Shown here in pieces: positions 1 to 64,000 of a DNA stretch of 64,000 nucleotides (position 1 is its first letter; every line of letters starts with the position of its first letter). Where the stretch lies: assembly GCA_903934015.1 (NCBI GenBank), contig CAIZMI010000015.1, positions 424 to 64,423 of the forward strand, read 5' to 3'. Under the pieces are notes generated by a model. The model made no database searches, was not told the origin of the DNA, and saw nothing but the letters and a program-made list of their open reading frames with translations. Made by a program: the position numbers and the translations under genes. This stretch comes from an uncultured bacterium. GTDB lineage: Bacteria; Patescibacteriota; Andersenbacteria; UBA10190; CAIZMI01.

Positions 1-394
1 CGGTCACTTCGCTAGCGGAACCGTAACCATAAGCGTTCAACAGCAAGCGCTGTGGCAGCCCGTCTGGGCGCTGAACTATGTCGGTCATCATGAACTTGAG
101 GTGCTTCCATTTCTGAAAACAGCGCTCCTCGATGTGTATGATCGAGGCCTCTTCATTGGTGGTCGTGGGCCAGTTGCTCTGACTGACGTCGATGGTCCGT
201 TTTGCTACAGTAATCATGCAGAAAACGGTCATATCGGGGAAGTGGAGCCATCACAAGGATCACATCGCGGCTGTGACTTCGCTGCGTTTCACGGGTTCGA
301 ACAGATACGTAATCTGGGGGGCAAGGAAGAAATTCGTGGTAGATGCCAGTATCACGGCGGTCTCCTTGTGCCAAAGGATGCTATTGATCCGTGA
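1..394 (+). CDS. 3' end of an unidentified protein-coding gene (partial, runs off the window start)
   Basis: The frame containing ORF 101..394 stays open back to position 2 with no stop. It is followed by a hairpin + T-run terminator at 425..452. GC-rich. No family recognised. Confidence 0.4.
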   Translation, partial: GHFASGTVTISVQQQALWQPVWALNYVGHHELEVLPFLKTALLDVYDRGLFIGGRGPVALTDVDGPFCYSNHAENGHIGEVEPSQGSHRGCDFAAFHGFEQIRNLGGKEEIRGRCQYHGGLLVPKDAIDP

Positions 395-424
395 GTCCAC
401 CGGCCAGTAGTCAATCGTCGTCTT

Positions 425-452
425 CCGCCTGCTCGTCCAGGCGGTTTTTTTA
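425..452 (+). terminator. Rho-independent terminator
   Basis: Hairpin ccgcctgctcgtccaggcgg followed by tttttttat. Confidence 0.6.
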
Positions 453-530
453 TAATGGCTTCAGAAAGAAAAACAATTCTGCTGGTTTGTCGTCCGTTCT
501 TTTCCGAAGTATATTACCATTACGGCACTA

Positions 531-559
531 TTGACAAAAGTTTTCCGCGGGTGTATAAT
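531..559 (+). promoter_or_regulatory. Near-consensus sigma70 promoter TTGACA-17-(TG)TATAAT
   Basis: TTGACA at 531..536, a 17-nt spacer ending in gtg, and TATAAT at 554..559. It lies ~120 nt upstream of the CDS at 689. Confidence 0.6.
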
Positions 560-688
560 AATACGTCAAATAGGTCGGGCACGTTCTGTTTTTCTCCTTG
601 TTTCGCTAAGGATGGCGGAATGAAGACGGAAAACAGGGAGGTTCTTTAACAAATTGTGTTTCGTTTCTCTTTTTGGGAGGAAGGTCGA

Positions 689-5264
<4,576 letters not shown>

Positions 5265-5296
5265 TAATCGTTCACGATTGGGCTTCTTACTTAGAA

Positions 5297-7075
5297 ATGT
5301 TTTTGTTGTGTTATCATATGATGATGATTCAGCAACAAGATAAAAAAACAACAAATGAGCCAATTAAGCCACCCGTTGTGAATAATTCTACTCCTCAAGC
5401 GAAGGTGTTTTCTGATATTGTTCCGGAAGCTGAAAAAAGTCTTTTGATAAAACCGAACGACCAGCTTTTGAATGTAAATGATCAGCCTAAAGAAAATATT
5501 GAGGAAGTGAAGCAAGTAAACGATTTTAATGTACTAACAGCCGCGCCAGTAGTTGTCGCTAATAATGATGGCGCCAACTCGATATTGCTGGGAATGGAAG
5601 ATAAAAAACCATTTAATTGGTTTTTTATTTTTACGCCTATTCTTTTATTGACATTCGCTGGTTTTGCCGTGGCCTTTTATGGTGGATTTTTGCCGTGGCC
5701 TTTTTGGGGTTTAACACAGCAACAGGTTATAGAAAAAATGTTTGATACGATTCCAAGTATTCGTTCTGGTCGATATGGGATAGACATTAATTTTAAATCT
5801 GAAACGAGGCAATCGGGAGTAAAAGGATATGATTTATCGTCGATGTTGGGTGGTGTTGGAAATAATGTTGTTGCAACCGGGGCGGTGGCAAGAGATGAAG
5901 CACGTTTTAACGCCATCAGCGGTATAGAGAATGCATTAGATTTATATAAAAAAGAGAATGGTAAATATCCGCAGTTTCTGAATGATATAAGAATAAATAA
6001 CCCGGAATTATTACTGGATCCAGCTACAAAAAATCAGTATGGTTATAGACAAGAGAAAGGTGGTACCGATTTTACGTTGCATGTGCAGATGGAAACCAAT
6101 CAGGGAATTAACAGTTATCGTACTGCTGTCTTAGTAATTCCGTCCGCTACTTTGCAAACAAACGAAGACAAGTTGGCGGTTGTGCATGCCGATACGCCAA
6201 AAATAAAAAAACAAAGTATTGTTTCTGTTGTTGACGGGGTAAAACCGGCTTATGATCCGACAATTGTTCTTCAAAATTTACCATCAGAAATTGATGCCAG
6301 CCTTCGTTTTGCAGGCTTGGCGCAGTTGGAGAATTCAAATGGCGATGCGTTAGTTGATATTGATGGAAGTTTAAAATTAAGTGGGATGAGTTTTTCTGCC
6401 GGATTTGGTGTAATAAAGAAGGGTGGTATGACATATGGAAAAGTGAAGGAAGCACCTTCCCTTGGTTTTTTTGATTTGGCGGGGATTAAGAATAAATGGA
6501 TAAAACTGGAAATGGCTGATTTGAATAAGGTTGGGTTTGTTAATGCGGAGCAGAAACTGCGACAAGAAAATCAAACAAAATATTTGTTAATTGCAAAAAA
6601 GTATTTGCAAATTCTTAAAGAAGAAAAGGTGTTAAATGTTATAAAGGAGTTGCCAAAAGAAAAAAATAAAGATGGAACTTTCTATCGTTATTCAGTAAGT
6701 ATTGATAGTGATAAAACGGCTGTAATATATGAGCGGTTAAACGAAGAAATCAAGAACCAATTTGGTATTAATTACGATATCATCAGCGATGACTTTATTG
6801 CTTATATGCGTGGCCCAAAAGCGGCTACTGTTAACAAGCTTTCACAACAAAACTCGCAAATGGAAATTTGGATTGATGCGAAGAATTTTTGGCCATACAA
6901 ATTTATCTCAAATTCAGTATTTGTTCCACCGGATAATATTGAAAAATTAAAAGAAAAGCAGTATCGAGCGCAGGTGTCTTTTGATCTTTTTGACGTAAAT
7001 AAGCCGGTTGTGATTGAAGCTCCGGTTGACTCGATTTCGATCAGTGATGCTGAAAAATTGGTAGTTGGGAAATAA
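5297..7075 (+). CDS. Hypothetical membrane protein with a type II secretion / type IV pilin-like (GspG-like) domain
   Basis: One TM segment (WFFIFTPILLLTFAGFAVAFYGG) is followed by ARDEARFNAISGIENALDLYKKENGKYPQFL...LLLDPATKNQYGYRQEKGGTDFTLHVQME, which resembles the pseudopilin fold. There is no canonical prepilin cleavage motif. Start is uncertain (5297 or 5318). Confidence 0.5.
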   Translation: MFLLCYHMMMIQQQDKKTTNEPIKPPVVNNSTPQAKVFSDIVPEAEKSLLIKPNDQLLNVNDQPKENIEEVKQVNDFNVLTAAPVVVANNDGANSILLGMEDKKPFNWFFIFTPILLLTFAGFAVAFYGGFLPWPFWGLTQQQVIEKMFDTIPSIRSGRYGIDINFKSETRQSGVKGYDLSSMLGGVGNNVVATGAVARDEARFNAISGIENALDLYKKENGKYPQFLNDIRINNPELLLDPATKNQYGYRQEKGGTDFTLHVQMETNQGINSYRTAVLVIPSATLQTNEDKLAVVHADTPKIKKQSIVSVVDGVKPAYDPTIVLQNLPSEIDASLRFAGLAQLENSNGDALVDIDGSLKLSGMSFSAGFGVIKKGGMTYGKVKEAPSLGFFDLAGIKNKWIKLEMADLNKVGFVNAEQKLRQENQTKYLLIAKKYLQILKEEKVLNVIKELPKEKNKDGTFYRYSVSIDSDKTAVIYERLNEEIKNQFGINYDIISDDFIAYMRGPKAATVNKLSQQNSQMEIWIDAKNFWPYKFISNSVFVPPDNIEKLKEKQYRAQVSFDLFDVNKPVVIEAPVDSISISDAEKLVVGK

Positions 7076-7134
7076 ATAATACGTTTTGGACATGAGGGTC
7101 ATTTTTGGCGGGTGAGCAGTTATTCTTTCGTTGT

Positions 7135-7163
7135 TTGACGCTTTATACCATGTCTGTTATTAT
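7135..7163 (+). promoter_or_regulatory. Candidate sigma70 promoter for the secE-nusG-rplKA operon
   Basis: TTGACG at 7135..7140, a 17-nt spacer, then TATTAT at 7158..7163. Confidence 0.4.
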
Positions 7164-7222
7164 CCTTGTGAGGACCTGTCGACGCGCAATGCTAATTATT
7201 ACCCCGGCGGGCCGAGCACACT

Positions 7223-7438
7223 ATGAATTATCTATCAAATATCACTAAACTCCCCCAAGGAGTGGTGTCCTATATTCGTGATTCACGAACGGAATTAAAG
7301 AACGTCCAATGGCCCACCAGGGCGGAGACGGTTCGTTATACGATTTTGATTTTAGCCGTATCGCTCGCCGTGGCTATTGCTACCGGTGCAGTTGATGCCG
7401 GTTTGACCTATATTATTCAAAAATTCGTCCTTAAATAA
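7223..7438 (+). CDS. secE: Preprotein translocase subunit SecE
   Basis: 71 aa with a single C-terminal TM. Conserved position directly upstream of nusG. Sequence is SecE-like. Confidence 0.8.
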   Translation: MNYLSNITKLPQGVVSYIRDSRTELKNVQWPTRAETVRYTILILAVSLAVAIATGAVDAGLTYIIQKFVLK

Positions 7439-7444
7439 TAAAAG

Positions 7445-7990
7445 ATGCCTAAACAGATATCTAGCGGAGAAAAATCTTGGTTCGTTCTTCACACTTATTC
7501 CGGTTATGAGGATAATGTTGCGCGCAACCTAAAACAGCGTATTGAATCCATGGGAATGGAAGATAAGATTTTTAACGTGCTTGTACCACGCGAGAAGAAA
7601 ATCAAGATCAAGAACGGAAAGCGTCGCACTGTTGAAGAGCGTCTTTTTCCTGGTTACGTAATGGTGGAAATGATTGTGACGGATGACTCTTGGTATGTTG
7701 TGCGAAATACTCCAAACGTGACCGGTTTCGTCGGCTCTGGTACTACGCCAACCCCTGTTTCCGAAGATGAAATGAAGCATCTCATGGAACGCATGGGTCA
7801 GGATGAGCCGAAATATACGATGGACATCAAGATTGGCGAAGCGGTTAAAATTATCGACGGGCCGTTTAAGGAATTTGATGGAAAAATTTCCGAGGTTAAT
7901 GAGCAAAAAGGCAAGATCAAGGTATTGGTTAACATGTTCGGTCGTGAAACGCCAATCGAGCTTGATTTTCTTCAAGTTAAGAAAGTCTGA
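7445..7990 (+). CDS. nusG: Transcription termination/antitermination factor NusG
   Basis: NGN domain (WFVLHTYSGYEDNV) plus a KOW motif. Lies between secE and rplK. Confidence 0.9.
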   Translation: MPKQISSGEKSWFVLHTYSGYEDNVARNLKQRIESMGMEDKIFNVLVPREKKIKIKNGKRRTVEERLFPGYVMVEMIVTDDSWYVVRNTPNVTGFVGSGTTPTPVSEDEMKHLMERMGQDEPKYTMDIKIGEAVKIIDGPFKEFDGKISEVNEQKGKIKVLVNMFGRETPIELDFLQVKKV

Positions 7991-8037
7991 GAAGGACTGG
8001 ACAATTTTCACTCGATATTCTAAATTAACTCATCTAT

Positions 8038-8460
8038 ATGGCTAAAGAAATAGTAACAAACGTTAAGCTTCAGATCGCCGGTGGTCGTGCTAATCCTGCG
8101 CCTCCTGTTGGTACCGCGCTCGGGCCTCATGGTATTAATATTCAGGATTTTTGCGCTAAGTTTAATGAAAAGACCAAAGAAAAGAATGGGGAAGTAACTC
8201 CGGTAATCGTTACTATCTACAAAGATCGTTCATTTACGTTTGTTTTAAAAACCCCTCCCGCTGCGGAACTTTTGAAAAAGGCCGCTAAGGTTGAAAAAGG
8301 TTCCGGTGAACCGAACAAGAACAAGGTTGGTTCGGTAACCAAAGAGCAGGTTCGTGCGATTGCTGAACAAAAAATGGAAGACTTGAACGCTTTTGATGTT
8401 GATCAGGCAATGAAGATGGTGGAAGGTACAGCGCGTTCAATGGGAATTTTAGTTAAATAA
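8038..8460 (+). CDS. rplK: 50S ribosomal protein L11
   Basis: [43 protein letters not shown]. Confidence 0.95.
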
Positions 8461-8476
8461 TTTTTGAACTATTAAT

Positions 8477-9154
8477 ATGACTGGAAAGAGAACAACTGAA
8501 ATCGAAAAAACAAAACCGACGACAACTGTTTCCATTAAAGAAGCGGCCGTGTTTGTAAAAGAACACGCTAAAGCAAAGTTTGATGAAACAGTGGAAATTC
8601 ACATGCACCTTGGTGTGGACGCAAAGCAGTCCGACCAAACCGTTCGTGGTACGGTTTCTTTGCCTCACGGTTCACCACGTTCAATCAAAGTGGCTGTGTT
8701 TACAGAAAACCCGGTTTTGCAAGAAAAAGCCAAAGAAGCCGGTGCTGATATTGTTGGTGGCGTGGAATTGGTAAACGAAATCGCGGCTAAGAAATCTTTC
8801 GCCGCTGACGTTGCTGTTACAACCCCGGACATGATGAAAGAGCTCGCGAAGATTGCGAAAGTACTCGGTCCTCGTGGACTTATGCCAAACCCAAAAACAA
8901 GCACAATTGGTCCCGATCCGGCTGTACTTGTTAAGTCATTGAAGGCTGGTAAAGTAAGTTTCAAAATGGACGAATCAGCCAACATTCATGTTGGTGTCGC
9001 CAAAGCTTCATGGGATGCGGACAAAATTGCCGATAACGCACGCGCGGTAGTAGATGCCGTCCGCCAAGCCCGCCCGCAAACAGCGAAGGGTGAATACATT
9101 TTGTCAGGGACTCTCACTACAACTATGGGCGTTGGATTAAAAGTCCAATTATAA
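8477..9154 (+). CDS. rplA: 50S ribosomal protein L1
   Basis: L1 family sequence directly after rplK. Confidence 0.9.
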   Translation: MTGKRTTEIEKTKPTTTVSIKEAAVFVKEHAKAKFDETVEIHMHLGVDAKQSDQTVRGTVSLPHGSPRSIKVAVFTENPVLQEKAKEAGADIVGGVELVNEIAAKKSFAADVAVTTPDMMKELAKIAKVLGPRGLMPNPKTSTIGPDPAVLVKSLKAGKVSFKMDESANIHVGVAKASWDADKIADNARAVVDAVRQARPQTAKGEYILSGTLTTTMGVGLKVQL

Positions 9155-9165
9155 TAATTTCTTGA

Positions 9166-9192
9166 ATTTTAAAAACACCCGCGCAAGCGGGT
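9166..9192 (+). terminator. Rho-independent terminator (cacccgc-GCAA-gcgggtg followed by a T-run)
   Basis: Hairpin with a GCAA loop followed by tttttcgtttcg. A nearly identical hairpin (tccccgcGCAAgcgggga) follows rplY at 26774..26795. Confidence 0.6.
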
Positions 9193-9202
9193 GTTTTTCG
9201 TT

Positions 9203-9229
9203 TCGTAGGGGAGCACGTCCCCGTGCTCC
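9203..9229. repeat. 27-bp hairpin repeat tcgtaggggagcacgtccccgtgctcc (copy 1 of 2)
   Basis: An identical copy lies at 9990..10016. The two copies flank the minus-strand CDS 9262..9897 as direct repeats. Each copy is itself a 9-bp stem hairpin. Confidence 0.8.
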
Positions 9230-9261
9230 CGCGTTTCCGTGAAATAAAAAAGACCCACATG

Positions 9262-9897
9262 TTATCGGGTCTCGAAGTTGACTTGTGTGCCAGTCAACGA
9301 AGCGTAGGTCAGTGCCAGTGCGCGCATGATGCGTAGTTTTTGGGTCAAGACCTCTTGGATGATTCGGAAAGCACTGTTTTCGTCCCTTGGCTCAATTCCA
9401 GAAAGAGGAATCAGGCTGTGAGCATGTTCGGTGACCGTTTTGGTTCGACAACGAACCCGAAACAGATTTGAACCATTGTCTTCGGTGTCGACGACACCGA
9501 CATCCGGGTTTGCGCACACTTCGCCAGGAACAACTATTGTAAACGCTCCTAAGTCCGGCTTTATTTTCTGAGCGTTTTCTTTTCCAAAGAAGGCACTTAG
9601 AAATGAATCATTTACGCGAAGATGTTCTTCGACTGTGACGACGTGTTTCAACATTGCATCAATCAAAGAAGGGCGCTTCTTTTGCATGAATTCTGGCAGG
9701 CTTAATCCCCGAGTGTCCCAATCCCACATATCGAGTCTTGAAATTTCGTGAGTTGAAACTCTTACCGATGCTTTTTCAAACTCGACCCAAGTTGAACCAT
9801 CTTTGTCTGAACTATGCAGAAATCCGATTCGATCTTCGAAGGGTGGCCTATCTCCAATAAAGATAACAACATTTGTTCGTTCCGCGGCTTCGCTCAT
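9262..9897 (-). CDS. Hypothetical protein, flanked by hairpin direct repeats
   Basis: 211-aa ORF on the opposite strand from the surrounding r-protein and tmk genes. No family recognised. Confidence 0.55.
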   Translation of the reverse strand: MSEAAERTNVVIFIGDRPPFEDRIGFLHSSDKDGSTWVEFEKASVRVSTHEISRLDMWDWDTRGLSLPEFMQKKRPSLIDAMLKHVVTVEEHLRVNDSFLSAFFGKENAQKIKPDLGAFTIVVPGEVCANPDVGVVDTEDNGSNLFRVRCRTKTVTEHAHSLIPLSGIEPRDENSAFRIIQEVLTQKLRIMRALALTYASLTGTQVNFETR

Positions 9898-9989
9898 CAG
9901 GTATTCCTTGTGTTGGGTTTTAAATGAACCTTAAAGAACTGCTCATTGTATGGTTATTGTGAATTAAGTCAAATTATCTAGGGTCGTCA

Positions 9990-10135
9990 TCGTAGGGGAG
10001 CACGTCCCCGTGCTCCTGTTTCACTTCCGAGGTGGCGCTTCAGCGCTTCCTCGGAAGTGGTGTTGGTTAGCGACGAACGAACCAAAACCACCTCGCAGGA
10101 GGAGCAAGCGCGCTCCACCTCCGAGGTGGTCACGT
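9990..10135. repeat. GC-rich multi-hairpin structured region (repeat copy 2 plus two further long palindromes)
   Basis: Contains the 27-bp repeat, then cacttccgagg..cctcggaagtg (11-bp stem) and ccacctcg..cgaggtgg with nested inner hairpins. It sits in the divergent region between 9897 and tmk. Confidence 0.6.
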
Positions 10136-10161
10136 GTTAAGTTTTTTAGTAATATAAATCC

Positions 10162-10881
10162 ATGCACAAAGGTTTATTGCTAGTCAACGAAGGCCCCGAT
10201 GGTTCGGGAAAAGAAACGCAGACACGCTTACTTTGCGAGTATTTGGAAGGGGAAGGGTATAATCTCGTAAAATTTTCGTTTCCTACTTACAAGCAAGATC
10301 CGGTGGCGGACTTGATTCGTTTTATGTTGCACGAGGCCAAGGATGATTGGAATACGCGCGATTGGCGTTCTAAAGCGGTTTTGTATTCATCGAATCGTTT
10401 ACGCTTCGCGCCAGAGATGCGAGAAGCACTAGAAATTCCAGGAAATGTCGTTGTGTGTGATCGTTTTGTTTCTAGTAATCAGGGCCACATGGGGGCGCTT
10501 ACGGAAGACCTGACCGAAAGGTTGCAACGCTATGCTTGGATTGATCATTTGGAATTTGAAATGATGGGATTACCAAGGCCGGACGTGGTTTTGTTGCACA
10601 CAATGCCCAGTAAAATGCGGGCGGCGCTTCTGATGAAACGCGAAAACGGTAAGCCGGACGCGCACGAAGGAAACTCGGCATATTTGGATCGTGTGGAACA
10701 AAGTTATTATGAATTGATGGATTTTTACCCCGAAGTTTGGCGTCATATTCCCGCGGATATGGATGGGCGATTGCAAACGCCGGAAGAAGTGCATGAGAGG
10801 GTAAGGGAAGCATTGATTGAACATCCAAAGTGGCAGGAATTTGTTGGGCAAAGAGAAAAGGAAGTATCCTGGGTTATTTGA
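10162..10881 (+). CDS. tmk: Thymidylate kinase-like P-loop nucleotide kinase
   Basis: EGPDGSGKETQ P-loop motif typical of dTMP kinase. ~239 aa. Confidence 0.55.
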   Translation: MHKGLLLVNEGPDGSGKETQTRLLCEYLEGEGYNLVKFSFPTYKQDPVADLIRFMLHEAKDDWNTRDWRSKAVLYSSNRLRFAPEMREALEIPGNVVVCDRFVSSNQGHMGALTEDLTERLQRYAWIDHLEFEMMGLPRPDVVLLHTMPSKMRAALLMKRENGKPDAHEGNSAYLDRVEQSYYELMDFYPEVWRHIPADMDGRLQTPEEVHERVREALIEHPKWQEFVGQREKEVSWVI

Positions 10882-10937
10882 AAAAGACTGGCATGAGGCA
10901 ATGTGACAAACCTGTCATTTTCTTTTAATCTGACCAT

Positions 10938-12422
10938 ATGAATCTCGAACCAGTAATAGGCCTTGAAATCCACGTTCATCTCAACACCCAGTCAAAAATG
11001 TTCTGCGGGTGTAAGAACGTGTCTGAAGCGGAGGAGGCGAATCGTTTTGTTTGCCCAATTTGTATGGGTTTTCCGGGACAACTTCCGGTACTCAATGGAA
11101 AAGCGGTGGAGTGGGCAATCAAGGTGGGGCTGGCCTTAAACTGCAAAATTGCCTCACATACGACATTTTCCCGCAAAAGCTACTTCTATCCCGATTTGCC
11201 AAAAGGTTATCAGATTTCGCAATATGACGAGCCAATTTGCTATGAAGGAAAAGTAAAAGTATTTGTGAGCAATGAGGAAAAGGAAATTGGGATTACACGT
11301 GCGCACATGGAAGAAGATGCGGCGAAGAATATTCATGACGGTGGAACACTGGTTGATTACACACGCTCCGGGACCCCGTTGGTAGAAATTGTGACTGAAC
11401 CGGACATTAAAACACCGCAAGAAGCAAAAATCTTTTTGGAAGACCTGCAACGCACCATTCGTTATATTGGTGTATCTAATGCGGATATGGAAAATGGCGA
11501 TCTTCGTGTTGACGCGAATATTTCGATGCGCGAAATAGGTGGGAAATTGAATCCCAAAACGGAGTGTAAAAATCTTAATTCTTTTAAGGCGGTGGAGCGT
11601 GCGTTAACTTATGAAATTGCGCGTCAGACCGAACTTTGGCAACAGGGAAATCCGCCAACAAAACAAAGCACACGTGGTTGGAACGATGCGACGCAAGAAA
11701 CAGTCGAACAGCGCGTGAAAGAAGACGAAGCTGATTATCGATATTTTCCGGAACCGGATATACCGCCACTAAAAATAGACGAAGAATTAATTCAACGAAT
11801 GCGTGAAGCATTACCCGAATTACCGCATGAAAAAGAAGCGCGTTTTATCAGTCAGTTCCAACTCCCAGATGAGCAAGTTAGAATAATGGTGGAAGACAGA
11901 ATGTTGGCCTCATATACTGAAAATGTTTTTTCAGAAATTTTGGCATGGAATGAACAGCGTTCAGATGTAGAAAAACGAGACAGTGTCCGTTTGTACAAGT
12001 TAGCCGCGAACTATTTATTGGGTGATTTTCGAAACATTCTTGCTGAAGAAAAAACTGATTTTAGTCATACAAAAATAAGTCCGGAAAATTTTGCGGAATT
12101 GATTGTGATGTTGCATCGCGCGGAAGTGAATCGTAATGCTATGCCGGAAGTTTTTCGCATTATGCAAAAAACAGGCGGTGACCCATCGAATATTGTTGCC
12201 GATAAAGGTTTGGGGCAAGTGAGCGATGATGATCAATTGCGCCGGATAGTTCAAGACATGTTGAACGCTAATCCTGCGGAAGTGGATAAGGCCCGTGCCG
12301 GTAAGGTGCAAGTAGTTCAATTTTTGATGGGTAAAGTGATGGCAGAAACAAAAGGTCGCGCCAATCCCCAAAAAGTACAGGAAATGATTCGCGTTGAATT
12401 AGGATTGACGATTAATGATTGA
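10938..12422 (+). CDS. gatB: Asp-tRNA(Asn)/Glu-tRNA(Gln) amidotransferase subunit B
   Basis: MNLEPVIGLEIHVHLNTQSKMFCGC... plus a C-terminal GatB/YqeY domain. Confidence 0.9.
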   Translation: MNLEPVIGLEIHVHLNTQSKMFCGCKNVSEAEEANRFVCPICMGFPGQLPVLNGKAVEWAIKVGLALNCKIASHTTFSRKSYFYPDLPKGYQISQYDEPICYEGKVKVFVSNEEKEIGITRAHMEEDAAKNIHDGGTLVDYTRSGTPLVEIVTEPDIKTPQEAKIFLEDLQRTIRYIGVSNADMENGDLRVDANISMREIGGKLNPKTECKNLNSFKAVERALTYEIARQTELWQQGNPPTKQSTRGWNDATQETVEQRVKEDEADYRYFPEPDIPPLKIDEELIQRMREALPELPHEKEARFISQFQLPDEQVRIMVEDRMLASYTENVFSEILAWNEQRSDVEKRDSVRLYKLAANYLLGDFRNILAEEKTDFSHTKISPENFAELIVMLHRAEVNRNAMPEVFRIMQKTGGDPSNIVADKGLGQVSDDDQLRRIVQDMLNANPAEVDKARAGKVQVVQFLMGKVMAETKGRANPQKVQEMIRVELGLTIND

Positions 12423-12535
12423 TGAATCGACGGCGCGAAACGTTCGTCCTTCATAAATCATAAATCGTATATCATAATCACGTCTCTCTCTTGCCAAAAA
12501 TCCGTATCCGTGATATTTAAATATGACGGTTGTTA
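12418..12535 (+). promoter_or_regulatory. ~115-bp conserved upstream block (copy 1) containing a palindromic operator-like site, AT-rich direct repeats and a TTGCCA-17-TATTTA promoter
   Basis: 114/115 nt identical to 13437..13553. TTGCCA is at 12491..12496 and TATTTA at 12514..12519. The block overlaps the gatB stop codon. Confidence 0.65.
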
Positions 12536-12581
12536 TTGGGCACTGTGTTTGAAACGAGTCCTTTTTCATGGGAGATAGGTC

Positions 12582-13343
12582 ATGTCGGACGAGAACAAGT
12601 ATGCTATCGTAAAGAATCTTTACGACAAAGGCAACTACATTTTGGCTTTACGTCAGTTGGAGACCTATGCGACTGTTGACGGTTTTGCCAACGAGGATTT
12701 TGCTTGGGCTGGTTGGTGTAACTTTCGGTTAGGAAATCTGGCAGAGGCAGTCGAAGTGCTGCATCGTGTCACTGATAATAACCAAAGAGCGTTGCTTTGC
12801 AAAGCATATGTGTTAGCGGATTGCCGGTATGAAAGTGTCAGCAAAACGGAAGTACATGAGACTCTGGCAAGGATTAGTGATTTTGTTGTGATTGCACGAG
12901 CTTTCATTGATTTTGCACGTGATCCGAACAATGTCTTCTGGCGAGATAACAACACGATGTTGGCTCACGTTTCTGTGTTAGCTCCGGATGAGGGGGTCGA
13001 AGTTGGCCACCTGTTCCGTGATGCCTCGCGGGTATGTGCGGATAATGCAACTACAAGTGCCGATTTCTTTATTGCTCTTGGGCTACTTGAAATCGCAATC
13101 ATGAAGTACGGCATCGCAGACGAAAACGCGCACCACCGGGCCGAAGCGCTGTTTTGGAAGAGTAAGGTGATGGAAGTCGTCGGTGACGTTCCTTCGGCTT
13201 ACCAAGTTGCAAATAAATCAGCTAAGTTGTGGTTGATAGCAATTCAGCATGATCCGCAAAATGAGGGATATAGGGATTGTCGTGTAGGTGTCATTGGACA
13301 CGCTTTACGGCTCGAACGACTCGTACAGCAAGCAACTAAGTGA
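12582..13343 (+). CDS. Hypothetical protein, tandem paralog A (possibly helical-repeat/TPR-like)
   Basis: SD ggaga 8 nt upstream. N-terminus MSDENKYA. ~30-35% identical by eye to the next gene. A terminator follows at 13383..13412. Confidence 0.65.
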   Translation: MSDENKYAIVKNLYDKGNYILALRQLETYATVDGFANEDFAWAGWCNFRLGNLAEAVEVLHRVTDNNQRALLCKAYVLADCRYESVSKTEVHETLARISDFVVIARAFIDFARDPNNVFWRDNNTMLAHVSVLAPDEGVEVGHLFRDASRVCADNATTSADFFIALGLLEIAIMKYGIADENAHHRAEALFWKSKVMEVVGDVPSAYQVANKSAKLWLIAIQHDPQNEGYRDCRVGVIGHALRLERLVQQATK

Positions 13344-13382
13344 GGGCGGTATCGCTCTGTCCACAAGATCGACATTTAGTCA

Positions 13383-13412
13383 CCATCAGCAACCAACGCT
13401 GGTGGTTTTTTA
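13383..13412 (+). terminator. Rho-independent terminator
   Basis: caccatcagcaaccaacgctggtgg followed by ttttttat. Confidence 0.55.
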
Positions 13413-13436
13413 TATGAATGACGAATAATGAATGAT

Positions 13437-13553
13437 GATTGATGAATCGACGGCGCGAAACATTCGTCCTTCATAAATCATAAATCGTATATCATAATCA
13501 CGTCTCTCTCTTGCCAAAAATCCGTATCCGTGATATTTAAATATGACGGTTGT
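13437..13553 (+). promoter_or_regulatory. ~115-bp conserved upstream block (copy 2)
   Basis: Near-identical to 12418..12535. TTGCCA at 13511..13516 and TATTTA at 13534..13539. Confidence 0.65.
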
Positions 13554-13600
13554 TTGGATGTTTACGGTCGAAACGTGTTCATTTTCACGGGAGAATAATC

Positions 13601-14368
13601 ATGTCGGACGAGAACAAATTTGCCGAAATCGAACGGCTTTTTAACGAAAAAGATTATGCCGGCGCTTTGTCACAGTTGGAAGTGCTGATGGCCGGTGGTC
13701 AAAATCCAATAAGTGAAGCGCTTGGTTGGGCAGCCTGGTGTCATTATCGACTCGGTCGTTTTACCGAAGCGATGAAAAACGCCGTAGCGGCGGGTGAAGA
13801 CCAGTGGGCATTGTTGTGTAAGTTGTACCTACTGGCGGATTATCGGTATGAATTGTCCGGTAGGGTGTTATGTAGTAATGAATCGGGAAGAATCATTGAC
13901 CGGTTGGCAGTTGCGCGCGCGTTTGTCGATTTTGCGGGTGATCAAAATTACCATTTTTGGAGAAACTATGATCCGATGTTGAATACCCTTCAGGCTATCA
14001 TTGGGCAGGAAGGGGTGGAGGTCGCCAATTTGTTCCGTGACGCGGCGCAGGTTTACATCGGTGACCCGCTGGGTCTTGAAAATGTCGCTATGGCATTGGG
14101 ACTTCTGGAGGTGGCGATGAGTAGGTACAAAATTGATTGTGATGGGAAGGGTAGCCATCACCTAGCCAATCTGTACCGCACGAAATCGGGGATTTTTGAG
14201 AAATTGGGCGATATTCGTGTGGCAGAAGAATGCGCTATTCAAGAAACTGCAGAATGGACCAAGGTCTTGTCTTTGGGCGGGCCGGATGCGGTTTTGGTCA
14301 AATTGAAACGTGATGAGGCTTGGGAAAACTTCGCCAGGCTCAGGAGAACGTCGTCGGTTCCCGCATGA
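13601..14368 (+). CDS. Hypothetical protein, tandem paralog B
   Basis: Start at MSDENKFAEIERL, with SD ggaga upstream. Homologous to 12582..13343 along its whole length (conserved W..W..C..YRLG, ALLCK.Y.LAD.RYE, ARAF.DFA.D, GVEV..LFRDA). A terminator follows at 14381..14410. Confidence 0.65.
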   Translation: MSDENKFAEIERLFNEKDYAGALSQLEVLMAGGQNPISEALGWAAWCHYRLGRFTEAMKNAVAAGEDQWALLCKLYLLADYRYELSGRVLCSNESGRIIDRLAVARAFVDFAGDQNYHFWRNYDPMLNTLQAIIGQEGVEVANLFRDAAQVYIGDPLGLENVAMALGLLEVAMSRYKIDCDGKGSHHLANLYRTKSGIFEKLGDIRVAEECAIQETAEWTKVLSLGGPDAVLVKLKRDEAWENFARLRRTSSVPA

Positions 14369-14380
14369 GGTATTAGTTGT

Positions 14381-14410
14381 AACCGCCAGACGCACTGGTG
14401 GTTTTTTTAT
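14381..14410 (+). terminator. Rho-independent terminator
   Basis: accgccagacgcactggtgg followed by tttttttat. Confidence 0.5.
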
Positions 14411-14584
14411 TTTCGCGAGTACGCGAAAACAATCCCCCATAGCTTTAGCGAAGGAAGGATGCATGCAATTTTAGAGATGATCCTTTAAGTAATCGCGAAA
14501 TAACCGCGTGGGACGTGAGTGCGAAAAACTTATACGTCCTTTATGCGGTTGTTTTTATTCTGACCATGGTCGGACCCTGGTCTA

Positions 14585-15589
14585 TTACCAAGATTTTACC
14601 AATTCAATCGCTTCTTCTTCATTTTCAATCCAGACAATGTTGGGTTCTTTCTTGAGCCAAGTTAATTGTCGTCTTGAGTATTGCCAGTTGGCATTGATAA
14701 CTTTTTGTCTTCCTGCTTCCAACGATTCTTCGCCACGCAGAAATGGAAAAAGTTCGCGGTAGGCGATTGCTTGAAGGCCCGGCGCCTGCTCGCCGTATTG
14801 TTTTATCAGGGTTCTTATTTCTTCTACGAGTCCTAATTCGAGTTGTTTGTCGACGCGCTGAGTGATGAGGTCGCGCAAATTTTCGGGTTGGCGATGGATG
14901 GCGATTTTGAGAATATTAAAATCAGGCGTTGGTGGTAATGCGGTCTCGTGTAGGGGAAATTCATGAATTGCCCCAGCGGACGCGGAACTCGGGAGATTGC
15001 TTCGGCTCGCCTGCGGGCGGCCTCGCAAAGACGACGCATAGTTTGCTATCTCTAAAGCTCGAATTACTCGTCTTGGATTTTTTAAATCAATACGCTCGGC
15101 CAATATCGGATCTTTTTGAAGTAAATCATTCGCCAGATTTTCCACTGGTTGTTTGTTTGCCCATTCTCTAAAAACAAAATCCGGCGGTACTGATGCAAAG
15201 TTCTTCTTCTCGGTAAGTGCGCGAATATAAAAACCCGTTCCACCGATTACAATCGGTAGGTGGTTGTTCTCATGAATTTTCGCGATCACTTTTGTTGCAT
15301 CGTTTACAAAATCCGCTGCCGAATATGGTTGGTTTGGTGTAATTGTATCGATAAGGTAGTGGGGCATTGAATTGTATTCAATCGGTTCAAGTGGCGAACT
15401 GGCAATTTTTCCCCGTGAAACAATTTTGTCCGTGCCAATATTCATGCCAAAATAAACCTGACGCGAGTCGGCAGAAATAATTTCTCCCTGGAATTGCTCG
15501 GCCAACACTAAAGACAATTGGGTCTTGCCTGATGCGGTTGGGCCCATGATTGTTAGGAGTGGTTTTGGGGCTGGTTGATATGTATTCAT
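14585..15589 (-). CDS. miaA: tRNA dimethylallyltransferase (i6A37 synthase), with a ~20-aa S/R/A-rich insertion encoded by a repeat-like segment
   Basis: P-loop MGPTASGKTQLS and SADSRQVYFGMNIGTDK. The segment SSLRGRPQASRSNLPSSASAG at 14993..15037 matches the GC-rich R1 repeat family. Confidence 0.85.
   Translation of the reverse strand: MNTYQPAPKPLLTIMGPTASGKTQLSLVLAEQFQGEIISADSRQVYFGMNIGTDKIVSRGKIASSPLEPIEYNSMPHYLIDTITPNQPYSAADFVNDATKVIAKIHENNHLPIVIGGTGFYIRALTEKKNFASVPPDFVFREWANKQPVENLANDLLQKDPILAERIDLKNPRRVIRALEIANYASSLRGRPQASRSNLPSSASAGAIHEFPLHETALPPTPDFNILKIAIHRQPENLRDLITQRVDKQLELGLVEEIRTLIKQYGEQAPGLQAIAYRELFPFLRGEESLEAGRQKVINANWQYSRRQLTWLKKEPNIVWIENEEEAIELVKSW
14993..15037 (-). repeat. 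Short-form copy of the cgtcgtctttgcgagg...gccgaagcaatctc repeat (R1), located in-frame inside the miaA coding sequence
   Basis: The reverse complement, gcgtcgtctttgcgaggccgcccgcaggcgagccgaagcaatctccc, matches the termini of R1 copies at 22491, 24276, 29552 and 35704. Confidence 0.55.
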
Positions 15590-15752
15590 GCAGATGATTC
15601 GTATCGTATCCTCCCTTTATTCAAAGGGAGGCGGGGAGGGATTAGTTTGGTTGAGTACAATATGCAGAATCCACTCTCGCCCTCCTTTGAAAAAAGGAGG
15701 GAATACCTCGTTCGTATCTATATAAAGTAATCGATGTGATAGAATAAGCAAT

Positions 15753-16313
15753 ATGAAGCTAATTCGTCTGATTATTTCATTGGTGGTCCTGTTTTTGTTA
15801 GTCTGGGTCATGTTGATCTGGGGATTGCCTATGATTGTGACGAATAGTCCAATTTTTTGTGAGCGATGGAAATTGACAACCGGTATTTGTGCACCGGATG
15901 CGTTAAATAAGGTGCAGGGAATCAGCAATTGGACAAAAAAGAATGTTCCGTTATCGACGGATAATTTTGCCGGTAAGATATTAAGTGACGCCTATGTGGG
16001 GTTGAATGTGTTAGAAAATTCTGCTCGCGACAAACTTGGAAATGACAAGGTTAATTTGGCCTTGGATAATGTTGATAAGGGGATTAAAAGCACCGAAACA
16101 ATTTTATCCAAACAAGGATTCGGCAGTAAACTGCAGGATATCCCGGAAAATGCTCAATACGTTTTACAACAAGCGCGGACTGCTTTGGAACAACTTCGGA
16201 ATGTTTTTGATAAAACACAACGTCGCACCGAAGATGTGACAAATGCGGTGAATAACACCAAGAAAGCGCTAGATGCTTTGTCGAGTGTTTTGCCGAGCGC
16301 GACACCGAAATAG
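15753..16313 (+). CDS. Hypothetical membrane protein
   Basis: N-terminal TM (LIRLIISLVVLFLLVWVMLIWGL) followed by a hydrophilic domain. No family recognised. Confidence 0.5.
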   Translation: MKLIRLIISLVVLFLLVWVMLIWGLPMIVTNSPIFCERWKLTTGICAPDALNKVQGISNWTKKNVPLSTDNFAGKILSDAYVGLNVLENSARDKLGNDKVNLALDNVDKGIKSTETILSKQGFGSKLQDIPENAQYVLQQARTALEQLRNVFDKTQRRTEDVTNAVNNTKKALDALSSVLPSATPK

Positions 16314-16383
16314 TATGTTGTATGCGGTATTTAGTATGCTGTATTCGTGACGCGATACAACATACAGCATACAAAAAGGTTAT

Positions 16384-18141
16384 TTATTCGAAAGAAATCT
16401 TTTTTTCGTCAATAGCTTTTTTGAGTAGTTCAATAGTCTGGTCTATCGTCAACACTCCACCGTCTTTTTTGCCGTGCATGCGCAAGGCAATGGTTTTGGC
16501 TTGCATTTCGCGATCACCAACAACAGCAATGACTGGAATTTTCTTTATTTCGTTGTCGCGAATTTTTTTGCCAATCTTTTCGTTGCGTTCATCGACTTGA
16601 GCGCGAATGCCGACTTTCTTTAATTCAACGGCAACTTGTTTGGCATAATCCAGTTGTGCTTCACCGATTGGGAGAACGGAAACTTGTACCGGGGCGAGCC
16701 ATAGCGGGAAGTGGCCAGCCATATGTTCGATTAAAATTGAGAGAAATCGTTCAATGGAACCCATAATTGCGGCGTGAATCATGACGATGCGTTCTTCTTT
16801 GCCTTCTTCATTGTGACAAAAAAGATTAAAGCGTTCCGGCATGTTGAGATCAAGCTGGATTGTTGCCACTTGCCACTGACGTCCAAGAGAATCTTGGGCC
16901 ATAAAGTCTAATTTGGGTCCATAGAAAGCGGCTTCGCCCAAACCTTCAAACCAGTCAACGTTTTTCTCGGTAACAATCTCACGCAAAACAGTTTCGGCGT
17001 ACTCCCAGCGCTTGGCATCGCCAAGATATTTTTCAGGTTGTTTTGGGTCGTGAATAGAGAGTCTTACTTTTAAGTTAAATCCGAAAACTCCATAGAATTC
17101 ATGTACGATATCCCAAATTTTGAGAAATTCTTCTTTTGCTTGGGTTGGGCGACAGAAAACGTGCGCATCATCTTGTGTAAAACTGCGGGCACGCGAAAGT
17201 CCTGAAAGTTCGCCGGATTGTTCGTCGCGGTAGCACATCGTGGAATTGGCGTAGCGTTGTGGCAGTTCACGATAGCTCCACGCTTTACGGGCGTAGATTT
17301 GCGTATGGTGTGGGCAGTTCATTGGTTTCATTGCGAATTCATGGCCCTCGCGCGTGGTGATGCGGAATAGTTCATCTTTAAATTTGTCCCAATGACCACT
17401 GACTTCGTATAGTTCCTTCTTGGTGATGTGGGGAATTTCCACTTTTTCGTAACCGCGTGCGTCACGCAGTTCCCACACAAAATTGTCGAGTAATGTGCGA
17501 AGCATCATGCCGTTTGGTGTCCAGAGGGGAAGACCACTGCCAACCAAGTCGGAAAAAACAAACAGGTCCAGTTCACGACCGAGCTTTTTGTGGTCACGTT
17601 TTTCTGCTTCTACGAGCATTGTTATGTAAGCTTCCAATTCTTCTTTTGTTGCGAAAGCCACACCGTAAATACGGGTCAACATTTTATTCTTTTCATCTCC
17701 ACGCCAGTACGCACCGGCAACCTTAATCAGTTTGAAAGCGTCGGGATTAATTTCTTTAGTATTTTTTACGTGCGGGCCACCACAAAGATTATCGAACGAG
17801 CCAGAGAGATAGAAACTAACATTTTTTTCACCTTTCGTTCTTAATCCTTCGATTAGTTCTGTCTTGTACGGATCATTTTTGTAGGCTTTTAGTGCTTCAT
17901 CGAACTCGACGTTGTGTTGCTTAAATTCGATTTCTTCGGCAATCATCTCCCGCATTCTTTTTTCTAACTTTAGGAATAGATCTTGATTGATTGTTTCGGG
18001 TAGATCGTAATCTTGGTAAAAACCGTTTTCGATCACTGGACCAACACCCAATCCGGCTGTGGGGTAAAGCTCGGTTATTGCCATACTCATTAAATGAGAT
18101 AAAGAGTGGCGAATTGGTTCGATTGGAGTTTCGTTTGACAT
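16384..18141 (-). CDS. thrS: Threonine--tRNA ligase
   Basis: Class II aaRS core plus a C-terminal anticodon-binding domain, 585 aa. Conserved ThrRS motifs are present (e.g. HRAIMGSIERFLSILIEH). Confidence 0.9.
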   Translation of the reverse strand: MSNETPIEPIRHSLSHLMSMAITELYPTAGLGVGPVIENGFYQDYDLPETINQDLFLKLEKRMREMIAEEIEFKQHNVEFDEALKAYKNDPYKTELIEGLRTKGEKNVSFYLSGSFDNLCGGPHVKNTKEINPDAFKLIKVAGAYWRGDEKNKMLTRIYGVAFATKEELEAYITMLVEAEKRDHKKLGRELDLFVFSDLVGSGLPLWTPNGMMLRTLLDNFVWELRDARGYEKVEIPHITKKELYEVSGHWDKFKDELFRITTREGHEFAMKPMNCPHHTQIYARKAWSYRELPQRYANSTMCYRDEQSGELSGLSRARSFTQDDAHVFCRPTQAKEEFLKIWDIVHEFYGVFGFNLKVRLSIHDPKQPEKYLGDAKRWEYAETVLREIVTEKNVDWFEGLGEAAFYGPKLDFMAQDSLGRQWQVATIQLDLNMPERFNLFCHNEEGKEERIVMIHAAIMGSIERFLSILIEHMAGHFPLWLAPVQVSVLPIGEAQLDYAKQVAVELKKVGIRAQVDERNEKIGKKIRDNEIKKIPVIAVVGDREMQAKTIALRMHGKKDGGVLTIDQTIELLKKAIDEKKISFE

Positions 18142-18177
18142 GTAAAGACTATAGCAAGTGGGAGGCGATTAGAAAAG

Positions 18178-18240
18178 GACTTTAAGGAGTATCCCTAAAG
18201 TTGCAACTTTAGGGATACTCCTTAAAGTGGCTTAAAGTGG
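18178..18240. repeat. Palindromic element R3: gactttaagg-[stem]-ctaaag..ctttag-[stem']-ccttaaagtgRcttaaag
   Basis: Perfect ~21-bp stem taaggagtatccctaaag/ctttagggatactcctta, upstream of thrS. A related copy at 28392..28455 has a different but compensating inner stem (gtcacccc/ggggtgac). A partial copy at 18818..18836 overlaps the dnaE stop. Confidence 0.75.
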
Positions 18241-18309
18241 ACAAAATAAGTAACAAGGTGTAAAAAACGAGGTGGCGTTGGTTCGTTATTAATTTCTGCG
18301 GGGTGAAAT

Positions 18310-18678
18310 ATGTCAGAATCACAAGAAGAGTCCGGTTTTTGCCTAGACGGCCTAGACGGCCTTGGGCGCAGACGGCGAAGAGATCTTGTATGTGGTCGGG
18401 GAATAGGGGTTCTTCCGCCGGCAGTTGCGAGCGAAGAAGGAAGTGATGTTTCAGGAGCAACCAGGAGTTCATTTGCCGTAGAGATGCGCGGGCTGACATT
18501 GGTTTTTCATGCCTGCATTACGGTCGTTTTGTTGACCTGGGCTATTATCACTTTGGTCGGTGATTACGAAACAGTCTCTAAGGCATTCGCCTGTTTTGTG
18601 GTTTTGTGTGCTATGCCGGTACAACTGTTGACAGCGTATGTGTTGTGTCGCTTGCCGGTTTCTGGGTCGAAAAAATAG
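18310..18678 (+). CDS. Hypothetical small membrane protein (start uncertain)
   Basis: The C-terminal half has two hydrophobic helices. The N-terminal half is GC-rich with a tandem cctagacgg x2. An internal start at MRGLTLVF (18484) is possible. A palindromic terminator region follows. Confidence 0.3.
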   Translation: MSESQEESGFCLDGLDGLGRRRRRDLVCGRGIGVLPPAVASEEGSDVSGATRSSFAVEMRGLTLVFHACITVVLLTWAIITLVGDYETVSKAFACFVVLCAMPVQLLTAYVLCRLPVSGSKK

Positions 18679-18679
18679 T

Positions 18680-18742
18680 TACCGTTCGTCGTCTGACGCG
18701 CGGTTTTTTTATTTTATTTTGTTATCAAACAAAATAAAATAA
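18680..18742. terminator. Bidirectional terminator region between convergent genes
   Basis: Hairpin + T-run (cgcgcggttttttt) followed by the perfect palindrome ttattttattttgttatcaaacaaaataaaataa. Confidence 0.5.
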
Positions 18743-18827
18743 CCCTGAGCGACAAGCCCAACTGGGCGAGGAGTCGAAGGGTGTATCAGTCATGGGCGAG
18801 CCTTGCTCTTTACTTCAGGGGTGACCC

Positions 18828-21800
18828 TTAAAGTTCTTCCACTGCCGGTTCAAACTTGTGTTGAATTACCGGTTTTGCTTCCTCTACTTTTATGCAGTTC
18901 GGTCCTAAAATATTTCCAAATAGGTTTTGGAGAAATGGGGTATAAGTAATCAGATAGGATGTTTTTAACAAATCTTTTTGGTTTTCTTTTTGGATTTCCA
19001 AGAAGACAGCAGTGCGACCTTTGCCGACTTTTTCCAGAATGGCTTTTAAGTCCATGAAAGTGCGTTTTGTCGCACTGACCGGAACACTGATAGTGATGCT
19101 GATTGGTGGCTTTTCATCAAACACAGCTTTGTTTTTGAGAGGCTTTGGAGGATTGGCCGGGTCGTATTCGACGGCTGAATCAGCCAAAATTTTTGGTACG
19201 CCGTCTTTGTCGCTGACACGACCCTCAATAATCAAAACTTTATCTTCCAACCAAAGATCTTGTGATGTTTCTAATAGTTTTGCAAACACTAAAACTTCCA
19301 GTGAACCGGAACGGTCTTCGACGGTGGCAAAAGCCATGGCTTTTTGGGTGCGGGTGATGATTTTTTTAATGGTTGTAATAATTCCGCCAATCTTCACTTT
19401 TTCGTTTGAATTATGAATAGTTATGTCGGCAATTTGTGTAGTGGCCTCCGCAAGAGCCGGGGCAATATCCATTAACGGGTGACCGGAAATAAATAATCCC
19501 AATAATTCTTTTTCCCAACTAAGTCGTTGTTTTTGCGTGGCCGGTTCGACAGATTTAAGAGTAACTTTTGGTCTGGCCACTTCGGCTGGCATCATCCCAA
19601 AGAGGTTAGCTTGGTTGGTTAAAAGTTGTTTTCCAATATCGCGGTTGAAATTCAAAAGGGTGTCGGTATTTTCCAGAATTTGATTGCGTTCGGCGAGCGT
19701 GTCGAAGGCTCCGGCTTTGGCTAAGCTTTCCACCGACTTTTTATTAAGATCACGCGAATGCACTCGCGAAAAGAAATCGATTAGATCTTTGAACGGTCCT
19801 GCCTTTTCACGTTCGGCAATAATTGCTTCAACAATGTGTTCGCCGACATTTTTAACTGTGTGCAGTCCAAAACGAATTTCATCTTTTGGAATTTGATCAT
19901 TTGCTTTTAAAACCGTAAAACCTTTATGTGAAAAATTTACATCCGGCGGTAATACGGGAATTTCCATCCGCTTACACTCATTGATAATAATCGCGATCTT
20001 TTCTATATCACCGGATTCGGCGGAAAGTACGGCACACATGTATTCAGCAGGGAAGTTGGCTTTCATGTAAGCTGTTTGGAACGCGACGCGTCCATAGCAA
20101 GCGGCATGGGCCTTGTTAAAACCGTAACCTTGAAACGGTTCGAATAAATTCCAAATTGCTTCGGCTTGGTCTTTCGTTAAATTGCTGTTTTTTTGACAAC
20201 CTTCAACGAAGATTATGTGTTGTTTTGCCATTTCGGCCGGAATCTTTTTTCCGATGGCTTTTCTGAATTTATCGACCGTCTCCCAGTTGTAGCCGGCCAG
20301 TTCCAAGGCGGTGAACATTAAATCGTCCTGATAAACCAAAATGCCATAAGATTTGGCCAAGAAATTTTGCGCTTTCGGGTGGAAATATTTGATTGGGCTA
20401 CGGCCTTGTTTTCGCGCAATGTATTCCGGGATGTTATTCATTGGGCCCGGACGGTAGAGTGCCACCATGGCGTTGATGTCGTGGATTGTTGATGGTTTCA
20501 GGTCCATTAAATGTTTTGTCATACCCTCGCCGTTAAGTTGAAACAATCCTTCCGTTTCGCCTTTTGCTAGCATTTCAAAAGTTTTTTTATCGTCGAAGGG
20601 GATGCGTTCGATATCTATTTTAATATTGTGGTGCTGTTTTACTAACCGCACGGCGTCTTCCAGGATTGCCAAGTTGCGAATACCCAAGAAGTCGAGCTTG
20701 GTTAAGCCCACTCCGTCTTCGCCAACGGTGTACATGTCATATTGCGTAATGCGTCGATCACCGTCTTTCGGATCAAGTTGGATCGGGACATATTCGACCA
20801 AGGGCCTTGGGGCGATGACGACGCCGGCGGCATGTACGGAAACGTGGCGCATTGTACCTTCAAGTTTGCGGGAAATATCCAAAATGTGTTTGATTTCCGG
20901 ATCGTTGTCGTAAAGTTTCTTTAGTTCCGGTTCGATTTCCATGGCGTGATCGATCGTCATTGGGAAACCCTGTGAACCCATTGGAATAAGTTTTGCTACG
21001 CGGTCACCCAGTTCGTAAGGTTTATTTAGGGCTCTGGCCACATCACGCACCGCGCCACGGGCCATCATTGTTCCGAATGTTCCAATTTGGGCCACTTTGT
21101 CGTCGCCGTATTTTTGTTTGGCATATTCAATTACTTCGCCTCTTCGGTTATCCGCAAAATCCATATCGATATCGGGCGCGGATGGGCGGAAAGGGTTTAA
21201 GAAACGTTCAAAGGGGAGTTGAAATTCAATTGGGTTAACATTTGTAATTCCAGAAAGATAGGCAACCAGTGATCCGGCAGCCGAGCCACGAACCGTTGTG
21301 TAAATATCCGATTTGCGCGCGAAACGCAGTAAGTCGGCAACCACCAAAAAATAAGGGGCGTAGTTTTTTTGTTTAATGACATCTAGTTCGTATTTGCGTC
21401 TTTCATCTGTTGCGGTGTCATTGGTTAAACCGTGAAAAGTCATCCCTTTTTGTGTTAATTCATCAAGCATTTGGTCAGCCGTTTTTCCTTCTTCCAGTGC
21501 AAAGTCTGGGAAAATGAATTTTCCAAGGGTTAGTTCAATATTGCAACGATCGGCGATAACTTTTGTGTTGGTAACGGCTTCCGGAATATCAGAAAACCAT
21601 TCCATTGCTTCTTCGGTGGAAATAAAATGGTAATGACCTTTTCCTGCAAAAATTCCCGTATCACCGACATCGGTATTGGTAGAAATGGCGACGAGTGTCT
21701 TGTGTGCTTCGGCGTCATCTGGGCGGAGGTAATGCGAATCTTGCGTGGCAACCAAGGGAATATTTAATTCGCGGGAAAGCTCGATTAACATAAAACGCCA

Positions 21801-22358
21801 TTTTTCAAAATTATCCACATCCGGATGGTGCATAATTTCCAGATAGTAATTTTCGACACCAAAAATTTCTTGATATTCACGGATAACTTGGATTGCCTTT
21901 TCTTTTCCTTCGCCGGTGATAGCGCGTCCTACTTCGCTTCCGATACAACCGGACAAGGCGATAATGCCTTCGTGATTTGCGCGGAGTAATTCTTTGTCGA
22001 CACGGGGTTTGTAGTAATAACCGTCGAGGTGAGCTGTTGTAACCAGCTTAATTAAATTTTTATAACCGGTCATGTCTTTGGCTAAGAGAGTTAGGTGATA
22101 ACGGCGATTATCAATACCTGTTTCTTTTTGCGTGTGACTGCGATTGGCAACGTAGGTTTCGACACCGATAATTGGTTTGATGCCGTTTTTTTTGCAGGTG
22201 GAATAAAAATCGATGATGCCATACATCGCGCCGTGATCGGTAAGACCAATGGCGGACATATTAAGTTCCTTCGCGCGCTTAACCATATCGTCCACCTTAG
22301 AAAGACCATCCAAGAGGGAATAGTGGGAATGAGTGTGTAAATGGATAAACTCTGGCAT
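18828..22358 (-). CDS. dnaE: DNA polymerase III alpha subunit
   Basis: N-terminal PHP domain (MPEFIHLHTHSHYSLLDGLSKVDDMVKRAKELNMSAIGLTDHGAMYG), a Pol IIIA core and an OB fold. 1176 aa. Confidence 0.95.
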   Translation of the reverse strand: MPEFIHLHTHSHYSLLDGLSKVDDMVKRAKELNMSAIGLTDHGAMYGIIDFYSTCKKNGIKPIIGVETYVANRSHTQKETGIDNRRYHLTLLAKDMTGYKNLIKLVTTAHLDGYYYKPRVDKELLRANHEGIIALSGCIGSEVGRAITGEGKEKAIQVIREYQEIFGVENYYLEIMHHPDVDNFEKWRFMLIELSRELNIPLVATQDSHYLRPDDAEAHKTLVAISTNTDVGDTGIFAGKGHYHFISTEEAMEWFSDIPEAVTNTKVIADRCNIELTLGKFIFPDFALEEGKTADQMLDELTQKGMTFHGLTNDTATDERRKYELDVIKQKNYAPYFLVVADLLRFARKSDIYTTVRGSAAGSLVAYLSGITNVNPIEFQLPFERFLNPFRPSAPDIDMDFADNRRGEVIEYAKQKYGDDKVAQIGTFGTMMARGAVRDVARALNKPYELGDRVAKLIPMGSQGFPMTIDHAMEIEPELKKLYDNDPEIKHILDISRKLEGTMRHVSVHAAGVVIAPRPLVEYVPIQLDPKDGDRRITQYDMYTVGEDGVGLTKLDFLGIRNLAILEDAVRLVKQHHNIKIDIERIPFDDKKTFEMLAKGETEGLFQLNGEGMTKHLMDLKPSTIHDINAMVALYRPGPMNNIPEYIARKQGRSPIKYFHPKAQNFLAKSYGILVYQDDLMFTALELAGYNWETVDKFRKAIGKKIPAEMAKQHIIFVEGCQKNSNLTKDQAEAIWNLFEPFQGYGFNKAHAACYGRVAFQTAYMKANFPAEYMCAVLSAESGDIEKIAIIINECKRMEIPVLPPDVNFSHKGFTVLKANDQIPKDEIRFGLHTVKNVGEHIVEAIIAEREKAGPFKDLIDFFSRVHSRDLNKKSVESLAKAGAFDTLAERNQILENTDTLLNFNRDIGKQLLTNQANLFGMMPAEVARPKVTLKSVEPATQKQRLSWEKELLGLFISGHPLMDIAPALAEATTQIADITIHNSNEKVKIGGIITTIKKIITRTQKAMAFATVEDRSGSLEVLVFAKLLETSQDLWLEDKVLIIEGRVSDKDGVPKILADSAVEYDPANPPKPLKNKAVFDEKPPISITISVPVSATKRTFMDLKAILEKVGKGRTAVFLEIQKENQKDLLKTSYLITYTPFLQNLFGNILGPNCIKVEEAKPVIQHKFEPAVEEL

Positions 22359-22490
22359 TTTATTTTTTATTTAACTTGTAGAAAAGGATAGTGAGAGGCT
22401 TGCCCCTCGTAGCTCGCCGAAGCGAGCGAAGTGGTGTGGAGGTGAATAAACTCAGGCATTTTTAGAATCCCCATGAAGAAAAATATTTAA

Positions 22491-22581
22491 CGTCGTCTTT
22501 GCGAGCCATTGACCATTCGTGAGAATGGGCAAGGCGTGGCAATCTCCAGTGTTGAAAGTTGAAGAGATTTCTTCGCCTCGC
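22491..22581. repeat. GC-rich repeat element R1 (long form, copy A)
   Basis: cgtcgtctttgcgagccattgaccattcgtgagaatgggcaaggcgtggcaatctc...gagatttcttcgcctcgc. It contains an internal inverted repeat (ggcaaggcgtggcaatctc / gagattgcttcgcctcgcc). Related copies lie at 24276, 29552, 14993 and 35704. Confidence 0.75.
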
Positions 22582-22657
22582 TTGAAAGCGATGGTTCGCA
22601 ATGACGGAAGTGTTTTCCATGAATTTTCATCTTACCAAGCCCCACTAAATTGCACTA

Positions 22658-22686
22658 TTGACAATTTGGGTGGTTTGGAGCATAAT
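22658..22686 (+). promoter_or_regulatory. Sigma70-like promoter TTGACA-17-CATAAT
   Basis: TTGACA at 22658..22663 and CATAAT at 22681..22686. It lies ~90 nt upstream of the CDS at 22776. Confidence 0.5.
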
Positions 22687-22775
22687 AACATGTTCTTTGT
22701 TAGGTATGTGTCAATTGAACGAGTAACAATTAGTGTCTGTTAATCGTGTCACAACTCTCTGAAGGAGATCTATCG

Positions 22776-23198
22776 ATGGATGTGAAGGCTCTATCGCGAC
22801 GCAAAATGGTTTTTGTTGTTCTTGACGGAAAACAAAGAAAGAGCGTCAAGGTGAGTGGTGAAGACCTGTGCTATCTGACAATCGATGAGGGAGTAATCCT
22901 TTTTTGTGAACAGATCACATCAGCGGACATTTTTCCACCTGGTCGCCTATTTATTCTCGGGAGAGCGGAACATGTTAATGATCGTGTGTTGAATGTTTGT
23001 CCGGTTGTTGACGAAGGACGCTTTCTCTTGGAATTGCGAACCGTTTTGAATCGGGACGATGTCGGTCGAGTACATTTCTTTGGATCTTCCGAGCAAGATC
23101 CCGAGCTATGGGTTGATACGTTTTTCGCCGGTATCGAGCCATCTTGGGAGCAGAAGGTTCGTGCTCGCGAGTCCCGTGTCGCCGGTCGGGTCGACTGA
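22776..23198 (+). CDS. Hypothetical protein
   Basis: SD gaaggaga 7 nt upstream of the ATG. Followed by terminator 23248..23280. The competing antisense ORF 22871..23386 is rejected. Confidence 0.55.
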   Translation: MDVKALSRRKMVFVVLDGKQRKSVKVSGEDLCYLTIDEGVILFCEQITSADIFPPGRLFILGRAEHVNDRVLNVCPVVDEGRFLLELRTVLNRDDVGRVHFFGSSEQDPELWVDTFFAGIEPSWEQKVRARESRVAGRVD

Positions 23199-23247
23199 AT
23201 GATCTGGTGATACAAAATAGAGTTCGCCTTTCTGTAAACTGAATGGT

Positions 23248-23280
23248 CACACCCTGACGGACGTCGAGGGTGTTTTTTTA
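23248..23280 (+). terminator. Rho-independent terminator
   Basis: caccctgacggacgtcgagggtg followed by ttttttta. Confidence 0.65.
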
Positions 23281-23284
23281 TTGG

Positions 23285-23405
23285 TGAAATGACCAATACC
23301 CAATTCCCAATGAATGACCAATTTTTTAATGTCCAATTCGAAACCTTGGTCATTTGAAAATTAGTTATTGAGTGGATATTGGTCATTGTGGTTTGGTCAT
23401 TTGCA
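23285..23405. promoter_or_regulatory. Array of five ATGACCAA / TTGGTCAT motifs (2 forward, 3 reverse) upstream of gene 23480
   Basis: Motifs at 23289, 23313 (forward) and 23346, 23379, 23393 (reverse). The same motif forms the stem of one tRNA-trailer hairpin (35550..35600). Confidence 0.5.
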
Positions 23406-23479
23406 AGCTTCAGTTGTTTGCGAATCAGACGGTATCACAATAATTTATTTTTTCGTCAAACTTTGGTAAACTGTTCTCA

Positions 23480-24271
23480 ATGGTTCTCAAACACCGAACA
23501 ATAAAACAAATAGTGATTGCGTGTATCTTCTTTGGTTTTTGGGGTTCGCTTGCCGGACTGATTTTTTGGTTGACTTACACACCGCCGGCGGCTGCGCCGC
23601 CAACTCCCAAGACTGCATTACCGTTGCAGGTGATTGCGACAAAAATTATTGCTACCACTCCCGGAAAGGGTGATTTGGTTGGAACACTGCGAAATCCAAA
23701 TCCAAACGCGGGGGCGGTACGTTTTCAGTATAAGTTTACAATTTCCGCTAACAGTCAAAATCCGCAGATTGTAACAGGCGAATCATTTATCTTGCCAAGT
23801 GATCAAAAATATTTGACGGCATTTAATTATGATATTCCGGCGGGGGCCACCGCAACATTAGAAGTAATTAATCCGCAGTGGGTGTTTGTTGATAGTACTT
23901 TCGCGCCACCGGAAATTGTATTGATTAATAAGCCGACGAATATTATTTCAGGTCCTACAATTGATACTTTTCAGTTGAAGGGATTGCTTGCTAATCAAAG
24001 TAATGTTGATTATACGCGCGTGGAAGTGACTATTGTCGGTTTGGACGCGCAGGGTGAAATGATTGGCGCGAGTAAGACTTTTATGGGCGCGTTCTTGTCG
24101 GCGGAGCGTCGCGAGTTTACCGCGCAGTGGCCGTTAAATAAGGGGGCAACGGTGTCGGATTTTAAAGTTGTTCCGGAAGTAAATGTCTTTTTGTCGGATG
24201 CGATTCAACAACGACAAGGGATTCAGGATATTCGCGATTTACAGAATCCTGCCATGCCAGCAGGGAACTAG
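23480..24271 (+). CDS. Hypothetical secreted or membrane-anchored protein
   Basis: N-terminal TM IVIACIFFGFWGSLAGLIFWLTY followed by a Pro/Ala-rich linker. No family recognised. Confidence 0.55.
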   Translation: MVLKHRTIKQIVIACIFFGFWGSLAGLIFWLTYTPPAAAPPTPKTALPLQVIATKIIATTPGKGDLVGTLRNPNPNAGAVRFQYKFTISANSQNPQIVTGESFILPSDQKYLTAFNYDIPAGATATLEVINPQWVFVDSTFAPPEIVLINKPTNIISGPTIDTFQLKGLLANQSNVDYTRVEVTIVGLDAQGEMIGASKTFMGAFLSAERREFTAQWPLNKGATVSDFKVVPEVNVFLSDAIQQRQGIQDIRDLQNPAMPAGN

Positions 24272-24275
24272 TTGC

Positions 24276-24381
24276 CGTTGTCTTTGCAAGCCATTGACCA
24301 TTCGTGAGTCCGCCAACTGGCGGAGGGCAAGGCGTGGCAATTTCCCGCGTCGTAATTTTGGTGAGATTGCTTCGCCTCGCC
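24276..24381. repeat. GC-rich repeat element R1 (long form, copy B, with an extra inner hairpin ccgccaactggcgg)
   Basis: gtctttgcaagccattgaccattcgtgag...gggcaaggcgtggcaatttcc...gagattgcttcgcctcgc. Confidence 0.75.
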
Positions 24382-24428
24382 CGACTACTTCAATGGTCAC
24401 AACTAAATTTGTGCGCTATTAATATAGA

Positions 24429-25559
24429 GTGATTATTCGAGATGTTTTTCGACGGAGTGATCCCGCACTTTGGGGAAGTGCCTTACTTTTGACTGTGATA
24501 AGTATGGTTTTGCTAGGCACGGGAAGCGATTCAGCAAATCTTGGATATTTTTTGCGCCAGGGCGCAGCTGCCGCCCTTGGAATTATTGCAATGTTTATTA
24601 TTGCTCGTACGCATTATACTTTTGCGCGGTCATTATCTTCGACAATGTTTATTGTGTTAATAGTTTTGCTTTTGGTCGTGTTACAAGGAAGGATTATTCG
24701 TGGCGCGACTTCGTGGTTGGTCTTTAGCGGTTTTCACTTGCAACCCGGTGAAATTGCAAAAGCAATAATTCTAGTGGTAATCGCAAAAATATTAGGGGAA
24801 AGTAAGCGGGGGGTAGCTTCAGTAGCCGTGTTGTTTCGAACAATTTTATTTGCTGGTATCCCGATTATTATGGTTTTTTTGCAACCTGATTTTGGGACCG
24901 GAATGTTATTGGTAATGATTTGGTTTGGCATGATTGCCGTGGCCGGTCTTACGCGTAAGCAATTTTTTAGTTTGGCGGTGCTTGCTGTTGTTATTTTCGC
25001 GAGTGGTTGGTTTTTCTTTCTTAAACCTTATCAAAAGGATCGAGTATCCGTGTTTTTAAATCCCGGTGCCGATCCACTTGGGCGTGGTTACACTGTTTTG
25101 CAGTCTGTTACGGCATTTGGGTCAGGTGGATTTTGGGGCAGGGGTCTTGGATATGGTCCGCAAAGTCGGTTAAACTTTTTACCCGAGAATAGGACAGATT
25201 TTATTTTTGCGCGCATTGGCGAAGAATTGGGATTGGTGGGTGTTTTGGGCGTGTTGTCTCTTTATGGAGTAATTCTTTGGCGCATGTTGGTTGCCGCCTC
25301 AAAAACAACCGACTCGTTTGGGCGAGCGATTGCGGTTGGCGCATTTGTGGTCTTGCTTAGCGGTGTAGTGGTTAATGCCGGTATGAATATTGGTCTTTTG
25401 CCTGTAACCGGCGTTCCTTTACCGTTTATTTCCTATGGTGGAAGTAGTCTTTTGACAATGTTCATTATTGTTGGTTTGGTTGAGAGTGTCATTATTCACG
25501 GAGAATCTTGGGAGGTTAATGATACAAGTGATGTGGTAACATTGTCGTTGGGAGGGTAA
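24429..25559 (+). CDS. ftsW: SEDS-family peptidoglycan glycosyltransferase (FtsW/RodA)
   Basis: Ten TM helices with conserved SEDS motifs (LQPDFGTGMLL, GSGGFWGRGLGYG). Confidence 0.8.
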   Translation: MIIRDVFRRSDPALWGSALLLTVISMVLLGTGSDSANLGYFLRQGAAAALGIIAMFIIARTHYTFARSLSSTMFIVLIVLLLVVLQGRIIRGATSWLVFSGFHLQPGEIAKAIILVVIAKILGESKRGVASVAVLFRTILFAGIPIIMVFLQPDFGTGMLLVMIWFGMIAVAGLTRKQFFSLAVLAVVIFASGWFFFLKPYQKDRVSVFLNPGADPLGRGYTVLQSVTAFGSGGFWGRGLGYGPQSRLNFLPENRTDFIFARIGEELGLVGVLGVLSLYGVILWRMLVAASKTTDSFGRAIAVGAFVVLLSGVVVNAGMNIGLLPVTGVPLPFISYGGSSLLTMFIIVGLVESVIIHGESWEVNDTSDVVTLSLGG

Positions 25560-25685
25560 GTGCGGGAGTGAGAAAAGTCGTGAGGCCGGTTGAAAGAGAA
25601 AAATTACTCATACTTCCTGTGTGAAGGCGGTGCTGTTTGACAAAAAGGTCTCCCTTGTTTAATATTTACTCATAAAGCAAAGAAT

Positions 25686-26021
25686 ATGTTTGATGAAGTG
25701 AATCAATTGATCTCCCGTTGTCCGCTTTGTAATGCGGGCTATCGGGTAGAGGACGCGCAAATCATCGAAACTACCGATGAATCTTCTACTGTTTATGTGG
25801 AATGTCCGCGTTGTAAAAGTTCAATTATGGCCGTCGTAGCCATGAGTGGTATGGGTATGATTTCTCTTGGAATGGTAACGGACATGACCAGGGAAGATAT
25901 TGAAAAGTTTCGCCTTACTCCAAGTGTGAGTGGAAACGAGTTGCTGGAAATGATCCAACTGCTAAAGCGTCAAGATAGATCCGTTGTTCGAGAATTAACT
26001 AAAGAAACCGATGTCTATTAA
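25686..26021 (+). CDS. Hypothetical zinc-ribbon protein
   Basis: Two CxxC pairs (CPLCNAG ... CPRCKSS). 111 aa. Confidence 0.45.
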   Translation: MFDEVNQLISRCPLCNAGYRVEDAQIIETTDESSTVYVECPRCKSSIMAVVAMSGMGMISLGMVTDMTREDIEKFRLTPSVSGNELLEMIQLLKRQDRSVVRELTKETDVY

Positions 26022-26751
26022 TAAAATCCATCAAATTGAAGCTCAACCTCGCGCAAAAGCGGGGCGTAAGGCAAAAAATGTCCGCATCGGCGGAGCTATT
26101 CCATGTATTCTTTATGGTAACGGTATTGCCAATGTTCAGATTGCAATAAATCAAAAAGCGTTTGAAAAGATTTTACCGGAATTATCTCACAGCACGTTAA
26201 TAAATTTGGTGATTGAGGGCGAAAAAGAAGGTCGCGCGGTTTTGGTTTCAGAGGTGCAACGTAATCCTATGACCGGACTTCCACAACACATCGATTTTCA
26301 TGAAGTTAACTTGAAGGAATCTATCGAAGCTACTGTGCCGTTGATTTTTCAAGGAGAATCATTTGCTGTTAAGGATTTGGCGGGAACTTTGGTAAAGAGT
26401 TTGAGTGAAATTAGAGTATCGGCCTTACCGCAAGATTTGCCGGAAAATATTATCGTTGATATTGGGGCATTGAAGGATTTTGAATCTCGTGTCACTATCG
26501 CTGATTTAAATATTTCCGACAAAGTGAAGGTTTTGGATAATATGGAAGAAATTGTTGCTGTTGTCACTCCTCCTCGTTCTGAAGCTGAAATGGAAGAATT
26601 GAACAAGGAAGTGGAAGAAAATGCCGGTGAAGTGAAGACTGAGGGCGACGAGAAGAAAGCCGCCAAGGAAGCCGAAGCAGCCGCTGAAGGTGCACCGGAA
26701 GGCGACAAGAAGGAAGCTAAGAAAGAAGTTAAAAAAGAAGAGAAGAAGTAA
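26011..26751 (+). CDS. rplY: 50S ribosomal protein L25 / general stress protein Ctc, with a K/E-rich C-terminal tail
   Basis: L25 domain (PRAKAGRKAKNVRIGGAIPCILYG) plus an extended acidic/basic tail. Confidence 0.8.
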   Translation: MSINKIHQIEAQPRAKAGRKAKNVRIGGAIPCILYGNGIANVQIAINQKAFEKILPELSHSTLINLVIEGEKEGRAVLVSEVQRNPMTGLPQHIDFHEVNLKESIEATVPLIFQGESFAVKDLAGTLVKSLSEIRVSALPQDLPENIIVDIGALKDFESRVTIADLNISDKVKVLDNMEEIVAVVTPPRSEAEMEELNKEVEENAGEVKTEGDEKKAAKEAEAAAEGAPEGDKKEAKKEVKKEEKK

Positions 26752-26832
26752 TCTTACTGAAATATTGAACCAATCCCCGCGCAAGCGGGGATTATGGTAG
26801 ATACTTAGGAATATCTTTGGTATTATTTTCGT

Positions 26833-27432
26833 ATGATTAAAGCAGTAATTTTTGATTTAGGTGGGGTACTTTTTACAAATGGGACAAAAAAATTTGCCAC
26901 CGATTTGTGTTCCCGTCATGGACTGGAAATGAATTTTGTAAAAGAAGTGTTGGATGGTGAGTTGGGAAGTTTGTATCGCGAAGCGAAAATATCCAGGAAT
27001 GATTTTTGGAAACAAGTCCTGATCAAGCTGAACATTGCCGAAGATATTGATCTGTTGGAGAAAGAATGGATTGATGATTATGAGCTTATTGACGGCACTA
27101 AAATTATTATAAGTGAGTTGGCGAAAAAATATCGAGTATTATATCTTTCCGATAATATTAAGGAACGTGTTGAGGCGCTTGATAAAATGTATGGATTTGT
27201 TGGCTGGTTTAGCGGTGGTGTGTTTTCCCATGAAGCGGGCGTCAGGAAACCAAACCCGAAAATTTATGAGTTGGCGCTAAAGGAAGCCGGCGTCGAGGCG
27301 AGCGAAGCTTTGTTTGTTGACGACAAAGAGTCATGTTTAGAAACGGCAAGAGAGATGGGAATGGAAACAGTCTTATTTGAAACGCCGGAGAAGCTAAGAG
27401 AATCTTTGTTGGCAACCGGATTACTTGAGTAG
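26833..27432 (+). CDS. HAD-superfamily hydrolase
   Basis: Motif I VIFDLGGVLF, plus the downstream HAD motifs. Confidence 0.7.
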   Translation: MIKAVIFDLGGVLFTNGTKKFATDLCSRHGLEMNFVKEVLDGELGSLYREAKISRNDFWKQVLIKLNIAEDIDLLEKEWIDDYELIDGTKIIISELAKKYRVLYLSDNIKERVEALDKMYGFVGWFSGGVFSHEAGVRKPNPKIYELALKEAGVEASEALFVDDKESCLETAREMGMETVLFETPEKLRESLLATGLLE

Positions 27433-27456
27433 TTTTTTGATTGCTTAAGGTCTTTC

Positions 27457-28380
27457 TTAGAGCAACGACCACTTGCTCACGAAAGGCGTTACTTCTTGGG
27501 GTTTAAATTCGGGTATAAATTCATGGGCTAGTTCCCATAGGGCGCGGCGTTGTTTTGGGTTGTGTTCGAGCAATAAGTGTTGAAGAGATTTCCTGGTTTG
27601 TTCGAAACGCGCGATTTGAGCGAAGAAACGACGAAATACGGCAAGACCGTCCGGGCCGCCTTCCAGGGCCCCTTGGGGTTCAAATGTTAAGCCGATTGTG
27701 TCAGGTTTGGTGTGAGCATTTCTTAATTCATCTGTTGTCACATAAGGTAGATTGGAAACAATAATATTCGGCGAAAGTTCAGTGGGAATTTCGTTGAGCA
27801 GGTCGCTGGCAAAAAACGTAACGCGTTTGGCAGCGCGATATTTTCTTGCATTGCGAGCAGCCACTTTTAGGGCCGTTCCGGATTTGTCCGTGGCGATGAT
27901 TTTTGCTTTTGGGATCTCGAGAGCGAGTGAGACAGCTATTACACCTGAACCGGTGCCAATATCCGCTATGATTGGCGTGGGTGTATGACGCGACGGATTC
28001 CTGCTCTCGGGCAGGAATGACACTTCGATAGATTGCTTACAGATTCTGATACATTCCTCAACTATCGCTTCGGTTTCGGGGCGGGGGACTAATACATTTT
28101 TATTGACGATAAATTTTCGTCCATAAAAATATTGGTTGCCTGTTAGATAGGGAATTGGCACGCCTTTTATTCGTTGCATCAGCCAGTGTCGATATTTTGC
28201 CGTCTGGTTAAATGTAAGTTTTTCCTCGTTGTGGGCGATTAAAAACTCGCGTGGATTTTTGATCGCTTCAGACAATAATATTTCCGCATCCACACCAAAA
28301 CTAGGCGAGCTGGTTCGCAGATACACAACCCCTTCGCGCAGGGCTTCTTTGATGGTTAATAGTTTAGTGCTTTGTTTCAT
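27457..28380 (-). CDS. prmC: Release factor glutamine N5-methyltransferase (HemK/PrmC)
   Basis: DIGTGSGVIAVSLA SAM-binding motif and the SNLPY (NPPY) motif. Lies adjacent to prfA. Confidence 0.85.
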   Translation of the reverse strand: MKQSTKLLTIKEALREGVVYLRTSSPSFGVDAEILLSEAIKNPREFLIAHNEEKLTFNQTAKYRHWLMQRIKGVPIPYLTGNQYFYGRKFIVNKNVLVPRPETEAIVEECIRICKQSIEVSFLPESRNPSRHTPTPIIADIGTGSGVIAVSLALEIPKAKIIATDKSGTALKVAARNARKYRAAKRVTFFASDLLNEIPTELSPNIIVSNLPYVTTDELRNAHTKPDTIGLTFEPQGALEGGPDGLAVFRRFFAQIARFEQTRKSLQHLLLEHNPKQRRALWELAHEFIPEFKPQEVTPFVSKWSLL

Positions 28381-28391
28381 AAATTGCGTGC

Positions 28392-28455
28392 GACTTTAAG
28401 GGTCACCCCTAAAGTAGTGTTTTACTTTAGGGGTGACCCTTAAAGTGACTTAAAG
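28392..28455. repeat. Palindromic element R3 (copy 2), between prfA and prmC
   Basis: gactttaagggtcacccctaaagtagtgttttactttaggggtgacccttaaagtgacttaaag. It has the same architecture as 18178..18240, with compensating inner-stem changes. Confidence 0.75.
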
Positions 28456-29508
28456 AGATTCGCCGAGAGCCTTGTTTTCATTGGCGTCGCGAATGGTATC
28501 GATGATGTCGATGATGTTTCCATCCATGATTTGATTTAAACCGTGCCAGGATTCTTTGATACGGTGATCGGTAAGGCGGTCCTGCGGAAAATTGTACGTA
28601 CGAATTTTTTCACTGCGGTCGCCTGTGCCGATTTGGGTACGGCGGGCCACACCCTCTTTATTTTGTTGATCTTCAATTTGTTTGGCTAAAATGCGGGAAC
28701 GCAGTACTTCCATTGCCGATTCTTTGTTTTGGGCTTGTCCACGCTCGTTTTGACTTTGCGCGACGGTGCCTGTTGGAATGTGGGTAATACGCACCGCCGA
28801 GCTGGTTTTCTGGACGTTTTGCCCGCCATGACCGCCGGCGCGATAAGTTTCAACGCGTAAATCTTCAGGGCGAATTTCGACGTCTACTTGTTCCGCTTTT
28901 GGCAATACTACGACGGTTGCCGTAGAGGTGTGAATACGTCCCATTTTTTCAGTTACCGGAATTCTTTGAACGCGATGGACACCACTTTCAAACTGTAATG
29001 CTCCATATGCACCCTTGCCAACCATTTCAAAAATAATTTCTTTGAACCCACCGGCTTCATTGTGGTTTTCATCAACTAAGTGGGTTTTCCAGTTTTGTGC
29101 TTCCGCAAAACGCATATACATTTTTAGAAGATCGGAAGCGAATAAGGATGCTTCATCACCACCGGCGCCAGCGCGGATTTCTATTACTACGTTTTTGTCA
29201 GCGTATTCATCTTTAGGGAGAAGGGAATGTCTAAGTTCTTTTTCGGCCAGAGTAAGTTCTTCCTGGGTTTTTGGTAGTTCATCCAATGCTAAAATTTTTA
29301 GTTCATTGTCTTCTTCCTGTAAGATGTTTTGGTTTTCTTGTACGGTGTTTCTCAAGTCATCCACTCGATGTTTAATATCCATGATTTTTTGGAGTTCCGA
29401 ATGACGCGATGATATCGTGGCAATTTCGGCGTGCGAAAGTCCGTTGAGAGAACTCAATTTTTCAGTAAGTTGTAGGTATTCTTTTTCAATATCAATTAAG
29501 GAAGGCAT
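28450..29508 (-). CDS. prfA: Peptide chain release factor 1
   Basis: GGQ motif (GGHGGQNVQKTSSAVRITHIPTG) and PVT tripeptide. 352 aa. Confidence 0.9.
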   Translation of the reverse strand: MPSLIDIEKEYLQLTEKLSSLNGLSHAEIATISSRHSELQKIMDIKHRVDDLRNTVQENQNILQEEDNELKILALDELPKTQEELTLAEKELRHSLLPKDEYADKNVVIEIRAGAGGDEASLFASDLLKMYMRFAEAQNWKTHLVDENHNEAGGFKEIIFEMVGKGAYGALQFESGVHRVQRIPVTEKMGRIHTSTATVVVLPKAEQVDVEIRPEDLRVETYRAGGHGGQNVQKTSSAVRITHIPTGTVAQSQNERGQAQNKESAMEVLRSRILAKQIEDQQNKEGVARRTQIGTGDRSEKIRTYNFPQDRLTDHRIKESWHGLNQIMDGNIIDIIDTIRDANENKALGESL

Positions 29509-29551
29509 GATCTATTTTTAGCGTGAAAACTTAAATAAAGCGAGGGCCAAG

Positions 29552-29650
29552 CGTCGTCTTTGCAAGCCATCGACCATTCTTTAGAATGGGCGAGGCGTGG
29601 CAATCTCAAAAAAACAAGACGCGGGAGATTGTTTCGCCCACGCACCACAA
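29552..29650. repeat. GC-rich repeat element R1 (long form, copy C)
   Basis: cgtcgtctttgcaagccatcgaccattctttagaatgggcgaggcgtggcaatctc...gagattgtttcgcccacgc. Confidence 0.75.
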
Positions 29651-29744
29651 GGGTGCGGGGTTCGCAAGGATGACGAAGGAACAAAACATTTACGAAAACA
29701 TCGTTCCGGAAATACTCGGAACGATGTGTAAAATTAAAATATAA

Positions 29745-30032
29745 CTAACCGATCTTTTTGGACTTTGTGGATTTGCTTTCGCGGAGCTTCTTTGGGGCGC
29801 CTTTGGCGATGATTTTGGCTTCCTTCTGTTTCTTTGTCTTTTCAACCAATTTCGCAAAGCGCTCGACGCGACCGGCGGTGTCCATGATCTTCTTGGTGCC
29901 CGTGTAGAAAGGATGGCAGGCAGAACATGCTTCTGTGAATATTTCGGCTTTTGTAGAGCCTACTTTAAAAGAATTGCCACAAGCACAGGTAACTTGAGCT
30001 TCTTGGTATTCTGGGTGGATTTCAGGTTTCAT
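29745..30032 (-). CDS. rpmE: 50S ribosomal protein L31 (with a C-terminal basic extension)
   Basis: [45 protein letters not shown]. Confidence 0.85.
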
Positions 30033-30177
30033 AACTCCATTATTATAGATAAAAGCTATTTTTTGTCAATTTCGTGTACATCTACCACCTTTACGTTATT
30101 TTGAAGGTTGGTATACTGGGGTTTATCGGAGTGGGCGTTCTTTTTTTGTTTTTTGACTATCAGCAGGAGGTCTGGTC

Positions 30178-30381
30178 ATGAGTGGCAAGGGGACCGAGAA
30201 TACAGGGGTCTCACATCCGGACAACGTGGCGAAGGTTGCGCAAATGGCGGCATCGGCACAGGGGCGACGGTTGCCCGAACCCAAAAGGTTAAACATGGGA
30301 GGTCAAGAAAGAGCAGAAATTGAAAGAAGGCCTATGCCGGCAAGAAGTCCACCCCCGGAGCACTTGGTGGGCGATGCGTGA
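30178..30381 (+). CDS. Hypothetical small protein (67 aa)
   Basis: Strong SD AGGAGG 7 nt upstream. Followed by terminator 30406..30440. GC-rich and low complexity. Confidence 0.35.
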   Translation: MSGKGTENTGVSHPDNVAKVAQMAASAQGRRLPEPKRLNMGGQERAEIERRPMPARSPPPEHLVGDA

Positions 30382-30405
30382 CGTAGTGGGTCCGAAATTG
30401 TGGTA

Positions 30406-30440
30406 ACCCTTTCGCTGTTATGTGAAAGGGTATTTTTTTT
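30406..30440 (+). terminator. Rho-independent terminator
   Basis: accctttcgctgttatgtgaaagggt followed by atttttttt. Confidence 0.65.
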
Positions 30441-30528
30441 AATATATTCATTGACATTTTTTGATTCTAGGAACAAACTATTTCGTCGGTTGTTTGTTTT
30501 TAGTCCACTAACCTTATGGAGGTGACAG

Positions 30529-30825
30529 ATGTTCGGACGTAGGCGGGAATTATTGCAACAACGAGTTCATGATGTGGCGCGGATCCAATTTTTCGCGTCG
30601 ATCGCGATGGTGATCGGTGTGGTACTGCTCACCATCGGCTACGAGTACGACTTCGTTAACTTCGCCAATAGGACTTCGGTCGTTCGTTTCGGCTTCTACA
30701 CATTGCTCGTGGCGAGCATCATCGTGGGAGTATTGGCAAGGTTTGTTCTGTGGGGGAATAAGGCCCCCGTAACGCTTTTGTCGGTTGAGCAGAAACCAAA
30801 GATACATTTGGCGCCAGTCGATTGA
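30529..30825 (+). CDS. Hypothetical small membrane protein
   Basis: SD ggagg upstream. Two hydrophobic helices. 98 aa. Confidence 0.5.
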   Translation: MFGRRRELLQQRVHDVARIQFFASIAMVIGVVLLTIGYEYDFVNFANRTSVVRFGFYTLLVASIIVGVLARFVLWGNKAPVTLLSVEQKPKIHLAPVD

Positions 30826-30989
30826 ATTTCTCCTTTTCAGGATAAGTGGAATAAATTCGGTAGTAATCCCAAGGCTTGCCTTGGGTATTTTTTGATCATT
30901 GACTTTTTTAATATCAAAGTATACATTTTTGAGTCGGGTTTGTTCGTTGTTACTTACAAGAAGGCCACAAGAAGAAAAAGGAAACAAAG

Positions 30990-31352
30990 ATGTCGAAGAT
31001 GTCGAGAATTACTGTTGAATCGTTAAGTGAGAGAAGGCTTCGTGCCATTTTGGCGTACTTTGCTGAACTCGCGCCAAACGTCGTTGAGTGGGAAGGTAAA
31101 ATTCCCTCATTTCTCACGACGATTGCCGAGAGTCCCACGAAGGAGAAAACCCTTCAGGTTGGTATGCTGACGACCGCTTGTAAGCTGCAAATTTGTTGTA
31201 CGGGCGTAGAATGTTGGTTCGTGCTTGTTGAGGGGCAAAAGACAAGCATCGAACAGTTTGCACACTTGCTGTGCGCTATTTGTGGTGTGAAGCAAGAAGT
31301 GGTTGTTGATGGGTGCAAGAACCTGTCAGCACAACAGGCAACTATGCTGTAG
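30990..31352 (+). CDS. Hypothetical protein
   Basis: 120-aa ORF with an aaggaaa SD-like sequence upstream and terminator 31376..31404 downstream. Confidence 0.4.
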   Translation: MSKMSRITVESLSERRLRAILAYFAELAPNVVEWEGKIPSFLTTIAESPTKEKTLQVGMLTTACKLQICCTGVECWFVLVEGQKTSIEQFAHLLCAICGVKQEVVVDGCKNLSAQQATML

Positions 31353-31375
31353 TACCTTCTTGTGTCCACCTGGTT

Positions 31376-31404
31376 CAACCGGCCACTAGGGTCGGTTTTT
31401 TTTG
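31376..31404 (+). terminator. Rho-independent terminator
   Basis: aaccggccactagggtcggtt followed by ttttttt. Confidence 0.6.
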
Positions 31405-31595
31405 TATATATCGTCGATCCTTGCCTAAAAACTACTTCTTTGTTAGATTATCACCACAAGTTTATTAGCTAATTTATCTCACATTCGTCTTGTTTCCCAT
31501 TGGGAAGGCACTTCATTCCTTGCTAGTTTAATCTGAGCCTGTCGAAGATATAACTGGTATTTGAAGAGCGACGAAGAGGAAGAAAGGATCAATTT

Positions 31596-32318
31596 ATGTC
31601 GTTACCAAGTTTAGTAGACCTTCTTGAGGCCGGTGTCCACTTTGGACACGAAACGTCCAAATGGAACCCCAAGATGAAGCCATATATTTTTACGGAACGT
31701 AATCACATCCACGTGATGGATTTACAGCAAACATTAAGCTCTCTTGAAAAGGCGGCCACTTTTGCGCGCAATATCGCAGGTAAAGGTGGGGTAGTGTTGT
31801 TTGTCGGAACCAAAAGACAGGCTCGTGCCATTGTTAAGGCCGAGGCTGAACGTTGTGGAATGCCGTTTATTACCACGCGTTGGTTGGGTGGAACATTCAC
31901 CAATTTTGAAACAATTTTGAAAAGCATTAATAAATTGGAAAATTTCCGGATTACACTGGAATCTCCTGAAGCGGAAATGCTTACGAAGAAAGAGCGTGCG
32001 GTGTTGAAAAATGAAATCAAACGTTTAGATGATGTTTTGCAAGGGTTAAAGGAATTGCGCAAAATGCCCAATGCTGTGTTTTTAGTTGGCGCGCACAACG
32101 AAAAAATTGCCGTGAAAGAAGCTGTTCGGCGTAAGGTTCCGACAATTGCTTTGGTTGATACTAATGCCGACCCATCCGTTATCGATTATCCGATTCCTGC
32201 CAATGACGACGCAGTACGGTCTTTGGAAGTGGTCGTAAAAGTTATCGCTGACGCCATCATTGAAGGTAAGGGTGGGATCAAGGTGGTTGATGTGGCCACC
32301 ACAGCCGTTAAGGGGTAG
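31596..32318 (+). CDS. rpsB: 30S ribosomal protein S2
   Basis: [24 protein letters not shown]. Confidence 0.95.
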
Positions 32319-32333
32319 TATTATTAATAATAA

Positions 32334-32512
32334 GGGCTTGATAATTAATAATCGCCTTATCTTATGTCCAATCCATCTCCAAATACAACTGCTTCTCAAT
32401 CAAAAATCTTTCAACGTATGTCAAATACGTCTCAAGATTTTGTTCAATCAAAGACAGTCATCTTTGAAGCGCATTGAACATAATCTTAAAGCGTTTATTA
32501 ATTATCAAGCCC
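32334..32512. repeat. MITE-like ~180-bp element with ~22-bp terminal inverted repeats (R10, copy 1), inserted between rpsB and tsf
   Basis: Left TIR gggcttgataattaataatcgc, right TIR gcgtttattaattatcaagccc. Internal nested inverted repeats (attttgttcaat/attgaacat). Homologous to 54380..54556. Confidence 0.75.
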
Positions 32513-32519
32513 TAAAAAA

Positions 32520-33113
32520 ATGACAACAACAATTACGACGGAAAATATTCGTCAACTTCGTGCCCGCACGGGTGTTGGGATTATGGATGTAAGAGAGGCC
32601 CTTTTGGTTTCCGATGGTGATGAAGAAAAGGCGATTAAGTTTTTGCGTGAAAAGGGTAAAATCAAACAAGCTAAAAAGGCTGATCGTTCGGCAGTTGAAG
32701 GCATGCTTGGTTGTTATGTTCATAGTAATAATAAATTGGCGGCATTGGTTTCTTTGCATTGTGAGACGGATTTTGTGGCAATGAATCCTGTTTTTCAAGA
32801 ACTGGCAAAAGACCTCGCGATGCATGTTGCCGCGTCTGATCCGTTGGCGGTAAGCGCTGATTCTATTCCTGTTGAACTGGTTAAGCAGGAGCAAGAAGCG
32901 GTAGAAAAAGAAGTGGCTGGTTTAGGCAAACCGGAAAATATCGCTCAAGGAATCATTAAAGGAAAAATGGACAAGTTTAGGGCGGAACGGGCTTTGCTTT
33001 CACAGCCTTTTGTAAAAAATCCCGAAATTACCGTCGGTGACTTGATTGCGCAAAAAATTGGAGAAATTGGTGAAAATATTTTCGTTGAGCGTTTTCAAAG
33101 AATGGAACTTTAA
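32520..33113 (+). CDS. tsf: Elongation factor Ts (short form)
   Basis: N-terminal UBA-like IRQLRARTGVGIMDVREAL and an EF-Ts core. 197 aa. Confidence 0.9.
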   Translation: MTTTITTENIRQLRARTGVGIMDVREALLVSDGDEEKAIKFLREKGKIKQAKKADRSAVEGMLGCYVHSNNKLAALVSLHCETDFVAMNPVFQELAKDLAMHVAASDPLAVSADSIPVELVKQEQEAVEKEVAGLGKPENIAQGIIKGKMDKFRAERALLSQPFVKNPEITVGDLIAQKIGEIGENIFVERFQRMEL

Positions 33114-33124
33114 TTGGAGGTTAT

Positions 33125-34468
33125 TTGTCTGCAATTTTTCTACCAATCCTTCTCATTATCGGCGCCTTAAGCGCGATTTTGATAGTGTTCGGAAGACATT
33201 TGCCGGATTTTGTTCGAAGTATTAAGGAACGTAAAGATAAAAAAGAATCTTTGGAACCAATAGATGAGTTGCCGGTTAATCCTCGTGTGCATCAGTTGGT
33301 GCAACCCCAAAAAAATAATTTGGGGGGAATTGCTTCAAAAGTAAATGCTATTTGGAAGTTTTTGTTAGTTAAAGCTGTTTTTGTTGTTAAGCATGTTTGG
33401 CCTGCCTTGAAATTGGCTGGGAGTTTATTGGTGAAGTTGTTTCATAGGGTGCCTCGGATAAAACCAAATCTGTCGGTTTTGAGTCGATTTAAAGATGTGA
33501 CTTCGGAAGAAGTTGATTATAGAAATATTGAAGAGTTTGTGGAGCCGGTTGCAACAACAGCCGATATGAAAAGCGTTCAACGAAATCCATTACGTTATCC
33601 GGAACCATTATCGAATGAATTGGTTGCTTTGACACAGCCAAAAAAGAAAACAGTCGATAAAATTAGGAAAGAAATTCCCAAGATAGTAGAAACTCAGGTG
33701 GAAGCGATTATTGAGGAGATTAATGCGGAGCAAACTAAAATGGTGCCTGAAAAAGCAGTTGATGGACCGGTTGTTGAAAAGCCGGCGTTTTCCGTGGGAA
33801 AAACAAAGGAAACACGCACTCGTAATCGTCGTCGAATTGTCGGCAAGATGGCGCCGAAGCCGACTCCACTGCAGGAATTGGAAAAAACAATTATGGCGGA
33901 AGAGTCTGAAGAAAAAGAGGTTTTCTCAGTAAATGAGGCGGGGGAGATTACTGCTCCAGAACTTTCAAGTCCAATTGAAGAAAAGAAAATTTCATTTATC
34001 GATCGTGAGGCCTATGCTTTAACGGACGCGACGCAAGAAATAAGTAATCAGATTTTAGAAGGTAAATATAATGTTGCAGAATCAGCGCTTATTGATATTT
34101 TAAGTAAAAATCCCCGTAATACTGAGGCCTATCGGTTGTTGGGTATCGTTTACCTGAAACGAAAGGATTTTGAACAAGCTCGTGAAGTTTTTGAAGAAGC
34201 ATTAAGACGTGATCCGGAACATGGCGGATTGCAGGGGCCATTAGGTTATTGTTATATGTCGGTTGGAGAATATGGCAAAGCGCTTTCTATGTATCAACAG
34301 GCGCTTAATATGGATGAAACTAATATCGAATACTTGGAACAGTTGTTGATAATTTCTTCGCGCATGGATCGTCGTCCGCTTGTTAACATGACGGCCAAGA
34401 AAATTCTTGCGTTAAACCCAAATCACGTCGAAGCAAAGAAATATCTCGCACGCGTGGCGGTGAGGTAG
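33125..34468 (+). CDS. Hypothetical membrane-anchored TPR-repeat protein (TTG start)
   Basis: SD ggagg 6 nt before the TTG. N-terminal TM, charged linker, C-terminal TPR repeats (AYRLLGIVYLKRKDFEQAREVFEEALRRDP...). Confidence 0.55.
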   Translation: MSAIFLPILLIIGALSAILIVFGRHLPDFVRSIKERKDKKESLEPIDELPVNPRVHQLVQPQKNNLGGIASKVNAIWKFLLVKAVFVVKHVWPALKLAGSLLVKLFHRVPRIKPNLSVLSRFKDVTSEEVDYRNIEEFVEPVATTADMKSVQRNPLRYPEPLSNELVALTQPKKKTVDKIRKEIPKIVETQVEAIIEEINAEQTKMVPEKAVDGPVVEKPAFSVGKTKETRTRNRRRIVGKMAPKPTPLQELEKTIMAEESEEKEVFSVNEAGEITAPELSSPIEEKKISFIDREAYALTDATQEISNQILEGKYNVAESALIDILSKNPRNTEAYRLLGIVYLKRKDFEQAREVFEEALRRDPEHGGLQGPLGYCYMSVGEYGKALSMYQQALNMDETNIEYLEQLLIISSRMDRRPLVNMTAKKILALNPNHVEAKKYLARVAVR

Positions 34469-34589
34469 GTCTTGGTGTGGATTGTTCGTTTCCCTCCTTT
34501 ATCAAAGGAGGGCGGGGGTGGATTTTGTCTTTTTAGTCTCTTTGACTAATATCTTAAAAACAGTAACTTTAAGGTAGTTGGATTACTAT

Positions 34590-34661
34590 GCCGACTTAGC
34601 TCAGCGGTAGAGCAATGCTTTTGTAAAGCAAAGGTCCCGAGTTCGAATCTCGGAGTCGGCT
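34590..34661 (+). tRNA. tRNA-Thr (anticodon UGU)
   Basis: Cloverleaf: acceptor gccgact/agtcggc, D-arm tagctcagcggtagagc, anticodon loop ttTGTaa, T-arm ccgagttcgaatctcgg. CCA is not encoded. Confidence 0.85.
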
Positions 34662-34905
34662 CTCGAGATAAGTTTCGCTTCGCGAAACAAAAAAGATGTA
34701 CACAAAACGACTCAACATCCCGTTGAGTCGTTTTGCACAATAATCGAAGAACTCCGAAATATTTGCGTTCGGATGCGCAAAGTTTCGGAGCCCTTCGGGT
34801 GATAACAGGGTTATTGCACAAGAGTTAAAGAACTCCGAAAGATTGCGACAAGAGACGCAAAATTTCGGAGCTACCTTTAGTGTTCGAAGCAAAACTAATT
34901 CAATA
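34662..34905 (+). repeat. tRNA 3'-trailer structured module (copy 1) plus a second tandem sub-module
   Basis: ctcgag-ataa-gtttcgcttcgcgaaac-aaaaaag-atgtacacaaaacgactcaacatcccgttgagtcgttttgcacaa-taatcgaagaactccgaaa[hairpin]tttcggagc. It is then repeated as ttattgcacaagagttaaagaactccgaaag...tttcggagc. Confidence 0.8.
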
Positions 34906-34907
34906 AG

Positions 34908-34989
34908 TGGGCAGGGAAGGATTCGAACCTTCGAAGGCTGAGCCAGCAGATTTACAGTCTGCCCCGGTTGACCACTTCGGTACCTGCCC
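34908..34989 (-). tRNA. tRNA-Tyr (anticodon GUA), class II with a long variable arm
   Basis: The reverse complement, GGGCAGGTACCGAAGTGGTCAAACGGGGCAGACTGTAAATCTGCTGGCTCAGCCTTCGAAGGTTCGAATCCTTCCCTGCCCA, is very similar to E. coli tRNA-Tyr. Confidence 0.9.
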
Positions 34990-35054
34990 AATGTGCTCAA
35001 TAATGCCAAAATTAACTGCTTTGTTCAAGTGCTTGGAATTAAGAAATAAACCGA

Positions 35055-35399
35055 CTACTTGGTCGGTTTGTCGGGCTTGGTAGTGGAGATTAGGAAAACT
35101 CCGTTATTGAAAGCCCCCTTCTCTTTCTCGATATGTTCTTTTTCAGTAATGATTGTTGACCACTGTATTCCCGCTTTTTCGGCTATGGCTTCCATTACTG
35201 CCAAAACGTCAGCAAGTTCCTGAGTGAGCTTGCTTGCCTTAGATCTTTCGACTTCGCGTGCTTCTTCAACCAACTTTGTTCTTAGGTGGCCAAGTATTTC
35301 ATTGGGTGGAATTACGCTTGTTTCTGATGTTATTCCAAGGTTGGAAAGATGGGCAGGAATACCATCTCTGACTAGTTTGCAGTAAACAACTTTTTTCAT
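35055..35399 (-). CDS. MazG-like / phosphoribosyl-ATP-pyrophosphohydrolase-like nucleoside triphosphate pyrophosphohydrolase (YvdC family)
   Basis: N-terminal YCKLVRDGIP and the central EELADVLAVMEAIA motif. Confidence 0.6.
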   Translation of the reverse strand: MKKVVYCKLVRDGIPAHLSNLGITSETSVIPPNEILGHLRTKLVEEAREVERSKASKLTQELADVLAVMEAIAEKAGIQWSTIITEKEHIEKEKGAFNNGVFLISTTKPDKPTK

Positions 35400-35489
35400 A
35401 AATGAACTCCTCTCTGTGATTCACAGTACAACAAACATATATAAATTAAAATACTTAGAAAATAATGTAATAATTTTTTGTTTGGCAAG

Positions 35490-35627
35490 TTATTGAAGGG
35501 CTCCGAAGATACGTGTCTGTTGACGCGTATTTTCGGAGTTCTTCGATTCTTGTGCAAAATGACCAAACGTCCTGTTTGGTCATTTTGTGTACATTTTATA
35601 GTTTCGCAGAGCGAAACAAATCTCGAG
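35490..35627 (-). repeat. tRNA 3'-trailer structured module (copy 2, minus orientation)
   Basis: The reverse complement reads ctcgag-attt-gtttcgctctgcgaaac-tataaa-atgtacacaaaatgaccaaacaggacgtttggtcattttgcacaa-gaatcgaagaactccgaaa[hairpin]cttcggagccc. The long hairpin has a different stem sequence but is fully compensated. Confidence 0.8.
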
Positions 35628-35699
35628 AGCCGGAGGTGGGAATCGGACCCACGACCTCTTCATTACCAATGAAGTGCTCTACCACTGAGCTACGCCGGC
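35628..35699 (-). tRNA. tRNA-Thr (anticodon GGU)
   Basis: The reverse complement is gccggcgtagctcagtggtagagcacttcattGGTaatgaagaggtcgtgggtccgattcccacctccggct. There is one C6-U67 mismatch in the acceptor stem. Confidence 0.8.
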
Positions 35700-35703
35700 T
35701 TAC

Positions 35704-35750
35704 AGATTGCTTCGGCACGCTTGCATGCGACCTCGCAAAGACGAACTTTG
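35704..35750. repeat. Short-form copy of GC-rich repeat R1, adjacent to the tRNA-Thr(GGU) 5' end
   Basis: gattgcttcggcacgcttgcatgcgacctcgcaaagacgaac. Confidence 0.55.
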
Positions 35751-35832
35751 CGTCAATCTATGTTCGCTAGCATGCCTGATTTTTTGCGAATCGTCTAGAA
35801 CCAAGCTTTTGGGTTATACTTGGATCATAAAC

Positions 35833-37428
35833 ATGCGCAGATTCTTTCTTGGGATTATTGGCGGAATAATTGTCGTGACGATTGCCTATTTTTATGGCGG
35901 GGATATTCTGCGTCAAATATCGCTTGGAGGAAAAAATGGGACGTTGAGTCCCACGGCCACACCGTTGGCGGATGAGACGCAATCGGTTAATCAAAACAAG
36001 ACGATTAAAACTACCGGCGTTAAAAAAACAAATGATGATATTTTATTGGCGAAATATGTTGTCTCCGAACGACCTAAAGAAGGAATTGAACAGTGGACTG
36101 ATTTGTATTTGTCTTCCGATGGTATTATTCGCACTATTACGCCACCCGATAATGTGGATCGGACGGTTAAGCCGGTAACGGATGGAACAAACATTTATTA
36201 TTTAATTGAAAATAAAAATATTCGGGAACAAGGAAGAAGTTTGGTTGGTGTAGGAATTGAAAATAATAAACAAACCTTGATTTCCGATTCAACACCGCTT
36301 GTTGAACCGCGTTCTGTTTTTTCCGCCAATGACGGTAAGACGATTGCTTTTTATTTGGATGGTACGCAAAAAAAAATGACCGAACTTTGGACATATTCCG
36401 CGGAAAAAGCGCGTAAGCGTGTTTCTGTGGAGAGATTGAACCAGAATACGCAAGGTCCTTTTTGGGATGCTAATGGTGGATTTTTATTGCGTGACGGAGA
36501 AAAAGTATTGAGAGGTTCGCCCAATAGAACAGGTGCCGATATTTTGCCGATAAAATTTGATTGGAAAAATATCTTACAGGGTAACTCGATGATTCCATCT
36601 CCCGGTGGGACACAAGTTATTTATGCGATAAGTGAAAAAGACGGAAAAAATGTCAAAACGGTTTTGCGTGTTTGGGATTTAAAATTAAATCAAGAAAAAG
36701 ATGTGGCGTCGTTTTTAACCGACAAGGTGGAAATCTTGGGGTGGAGCAATGGTGGGGCATTGGTTGTGAGAGAAGGGGAGGGTGATGTGAAAATTTGGAA
36801 CATTACCAAAGACGCGAAAGAAAGTTACAACCTCGAGGCAAACTCGCGTTCTGTAATCTTGGCCGGTGACGGATCAGAAATTTCTTATATTTTGCCCGGT
36901 GGAACAGGGGAGAGAATGGTTTCCAGGGTCGTAAAAACCGGTAAGGTTGTATCGCAAGAGATTTTGCCTGCCCTTAATGATGTTTCCATTACGGGGGTTT
37001 CCAGTCGGACGGATATCATCCAATTTTTGCGTCTTAATGTTGTTGTGGAGGGCTATTCTCAAGCTGCCGAATTCCCGCTTGCAAAAGAAGTGATTGTCGG
37101 TTATGTTATGGGGCATATCCGAGAGATTGCAGTGGCGGGAGAGGGAGAAACGGTTACCGCACAACGAGTTTGGTTTACGCATGTTCCTGGGGCAATTTAC
37201 GTCGATTACTTGGTGGGATCAACGCTTTGGCGCCGATTGATCCAAGTTGATGGAGTGGGCGGTCAGGCTTCAAAATATACGCTTATCGGCGTTTACGCGC
37301 CCGCTGCGGGGGAATGGGTGTTGGCCAAAGGACGAAACCTGGCTGACACAAAAACAACCGAGCTTTATGAATTTGATCCAGAGTCGGAAAAATGGCTCAA
37401 AAAAGATATAACGAATATTCAACCATAA
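35833..37428 (+). CDS. Hypothetical secreted protein (beta-propeller-like repeats)
   Basis: Start at MRRFFLGIIGGIIVVTIAYFYGG (signal anchor). Repetitive beta-rich body. No confident family. Confidence 0.55.
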   Translation: MRRFFLGIIGGIIVVTIAYFYGGDILRQISLGGKNGTLSPTATPLADETQSVNQNKTIKTTGVKKTNDDILLAKYVVSERPKEGIEQWTDLYLSSDGIIRTITPPDNVDRTVKPVTDGTNIYYLIENKNIREQGRSLVGVGIENNKQTLISDSTPLVEPRSVFSANDGKTIAFYLDGTQKKMTELWTYSAEKARKRVSVERLNQNTQGPFWDANGGFLLRDGEKVLRGSPNRTGADILPIKFDWKNILQGNSMIPSPGGTQVIYAISEKDGKNVKTVLRVWDLKLNQEKDVASFLTDKVEILGWSNGGALVVREGEGDVKIWNITKDAKESYNLEANSRSVILAGDGSEISYILPGGTGERMVSRVVKTGKVVSQEILPALNDVSITGVSSRTDIIQFLRLNVVVEGYSQAAEFPLAKEVIVGYVMGHIREIAVAGEGETVTAQRVWFTHVPGAIYVDYLVGSTLWRRLIQVDGVGGQASKYTLIGVYAPAAGEWVLAKGRNLADTKTTELYEFDPESEKWLKKDITNIQP

Positions 37429-37442
37429 TTTTTTAGAAAACC

Positions 37443-37604
37443 ATGGCAACAAGTGATTTCAAGAAAATCAATTGCACAACCTGCAAGCAACAGAACTATA
37501 TGCGTCGCAAACCAAACAAGAAAGGTGTACAGGCCGAGAAATTGGAAACTTCCAAATTCTGCAAACACTGTCGCGCACATACGACGCACAAGGAAACGAA
37601 ATAA
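37443..37604 (+). CDS. rpmG: 50S ribosomal protein L33
   Basis: MATSDFKKINCTTCKQQNYMRRKPNKKGVQAEKLETSKFCKHCRAHTTHKETK. It is 53 aa and so missing from the ORF track. A terminator follows. Confidence 0.85.
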   Translation: MATSDFKKINCTTCKQQNYMRRKPNKKGVQAEKLETSKFCKHCRAHTTHKETK

Positions 37605-37610
37605 TACATT

Positions 37611-37640
37611 AACACCTCGCATTCGCGGGGTGTTTTTGTT
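37611..37640 (+). terminator. Rho-independent terminator
   Basis: acacctcgcattcgcggggtgt followed by ttttgtttt. Confidence 0.65.
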
Positions 37641-37648
37641 TTACTTTT

Positions 37649-38305
37649 TTAAAAGCAGATACGCTGACTGATTTCTTCCCATGCTTTTTTCTGGACTGCT
37701 TCTTTTTGTTTCTTATCTAAGTTATCGTTAACGTGGTTCCACACATCGAGCCAAATGATGTTTTTATTGTTTTTAATTTTGCTCCAGTCGGATTGGATAT
37801 GAAACGTGGGGAATGGAATAATTTGTGTTTTTAGGTTGTCTGCTTCGATAATTTTTGATATTTCCGTAATGCTGTCATCAATAAAATAATCAAGTTCGTA
37901 TTCTAAGAGGCGAGGGGTTTTGTTTTCATGGTTATCCATTGACAGTGTGACGTTGGAAATTTCACTTAAATAATTATTTACAAATTCTTCGGTTATATCT
38001 TTTAGTGTATCTTTGCGAGCGGTGATTAGAAAAATATCCGCTTTTCTTGAAATTTTTAACAAAAAATCGCACGCGCCGGATACGGGTTTCTGGCTATGCT
38101 CACTTGTTGAGAGAAAACCCCGAAATGCCACTGCCATATCGACCGCCGTCTTTCCTGTAGACGCCGGCCATGAATGTGACCGTTTAAATTCGGGGTAATC
38201 AATATTCCACCCCAAAACTGTTTCGCAATAATTTAAGTAGGCGATATTGTCTGTATCTACTAGAACGCCGTCGATATCAACGCCGATTTTAAGTGGGGAA
38301 GTCAT
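37649..38305 (-). CDS. HAD-superfamily 5'(3')-deoxyribonucleotidase-like protein
   Basis: N-terminal IGVDIDGVLVD motif characteristic of the NT5C/YorS-like family. Confidence 0.5.
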   Translation of the reverse strand: MTSPLKIGVDIDGVLVDTDNIAYLNYCETVLGWNIDYPEFKRSHSWPASTGKTAVDMAVAFRGFLSTSEHSQKPVSGACDFLLKISRKADIFLITARKDTLKDITEEFVNNYLSEISNVTLSMDNHENKTPRLLEYELDYFIDDSITEISKIIEADNLKTQIIPFPTFHIQSDWSKIKNNKNIIWLDVWNHVNDNLDKKQKEAVQKKAWEEISQRICF

Positions 38306-38380
38306 AAGTTAATTTGGTGTTTATAGGTTATACTGTTATTGTAAAAATAGCGAAATTGGTATATAAAAACGGTTATCCTT

Positions 38381-38451
38381 GGGCGAGTCGGTTAATGGTA
38401 AACCACAGCTCTCCAAAAGCTGAACTGGGGGTTCGATTCCCTCCTCGCCTG
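38381..38451 (+). tRNA. tRNA-Trp (anticodon CCA)
   Basis: gggcgagtcggttaatggtaaaccacagctctCCAaaagctgaactgggggttcgattccctcctcgcctg. G1-U72 wobble, G73 discriminator. Confidence 0.75.
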
Positions 38452-38600
38452 CTCGAGATTTGTTTCGCCTAGCGAAACTATCAAATGTACACAAAACGAC
38501 TCAACATCCCGTTGAGTCGTTTTGCACAAGAATCGAAGAACTCCGAGATCTCGCGCGCCAGGAGGCGCGGAGTCTCGGAGCTACCAACCACTAATGTATC
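38452..38600 (+). repeat. tRNA 3'-trailer structured module (copy 3)
   Basis: ctcgag-attt-gtttcgcctagcgaaac-tatcaa-atgtacacaaaacgactcaacatcccgttgagtcgttttgcacaa-gaatcgaagaactccgagatctcgcgcgccaggaggcgcggagtctcggagc. Confidence 0.8.
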
Positions 38601-38812
38601 TGCTTGGCTCGCTTGAGGGAATCGAACGCCGGAGCCTTGTACGAGGCGCATTTGGCGCCGAGTACGGCGAGGCGGTGGCTAACCCGAGCTCGCGGAAGCG
38701 AGCGAGAGGTGAAGCCGATTCCAAAATAGTCCGTAAGCAGGAATACTTATCGCCGAGGAACGAAGCAACGTAGGGGGGGGCAATGGTGGGCGATTCTTGG
38801 TGAAATTGCGCA

Positions 38813-38847
38813 TTAAGGTCCGACCTATAAAGGTCGGACCTTAATCG
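38813..38847. repeat. Palindromic hairpin with a GTCCGACC core (copy 1 of 2)
   Basis: ttaaggtccgacctataaaggtcggaccttaa. A related copy at 59271..59304 (ttagggtccgacctttaaaaaggtcggaccctaa) has compensating arm changes. Confidence 0.65.
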
Positions 38848-38889
38848 TTAGTGGTTTTAATTTGTGTTAGAATGCATTTAACACACAAA

Positions 38890-40038
38890 ATGAATAAAAC
38901 ATTAAAAGCTTACGCGATTTATACGGGAGGGATGATCGGGGTGGGGATTTTCGGAATTCCTTATGCTCTCATGCGTTCGGGGGCTTGGCCGACACTGGTT
39001 ACCGGCGCGGTTGTGATTTGCATGACTTTCATGATTCATTTGTTTGCAGTGGAAGTGATTTTGATGGCCAAAGGAAAACGACAATTGCCCGGCTATATCG
39101 GTTTATATCTTGGAAAGACAGGAAAAGTGCTTGAAACTATTGCTTGCGTTGGCGGTTCCGTGGGGGCACTTTTAGCTTATTTGATTGTAGGTGGTTCGTT
39201 TTTAGTATTGTTTTTATCGCATTTCTTCGTAATCACTCCGATTACGGCAACATTGATATATTTTGTTTGCGCGTCTTCAATTGTGCTTTGGGGTAAGCAG
39301 GGACATCCGGTTGTGCATATGATTATCTATGGCCTGTTCGTGGTTGTATTGTTGGTGTTGATTTGGTTTTCTGTCAGTTTGTTTTCCCCTCAGAATATCC
39401 CGCTTATTGGCAATGGTTTATTGACTCCATTTCTTTTGCCATATGGTGTTTTACTCTTCGCCTTTTGGGGCGTGGCACTGACGCCGGAGTTGGTGGAATT
39501 GACGCAGGGTAATCGCAAGATAATTCGGAAAGCTTTGGTGTATGGTTTTGCGACCGCATTAATCAGTTACGTAATTTTTTCAATTTTGATTGTCGGGATT
39601 AGTGGCGTGAATACGACCGAGGACGCGATCGGCGGTCTGCGTAATTTTGGCGCGGTGGGACAAGTGGTGATTATGTTTGGCGCGTTATTTGGCGTGCTTA
39701 CCACTTTTTCTTCTTTTTTATCTGTGGGGAGAACCTTGAAGCGCACGATGATTTATGATTTTAAATTTTCCAATTTGGGTGCTTGGGCGATCGCGATGGG
39801 TTTGCCATTGTTGCTTTTTGTTGCCGGGGTAAACGGTTTTGTAAAAGTGTTGGGCGTGACGGGTGCGGTATTTCTTGGTTTGGAAGGAATTTTGGTTGTC
39901 TTGGCTTATTGGGTGGCAAATTTTGGTTCTTCAAAAAGGAGTAATGCTTTTGCCAGTCGAAAGTTGCTGTTTGTTTTTGGCGCATTGTTGACTGTCGGAG
40001 TGGTGGTGGAAATATTGCGAGTAATGAGGATATTTTGA
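38890..40038 (+). CDS. Amino acid permease (HAAAP/APC-type, aromatic amino acid/serine transporter-like)
   Basis: About 11 TM helices. N-terminal YTGGMIGVGIFGIPYAL motif typical of the Mtr/TnaB/TyrP family. Confidence 0.6.
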   Translation: MNKTLKAYAIYTGGMIGVGIFGIPYALMRSGAWPTLVTGAVVICMTFMIHLFAVEVILMAKGKRQLPGYIGLYLGKTGKVLETIACVGGSVGALLAYLIVGGSFLVLFLSHFFVITPITATLIYFVCASSIVLWGKQGHPVVHMIIYGLFVVVLLVLIWFSVSLFSPQNIPLIGNGLLTPFLLPYGVLLFAFWGVALTPELVELTQGNRKIIRKALVYGFATALISYVIFSILIVGISGVNTTEDAIGGLRNFGAVGQVVIMFGALFGVLTTFSSFLSVGRTLKRTMIYDFKFSNLGAWAIAMGLPLLLFVAGVNGFVKVLGVTGAVFLGLEGILVVLAYWVANFGSSKRSNAFASRKLLFVFGALLTVGVVVEILRVMRIF

Positions 40039-40056
40039 AATGTTTTTTATTAACCT

Positions 40057-40105
40057 GCACCGATCACGGAACGGAGCAGGGTTGTTCCGCACAGGATCGG
40101 TCGTC
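40057..40105. repeat. Hairpin repeat gcaccgatcacggaacggagca (copy 1 of 2)
   Basis: It shares a 22-nt core with 48347..48396 and forms an accgatc...gatcggt stem. Confidence 0.6.
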
Positions 40106-40226
40106 ATGGAGAGTCCTTGCGTAATTTTGTGTCGATGATAAAGTTAACCCCGCAGTGTCAACTATTATTGGCATCTCGTATATCATTGTATTCCCTTAGT
40201 CTTTTCGGCTTTTTTCTTATATTTGT

Positions 40227-40970
40227 ATGACCAGTGCGCAAATTGAGCCATCACAGGCAGAAATAATCCTTCCGCGTCATGTGGCCATCACTCCTGACGG
40301 TAATCGTCGTTGGGCAAAAAAACACGGGAAAAAGGCGATTGAAGGCCACGAAGAGGGGACGAAGGTTTTCAAAACGATTCTTAAACATGCATCAGCGCGA
40401 AATGTTGAGTATGTTTCAATGTGGGGGATGTCCTTGGATAATTTTGTAAAAAGGAATCCCGCTGAGGTTGCCGGGCTACTCAATCTTTTTAGAAAAGAGT
40501 TTAAAGATTTAGCGCAGGATGAGGACATCCATCGTAATAAGGTGCATGTCAACGTGCTTGGACGTTGGCAAGAGAAGTTTCCTTTTCCAGTGCGCGGGGC
40601 AGTGCAAGAAGCAATTGACGCTACTAAGGATTACAGTAAATTGTTTTTGAATATCTTTCTTGCTTATAGCGGGACGGATGAAATGCTAGAAGCGGTAAAA
40701 TCGATTGCCGAAAAAGCAAAAGATGCAAAAGAAAAACTATTGATTACTCCGGAACTCTTGAAGCAACACTTGTATACCAAAGATATGCCCCCGGTTGATT
40801 TATTGATTCGTACGGGCGGGGAGCCACATTTGTCGGCCGGTTTTATGATGTGGGACTGCGCCGATTCACAACTTTTCTTTACGGAAAAATATTGGCCGGA
40901 TTTTACCACTGGTGATTTTGACGAAGCATTGGCGGAATACGCGACGCGCGGTCGTCGGTTTGGAAAGTGA
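40227..40970 (+). CDS. uppS: Undecaprenyl diphosphate synthase (cis-prenyltransferase)
   Basis: HVAITPDGNRRWAKKHG motif and a C-terminal RRFG. Confidence 0.85.
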   Translation: MTSAQIEPSQAEIILPRHVAITPDGNRRWAKKHGKKAIEGHEEGTKVFKTILKHASARNVEYVSMWGMSLDNFVKRNPAEVAGLLNLFRKEFKDLAQDEDIHRNKVHVNVLGRWQEKFPFPVRGAVQEAIDATKDYSKLFLNIFLAYSGTDEMLEAVKSIAEKAKDAKEKLLITPELLKQHLYTKDMPPVDLLIRTGGEPHLSAGFMMWDCADSQLFFTEKYWPDFTTGDFDEALAEYATRGRRFGK

Positions 40971-41055
40971 AAATTGTTTCAACAATTTTCATCCCCATAA
41001 ACGGGGATCCATTGTCATTAATAAAAAACCGCCCTTATATTGGCGGTTGATCTGG

Positions 41056-41490
41056 TTAATCTTCTGGATATGTGAGTGAGTCCCAGATCTCGAGAAAGCC
41101 GGACAGCAATTTGTTGATTTCGTGATCCAGCACTTCGCAGTTGTCACGAACATCCACGAGACCATTCCTGTATTGGAGATATTTTTTGTTGGCTCCTATT
41201 GCCATTCCTAGCATGGAGCCAAACATATCTTCGAGGGCTTCAATTGTTTTCCGCCTGTCATCGAGAAAACAGTCTTGGATAGTGATTCCCCAGCGCTGTA
41301 GTTCGCCGTTGAGATCATAGAAGCCCATGCGGTAGCGAAATATGCGGATAATCGCTATGAGCGAGATTTGCGGGGGAATACTATCACGTCGCTCTTCATT
41401 TGCCATAAAATATGTCCAAAGGCCGTCTTTTTTTTCAATACGGCATTTATTTGCGTCAACAAGCGGTTTTGATAGATCAATGGCCATCAT
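41056..41490 (-). CDS. Hypothetical protein
   Basis: 144-aa ORF. No family recognised. Confidence 0.4.
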   Translation of the reverse strand: MMAIDLSKPLVDANKCRIEKKDGLWTYFMANEERRDSIPPQISLIAIIRIFRYRMGFYDLNGELQRWGITIQDCFLDDRRKTIEALEDMFGSMLGMAIGANKKYLQYRNGLVDVRDNCEVLDHEINKLLSGFLEIWDSLTYPED

Positions 41491-41569
41491 TTTTTCCTTC
41501 TTTTCGGTGGGTTGAGTTGGAACAAAAAGAACGTCAAATCAGCATATTATAAAATGTGTTCATTGTCCA

Positions 41570-51053: not shown

Positions 51054-53477
51054 CTAGTTAGTCGCTTTTGGAGTGGGGGTTGTTGTGGTGGATTTCAGTT
51101 GCACCGAGTACACTCTCGTCTCATCCAGTACGTATAGCATGTCCTCTTTACTGCTGATCGCGATGTCTCGTAGTTCTTTTGCGGATGGGAAGACTAATTG
51201 GTTGGTTAGATTGCCAACCGTATCGTAGACCAATACGCGTTTTTCGGCTTGGTCTAAAATGTATAAATGCTTGATTCCGTCGTAAATTAAGAGGCGCGAT
51301 GGTTTTACAATAGGAGTATTCGTAATTCCTTGTTTAAACTCGACTGGTTTGCCTTTTAACATTTTTACAATTTTACCGTCGTCCATAAGTAGATAAATGT
51401 AGCCATCAACGCCCATGCCAGTGGCGCGTTCGATTGATACTGTACTGTCGGTTAACCATGTATTTCCGCCGTCATATCCGGAGAGTGTTTTACTAAACCC
51501 ATATATCATTTTTTTGGCGGTTGAAAGCAAATAAAGACGGCTACCAAAAATACTTGCTGTGTCAATGTTTTTTATGTCGGCAGGCAATTTAACTTCTTGT
51601 TTAAGCAATTCAGAGCGTTGAGTGTCAAACATAGCAAGCCCGGGAGTGTCTGTGGTGAGAAGGATGGATTTTTCCGCGAAAAGTGGGGTAGCGCCACGGA
51701 AGTAGCCGATACCTTGGGATGTTTGTGAGGCAACCTTTGTTTCCTTGTTGTCTAAGTTAAGGCTGTAAATAGCGTTAGTGACCGGATCAAAGGTGAAGAT
51801 ATTGCGTTCAATATTAATCATTGCGGGTGTTTTTAGTGATCCTGCGATACTGGCAAAGTCTCCTGCCAAATTAGGCGTACTTATGCGGGTTACTTTTTCT
51901 ATTCGATCTTGAATTTCCTGGATAGAAACAATCAGTTTGTCTGATTCGTCTTTGTAGTATCCGCTAGCATTAACTTGATTTGCCATATTAAGCGCTTCTT
52001 GAAGGTCAATTTTGGCCTTTTGTTGGTTGTTGTAAATAAGGGCGGAGTCCGCATTGTCTTTTTTAACTCGCGCTTGTTCAAGCTGTTCGGCTACACCGCG
52101 AATTGCGGTATCTACTTTCTTTTTGTCGGATAAGGAGCGAACGCCAAAGACAAAAATGATGATGAAAATAATTACCACCCCAAGCAGGATTTTTGTTGTT
52201 TTAGGGGTGTTTTTGAAACTAAAAAGGGGCTTAATGATGTTGCGAGTTATTTTAAATATCGGCAAAATGAATCGCTTCAAAAAACTTTCTTTGACTATTG
52301 TTTCTTCCGAATAGCTTACGGTGTCGGAAATAAATTCAGTATCGGATGATTCATTTTCGTTTTCTAACGCAATTTCATCAATGTGGTCTTCTTCCGCATT
52401 TTCAATTTCTTGATTTTCTTCTGGGGCGCGGTTTTTTCGGGTATTGATTAAATTTTTTGTGCCTCGAGCGGTGGCGCTGGCCAAAGAGCCAGTTTTTTTC
52501 ATTGTCCACACAGAAGCCAAAGAAACCAGTGGAAAAAACTTTTCTCGGGTAAATTTCCAGGTAATTGATGTTATTTGTTTAATGATCCGGAGAAGTGTAG
52601 TCCAAAATGTGCGTTTGAGGGGGATAGGGCGACGAGTGCGAATTGTGCTCTGAGTGTTTTCTTCTTGTCGCGCAAGGTTTACTTTTTTTGGCATATTTAT
52701 GGGAACAGCCGGTGCGGGAAGTCTTTCCGGCAGTTTTGAAAATTGTAGTAGTAACAGAGCAAAGGCGGTATTTTCTCGAGCACTATCAAGAAGGGCACGA
52801 AGAGCACTAATAACTTCTTTTGGTGTTTTGCTGGAAACAGTGTGGTTTAGGCGTTCATTTGGAATTAGTTGCGATAGTTGTGGAGTGGCTAATAATAGAA
52901 CGTCGTTTTCTGCTACGGTGCCACTGGCAACACTGGTGAAAGCATGGTGAGGTCGTCGAAGGTTTGGGTCTGAAAGACCTTCGCCAATATCGGTAAGACG
53001 ACCTTTTCTGATAAGTAACAACTCCGCGTCTCCGACGCGACTAATATGGACGTTTTGTCCGGAAAAGGCGCAGGCGGCGGCATGGAAGTTTTCTACCCAA
53101 TCAATTTCTCCTTGTTGTACGTAGTCACTAAGGACATGGTTGGCTTGTTTTAGGGCTTCTTCGAGGCTGTCATACATGTTGCGATTTGGATCGCGGAAGT
53201 ATTCTTTGCGGATTGCGGTCGATACGGCGTCGGTGACTTCGGTTGCACGTTCAGAATGATTTATTGTTTCTAAAACAAGATAAAGAGACCCGAGTTTAGC
53301 TTCGGTTTCATCGGGGTCGTAAATGTAGGTATCGCACAAAACAGTGCTTGCCTCTTTGTCGCAGGTTACTAATTCCGCGGCATCAACAGATAGCATTTTT
53401 ATTTTGGTCGGTGGTCGTTGCGGGACATTTTCAATGTCCGCTTCATCCCGGCCGTAATCCTCTTCACTTTCTTCCAT
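51054..53477 (-). CDS. Large hypothetical membrane-anchored protein (N-terminal cytoplasmic domain, central TM, C-terminal beta-propeller/NHL-like region)
   Basis: 807 aa with one central TM (ILLGVVIIFIIIFVFGV). The N-terminal domain is loosely PP2C/SpoIIE-like but lacks the canonical motifs. Confidence 0.5.
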   Translation of the reverse strand: MEESEEDYGRDEADIENVPQRPPTKIKMLSVDAAELVTCDKEASTVLCDTYIYDPDETEAKLGSLYLVLETINHSERATEVTDAVSTAIRKEYFRDPNRNMYDSLEEALKQANHVLSDYVQQGEIDWVENFHAAACAFSGQNVHISRVGDAELLLIRKGRLTDIGEGLSDPNLRRPHHAFTSVASGTVAENDVLLLATPQLSQLIPNERLNHTVSSKTPKEVISALRALLDSARENTAFALLLLQFSKLPERLPAPAVPINMPKKVNLARQEENTQSTIRTRRPIPLKRTFWTTLLRIIKQITSITWKFTREKFFPLVSLASVWTMKKTGSLASATARGTKNLINTRKNRAPEENQEIENAEEDHIDEIALENENESSDTEFISDTVSYSEETIVKESFLKRFILPIFKITRNIIKPLFSFKNTPKTTKILLGVVIIFIIIFVFGVRSLSDKKKVDTAIRGVAEQLEQARVKKDNADSALIYNNQQKAKIDLQEALNMANQVNASGYYKDESDKLIVSIQEIQDRIEKVTRISTPNLAGDFASIAGSLKTPAMINIERNIFTFDPVTNAIYSLNLDNKETKVASQTSQGIGYFRGATPLFAEKSILLTTDTPGLAMFDTQRSELLKQEVKLPADIKNIDTASIFGSRLYLLSTAKKMIYGFSKTLSGYDGGNTWLTDSTVSIERATGMGVDGYIYLLMDDGKIVKMLKGKPVEFKQGITNTPIVKPSRLLIYDGIKHLYILDQAEKRVLVYDTVGNLTNQLVFPSAKELRDIAISSKEDMLYVLDETRVYSVQLKSTTTTPTPKATN

Positions 53478-53559
53478 ACGGTAAAGTATACAATTCTTAG
53501 TGAGGATATGCCATATCTGGAAATATCAGTCTTTATTTTTGGATCACAACCAAATGTTT

Positions 53560-53700
53560 GTTTATTGACCAAAAAAATTTTCAATTATCAATTTTGCAAT
53601 TTCCAAATAATTATCAATGATTAAATTATCAATAACTTTGTCGCACTTGAAAAATAAAGAATTGGTAATTATTTGATAATTGGTCATTGAAAATTGAAAA
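53560..53700. promoter_or_regulatory. AT-rich divergent promoter region with repeated AATTATCAAT / ATTGATAATT and TTGAAAATTGAA motifs
   Basis: At least 4 copies of aattatcaat. A 22-nt block (caatttccaaataattatcaat) is shared with 60096..60117. Confidence 0.45.
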
Positions 53701-53771
53701 TATACCAAATTTTGGAATCATGATCAGGTAAAAATTGTCACTTTACTTCTTGTGAAAAGCATCATAATATC

Positions 53772-54374
53772 TTGATATCTATGCCTATACCACTTGAACG
53801 TCTTTTTGGGTCCAGAACACGCGTAAAGTTGCTTTTTCTCTTTACTAATGGGATTCGTCGTCCATATTATGTCCGTGAACTAACCAGACTTACAAAAGAA
53901 CGCGTTAACTCGATTCGGCGCGAGGTGGAAAATTTACGGCGTATTGGCTTACTCACGACGCACGTGCGAAAAAGCAAGAAATATTATGCTGTAAACCCCA
54001 AATTTGCCTTATTGGAGGATTTGGCAAGATTGATGCATAAAACAGGTAAACCGCTTCAAGATCGGTTGTTCGAGGGTATTAAAAAAGTTGGTAACATCAA
54101 ATTAGTCTTACTTACCGGTCTTTTTTCGCAAAGTAAGACAGCGCCGACTGACTTATTGATTGTCGGTGACGTTAAGGAAGAAGTATTGAAAAATTTTGTT
54201 TTGGGGGTTGAGGAAGAACTAGGCTCGGAAATTAATTACACCTTAATGACCGAAACTGAGTATGAATATCGGAAAAATATGAATGATAATTTTTTGAAGG
54301 AAGTGTATGCAAGTAAGAATGTTGAACTACTGAACGCGCTCGCGCCAAATTTGCGAGTAAAGATCACTAAATAA
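53772..54374 (+). CDS. Hypothetical protein with an N-terminal winged-HTH-like domain
   Basis: RTRVKLLFLFTNGIRRPYYVRELTRLTKERVNSIRREVENLRRIGLL. Confidence 0.45.
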   Translation: MISMPIPLERLFGSRTRVKLLFLFTNGIRRPYYVRELTRLTKERVNSIRREVENLRRIGLLTTHVRKSKKYYAVNPKFALLEDLARLMHKTGKPLQDRLFEGIKKVGNIKLVLLTGLFSQSKTAPTDLLIVGDVKEEVLKNFVLGVEEELGSEINYTLMTETEYEYRKNMNDNFLKEVYASKNVELLNALAPNLRVKITK

Positions 54375-54379
54375 CCATA

Positions 54380-54556
54380 GGGTTTGGTAATAAATAAACG
54401 CTCCATCTTATGTCCACTCCATCTCTGACTACAAGCATTTCTCAATCAAAAATCTTTCAACGTACGTACAGTACGTCTCAATATTTTGTTCAATCAAAAC
54501 ACTCGTATTCAGAGCGTATTGAACAAAATATGGAGTGTTTATTTATTACCAAGCCC
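54380..54556. repeat. MITE-like ~180-bp element with TIRs (R10, copy 2)
   Basis: Left TIR gggtttggtaataaataaacgctcc, right TIR ggagtgtttatttattaccaagccc. The internal core ttctcaatcaaaaatctttcaacgta...attttgttcaatcaaa is shared with copy 1. Confidence 0.75.
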
Positions 54557-54704
54557 TAATCTTTTGAACGAGACGCAGTTTCTCTCTCCCGGCAACCTCG
54601 CGCAAGAGCCTTATAAAATTTGTATCACGTCTTTTTTGGCTCGTTTTTTGAGGGTGGTAGGTTTTTTTGTTGATCACAAAAAGGCTGTTGGGCTTTCACG
54701 CTTA

Positions 54705-55670
54705 ATGGAGAAAAATGTTGAAATATTTCTGCCGTTTTTTAATTGGTTCAATATAAAATCGGAGATTCGACAAGAGGTTGTAAATGAATTTAAAAAAACT
54801 CTGGAGGGGTACGGAATGACTGATTTAAGGTCTTTTCATGGTGGTTACGCCGGTCAGGGTTTTTTGCTGTCACGTTTTTTCATGAACCCCGGTGATCCTC
54901 GAATTCTTAAGCAAAATATTCGAAATATGCAACGGGAAATTAATTTGTTGGGGGAGTTAAGAAAGGTTTTTAAGATTGAGCATCCGATCATTTACGTTTT
55001 GCATTGTGGGCGAAGAGAGAAGGGTATTGGAAGGGAAGAGTCAATTCAGGCGACTGTTTCTTCTATTAAGTCGGTAATGGGGGACGCGCTTACTGCTGGA
55101 GTGTGTATTTCACTTGAAAATACCTATTCACATCCGGGTGAAGAAGAAATTGGTACATTTTTTGGAAGTTTAAAAGACGTTCTATCGCAGATTGGCGTGG
55201 AGTGGATTGAGCGTGGTGTGCTTGGTTGTACGCTTGATCCAGCGCATGCCTTGCTGACTTATAGTGGCAATTATGATGCTCTGGAAAAGGATTTGGCGGA
55301 ACTGCTACCTTGGTTTGTGCATATTCATGTTAATCACCCGCGAACAGCAAGAAATAAGACCGGAGAGCTATTTTCGGAGTGGAGCTTGGGAGATGATAAT
55401 CACAATGCGCCGGTAAAAATTCCTAACAGAACACGGTATTGGTCTTTGCTTGGGAAAGTGATTGCCAATAGCAAAATTTCATCATGGCGCACGATTACCT
55501 ATGAAGTAAACTGGGCGGTTCCGATTTTGCGAGCGATCTTTGGCGGGAGTCCGTTGAATGAAGTAAGGGTTGGTTGGGAAGCATTAGAAAGGTTCTGTAA
55601 TCATCCCACGGAAAGGTTTGACGTGCCGGCAATCGAACGCTATATTGACGCGGAACTGGGGAAGAATTAG
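54705..55670 (+). CDS. Xylose-isomerase-like TIM-barrel / AP-endonuclease-family-2-like protein (start uncertain)
   Basis: The ORF-track start at 54486 lies inside the R10 element, so the internal Met (MEKNVEIF) is chosen. Motifs ISLENTYSHPGEE and LDPAHALL resemble the sugar-phosphate isomerase/epimerase fold. Confidence 0.4.
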   Translation: MEKNVEIFLPFFNWFNIKSEIRQEVVNEFKKTLEGYGMTDLRSFHGGYAGQGFLLSRFFMNPGDPRILKQNIRNMQREINLLGELRKVFKIEHPIIYVLHCGRREKGIGREESIQATVSSIKSVMGDALTAGVCISLENTYSHPGEEEIGTFFGSLKDVLSQIGVEWIERGVLGCTLDPAHALLTYSGNYDALEKDLAELLPWFVHIHVNHPRTARNKTGELFSEWSLGDDNHNAPVKIPNRTRYWSLLGKVIANSKISSWRTITYEVNWAVPILRAIFGGSPLNEVRVGWEALERFCNHPTERFDVPAIERYIDAELGKN

Positions 55671-55782
55671 GGCGCATAGCTCAGTGGTAGAGCGTTGCAT
55701 TCACATTGCAAAGGTCGAAGGTTCGCCCACGCACCATAAAGGTGCGGGGCGCCCAGTACCCAACGTGGTACTGGGCGATACC
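55670..55782 (+). pseudogene. Truncated tRNA-Val 5' fragment (nt 1-56) with a 52-nt two-hairpin insertion in the T-loop and no 3' acceptor strand
   Basis: 55670..55725 is identical to the first 56 nt of the tRNA-Val at 55825. It is followed by cccacgcaccataaaggtgcgggg and the perfect 11-bp hairpin cgcccagtacc-caacgt-ggtactgggcg, then atacc and an A-run. Confidence 0.7.
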
Positions 55783-55824
55783 AAAAAAATGTATTTTAGA
55801 AAATTAATGAGTTTATAATTTTTC

Positions 55825-55896
55825 GGGCGCATAGCTCAGTGGTAGAGCGTTGCATTCACATTGCAAAGGTCGAAGGTTCGATACCTTCTGCGCCCA
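55825..55896 (+). tRNA. tRNA-Val (anticodon CAC)
   Basis: gggcgcatagctcagtggtagagcgttgcattCACattgcaaaggtcgaaggttcgataccttctgcgccca. Perfect acceptor and T stems. Confidence 0.9.
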
Positions 55897-55912
55897 CTAA
55901 AAAATAATAACC

Positions 55913-56500
55913 ATGGCATCAATTAAAAAGAACGATTGGTCGGAATATTTTCAAATTACCAAAAACAATCCCCCTTCAAAACTTCTCGTCAAAGCTCTTA
56001 AATATGTTGTCAATAAGGGCAAGGCGATTGATGTCGGTGCCGGGGCATTGAAAGATACACGTTTTTTAGTAGAGAATGGCTTTGATGTAATAGCTGTTGA
56101 TAAATCGGATCTAATGGCAAAAGAAGCGAAGGAGATAAAATCGGAAAATCTTCATTACTTTGTTTCTTCGTTTGCTGATTTTGAGTTTCCAAAAAACGAA
56201 TACGATATTGCTTCGGCCATGTATGCTTTGCCGTTTAATTCGCCGGAAAGTTTTGATCTTGTTTTTACAAAAATAAAAAGTTCGCTTGTAAAGGGTGGTA
56301 TATTTTGTGGGCAATTCTTCGGTGTTCACGATGCGTGGAGTGATGATAAAATGATGACTTTTCACAACAAAGAACAGGTAGAAAAATTACTTTCAGGCAT
56401 GGAGGTAATTTTGTTTGACGAAGAAGAGAAAGACGATAAAACCGCCAACGGTACGCCAAAGCATTGGCATCTTTTTTACGTTATCGCTAAGAAATTTTAA
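55913..56500 (+). CDS. Class I SAM-dependent methyltransferase (TehB-like)
   Basis: KAIDVGAGALKDTRFLVENGFDVIAVDKSDLM glycine-rich SAM motif. Confidence 0.65.
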   Translation: MASIKKNDWSEYFQITKNNPPSKLLVKALKYVVNKGKAIDVGAGALKDTRFLVENGFDVIAVDKSDLMAKEAKEIKSENLHYFVSSFADFEFPKNEYDIASAMYALPFNSPESFDLVFTKIKSSLVKGGIFCGQFFGVHDAWSDDKMMTFHNKEQVEKLLSGMEVILFDEEEKDDKTANGTPKHWHLFYVIAKKF

Positions 56501-56560
56501 GTGCTATAATATGCCCATGAACTACAGTCAAATTATCAAGCGCAGTTGGAAAAAATGGAG
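56498..56560 (+). promoter_or_regulatory. Shared promoter / leaderless-start module (copy 1): TGCTATAAT 6-7 nt before ATGAACTAC-GTCAAATTATCAAGCGCAGTTGG
   Basis: Near-identical to 57638..57700. The -10 box ends ~7 nt before the ATG, which predicts a leaderless transcript. Confidence 0.55.
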
Positions 56561-57635
56561 TATTTTATTTGTTGTTTTGTTAATAATTTGTGGTGGTGTT
56601 TTATTAAGTAAGATGAATCAGCAAAGGAATAAGACTAAAGTAGCTGTTCCGGTGCTTATTTATACGCAAGAAATTGAAAGTGCAGAGAATGAATATCTTA
56701 GGCCAACGGTAAATATTATGCGAAAAATGGGTGATGCTAAACCGGAAAAATTGGCTGAGATTGAAGGTAGCGGGTATCCAGAAGTTGGGCTTAGTCCTGA
56801 TAAAAAAGATCTGTTAATCAATCTGGGAAGCAAATTGCAGGTTCTAAACTTAAAAACAAAAGAACTAAGCGATTTATTTATTCCCAAATTACGCGTTGTG
56901 AGCGCGTCATATTCGTCGGATGGGAAGCAATTGTTTATTTGGGATCAAGATTTGACTGACTTTCTTGAAGTTGATAAGTATTTTGTCCATCGGTTTACAT
57001 TGTCAAACCGTAAAGATGAAGTTATTAATCAGGGAAGCACGAATCTATTTGCGGGGAGGGTTTGGCGCGATGATGGAAAAGTGGTTCTGATGAGGCCACT
57101 CGGTAGCGCAGCACACTTGTATTTTTATGATTTAGCAAACAATTCAATTTCACGAACAGTTGGAGATCCAGGATTCGGTGATGTCAGTACAAGCGGAAAA
57201 CGCATGGCGGTCGCGAAAAATACTATTGGGGATGTATGTAATGGGTATGGTGGTGACGCGGTAAACGCATATGATATTATTGATCCTGTTTCTGGTGAAA
57301 TTGTTGGTAGTATTGGTGTCGCCGATAATCATGTGGATGTTGTTGCGTTTTCTCCTGATGATCGGGAAGTTTTGTATTACAGTGAAAAATTATGGGAAAA
57401 TTCAAGTGATTGTGGAAAAAATGCTCAAAAATCATATTTTAAAAAAGACATTTCGACAAATACAATTTCTTCGGTGGCTGATCCAATGCAGATATTGTCG
57501 GCTTGGAACAGCGGTGGTTTTTTATCAACACAGGAAAAAGATCCCGATAGCTCTATGTGGACACTAAAATTTAATAATCAAGCTATTTTAACGTCGGATA
57601 TGGATATAAGAGTAATTGCTGAGTATTATCAGTAA
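56511..57635 (+). CDS. Hypothetical secreted beta-propeller protein (TolB/WD40-like repeats)
   Basis: N-terminus MPMNYSQIIKRSWKKWSILFVVLLIICGGVLLS (signal anchor). Repeats resemble WD40-like beta-propeller. Start may be 56517. Confidence 0.55.
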   Translation: MPMNYSQIIKRSWKKWSILFVVLLIICGGVLLSKMNQQRNKTKVAVPVLIYTQEIESAENEYLRPTVNIMRKMGDAKPEKLAEIEGSGYPEVGLSPDKKDLLINLGSKLQVLNLKTKELSDLFIPKLRVVSASYSSDGKQLFIWDQDLTDFLEVDKYFVHRFTLSNRKDEVINQGSTNLFAGRVWRDDGKVVLMRPLGSAAHLYFYDLANNSISRTVGDPGFGDVSTSGKRMAVAKNTIGDVCNGYGGDAVNAYDIIDPVSGEIVGSIGVADNHVDVVAFSPDDREVLYYSEKLWENSSDCGKNAQKSYFKKDISTNTISSVADPMQILSAWNSGGFLSTQEKDPDSSMWTLKFNNQAILTSDMDIRVIAEYYQ

Positions 57636-57637
57636 AA

Positions 57638-57700
57638 TCTGCTATAATATCCTCATGAACTACGGTCAAATTATCAAGCGCAGTTGGGAGATTCTTAAAA
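57638..57700 (+). promoter_or_regulatory. Shared promoter / leaderless-start module (copy 2)
   Basis: ctgctataatatcctcATGAACTACGGTCAAATTATCAAGCGCAGTTGG. Confidence 0.55.
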
Positions 57701-58674
57701 ACAACAAGTTTCTGTGGGGATTAGGTATTCTTGCGGGGTTGGTTTCGGGGGGTGGTGGGGTGCCCTCGTTTAATTTTCCTTCCAATTTTCAATCTGCTCA
57801 ACCAACACCCGCGACTATACAGACTTGGCCAACAGTCAGTCCGGCAAGTGGTGATGCTAATCTTTCAATGGCAAATGTTGGGCGTGTGCTTGGTGAGGTT
57901 GTGGATAGGAGCGGGGATGCGGTTAAAAGTCCTATTTCAGCAACGACAATTTCAATAATTGTTTTGTGTGTCGTATTTGGAATAATTATTGGCTTAGTTA
58001 TTTTGTATTTTGGTACTTCCGCCCAGGCGGGTTTAATTTTGGCTGTGGATAAGTTGGAAACAACAAGTGAAAAAATGGGCTTTAAAAAGGCGCTTAATGA
58101 GGGGAAAAAGTATTTTTGGCGTATTTTTGGCGCGGGGTTGTTGTACTCGGCTTATGTTCTGATTTTTCTGGTTATCTGCGGGGCGTTGATTGGTATAGCA
58201 ATATTGCTAAATAATACGGTTGCAACCGTTGTGATTATACTGCTTGGCGTAGTTTTGGTTATTGCGTTTTTGGTGTCTTGTCTTTATTTGGTGGTACTTT
58301 ATTTGTTTGTCACTCAAATTATCGTTTTGGAAAATTTGGGTCCGATTGAGGCGCTTAAAAAAGCACACATATTGGTAAAAAACAATTGGCGTGATGTGTT
58401 GATTAGTTGGGTGATAATGATGGGAATTGGCTTTGTGGTTGGACTTGCGCTTGTTCTTGCCCTTTTGATTGTTGGTGCAATTTTGGCGCTTGTCGGTTTT
58501 GGTGTTTATGGATTGACAGGAGTGGTTGGTACGGTAATTTACGGTATCATTTTTGGAATTATTTTGTTTGTTGTGCTGTTGGTTGTTAGAGGTTTTATTA
58601 CGGCATATATGTCGATTTTTACTACTTTGGTATATCGTGCGCTATACTATATTCAAGCACAAAAAGCGGTTTAA
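57655..58674 (+). CDS. Hypothetical polytopic membrane protein
   Basis: N-terminus MNYGQIIKRSWEILK is shared with the upstream gene. About 7 TM helices. Confidence 0.55.
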   Translation: MNYGQIIKRSWEILKNNKFLWGLGILAGLVSGGGGVPSFNFPSNFQSAQPTPATIQTWPTVSPASGDANLSMANVGRVLGEVVDRSGDAVKSPISATTISIIVLCVVFGIIIGLVILYFGTSAQAGLILAVDKLETTSEKMGFKKALNEGKKYFWRIFGAGLLYSAYVLIFLVICGALIGIAILLNNTVATVVIILLGVVLVIAFLVSCLYLVVLYLFVTQIIVLENLGPIEALKKAHILVKNNWRDVLISWVIMMGIGFVVGLALVLALLIVGAILALVGFGVYGLTGVVGTVIYGIIFGIILFVVLLVVRGFITAYMSIFTTLVYRALYYIQAQKAV

Positions 58675-58694
58675 TTAATTTTAACAATAAAACA

Positions 58695-59180
58695 ATGGAA
58701 AACAATCAAGAGCAAGTTCCGGTACAACCACCTGTTACGGCACAAGCACCAGTTGGGGTTAATTCGGTAGGTACAAGTGGTGTTGATGGGCCAAATGGAC
58801 CGTTTCCGGCCGAATTAAATCACTGGAATTGGGGTGCGTTTTTACTTAGCTGGATCTGGGCAATCGGTAATCATGTCTGGATTGGCTTGTTGGTTTTGCT
58901 TTCCTTTATTCCTGTTATCGGTGGAATAATTGCCTTGGTAATGGTTATTATGTTGGGCATCAAAGGTAATGAATGGGCTTGGAAAGCGAAGAAATGGGAC
59001 AGTGTTGAGCATTTCAAAACAGTGCAAAAAAAGTGGGCCAAGTGGGGCGTTATTTTGCTGATTGTGGGGATTGTAGTTGGAATTCTCGTGGCGGTTGCCG
59101 TGATTGCGTTATTGGCTAAGGTTGCAACTGAAGCGCCAGGTATGATTCAACAGTTTGATGCAAACATTCCACAACAATAA
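58695..59180 (+). CDS. Hypothetical membrane protein
   Basis: Pro/Gly-rich N-terminus and three hydrophobic helices. A terminator follows. Confidence 0.5.
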   Translation: MENNQEQVPVQPPVTAQAPVGVNSVGTSGVDGPNGPFPAELNHWNWGAFLLSWIWAIGNHVWIGLLVLLSFIPVIGGIIALVMVIMLGIKGNEWAWKAKKWDSVEHFKTVQKKWAKWGVILLIVGIVVGILVAVAVIALLAKVATEAPGMIQQFDANIPQQ

Positions 59181-59206
59181 AATTGATAATTATCAAAAAA
59201 TAAAAC

Positions 59207-59236
59207 GTTATCCCTGTCATAAGCAGGGATTCGTTT
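59207..59236 (+). terminator. Rho-independent terminator
   Basis: atccctgtcataagcagggat followed by tcgtttttt. Confidence 0.6.
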
Positions 59237-59270
59237 TTTAATGGTTGATAAATTAGTGATTTAATTTGAT

Positions 59271-59304
59271 TAGGGTCCGACCTTTAAAAAGGTCGGACCC
59301 TAAT
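59271..59304. repeat. Palindromic hairpin with a GTCCGACC core (copy 2)
   Basis: ttagggtccgacctttaaaaaggtcggaccctaa. Compare 38813..38847. Confidence 0.65.
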
Positions 59305-59348
59305 GCGTATTATTCGCCAGTTTCCGCTTTTACCCTTATCCTTTTTCT

Positions 59349-60047
59349 ATGACCGAAATTACATTACAGCCGAATGAGGGGAAGAAGTTGGAGCGATTAG
59401 TGGCCGGGGAAAATTATCTCCGATTCCCGATTAAAACTCATGTTATTAAATCAACGGATAATATTGAAGAAATTGCAAAACAGTATTTGGCCCCTTTGAT
59501 TCAAGCGGGCGATATGGTGGCGATTTCAGAAAAAGTTGTAGCGATAACTCAAGGTCGTTCATATCCAATCAAAGATATTCATCCATCATGGTTGGCAAAA
59601 TTGTTAGTGATGTTTGTCTTTAAACCAAAATGGGGGATTGGATTAGGGAGTCCGTGGACAATGGAACTGGCTTTGAGGGAGGCTGGAGCACCACGAATCC
59701 TCTTTGCTGCATTGGTTTCGGCTCTAACAAAGCCGTTTGGTGTGCGTGGTGTGTTTTATCGTGTGGCAGGAAAGAATATCAATGCCATTGATGGGCCTAC
59801 GCCATACACATTGCCACCGTACAATGAGTATGCAAAATTAGCCCCGAAAGATCCGGACAAGGTGGCGCAAAAGTTGTCTGAATTACTAAAAGTTGGCGTA
59901 GCAATTATTGATGCCAATGATATCGGCGTGAATGTGCTGGGGGTGTCAAATGGTGTTGATATGGGATTGATAAACGAATTGTTTAAGGATAACCCGCTGG
60001 GACAGACAACAGAACAGACACCACTGTGTATAATTAGAAAGAAGTAG
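59349..60047 (+). CDS. CofE-like (F420-0:gamma-glutamyl ligase family) protein
   Basis: GDMVAISEKVVAITQGR and the downstream conserved core of the CofE/F420 ligase-like fold. Tentative. Confidence 0.4.
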   Translation: MTEITLQPNEGKKLERLVAGENYLRFPIKTHVIKSTDNIEEIAKQYLAPLIQAGDMVAISEKVVAITQGRSYPIKDIHPSWLAKLLVMFVFKPKWGIGLGSPWTMELALREAGAPRILFAALVSALTKPFGVRGVFYRVAGKNINAIDGPTPYTLPPYNEYAKLAPKDPDKVAQKLSELLKVGVAIIDANDIGVNVLGVSNGVDMGLINELFKDNPLGQTTEQTPLCIIRKK

Positions 60048-60080
60048 AAATACGTTTTTTTTGAAGGCAAGTGAAATCTT

Positions 60081-60200
60081 GTCTTATCAAAATTGGCTTT
60101 CAATTTTCAAATAATTATCAATTATCAAAACTGCATTATTGTTTGAAAATTGAAGTTTGAACATTACTTGAAAATTGTAAAATTGATAATTGAAAATTTA
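60081..60200. promoter_or_regulatory. AT-rich region with AATTATCAATTATCAA, AAATTGATAATTGAAAAT and TTGAAAATTGAA motifs upstream of the mraZ cluster
   Basis: Shares motif content and a 22-nt block with 53560..53700. Confidence 0.45.

Positions 60201-64000: not shown

Follow-up and report, generated by a model that had tools for sequence, protein, structure and literature searches.

Surveyed cases of gene conversion between bacterial paralogues concern protein-coding genes that are alike along the gene (PMC6053082). The locus described here, a tandem pair of TPR genes behind gatB in a 64,000-nt stretch of DNA from an uncultured bacterium (the window), differs from those cases in that the apparently homogenised tract is 120 nt and non-coding only, while the coding regions escaped completely. 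As in duplicated tuf genes and rRNA operons, its two copies resemble each other far more closely than either resembles the ortholog of another species. It also shares with concerted bacterial paralogues a discrete tract with a sharp end, and the copies are direct repeats next to each other, an arrangement that suits RecA-type recombination well.

The erp genes of Borrelia burgdorferi are many-copy surface lipoprotein genes with a lipoprotein leader, located on cp32 prophage plasmids, and their known regulators are BpaB, BpuR and EbfC (PMC10016077). Our locus resembles this family and its 'upstream homology box' in three respects: a conserved promoter/operator and first codons precede very different bodies, a recombination history joins one 5' module to diverse bodies, and co-expression is expected from identical control regions. 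However, there are two chromosomal copies here, which encode a cytoplasmic TPR protein without leader, prophage context or known regulator; instead of a many-member, leader-bearing family we found two block copies in the window and hydrophilic N-termini.

REP/BIME-type palindromes are intergenic and lie at the 3' ends of bacterial genes. The palindrome at the left of our block, which we call the H element, is likewise imperfect and intergenic and would be a plausible substrate for unequal recombination; it lies after gatB, after terminator A and, in relatives, in the gap where the TPR gene and miaA converge. It differs from REP/BIME in that its arms consist of tandem 7-nt units (GAATGAN / TCATAAA) and extend into the final codons of gatB (in relatives, also into those of miaA), and in its low copy number, as the 64 kb contain no further complete copy.

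Organisation of the duplicated unit

The features of the locus are listed in Table 1; its neighbours are tmk, gatB, miaA and thrS. Each transcription unit would comprise, in order, an H element, a promoter with a palindrome over the -10, a 5' UTR of ~55 nt, a TPR gene and its own terminator. An earlier note on this DNA had described a tandem duplication of the whole unit (upstream block, gene and terminator) with a boundary overlapping the gatB stop, and this description holds: all parts are present in both copies, and block A begins 5 nt upstream of the stop codon TGA (12420-12422), with the last two codons and the stop of gatB inside the block.

Table 1 Features of the locus, numbered from the first letter of the window
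Feature	Position	Strand	Remarks
gatB (Asp/Glu-tRNA amidotransferase subunit B)	10938..12422	+	ORF; Pfam GatB_N and GatB_Yqey on identical L001 gene
Block A	12415..12534	+	119/120 identical to block B; orthologous to upstream region of the single-copy gene of L095 (87/119)
H element of block A	12415..12478	.	Palindrome with arms of 7-nt repeats; nested hairpin in fold
Promoter A (predicted)	12491..12519	+	-35 TTGCCA 12491-12496, 17-nt spacer, TG 12511-12512, -10 TATTTA 12514-12519
22-bp palindrome CCGTGATATTTAAATATGACGG spanning -10	12508..12529	.	Inverted repeat; two sites in window against 0.1 expected
5' UTR of A beyond block	12535..12581	+	Shine-Dalgarno GGGAGA 12570-12575
TPR gene A, 253 aa	12582..13343	+	ORF; AlphaFold2 model; Foldseek matches generic TPR solenoids only
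Intrinsic terminator A (hairpin plus T run)	13382..13412	+	Inside 82-nt run 13378-13459 identical in L090
Spacer of further left-arm 7-nt repeats (GAATGAC, GAATAAT, GAATGAT...)	13413..13434	+	Identical in L090 downstream of its single TPR gene
Block B	13435..13554	+	H element 13435-13498, -35 13511-13516, -10 13534-13539, palindrome 13528-13549
5' UTR of B, diverged	13555..13600	+	Shine-Dalgarno GGGAGA 13589-13594
TPR gene B, 255 aa	13601..14368	+	Called as 255 aa in L001-L004
Intrinsic terminator B	14381..14410	+	Same terminator type after A-like gene of L005
miaA (tRNA dimethylallyltransferase)	14585..15589	-	Pfam IPPT; convergent with TPR genes; right border of locus

The near-identity of the upstream blocks was likewise found, with an extent of 120 nt (119 matching) rather than the 115 nt (114 matching) noted earlier. 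The two copies lie at an offset of 1020 and differ solely at G12442 versus A13462. Pieces of 40 nt from the block occur at two sites only in the 64-kb window, and 0/100 shuffles yielded any match. Behind the block, identity between A and B drops to 5/15 over the next 15 nt and then returns to 81% over 54 nt, which cover the UTR, the Shine-Dalgarno sequence GGGAGA and codons 1-7 (MSDENK). The start codon of gene B is ATG 13601 rather than TTG 13550. The coding regions, put at roughly one third identity in the earlier note, are indeed far apart, with 39% protein identity over 220 aa (BLASTP, E = 5e-47) and 37% protein and 47.6% DNA identity in global alignment. The possibility that they were as conserved as the promoter can thus be set aside. 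Rfam covariance models gave no relevant match in 12000-15000 even at E<=5, and shuffled sequences folded at least as well as the block plus UTR (z = +0.4 and +0.6).

In block A, the outer arms of the H element are ATGATTGATGAA and TTCATAAATCAT, and the right arm (12451-12478) reads TCATAAA, TCATAAA, TCGTATA, TCATAAT, with CATAAATCATAAATCG at 12452-12467. The core hairpin GACGGCGCGAAACGTTCGTC of block A occupies 12429-12448; together with its counterpart in block B (13449-13468) it gives the palindrome-like GACGGCGCGAAAC(G/A)TTCGTC. The sequence CTGGTGGTTTTTT is common to terminators A and B.

Four independent assemblies, made from different samples with different assemblers (L001-L004), agree at 100% over the 2.2-kb region, which is likewise intact in a strain variant (L097/L098) that carries both copies. 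A collapsed or chimeric repeat is therefore scarcely credible as the source of the locus: both copies lie, with the same sequence and unique flanks, on each of four long contigs that come from different samples and two styles of assembly. In favour of an artefact, some short contigs of this organism break at the block, one (L004) starting inside block A and a 3.3-kb contig stopping just after gene A, as assemblies do at true repeats. The k141 assemblies used a k of 141, longer than the 120-nt repeat, so that unique flanks can span it.

A predicted promoter and candidate operator in the block

The block is predicted to be regulatory, with a sigma-70-type promoter (TTGCCA-17-TGaTATTTA) whose layout is kept in four related lineages. 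The same arrangement of -35, 17-nt spacer and -10 stands in the same place in L095 (TTGCAA-17-TATTAA), L090 (TTGACA-17-TATAAA) and L093 (TTGCAA-17-TATTTT), and transcription is predicted to start near 12526 for gene A and near 13546 for gene B. A consensus promoter scanner did not call TTGCCA-17-TATTTA, as its -10 lacks the final T. In L090 the -35 TTGACA of the TPR promoter sits in those gatB codons that here, among the last of the gene, hold a relic TTGACG. The 22-bp palindrome over the -10 may serve as an operator; the orthologous site of L095 retains it as CCGTGATATTAAAATATGACGG. The palindrome-like sequence of the H element, the direct repeats, TTGCCA-17-TATTTA and the shared MSDENK start are all present as first described.

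Divergence of the blocks and of the genes

In L095, the DNA upstream of the single TPR gene aligns with the block over its full length, through the 7-nt repeats, a CGACGGCGCGAAA hairpin, the -35/-10, the palindrome and the UTR. Over this length block A is 73% identical to L095. The parts differ widely: the promoter matches at 44/44 between A and B and at 39/45 (87%) between A and L095, while the right 7-nt repeats match at 43/43 between A and B and at only 20/41 (49%) between A and L095. Each block copy is therefore closer to the other copy in this genome than block A is to the ortholog. The identity tract ends abruptly at 12535, about 8 nt past the predicted transcription start, and is embedded in older divergence. 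Just beyond it, at 12536-12550, A matches L095 at 11/15 and B at 5/15, and B matches L095 at 6/15; A thus retains the ancestral UTR.

These comparisons bear on whether purifying selection alone could have held all 120 bases unchanged since an old duplication. The promoter core (39/45) and the 22-bp palindrome are kept in L095, and the -35/17/-10 layout in four lineages, as constraint would predict. However, the block as a whole is far less similar to its ortholog, the 43-nt repeat segment falls to 49% and carries an extra 17-nt hairpin insert in L095, and L090 wholly lacks the H part upstream of its TPR gene. Constraint this loose between species cannot yield 119/120 within one genome, and the ortholog comparison seems to us to have largely refuted selection alone, which we regard as very improbable. 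Of the two processes offered earlier, selection or gene conversion on the block, it is recombination or gene conversion that provides the best explanation: a repeat stretch with 49% identity to L095 and 100% between A and B, with a sharp end, points to recent recombination.

The comparison of dN and dS proposed earlier is uninformative because A and B have reached saturation at synonymous sites (pS = 0.81); their dN is 0.67. As a baseline, comparison of the genome with L090 gives dS 1.0-1.2 and dN 0.04-0.12. Judged from these values, genes A and B would be old or replaced. Between A and P0002, dS is 0.49 and dN 0.07 over codons 1-60, and both climb to saturation towards the 3' end. Gene A is a mosaic, its C-terminal third nearest the L090 protein and its middle nearest B, and trees place B as sister to the pair of A and P0002.

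Probable origin of the tandem pair and of the near-identical blocks

Three to four related metagenomic genomes have a single TPR gene at this position: the order gatB-TPR-miaA was found in L090, L093 and L095, and L005 shows the TPR-miaA side. No second two-copy genome was found among related metagenomic genomes; only this genome has two, and the strain variant, at 99.9% identity, is uninformative on recurrence of the pattern. In L095, H-type elements lie on both sides of the TPR gene; in L090, one lies on its downstream side.

We favour, with a probability of roughly 60%, a lineage-specific tandem duplication whose blocks were homogenised by recombination, most likely by gene conversion seeded in the constrained promoter. 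Unequal crossing-over between direct-repeat H elements flanking an ancestral gene, as in L095, would have produced the tandem pair. The two 120-nt blocks go back to a far more recent ancestor than do the genes behind them, with intrachromosomal gene conversion as the most likely cause of their near-identity. The promoter part would have stayed similar enough to recombine because purifying selection acts on it, and the 7-nt-repeat part, itself unconstrained, may have been swept along in the conversion tract. A simple H-to-H crossover would leave an H element downstream of gene B; the window has none there, so extra rearrangements must be assumed. So understood, the locus is a tidy, not unprecedented case of local concerted evolution.

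Exchange with relatives may also have left traces. Terminator A and the left half of the H element form a run of 82 nt with 100% identity to L090, at a neutral divergence of about 1; this suggests that lineages exchanged DNA and that conversion was not purely internal. Relatives differ in their combinations of gene and terminator, as the A type of terminator occurs in L090 and the B type behind an A-like gene in L005. At the 3' flank, terminator B and about 170 nt beyond it belong to another type, which L005 shares. In L090 and L095 the right arm of the downstream H element extends miaA by 8 codons at its C-terminal end, codons that are missing in this genome and in L005. The coding regions appear prone to recombination, mosaic and unusually divergent, within a housekeeping neighbourhood that is otherwise conserved.

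Such exchange could also account for the pair by another route, which we consider unlikely: a recent duplication, of the unit as a whole or of the block only, after which homologous recombination swapped one coding body for a very divergent allele from a related lineage. The crossovers would have fallen in the conserved promoter and in the terminator, and the identity of the blocks would, with the same low likelihood, be a relic of the recent duplication instead of a product of ongoing conversion. The locus is indeed mosaic between relatives, with synonymous divergence shifting along the gene; the 82-nt run adjoins a gene only 36% identical to that of L090, as though short tracts were exchanged between lineages; and both the shared CTGGTGGTTTTTT and the shuffling of terminator types fit this course. 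Nevertheless, neither the 5.8 billion clustered nor the 1.84 billion representative proteins searched include a B-like donor, the nearest relative of B there being A at 37%, and the position of B in the trees is that of an in-situ paralogue.

Duplication with later conversion also accounts better for the blocks than does a reading of the block, or of its H palindrome, as a mobile or dispersed element of MITE/REP-like type, with an outward promoter, inserted independently upstream of both genes, which we consider improbable. The palindromic structure with repeat arms, the unusual conservation between species, and the motifs TTGACG and TTGCCA that bracket the 5' part of block A recall such an element, and a similar 7-nt repeat array, which lacks the hairpin core, stands at 46100-46160 upstream of another gene. 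Yet the block and its hairpin core have no copy in the 64-kb window beyond the two blocks, the core had no match in JGI metagenome contigs and the 22-bp palindrome none in viral contigs, and no transposase or integrase lies near the locus. The block occupies the orthologous position in L095 and is therefore ancestral to the locus, not a recent insertion.

The TPR proteins

Proteins A and B are predicted to be soluble, cytoplasmic TPR solenoids of about 250 aa. The AlphaFold2 model of A (pLDDT 95.9, pTM 0.89) has 13 helices, and the top PDB matches in Foldseek were consensus TPR superhelices, LGN and EMC2, with probability 1.0 and TM-scores of only 0.4-0.6. The TPR-like helical repeat suspected earlier is accordingly borne out as a solenoid in structure prediction, but profile scores stay below the curated threshold, the best TPR_2 score being 19 bits for A and 16 bits for B against a cut-off of 27. 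TPR_2 was matched by 22/36 relatives, and the best match was to TPR_16 (E = 7.6e-10). With generic TPR scaffolds (designed CTPR proteins, LGN, EMC2, BamD) the proteins share the predicted all-alpha solenoid, whereas they form a small family of their own outside the curated families; of 1.84 billion cluster representatives, 75 belong to it at E<1e-3.

The earlier note had read the pattern of identical promoters and diverged bodies as that of variable effector, immunity or surface families with a common regulator. In favour of this reading, the proteins of close relatives diverge extremely, with A at 36% identity to the L090 TPR protein while GatB stands at 93%, and two of the three SNPs of the strain variant are non-synonymous changes in gene A. 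Against such a family, which our results make distinctly improbable, relatives carry the gene in one copy at a syntenic place amid housekeeping genes, and no toxin, secretion or defence genes lie near the locus. Neither A nor B has a signal peptide or membrane segment (maximum 19-residue hydropathy 1.58 and 1.21), and searches with PADLOC, PHROG and NCBIfam returned nothing meaningful for the proteins. The promoter exists in just two copies in the window, and a third, distant family member from the same samples, whose membership of this genome is not established, has an unrelated upstream region.

Given identical promoter/operator sequences, both paralogs should be co-regulated, with differing TPR binding surfaces. 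The family is marked by the motifs WCHYR, NA.IRAR, HHRAA.FW.S and W..Q..DP.N, and gene B retains its conserved residues (WCHYR, HH, S, W).

Tandem units that share their control region

Comparison of the regions upstream of genes A and B, the tandem TPR genes between gatB and miaA, showed that 119 of 120 positions are identical at an offset of 1020 nt, the sole mismatch being G12442 versus A13462. Block A begins 5 nt upstream of the gatB stop codon. Pieces of 40 nt from the block had no further match anywhere in the 64-kb window, and 100 shuffled sequences gave none. All motifs listed for the block in the earlier note were found, namely the hairpin GACGGCGCGAAAC(G/A)TTCGTC, the CATAAAT repeats and TTGCCA-17 nt-TATTTA, as was the MSDENK N-terminus common to both proteins. 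Identity between the two copies falls just past the block and recovers to 81% from the late 5' UTR through the ribosome-binding site GGGAGA into the first codons. The proteins share 39% identity over 220 aa (BLASTP), and global alignment gave 37% protein and 47.6% DNA identity. A hairpin-plus-T terminator stands separately behind each gene; both units are complete, and their control regions are identical. The same 2.2 kb was recovered in four independent assemblies from different samples and likewise in a strain variant; since all of these carry both copies, an assembly artefact, raised earlier as a possible source of the block identity, is excluded for practical purposes.

Positions of the features discussed, in the window unless a contig is named
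Feature	Position	Remark
gatB stop codon	12420-12422	
Block A	12415-12534	
Block B	13435-13554	
Putative transcription starts	~12526 and ~13546	
Gene A	12582-13343	253 aa
Gene B	13601-14368	255 aa, ATG at 13601
Strain SNPs in gene A	12813, 12829	L78V, Y83S
Minus-strand ORF	12399-12569	56 aa
Plus-strand mini-ORF	12415-12456	13 codons
Tract exact in L090	13378-13459	L090 3346-3427
Hairpin motif 3' of terminator B	14428-14460	
Same motif 3' of P0079	L086 about 6890-6920	
Distant family members	L086 6001-6816; L099 4001-4729; L101 1614-2348	
7-nt repeats	46100-46160	gene start at 46161
Second adjacent gene pair	56517-57635; 57655-58674	
48-nt stretch of that pair	56502-56549; 57640-57687	94% identical
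Intergenic repeat, ~180 nt	32333-32515; 54379-54560	84% identical
Short dispersed repeats	22491-22546; 24276-24331; 29552-29607	
Short dispersed repeats	14994-15034; 35704-35744	
65-nt repeat	34696-34760; 38485-38549	97% identical
tRNA-Val(CAC)	55825-55897	complete
60-nt copy of its 5' part	55670-55729	98% identical

The block is ancestral to a single-copy locus

Four metagenomic relatives were recovered for comparison, and the wider gene order, secE-nusG-L11-L1-tmk-gatB-TPR-miaA-x-thrS-dnaE, agrees with that of the window. L090, L095 and L093, whose GatB proteins share 93%, 87% and 85% amino acid identity with that of the window, each carry a single TPR gene between gatB and miaA. The fourth, L005, is a short contig that holds TPR-miaA only and does not cover GatB; by miaA it is the closest relative, with 71/77 residues identical to the window over a segment in which L090 has 59/77. 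This conserved synteny indicates that the TPR gene is normally a single-copy resident of a housekeeping neighbourhood, and two copies were seen only in the genome of the window. In a GTDB scan with GatB, the best of the hits listed reached only 47% identity and came from Patescibacteria and miscellaneous MAGs, which places the organism, seen in metagenome contigs only, loosely as CPR/Patescibacteria-like.

The block aligns over its full length with the sequence that precedes the lone TPR gene of L095, indicating that it is ancestral to the locus. This L095 sequence contains 7-nt repeats of the GAATGAC type, a CGACGGCGCGAAA hairpin and a right arm of TCATAAA-type repeats, together with a putative promoter (TTGCAA-17-TATTAA) whose -10 is covered by the palindrome CCGTGATATTAAAATATGACGG and a UTR resembling that of A. 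In blocks A and B, the 22-bp palindrome CCGTGATATTTAAATATGACGG lies over the -10. The alignments divide the block into two parts, an H element (a palindrome with 7-nt-repeat arms) and a putative promoter whose -10 region is palindromic. The layout of -35, 17 nt and -10 recurs in L090, where the -35 TTGACA falls within the last gatB codons, and in L093; it is conserved, as is the palindrome. Transcription would start at the sites given in the table, the 22-bp palindrome is a candidate operator, and the paralogues A and B may be co-regulated while differing in their binding partners.

Scanning JGI metagenomes with the hairpin 21-mer and viral contigs with the 22-bp palindrome returned no matches, and Rfam, searched over 12000-15000 with a permissive cut-off, showed no relevant family. 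The RNA fold of the block plus UTR was no more stable than those of shuffles, and the DNA fold of terminator A plus the H element was marginally better (z = -1.95). Two small reading frames in this region were rejected: the minus-strand ORF is not preserved in block B or L095, and the plus-strand mini-ORF lacks a Shine-Dalgarno sequence and has no conserved length in L095. Judged by the anatomy, readings as an integron attC site, a dif-like site or a diversity-generating retroelement seem unlikely and were dropped, because no core-site motifs were seen, the whole gene diverges, with indels, and the genes examined within ~10 kb are housekeeping or uncharacterised ORFs. Elsewhere in the window, the repeat unit of the H-element arms recurs about eight times (TTCATTG ... 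CATTCAT TATTCAT CATTCAC) immediately upstream of a gene.

Gene conversion most likely keeps the blocks identical

The earlier note had suggested strong selection or gene conversion behind the block identity, and we used L095 to tell constraint from recombination.

Identical positions by segment, between the paralogues and between species
Segment	A vs B	A vs L095
Promoter (-35 to ~+8)	44/44	39/45
Right 7-nt repeats	43/43	20/41
Whole block	119/120	87/119
15 nt past block	5/15	11/15

The 7-nt-repeat segment, beside which L095 carries a 17-nt insertion, varies between species yet is identical in the paralogues, which selection alone cannot explain. The boundary past the block appears to be a recombination breakpoint, with the ancestral UTR kept by A. 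Between the coding regions, pS reached 0.81, which is beyond saturation and leaves the proposed dN/dS check undefined, and dN was 0.67. The coding regions accordingly look much older than the blocks: saturated coding divergence set against near-identical blocks means that the common ancestor of the block copies is far more recent than that of the genes. Most likely, gene conversion between old paralogues homogenises the blocks; selection on the promoter would sustain it by keeping the copies alike enough for recombination. Its chief rival is a recent duplication after which one coding body was replaced by a divergent allele.

Gene conversion of this form would amount to concerted evolution limited to the control region, and the same kind of process has been described for bacterial paralogues generally (PMC6053082). 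A control region common to genes with diverse bodies is also known from the Borrelia erp or 'upstream homology box' genes, in which a common promoter/operator and leader precede diverse bodies (PMC10016077); the present locus resembles that family but is not a member, as it comprises just two copies, lacks an export leader and shows no prophage context. It opens no new class of system, but offers a clean natural example in which recombination would hold a promoter/operator constant even as divergence of the genes behind it passes synonymous saturation, and the single-copy relative lets constraint and conversion be told apart base by base.

Origin of the tandem pair

L095 carries a second H element downstream of the terminator, as does L090, and in both contigs the right arm of this downstream element extends the C-terminus encoded by the convergent miaA by 8 residues. 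Unequal crossing-over between two H elements flanking a gene in direct orientation could have produced a tandem pair with an H element and promoter before each copy. Contrary to the prediction of this model, the window has no H element after gene B, whose 3' flank is of another type, common to L005. A one-step crossover from H to H fails to reproduce this flank and was rejected in that form; the missing element and the different flank indicate that additional rearrangements occurred.

Mosaic coding regions and a possibly exchanged tract

Housekeeping genes of the window and L090 differ by a dS of 1.0-1.2 and a dN of 0.04-0.12, and their TPR proteins share 36% identity (dN 0.66, pS 0.77). Over its first 60 residues, A shares 84-87% identity with the L005 protein (dS 0.49, dN 0.07), and past residue 60 both dS and dN climb to saturation. 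The middle of A is nearest B, and its C-terminal third is nearest the L090 protein (up to 62% aa, 75% nt). Such variation of synonymous divergence along the gene indicates recombination among divergent alleles rather than fast protein evolution alone. The strain variant (L097/L098) is 99.93% identical over 5.7 kb with three SNPs, two of which are non-synonymous changes in gene A, 16 nt or five codons apart.

An 82-nt tract that runs from terminator A across the spacer into the left half of the H element is matched exactly downstream of the TPR gene in L090. No other exact match in the 6.7 kb aligned exceeds 35 nt, and by our calculation the longest run expected at 82% identity is ~36 nt. The simplest reading of the tract is a short tract recently exchanged between lineages; an unrecognised functional element is the suggested alternative, and extreme constraint on the run is unlikely because the H elements of L095 differ. 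A broader reading takes the TPR gene for a recombination cassette, with the H elements and promoter as portable homology arms by which divergent alleles are swapped between lineages; short flanking tracts may be swapped as well, and copies occasionally stacked in tandem. We regard this as improbable, even though an 82-nt exact run between genomes with a neutral divergence of ~1, the block-wise coding mosaic and the shuffled terminator types all fit it. If true, this would mean that diversifying selection acts on a cytoplasmic TPR protein of importance to the lifestyle of these bacteria, for example in their dealings with phage or host.

Proteins A and B belong to a small TPR family

Pfam TPR matches of both proteins were weak and sub-threshold. 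An AlphaFold2 model built with 36 relatives as input had a pLDDT of 95.9 and 13 helices in a solenoid, for which Foldseek returned generic TPR proteins only; searches of the PDB by sequence and by fold added nothing to 'TPR'. Both N-termini are hydrophilic, a membrane-spanning stretch is absent, and A and B are predicted to be soluble cytoplasmic TPR solenoids. Searches of PADLOC, NCBIfam and PHROGs with the TPR proteins gave no match, and the 64-kb window showed no sign of a regulon. These results lend no support to the variable effector, immunity or surface family under one regulator that had been expected from the pattern. The practical lesson is one of caution: the same upstream block in front of divergent paralogues does not have to signal a large family of co-regulated effectors.

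When 1.84 billion representatives were searched exhaustively with a profile, no more than 75 relatives reached E<1e-3; most are free-standing proteins of 240-270 aa that have a few motifs in common. Word-indexed searches with A, B and a 36-sequence profile returned only the proteins themselves, the L005 protein (P0002) and a few distant members; family patterns had no match in a scan of GTDB genomes, and a JGI metagenome scan with protein patterns found L005 again and nothing else. Among the distant members, on L086, L099 and L101, one sits between two EPSP-synthase/MurA-type genes, another has a Trp-repressor-like gene, a MurA-type gene and mreB in its vicinity, and a third is directly 3' of murB. 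These cell-wall neighbours are a possible lead to function. The locus also draws attention to a small TPR family, as yet uncharacterised, whose members keep their synteny but have diverged exceptionally within a little-studied lineage of bacteria.

Other repeats in the window

In a second adjacent gene pair, a shared 48-nt stretch contains TGCTATAAT (-10-like), the ATG and the first 12 codons (MNY(S/G)QIIKRSW), and the remainder of the two proteins showed no detectable similarity; this genome may repeatedly join a common 5' end to unrelated bodies. An intergenic repeat precedes two different genes ~22 kb apart. The hairpin motif AATCCCCCATAGCnTTnGCGA...GGATG, found 3' of terminator B within a ~70-nt insertion absent from L005, also lies 3' of P0079, the family member on L086, a contig from the same samples, and may be a small dispersed repeat. 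Other short dispersed repeats have the sequences CGTCGTCTTTGCGAGCC... and AGATTGCTTCGGC...CTCGCAAAGACGA, and one lies inside the miaA reading frame; gene-call lengths of miaA vary among strains (334, 320 and 310 aa). The 65-nt repeat, downstream of tRNA genes, contains the terminator-like hairpin AAAACGACTCAAC...GTTGAGTCGTTTT. Finally, the copy of the 5' part of tRNA-Val(CAC), 155 nt upstream of the complete gene, gave a weaker Rfam tRNA match and no ARAGORN call, and is probably a truncated tRNA duplicate.

Follow-up and report, generated by a model that had tools for sequence, protein, structure and literature searches.

tRNA genes and module copies in the window

The window, i.e. the whole stretch of 64,000 nucleotides that was analyzed, carries over part of its length a set of tRNA genes, three full and some partial copies of a structured module, and a separate T element. 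tRNA genes were placed by ARAGORN and Rfam (called bodies 34590-34661, 35628-35699 on the minus strand, and 38381-38451). Module copies were scored with the covariance model R1, and the stability of their folds by the z-score of the minimum free energy (MFE).

34590..34662, plus strand: tRNA-Thr(UGU); discriminator U34661, encoded C74 at 34662, CCA not encoded
34663..34791, plus strand: module copy 1, after tRNA-Thr(UGU); 135.6 bits, E 6e-31; MFE z = -8.3. Parts: P0 5' strand 34663-34670; H1 34672-34688; H2 with basal UGU/ACA pairs 34697-34739; J2/3 (P0 3' strand) 34740-34751; H3 34752-34790; closing C 34791
34795..34876, plus strand: tandem half module; short H2', linker TTGCACAAGAGTTAAAGAAC and H3', lacking H1 and the P0 5' strand
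34880..34906, minus strand: truncated B-type module start, after tRNA-Tyr and its C74; cTTATTGAATTAGTTTTGCttcgaac / cTTATTGAATTAGTTTTGC
34907..34989, minus strand: tRNA-Tyr(GUA); C74 at 34907
35500..35626, minus strand: module copy 2, after tRNA-Thr(GGU); 131 bits; z = -8.8
35627..35699, minus strand: tRNA-Thr(GGU); C74 at 35627
38381..38452, plus strand: tRNA-Trp(CCA); discriminator G38451, C74 at 38452
38453..38581, plus strand: module copy 3, after tRNA-Trp; 142.6 bits, E 1e-32; z = -8.8. Parts: P0 5' strand 38453-38460; H1 38462-38478; H2 with basal pairs 38486-38528; J2/3 38529-38540; H3 38541-38580; closing C 38581
38600..38760, plus strand: T element, a tRNA-Trp-derived structured sequence; GAGGGAATCGAAC..GGTGGCTAAC..GAAGCCGATTCC..GGAATACTTATCGCCGAGG

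The order of the parts in the window copies is tRNA, C, TCGAGAT..GTTTCGC-N3-GCGAAAC..ATGTACAC-[14-bp hairpin]-GCACAA(G/T)AATCGAAGAA-[hairpin CTCCGA..TCGGAG]-C. Two conserved blocks of the module occur four and three times in the window, against 0.00 occurrences expected from shuffles, and all three copies fold far more stably than shuffled sequences (z from -8.3 to -8.8). A preliminary description had reported the shared module after tRNA-Thr(UGU), tRNA-Thr(GGU) and tRNA-Trp, together with a compensated swap in its long hairpin. Both observations hold: in the alignment, copy 2 features the variant H2 stem caaaatgaccaaac/gtttggtcattttg in place of the stem caaaacgactcaac/gttgagtcgttttg found in the other window copies, and the module itself proved far more widespread (see below). 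The second tandem sub-module noticed behind copy 1 is likewise real, the half module being matched by the model at 34804-34871 with 37 bits. The module was said to be absent from tRNA-Tyr and tRNA-Val. This is correct for the tRNA-Val of the window, and wrong for tRNA-Tyr, which is followed by the truncated start at 34880-34906 (minus strand), identified as B-type by comparison with the complete copies L004:9717-9847, found after a tRNA-Thr(GGU), and L019:3242-3367, found after a tRNA-Tyr. The tRNA-Tyr remnant abuts the end of the convergent array that departs from tRNA-Thr(UGU). The T element lies between module copy 3 and a Trp/Tyr permease gene; it is distinct from the module, and linked with it in relatives.

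Module copies in related genomes

The covariance-model search across relatives, proposed at the outset as a check, yielded 36 full copies in the window and related genomes. Twenty-four of these are located directly after the C74 of an annotated tRNA, in the same orientation. Fifteen different tRNA species are served, including Thr (three times), Trp, Tyr, Gly (twice), Lys (twice), Arg, Glu, Val, Leu and Phe. The tRNA-adjacent copies always have the orientation of the tRNA, and always start at position 75. The module had been thought to begin directly after the discriminator base. C74 is encoded, however, after 54 of 55 tRNAs of the clade, whether a module follows or not; the first C therefore belongs to the tRNA, and the module begins at position 75. 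The encoded part of these tRNAs ends at C74, C75-A76 being absent from the genes, and the module is restricted to this C74-only lineage of small-genome, CPR/Patescibacteria-type bacteria, none being found in the relatives L010, L030 and L031, which encode the full CCA. More copies sit behind a duplicated tRNA 3' end (L004, L019), the copy L028:124 is preceded by the 3' part of the tRNA of another locus, and in L022 a duplicated tRNA 3' end is followed by a module start. Three copies, in L021, L025 and L026, have no recognizable upstream tRNA.

Genomes host a dozen or more copies, differing in their stems, each at zero spacing from its own tRNA. At least 25 H2 alleles were counted among the 36 copies, and module identity is about the same within (0.63) and between genomes (0.61). 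Linkers are near-invariant across genomes, although the flanking protein is only 52% identical. The module family is old and diversified, and has not undergone a recent burst.

Searches of broader collections were negative. The linker pattern gave three chance matches inside coding sequences among GTDB species representatives, where the exact motif of the lineage is absent. In IMG/VR one pattern had no match, the other two chance matches that were rejected by the model, and no copy was found. Contig ends were considered as a stand-in for RNA ends and discarded, as their location in modules and tRNAs is due to the repeated nature of both, and the samples appear to be metagenome assemblies.

Fold and covariation

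The module is about 129-130 nt long, and is made up of four helices (P0, H1, H2 and H3). P0 results from the pairing of trailer bases 2-9 with the linker AAUCGAAGA, a tandem G.A interrupting the helix, and closes a three-way junction around H1 and H2; H3 starts one base further on. In the preliminary description CTCGAG and gaatcgaagaac were listed as separate motifs, and the fact that they pair together as P0 was missed. A helix between the 5' end and J2/3 is recovered by unaided MFE folding.

In the alignment of the 36 copies 96.9% of the cells are paired, and 30 of 39 pairs show compensatory changes. None of 500 shuffles equalled the observed pairing support, and slid controls dropped to 29–55% paired. 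Selection on structure, previously argued from the window alone, is strongly supported by these aligned copies from several genomes. P0 covaries as well: G6-C is replaced by A6-U in four copies and A7-U by G7-C in three, while the entire helix is swapped for UCAUUGAUU/AAUCAAUGA in B-type copies and for CAUUUAGA/UCUAAAUG in L028:2018. Three further pairings were discarded. An extra helix predicted by MFE, in which the linker's GAAG pairs with a CUUC of the 3' tail, is contradicted by B-type copies, which keep the tail without its partner, and is mismatched in two copies. Pairing of the 5' end with the 3' strand of H3 shows no covariation. As to an interaction of the linker GAAUCGAA with the T loop of the tRNA itself, the linker stays constant when the T loop differs, as it does in tRNA-Thr(UGU).

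Some features are conserved on one strand only, namely the tandem G.A in P0 and the asymmetric internal loops; the purine-rich linker is likewise specific to the sense strand. Since a tandem G.A within the closing helix is meaningful on the sense strand alone, an element acting at the RNA level is favoured. Counting G-U wobbles is a common means of picking the transcribed strand of a structured RNA; here stems feature 25 G-U pairs and 20 A-C mismatches, and the count carries no strand signal. Besides the G.A pairs, invariant unpaired bases are found in the AUGUACA / C-ACA internal loop, and the variable segments of the module are all base-paired.

The fold is elaborate and conserved, and its invariant unpaired bases and G.A pairs would suit the binding of a protein. 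This might denote a free-standing small RNA, probably a component of a ribonucleoprotein, the upstream tRNA providing only the promoter and a signal for processing of the 5' end, which would be generated by tRNA 3' processing. A precedent is provided by the dicistronic tRNA-snoRNA genes of plants, whose transcripts are cut by RNase Z according to work cited in PMC12045711. The explanation is nevertheless unlikely. A dozen or more stem-variant copies per genome, each on its own tRNA, fit a cis role better; C/D and H/ACA boxes are absent; the module offers no variable single-stranded guide segment; and no associated protein gene was detected by Pfam among 30 of the about 66 ORFs of the window.

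Module-less tRNAs of the clade are followed by a long terminator-like hairpin, which begins directly after C74 and thus occupies the position of the module. This observation speaks for a cis-acting element. It might also suggest that the module is a transcription signal, either a factor-dependent or unusual terminator, or an insulator, or a terminator which stops antisense transcripts from reading into the tRNA. H2 and H3, with T-rich runs behind them, score as terminator-like on the antisense strand, and a U-run is found behind a conserved 3' extension in one sub-lineage. A signal of this kind is highly improbable nonetheless, since the scan called no sense-strand intrinsic terminator in any of the three window copies, only the antisense H2/H3 sites, GC-rich H2 variants lack U tracts, and termination would need far less than four helices over 130 nt together with invariant junction bases.

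Rearranged copies of the module

Tandem arrays, half modules and chimeras were all encountered, and the module clearly undergoes duplication and recombination at the DNA level. Array-internal copies lack the 5' strand of P0. The tRNA loci hosting modules vary in gene cargo (Fic, APH, NUDIX, LysE, PBECR3, rve), the orientation of the tRNA flips, and tRNA 3' ends are duplicated; these loci are recombination hot spots. The reiteration of the module at tRNA loci also explains why assemblies of these genomes break there.

Rearrangements of this kind, and hot spots with variable cargo, are what would be expected of selfish or structural repeat DNA devoid of RNA function, either REP/BOX-like or the arm of small integrative elements residing at tRNA 3' ends. 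The patchy presence of the module among close relatives (the tRNA-Trp of L019 features a terminator in its place) and the lack of an excess of G-U over A-C point in the same direction. Repeat DNA is yet an improbable explanation, as orientation and start at position 75 are fixed although the tRNAs share no target sequence, and module ends feature neither terminal inverted repeats nor target duplications. Compensatory pairing in the three hairpins and in P0, along with the many H2 alleles, denotes long-term selection rather than a recent burst, and conservation of the tandem G.A and of the asymmetric internal loops is limited to a single strand. The lack of copies in IMG/VR weighs on the same side. 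No transposase associated with the module was seen, and an origin from MITEs or insertion sequences was discarded: terminal inverted repeats and duplications are missing, the orientation is unique, and upstream tRNA ends have only C74 in common.

Initially the module had been envisaged as an element for processing or stability, as a small RNA, or as a mobile insertion at tRNA 3' ends. What is favoured here is a cis-acting trailer element at the RNA level; mobile DNA inserting at a defined sequence is unlikely, given that no target is common to the 15 tRNA species.

A probable role at the tRNA 3' end

[quoted passage not shown] The start at position 75 and the fold of P0 set a folded domain directly against the acceptor end. 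Judging from these sequence features, we tentatively prefer to view the module as an RNA-level, cis-acting structured 3'-trailer domain of CCA-less pre-tRNAs, which would be removed by endonucleolytic 3' processing. tRNA and module would be co-transcribed; an endonuclease of the RNase Z type would cut at their boundary, after N73 or C74, and the CCA-adding enzyme would then complete the tRNA. Each module would serve its own transcript: it might set or expose the site of cleavage, protect the 3' end of the precursor from nucleases, or do both. The invariant unpaired bases and the G.A pairs would probably be recognized by a protein. Copies would have spread by duplication and recombination, and this would explain tandem arrays, half modules and chimeras. 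Since some tRNAs of the same genomes have no module (tRNA-Val in the window, tRNA-Trp in L019), the module is not required for 3' processing. That structured RNA may adjoin the 3' end of tRNAs without CCA is known from theta ribozymes (PMC10879173).

Some observations run counter to a cis-acting trailer. Tandem and half copies devoid of the P0 5' strand look like DNA-level proliferation without obvious function, the G-U/A-C count carries no strand signal, and three copies have no upstream tRNA.

It is unlikely, though conceivable, that the module itself defines the tRNA 3' end, being either a new class of self-cleaving ribozyme or a folded handle which steers a nuclease to the bond adjacent to P0. 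Many CCA-less tRNAs would then be matured by means of an RNA device in the trailer, not by measuring from the tRNA body, and the tRNA-like T element could be an evolutionary relative of the module. The ribozyme would cut at its own 5' edge and free the tRNA 3' end. The exact junction with the tRNA 3' end in 24 copies would suit it, as would the position of P0, which begins beside the putative scissile bond, and the combination of invariant junction nucleotides with variable stems and loops, the usual look of small ribozymes. The associated tRNAs are moreover CCA-less, like 95.5% of those associated with theta ribozymes (PMC10879173). Self-cleavage is nonetheless doubtful. No Rfam ribozyme family matches the module even at E<=10, the topology is not HDV-like, as no strand after H1 is complementary to the 5' end, and the hammerhead core CUGANGA is absent. 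Array-internal copies, in addition, miss the 5' strand of P0, and tRNA-Val and tRNA-Tyr do without the full module in the same genome, where a protein pathway must therefore already exist.

To return to the trailer domain that we prefer, a sizeable share of the tRNA genes of this lineage carries a folded RNA set with single-nucleotide precision against the acceptor end. To our knowledge, tRNA 3'-end formation in small-genome CPR bacteria is essentially unstudied. The module is a covariation-supported candidate for a new RNA family, and a marker which splits the C74-only lineage from its CCA-encoding relatives. Should a protein bind to it, the module would point to a ribonucleoprotein not known so far.

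Comparison with known systems

Only tRNAs were matched by Rfam at the gathering threshold in the window and 9-10 loci, and by Rfam 15 at E<=10 in the region 34300-39300, where no ribozyme family was listed.

Intrinsic terminators found after tRNAs hold the same position as the module, the helix starting right after C74 in module-less tRNAs of the clade, or after CCA in the relatives. Unlike terminators, the module features four helices and invariant junction bases, and no U-run follows its hairpins on the sense strand.

REP/BIME and BOX repeats resemble the module in being multi-copy, in having hairpin sub-modules in variable tandem number, and in keeping their stems by compensatory changes. 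The module differs from them in being strictly bound to tRNA 3' ends, with a fixed orientation and a fixed nucleotide position, and in conserving non-Watson-Crick features.

Kink-turns consist of a Watson-Crick C helix, a 3-nt bulge, and tandem trans sugar-Hoogsteen G.A/A.G pairs opening the NC helix. The bulged strand of Kt-7 (H. marismortui 23S rRNA), C-GAA-GAA, is found identical within the module linker AAUC-GAA-GAA-C, and the 5' strand of the module provides G-A before the G that pairs with the linker C. The Kt-7 pattern, AUC-GAA-GAA-C opposite C-G-A-GAU, is present in 22 of the 36 copies, several variants having a 2-nt "bulge". Yet the strand of the module does not continue into the would-be NC helix, and variant copies (C2-G196 in L012:1203; a continuous 9-bp helix in the B-type), which fit an uninterrupted helix register, appear to speak for an ordinary helix carrying a tandem G.A and a bulge of a single base.

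TIGR arrays, which are associated with CPR bacteria (PMC12045711), are made of regular stem-loop/repeat units and lie beside a tas gene encoding a Nop domain; each unit has two unpaired spacers, with box C/D-like motifs on either side. The module is not such an array: its hairpins are almost fully paired and lack spacer loops, and no Nop/Tas gene was found among the 30 window proteins scanned. Dicistronic tRNA-snoRNA and tRNA-C/D sRNA genes of plants and some archaea, as far as the citation in PMC12045711 goes, similarly have an RNA directly behind a tRNA, its 5' end being made by tRNA 3' processing. The module, in contrast, is bacterial, multi-copy in each genome and at zero spacing from the tRNA, and has neither C (RUGAUGA) and D (CUGA) boxes nor guides. 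A box C/D sRNA was accordingly discarded, the module consensus lacking UGAUGA and all variable segments being paired.

Among ribozymes, a hammerhead fold was rejected on both topology and sequence. In the HDV-like fold the 5' strand of P1, at the 5' end, pairs after P3, and P1.1, P2 and P4 are also present. The module shares with HDV-like and theta ribozymes position only, 24 copies residing right after the C74 of CCA-less tRNAs; their fold was discarded, because the 5' end of the module pairs with the post-H2 linker around two complete hairpins, and has no complement after H1. [quoted passage not shown] Theta ribozymes are, however, nested double pseudoknots of ~50-60 nt with a catalytic C, the module a three-way junction plus hairpin of ~130 nt; the former reside in Caudoviricetes, the latter in the chromosomes of CPR-type bacteria. 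Should the module take part in processing, whether catalytic or not, theta ribozymes would gain their first counterpart from cells rather than phages, and its fold would be a new one for RNA.

Structure of the module

Five tRNAs of the window are called by both ARAGORN and Rfam, and three of them are directly followed by a structured sequence of about 130 nt (the module).

tRNA genes of the window followed by the module (each found by ARAGORN and Rfam)
34590-34661, +, tRNA-Thr(UGU), then the ~130-nt module
35628-35699, -, tRNA-Thr(GGU), then the ~130-nt module
38381-38451, +, tRNA-Trp, then the ~130-nt module

The sequence behind each of these tRNAs runs, 5' to 3', through C, UCGAGAU, H1 (a 7-bp hairpin, GUUUCGC-N3-GCGAAAC), AUGUACAC, H2 (a 14-bp hairpin), GCACAAGAAUCGAAGAA, H3 (a long hairpin, CUCCGA...UCGGAG) and C. 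The conserved blocks occur 3-4 times in the 64 kb (0.00 expected), and the fold of each window copy beats its own shuffles by 8 standard deviations. Behind tRNA-Thr(GGU) H2 has a compensated variant, and behind tRNA-Thr(UGU) there is an extra half module, both as stated in the preliminary description. CTCGAG and gaatcgaagaac, described there as separate motifs, are indeed present, but are partners in one helix, P0. The module had also been reported as absent from tRNA-Tyr; this is incorrect, a truncated variant-module start residing at 34880-34906 (-), recognised by comparison with complete copies of a variant module (B-type) in relatives.

In an alignment of 36 copies 96.9% of the cells are standard pairs, and 30 of the 39 pairs changed on both sides. 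None of 500 shuffles reaches any of five pairing measures, and pairing drops to 29-55% in a control with slid partners. In P0, G6-C is replaced by A6-U in four copies and A7-U by G7-C in three; the helix is swapped for UCAUUGAUU/AAUCAAUGA in B-type copies, and for CAUUUAGA/UCUAAAUG in one copy of another metagenome locus (L028:2018). A helix between 5' end and linker is recovered by unguided thermodynamic folding. H1 and H2 lie inside P0, forming a three-way junction, with H3 one base downstream; P0 of the common type includes a tandem G.A, and at the base of H2 ACA faces C in an asymmetric loop that is conserved.

Copies and distribution

The gene content of the window is of the CPR/Patescibacteria type (rpsB-tsf, RF1-PrmC, L31, L33, FtsW, GatB, ThrRS, MiaA, nusG-L11-L1), and the nearest named S2 proteins are those of 'Parcubacteria group bacterium Gr01-1014_38' (62%) and Candidatus Andersenbacteria (~55-57%). 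Syntenic metagenome loci were collected via homologues of the 531-aa membrane protein encoded between the tRNAs, graded from 89% to 30% identity. Modules are found behind the same and other tRNAs in L004 (89%), L019 (78%) and L007 (52%), and are missing in the more distant L006 (57%), L010 (46%), L030 and L031 (~32-34%). L029 (51%) hosts two half modules and a divergent B-type copy from which H2 is missing.

A gapped-pattern search yielded 17 additional metagenome loci, and a covariance model trained on 23 copies identifies 36 full-length copies in the window and its relatives (E<1e-8). An annotated tRNA is abutted by 24 copies, always in the orientation of the tRNA: Thr(UGU, GGU, CGU), Trp, Tyr, Gly(GCC, CCC), Lys(UUU, CUU), Arg(UCU), Glu(CUC), Val(UAC), Leu(GAG) or Phe(GAA). 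Three copies come second in a tandem array, four stand behind a duplicated tRNA 3' end or behind a chimera that is itself preceded by one, one (L028:124) has the 3' portion of a tRNA from another locus before it, one is at the edge of a contig, and three (L021, L025, L026) have no recognisable tRNA upstream. No copy matching the strict pattern was found among GTDB representatives, and no module copy in IMG/VR.

The family is old and diversified: it features at least 25 H2 alleles, identity is no higher within than between genomes, and the linkers are near-invariant across genomes that share 52% identity in the flanking protein. At the DNA level the module clearly undergoes duplication and recombination, giving arrays, half modules and chimeras, the last with a module start in place of another module's H3 5' strand. 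One sub-lineage (L012, L013, L007, L024, L027, L028) carries a conserved 3' extension, CCCUCAC-nAGCCCAACUGAGCU (30-40 nt after H3), followed by a U-run; the reverse complement of the extension (AGCUCAGUUGGGCU) is similar to tRNA D-arm/A-box sequence.

Start at position 75

In the window and loci L004-L031, 54 of 55 clade tRNAs have C directly after the discriminator, module or not; the exception resembles a one-base shift in the script's discriminator assignment. The module-bearing lineage encodes C74 alone, distant relatives (L010, L030, L031) the full CCA, and the module is restricted to CCA-less tRNAs. Because C74 is encoded with or without it, the module starts at position 75.

In tRNAs of the lineage that lack the module, a terminator-like hairpin, long and perfect, begins at this position (for example in tRNA-Trp of L019, L006 and L029, and tRNA-Tyr of L004 and L007); where the module is absent, a helix (terminator) tends to begin directly behind whatever is encoded of the 3' end. 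A rival explanation makes the module itself a transcription signal. No sense-strand terminator is called at the module. Opposite it lie terminator-like antisense sites, H2/H3 followed by T-rich runs (34699-34739, -; 35496-35543, +; 35551-35591, +), which might stop antisense transcription entering the tRNA genes.

Variable tRNA loci and the T element

The tRNA-Thr/Tyr/Thr/Trp neighbourhood is variable (window 34400-38900 vs L004 5400-15600; also L007 and L019). The cargo between the same tRNAs differs among relatives (LysE, PBECR3 nuclease, HTH_38, NUDIX, Fic, APH; an rve integrase in L007), and tRNA-Thr(UGU) and tRNA-Trp are flipped relative to flanking genes in some genomes. Varying cargo, flipped orientation and duplicated tRNA 3' ends mark these loci as recombination hot spots.

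A second structured family, the T element, has a window copy at 38600-38760.

T element copies in metagenome loci
L030: 3655-3804 (-), 5035-5184 (-), 8172-8321 (+)
L022: 2057-2206 (-)
L018: 4616-4765
L014: 1953-2092 (-)
L004: 14735-14884 (-), 8080-8268 (-)
L019: 2975-3115 (-), 6380-6500

The tRNA is followed by a terminator hairpin, then by a copy of its T-stem/T-loop split by a conserved insert of ~135 nt (GGAUUCGAAGGG, a long hairpin whose loop is CUGC, CCCGGGCUCCGAAGGAGC, a hairpin, GGGUGAGGAG). The element closes with copies of the 3' strands of T-stem and acceptor and of the discriminator, to which CCA is added in relatives that encode it. Compensatory changes occur in 31 of 44 predicted pairs (8 copies), and no Rfam family matches. 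The 130-nt module often lies behind the copied tRNA 3' end (a module start in L022), and GAAUCGAA and CUCCGA..GGAGC are common to both families. In the window and L019 a variant directly precedes the Trp/Tyr permease gene and may be its leader.

Other features of the window

A 958-aa ORF (43113-45989, -) matches PF11978, the shoulder domain of the major vault protein (E 3e-14), and also a vault repeat (PF17795), the latter with a score under the curated cut-off; it has no PDB sequence match, and is absent from the corresponding place, between the CAP-domain and NTP-transferase genes, in L004, L006, L007 and L010. The GyrB gene (1233-5264, +) is split by an intein, Intein_splicing and Hint domains lying between the gyrase B and Toprim domains. 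A truncated second tRNA-Val(CAC) (55670-55729; Rfam tRNA, 41 bits, 60 nt) resides 155 nt upstream of the intact tRNA-Val (55825-55897), 98% identical over 59 nt. Short intergenic repeats (CGTCTTTGCGAG..hairpin..GCAATCT; 14988-15034, 22491-22581, 24276-24380, 29552-29607, 35704-35744), one immediately 5' of tRNA-Thr(GGU), could be promoters, leaders or REP-like elements.

Function and known systems

The module is real: covariation supports it as an RNA structure family, so far uncatalogued, which in one CPR lineage is tied to the 3' ends of tRNAs, and its function there is putative. Orientation and position are fixed relative to the tRNA although the tRNAs share no sequence, favouring an RNA function, as do the G.A pairs and asymmetric loops, which only the sense strand conserves, and the age and linker conservation of the family. 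A selfish or structural DNA repeat is a rival reading: duplication and recombination at the DNA level count against an RNA function, as do the status of these tRNA loci as recombination hot spots and the lack of a G-U excess (25 G-U vs 20 A-C). Neither terminal inverted repeats nor target duplications are found at the module.

As an RNA, the module would be co-transcribed with the tRNA, an endonucleolytic cut of the RNase Z type would fall at their boundary, and the CCA-adding enzyme would complete the tRNA; at the acceptor end the folded domain would play a cis role, defining the site and/or giving protection. It is not indispensable, because the same genomes hold module-less tRNAs. A free small RNA driven by the tRNA is a rival to this cis-acting domain. 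Self-cleavage by a new fold is improbable.

No Rfam family matches the module at any threshold. An HDV-like fold is excluded by topology; no hammerhead core and no C/D boxes are found, and TIGR stem arrays are ruled out, the module being without unpaired guide-like segments. A kink-turn is a candidate reading of the module linker, which matches every base of C-GAA-GAA, the bulged strand of the Kt-7 kink-turn, but variant copies fit a plain helix better. The closest functional analogue is the theta ribozyme, which is confined to phages and lies within +/-1 nt of the tRNA 3' end; CCA is lacking from 95.5% of the tRNAs associated with it (PMC10879173). Structured RNA in tRNA trailers is known already, and the module is a new variant of such RNA.
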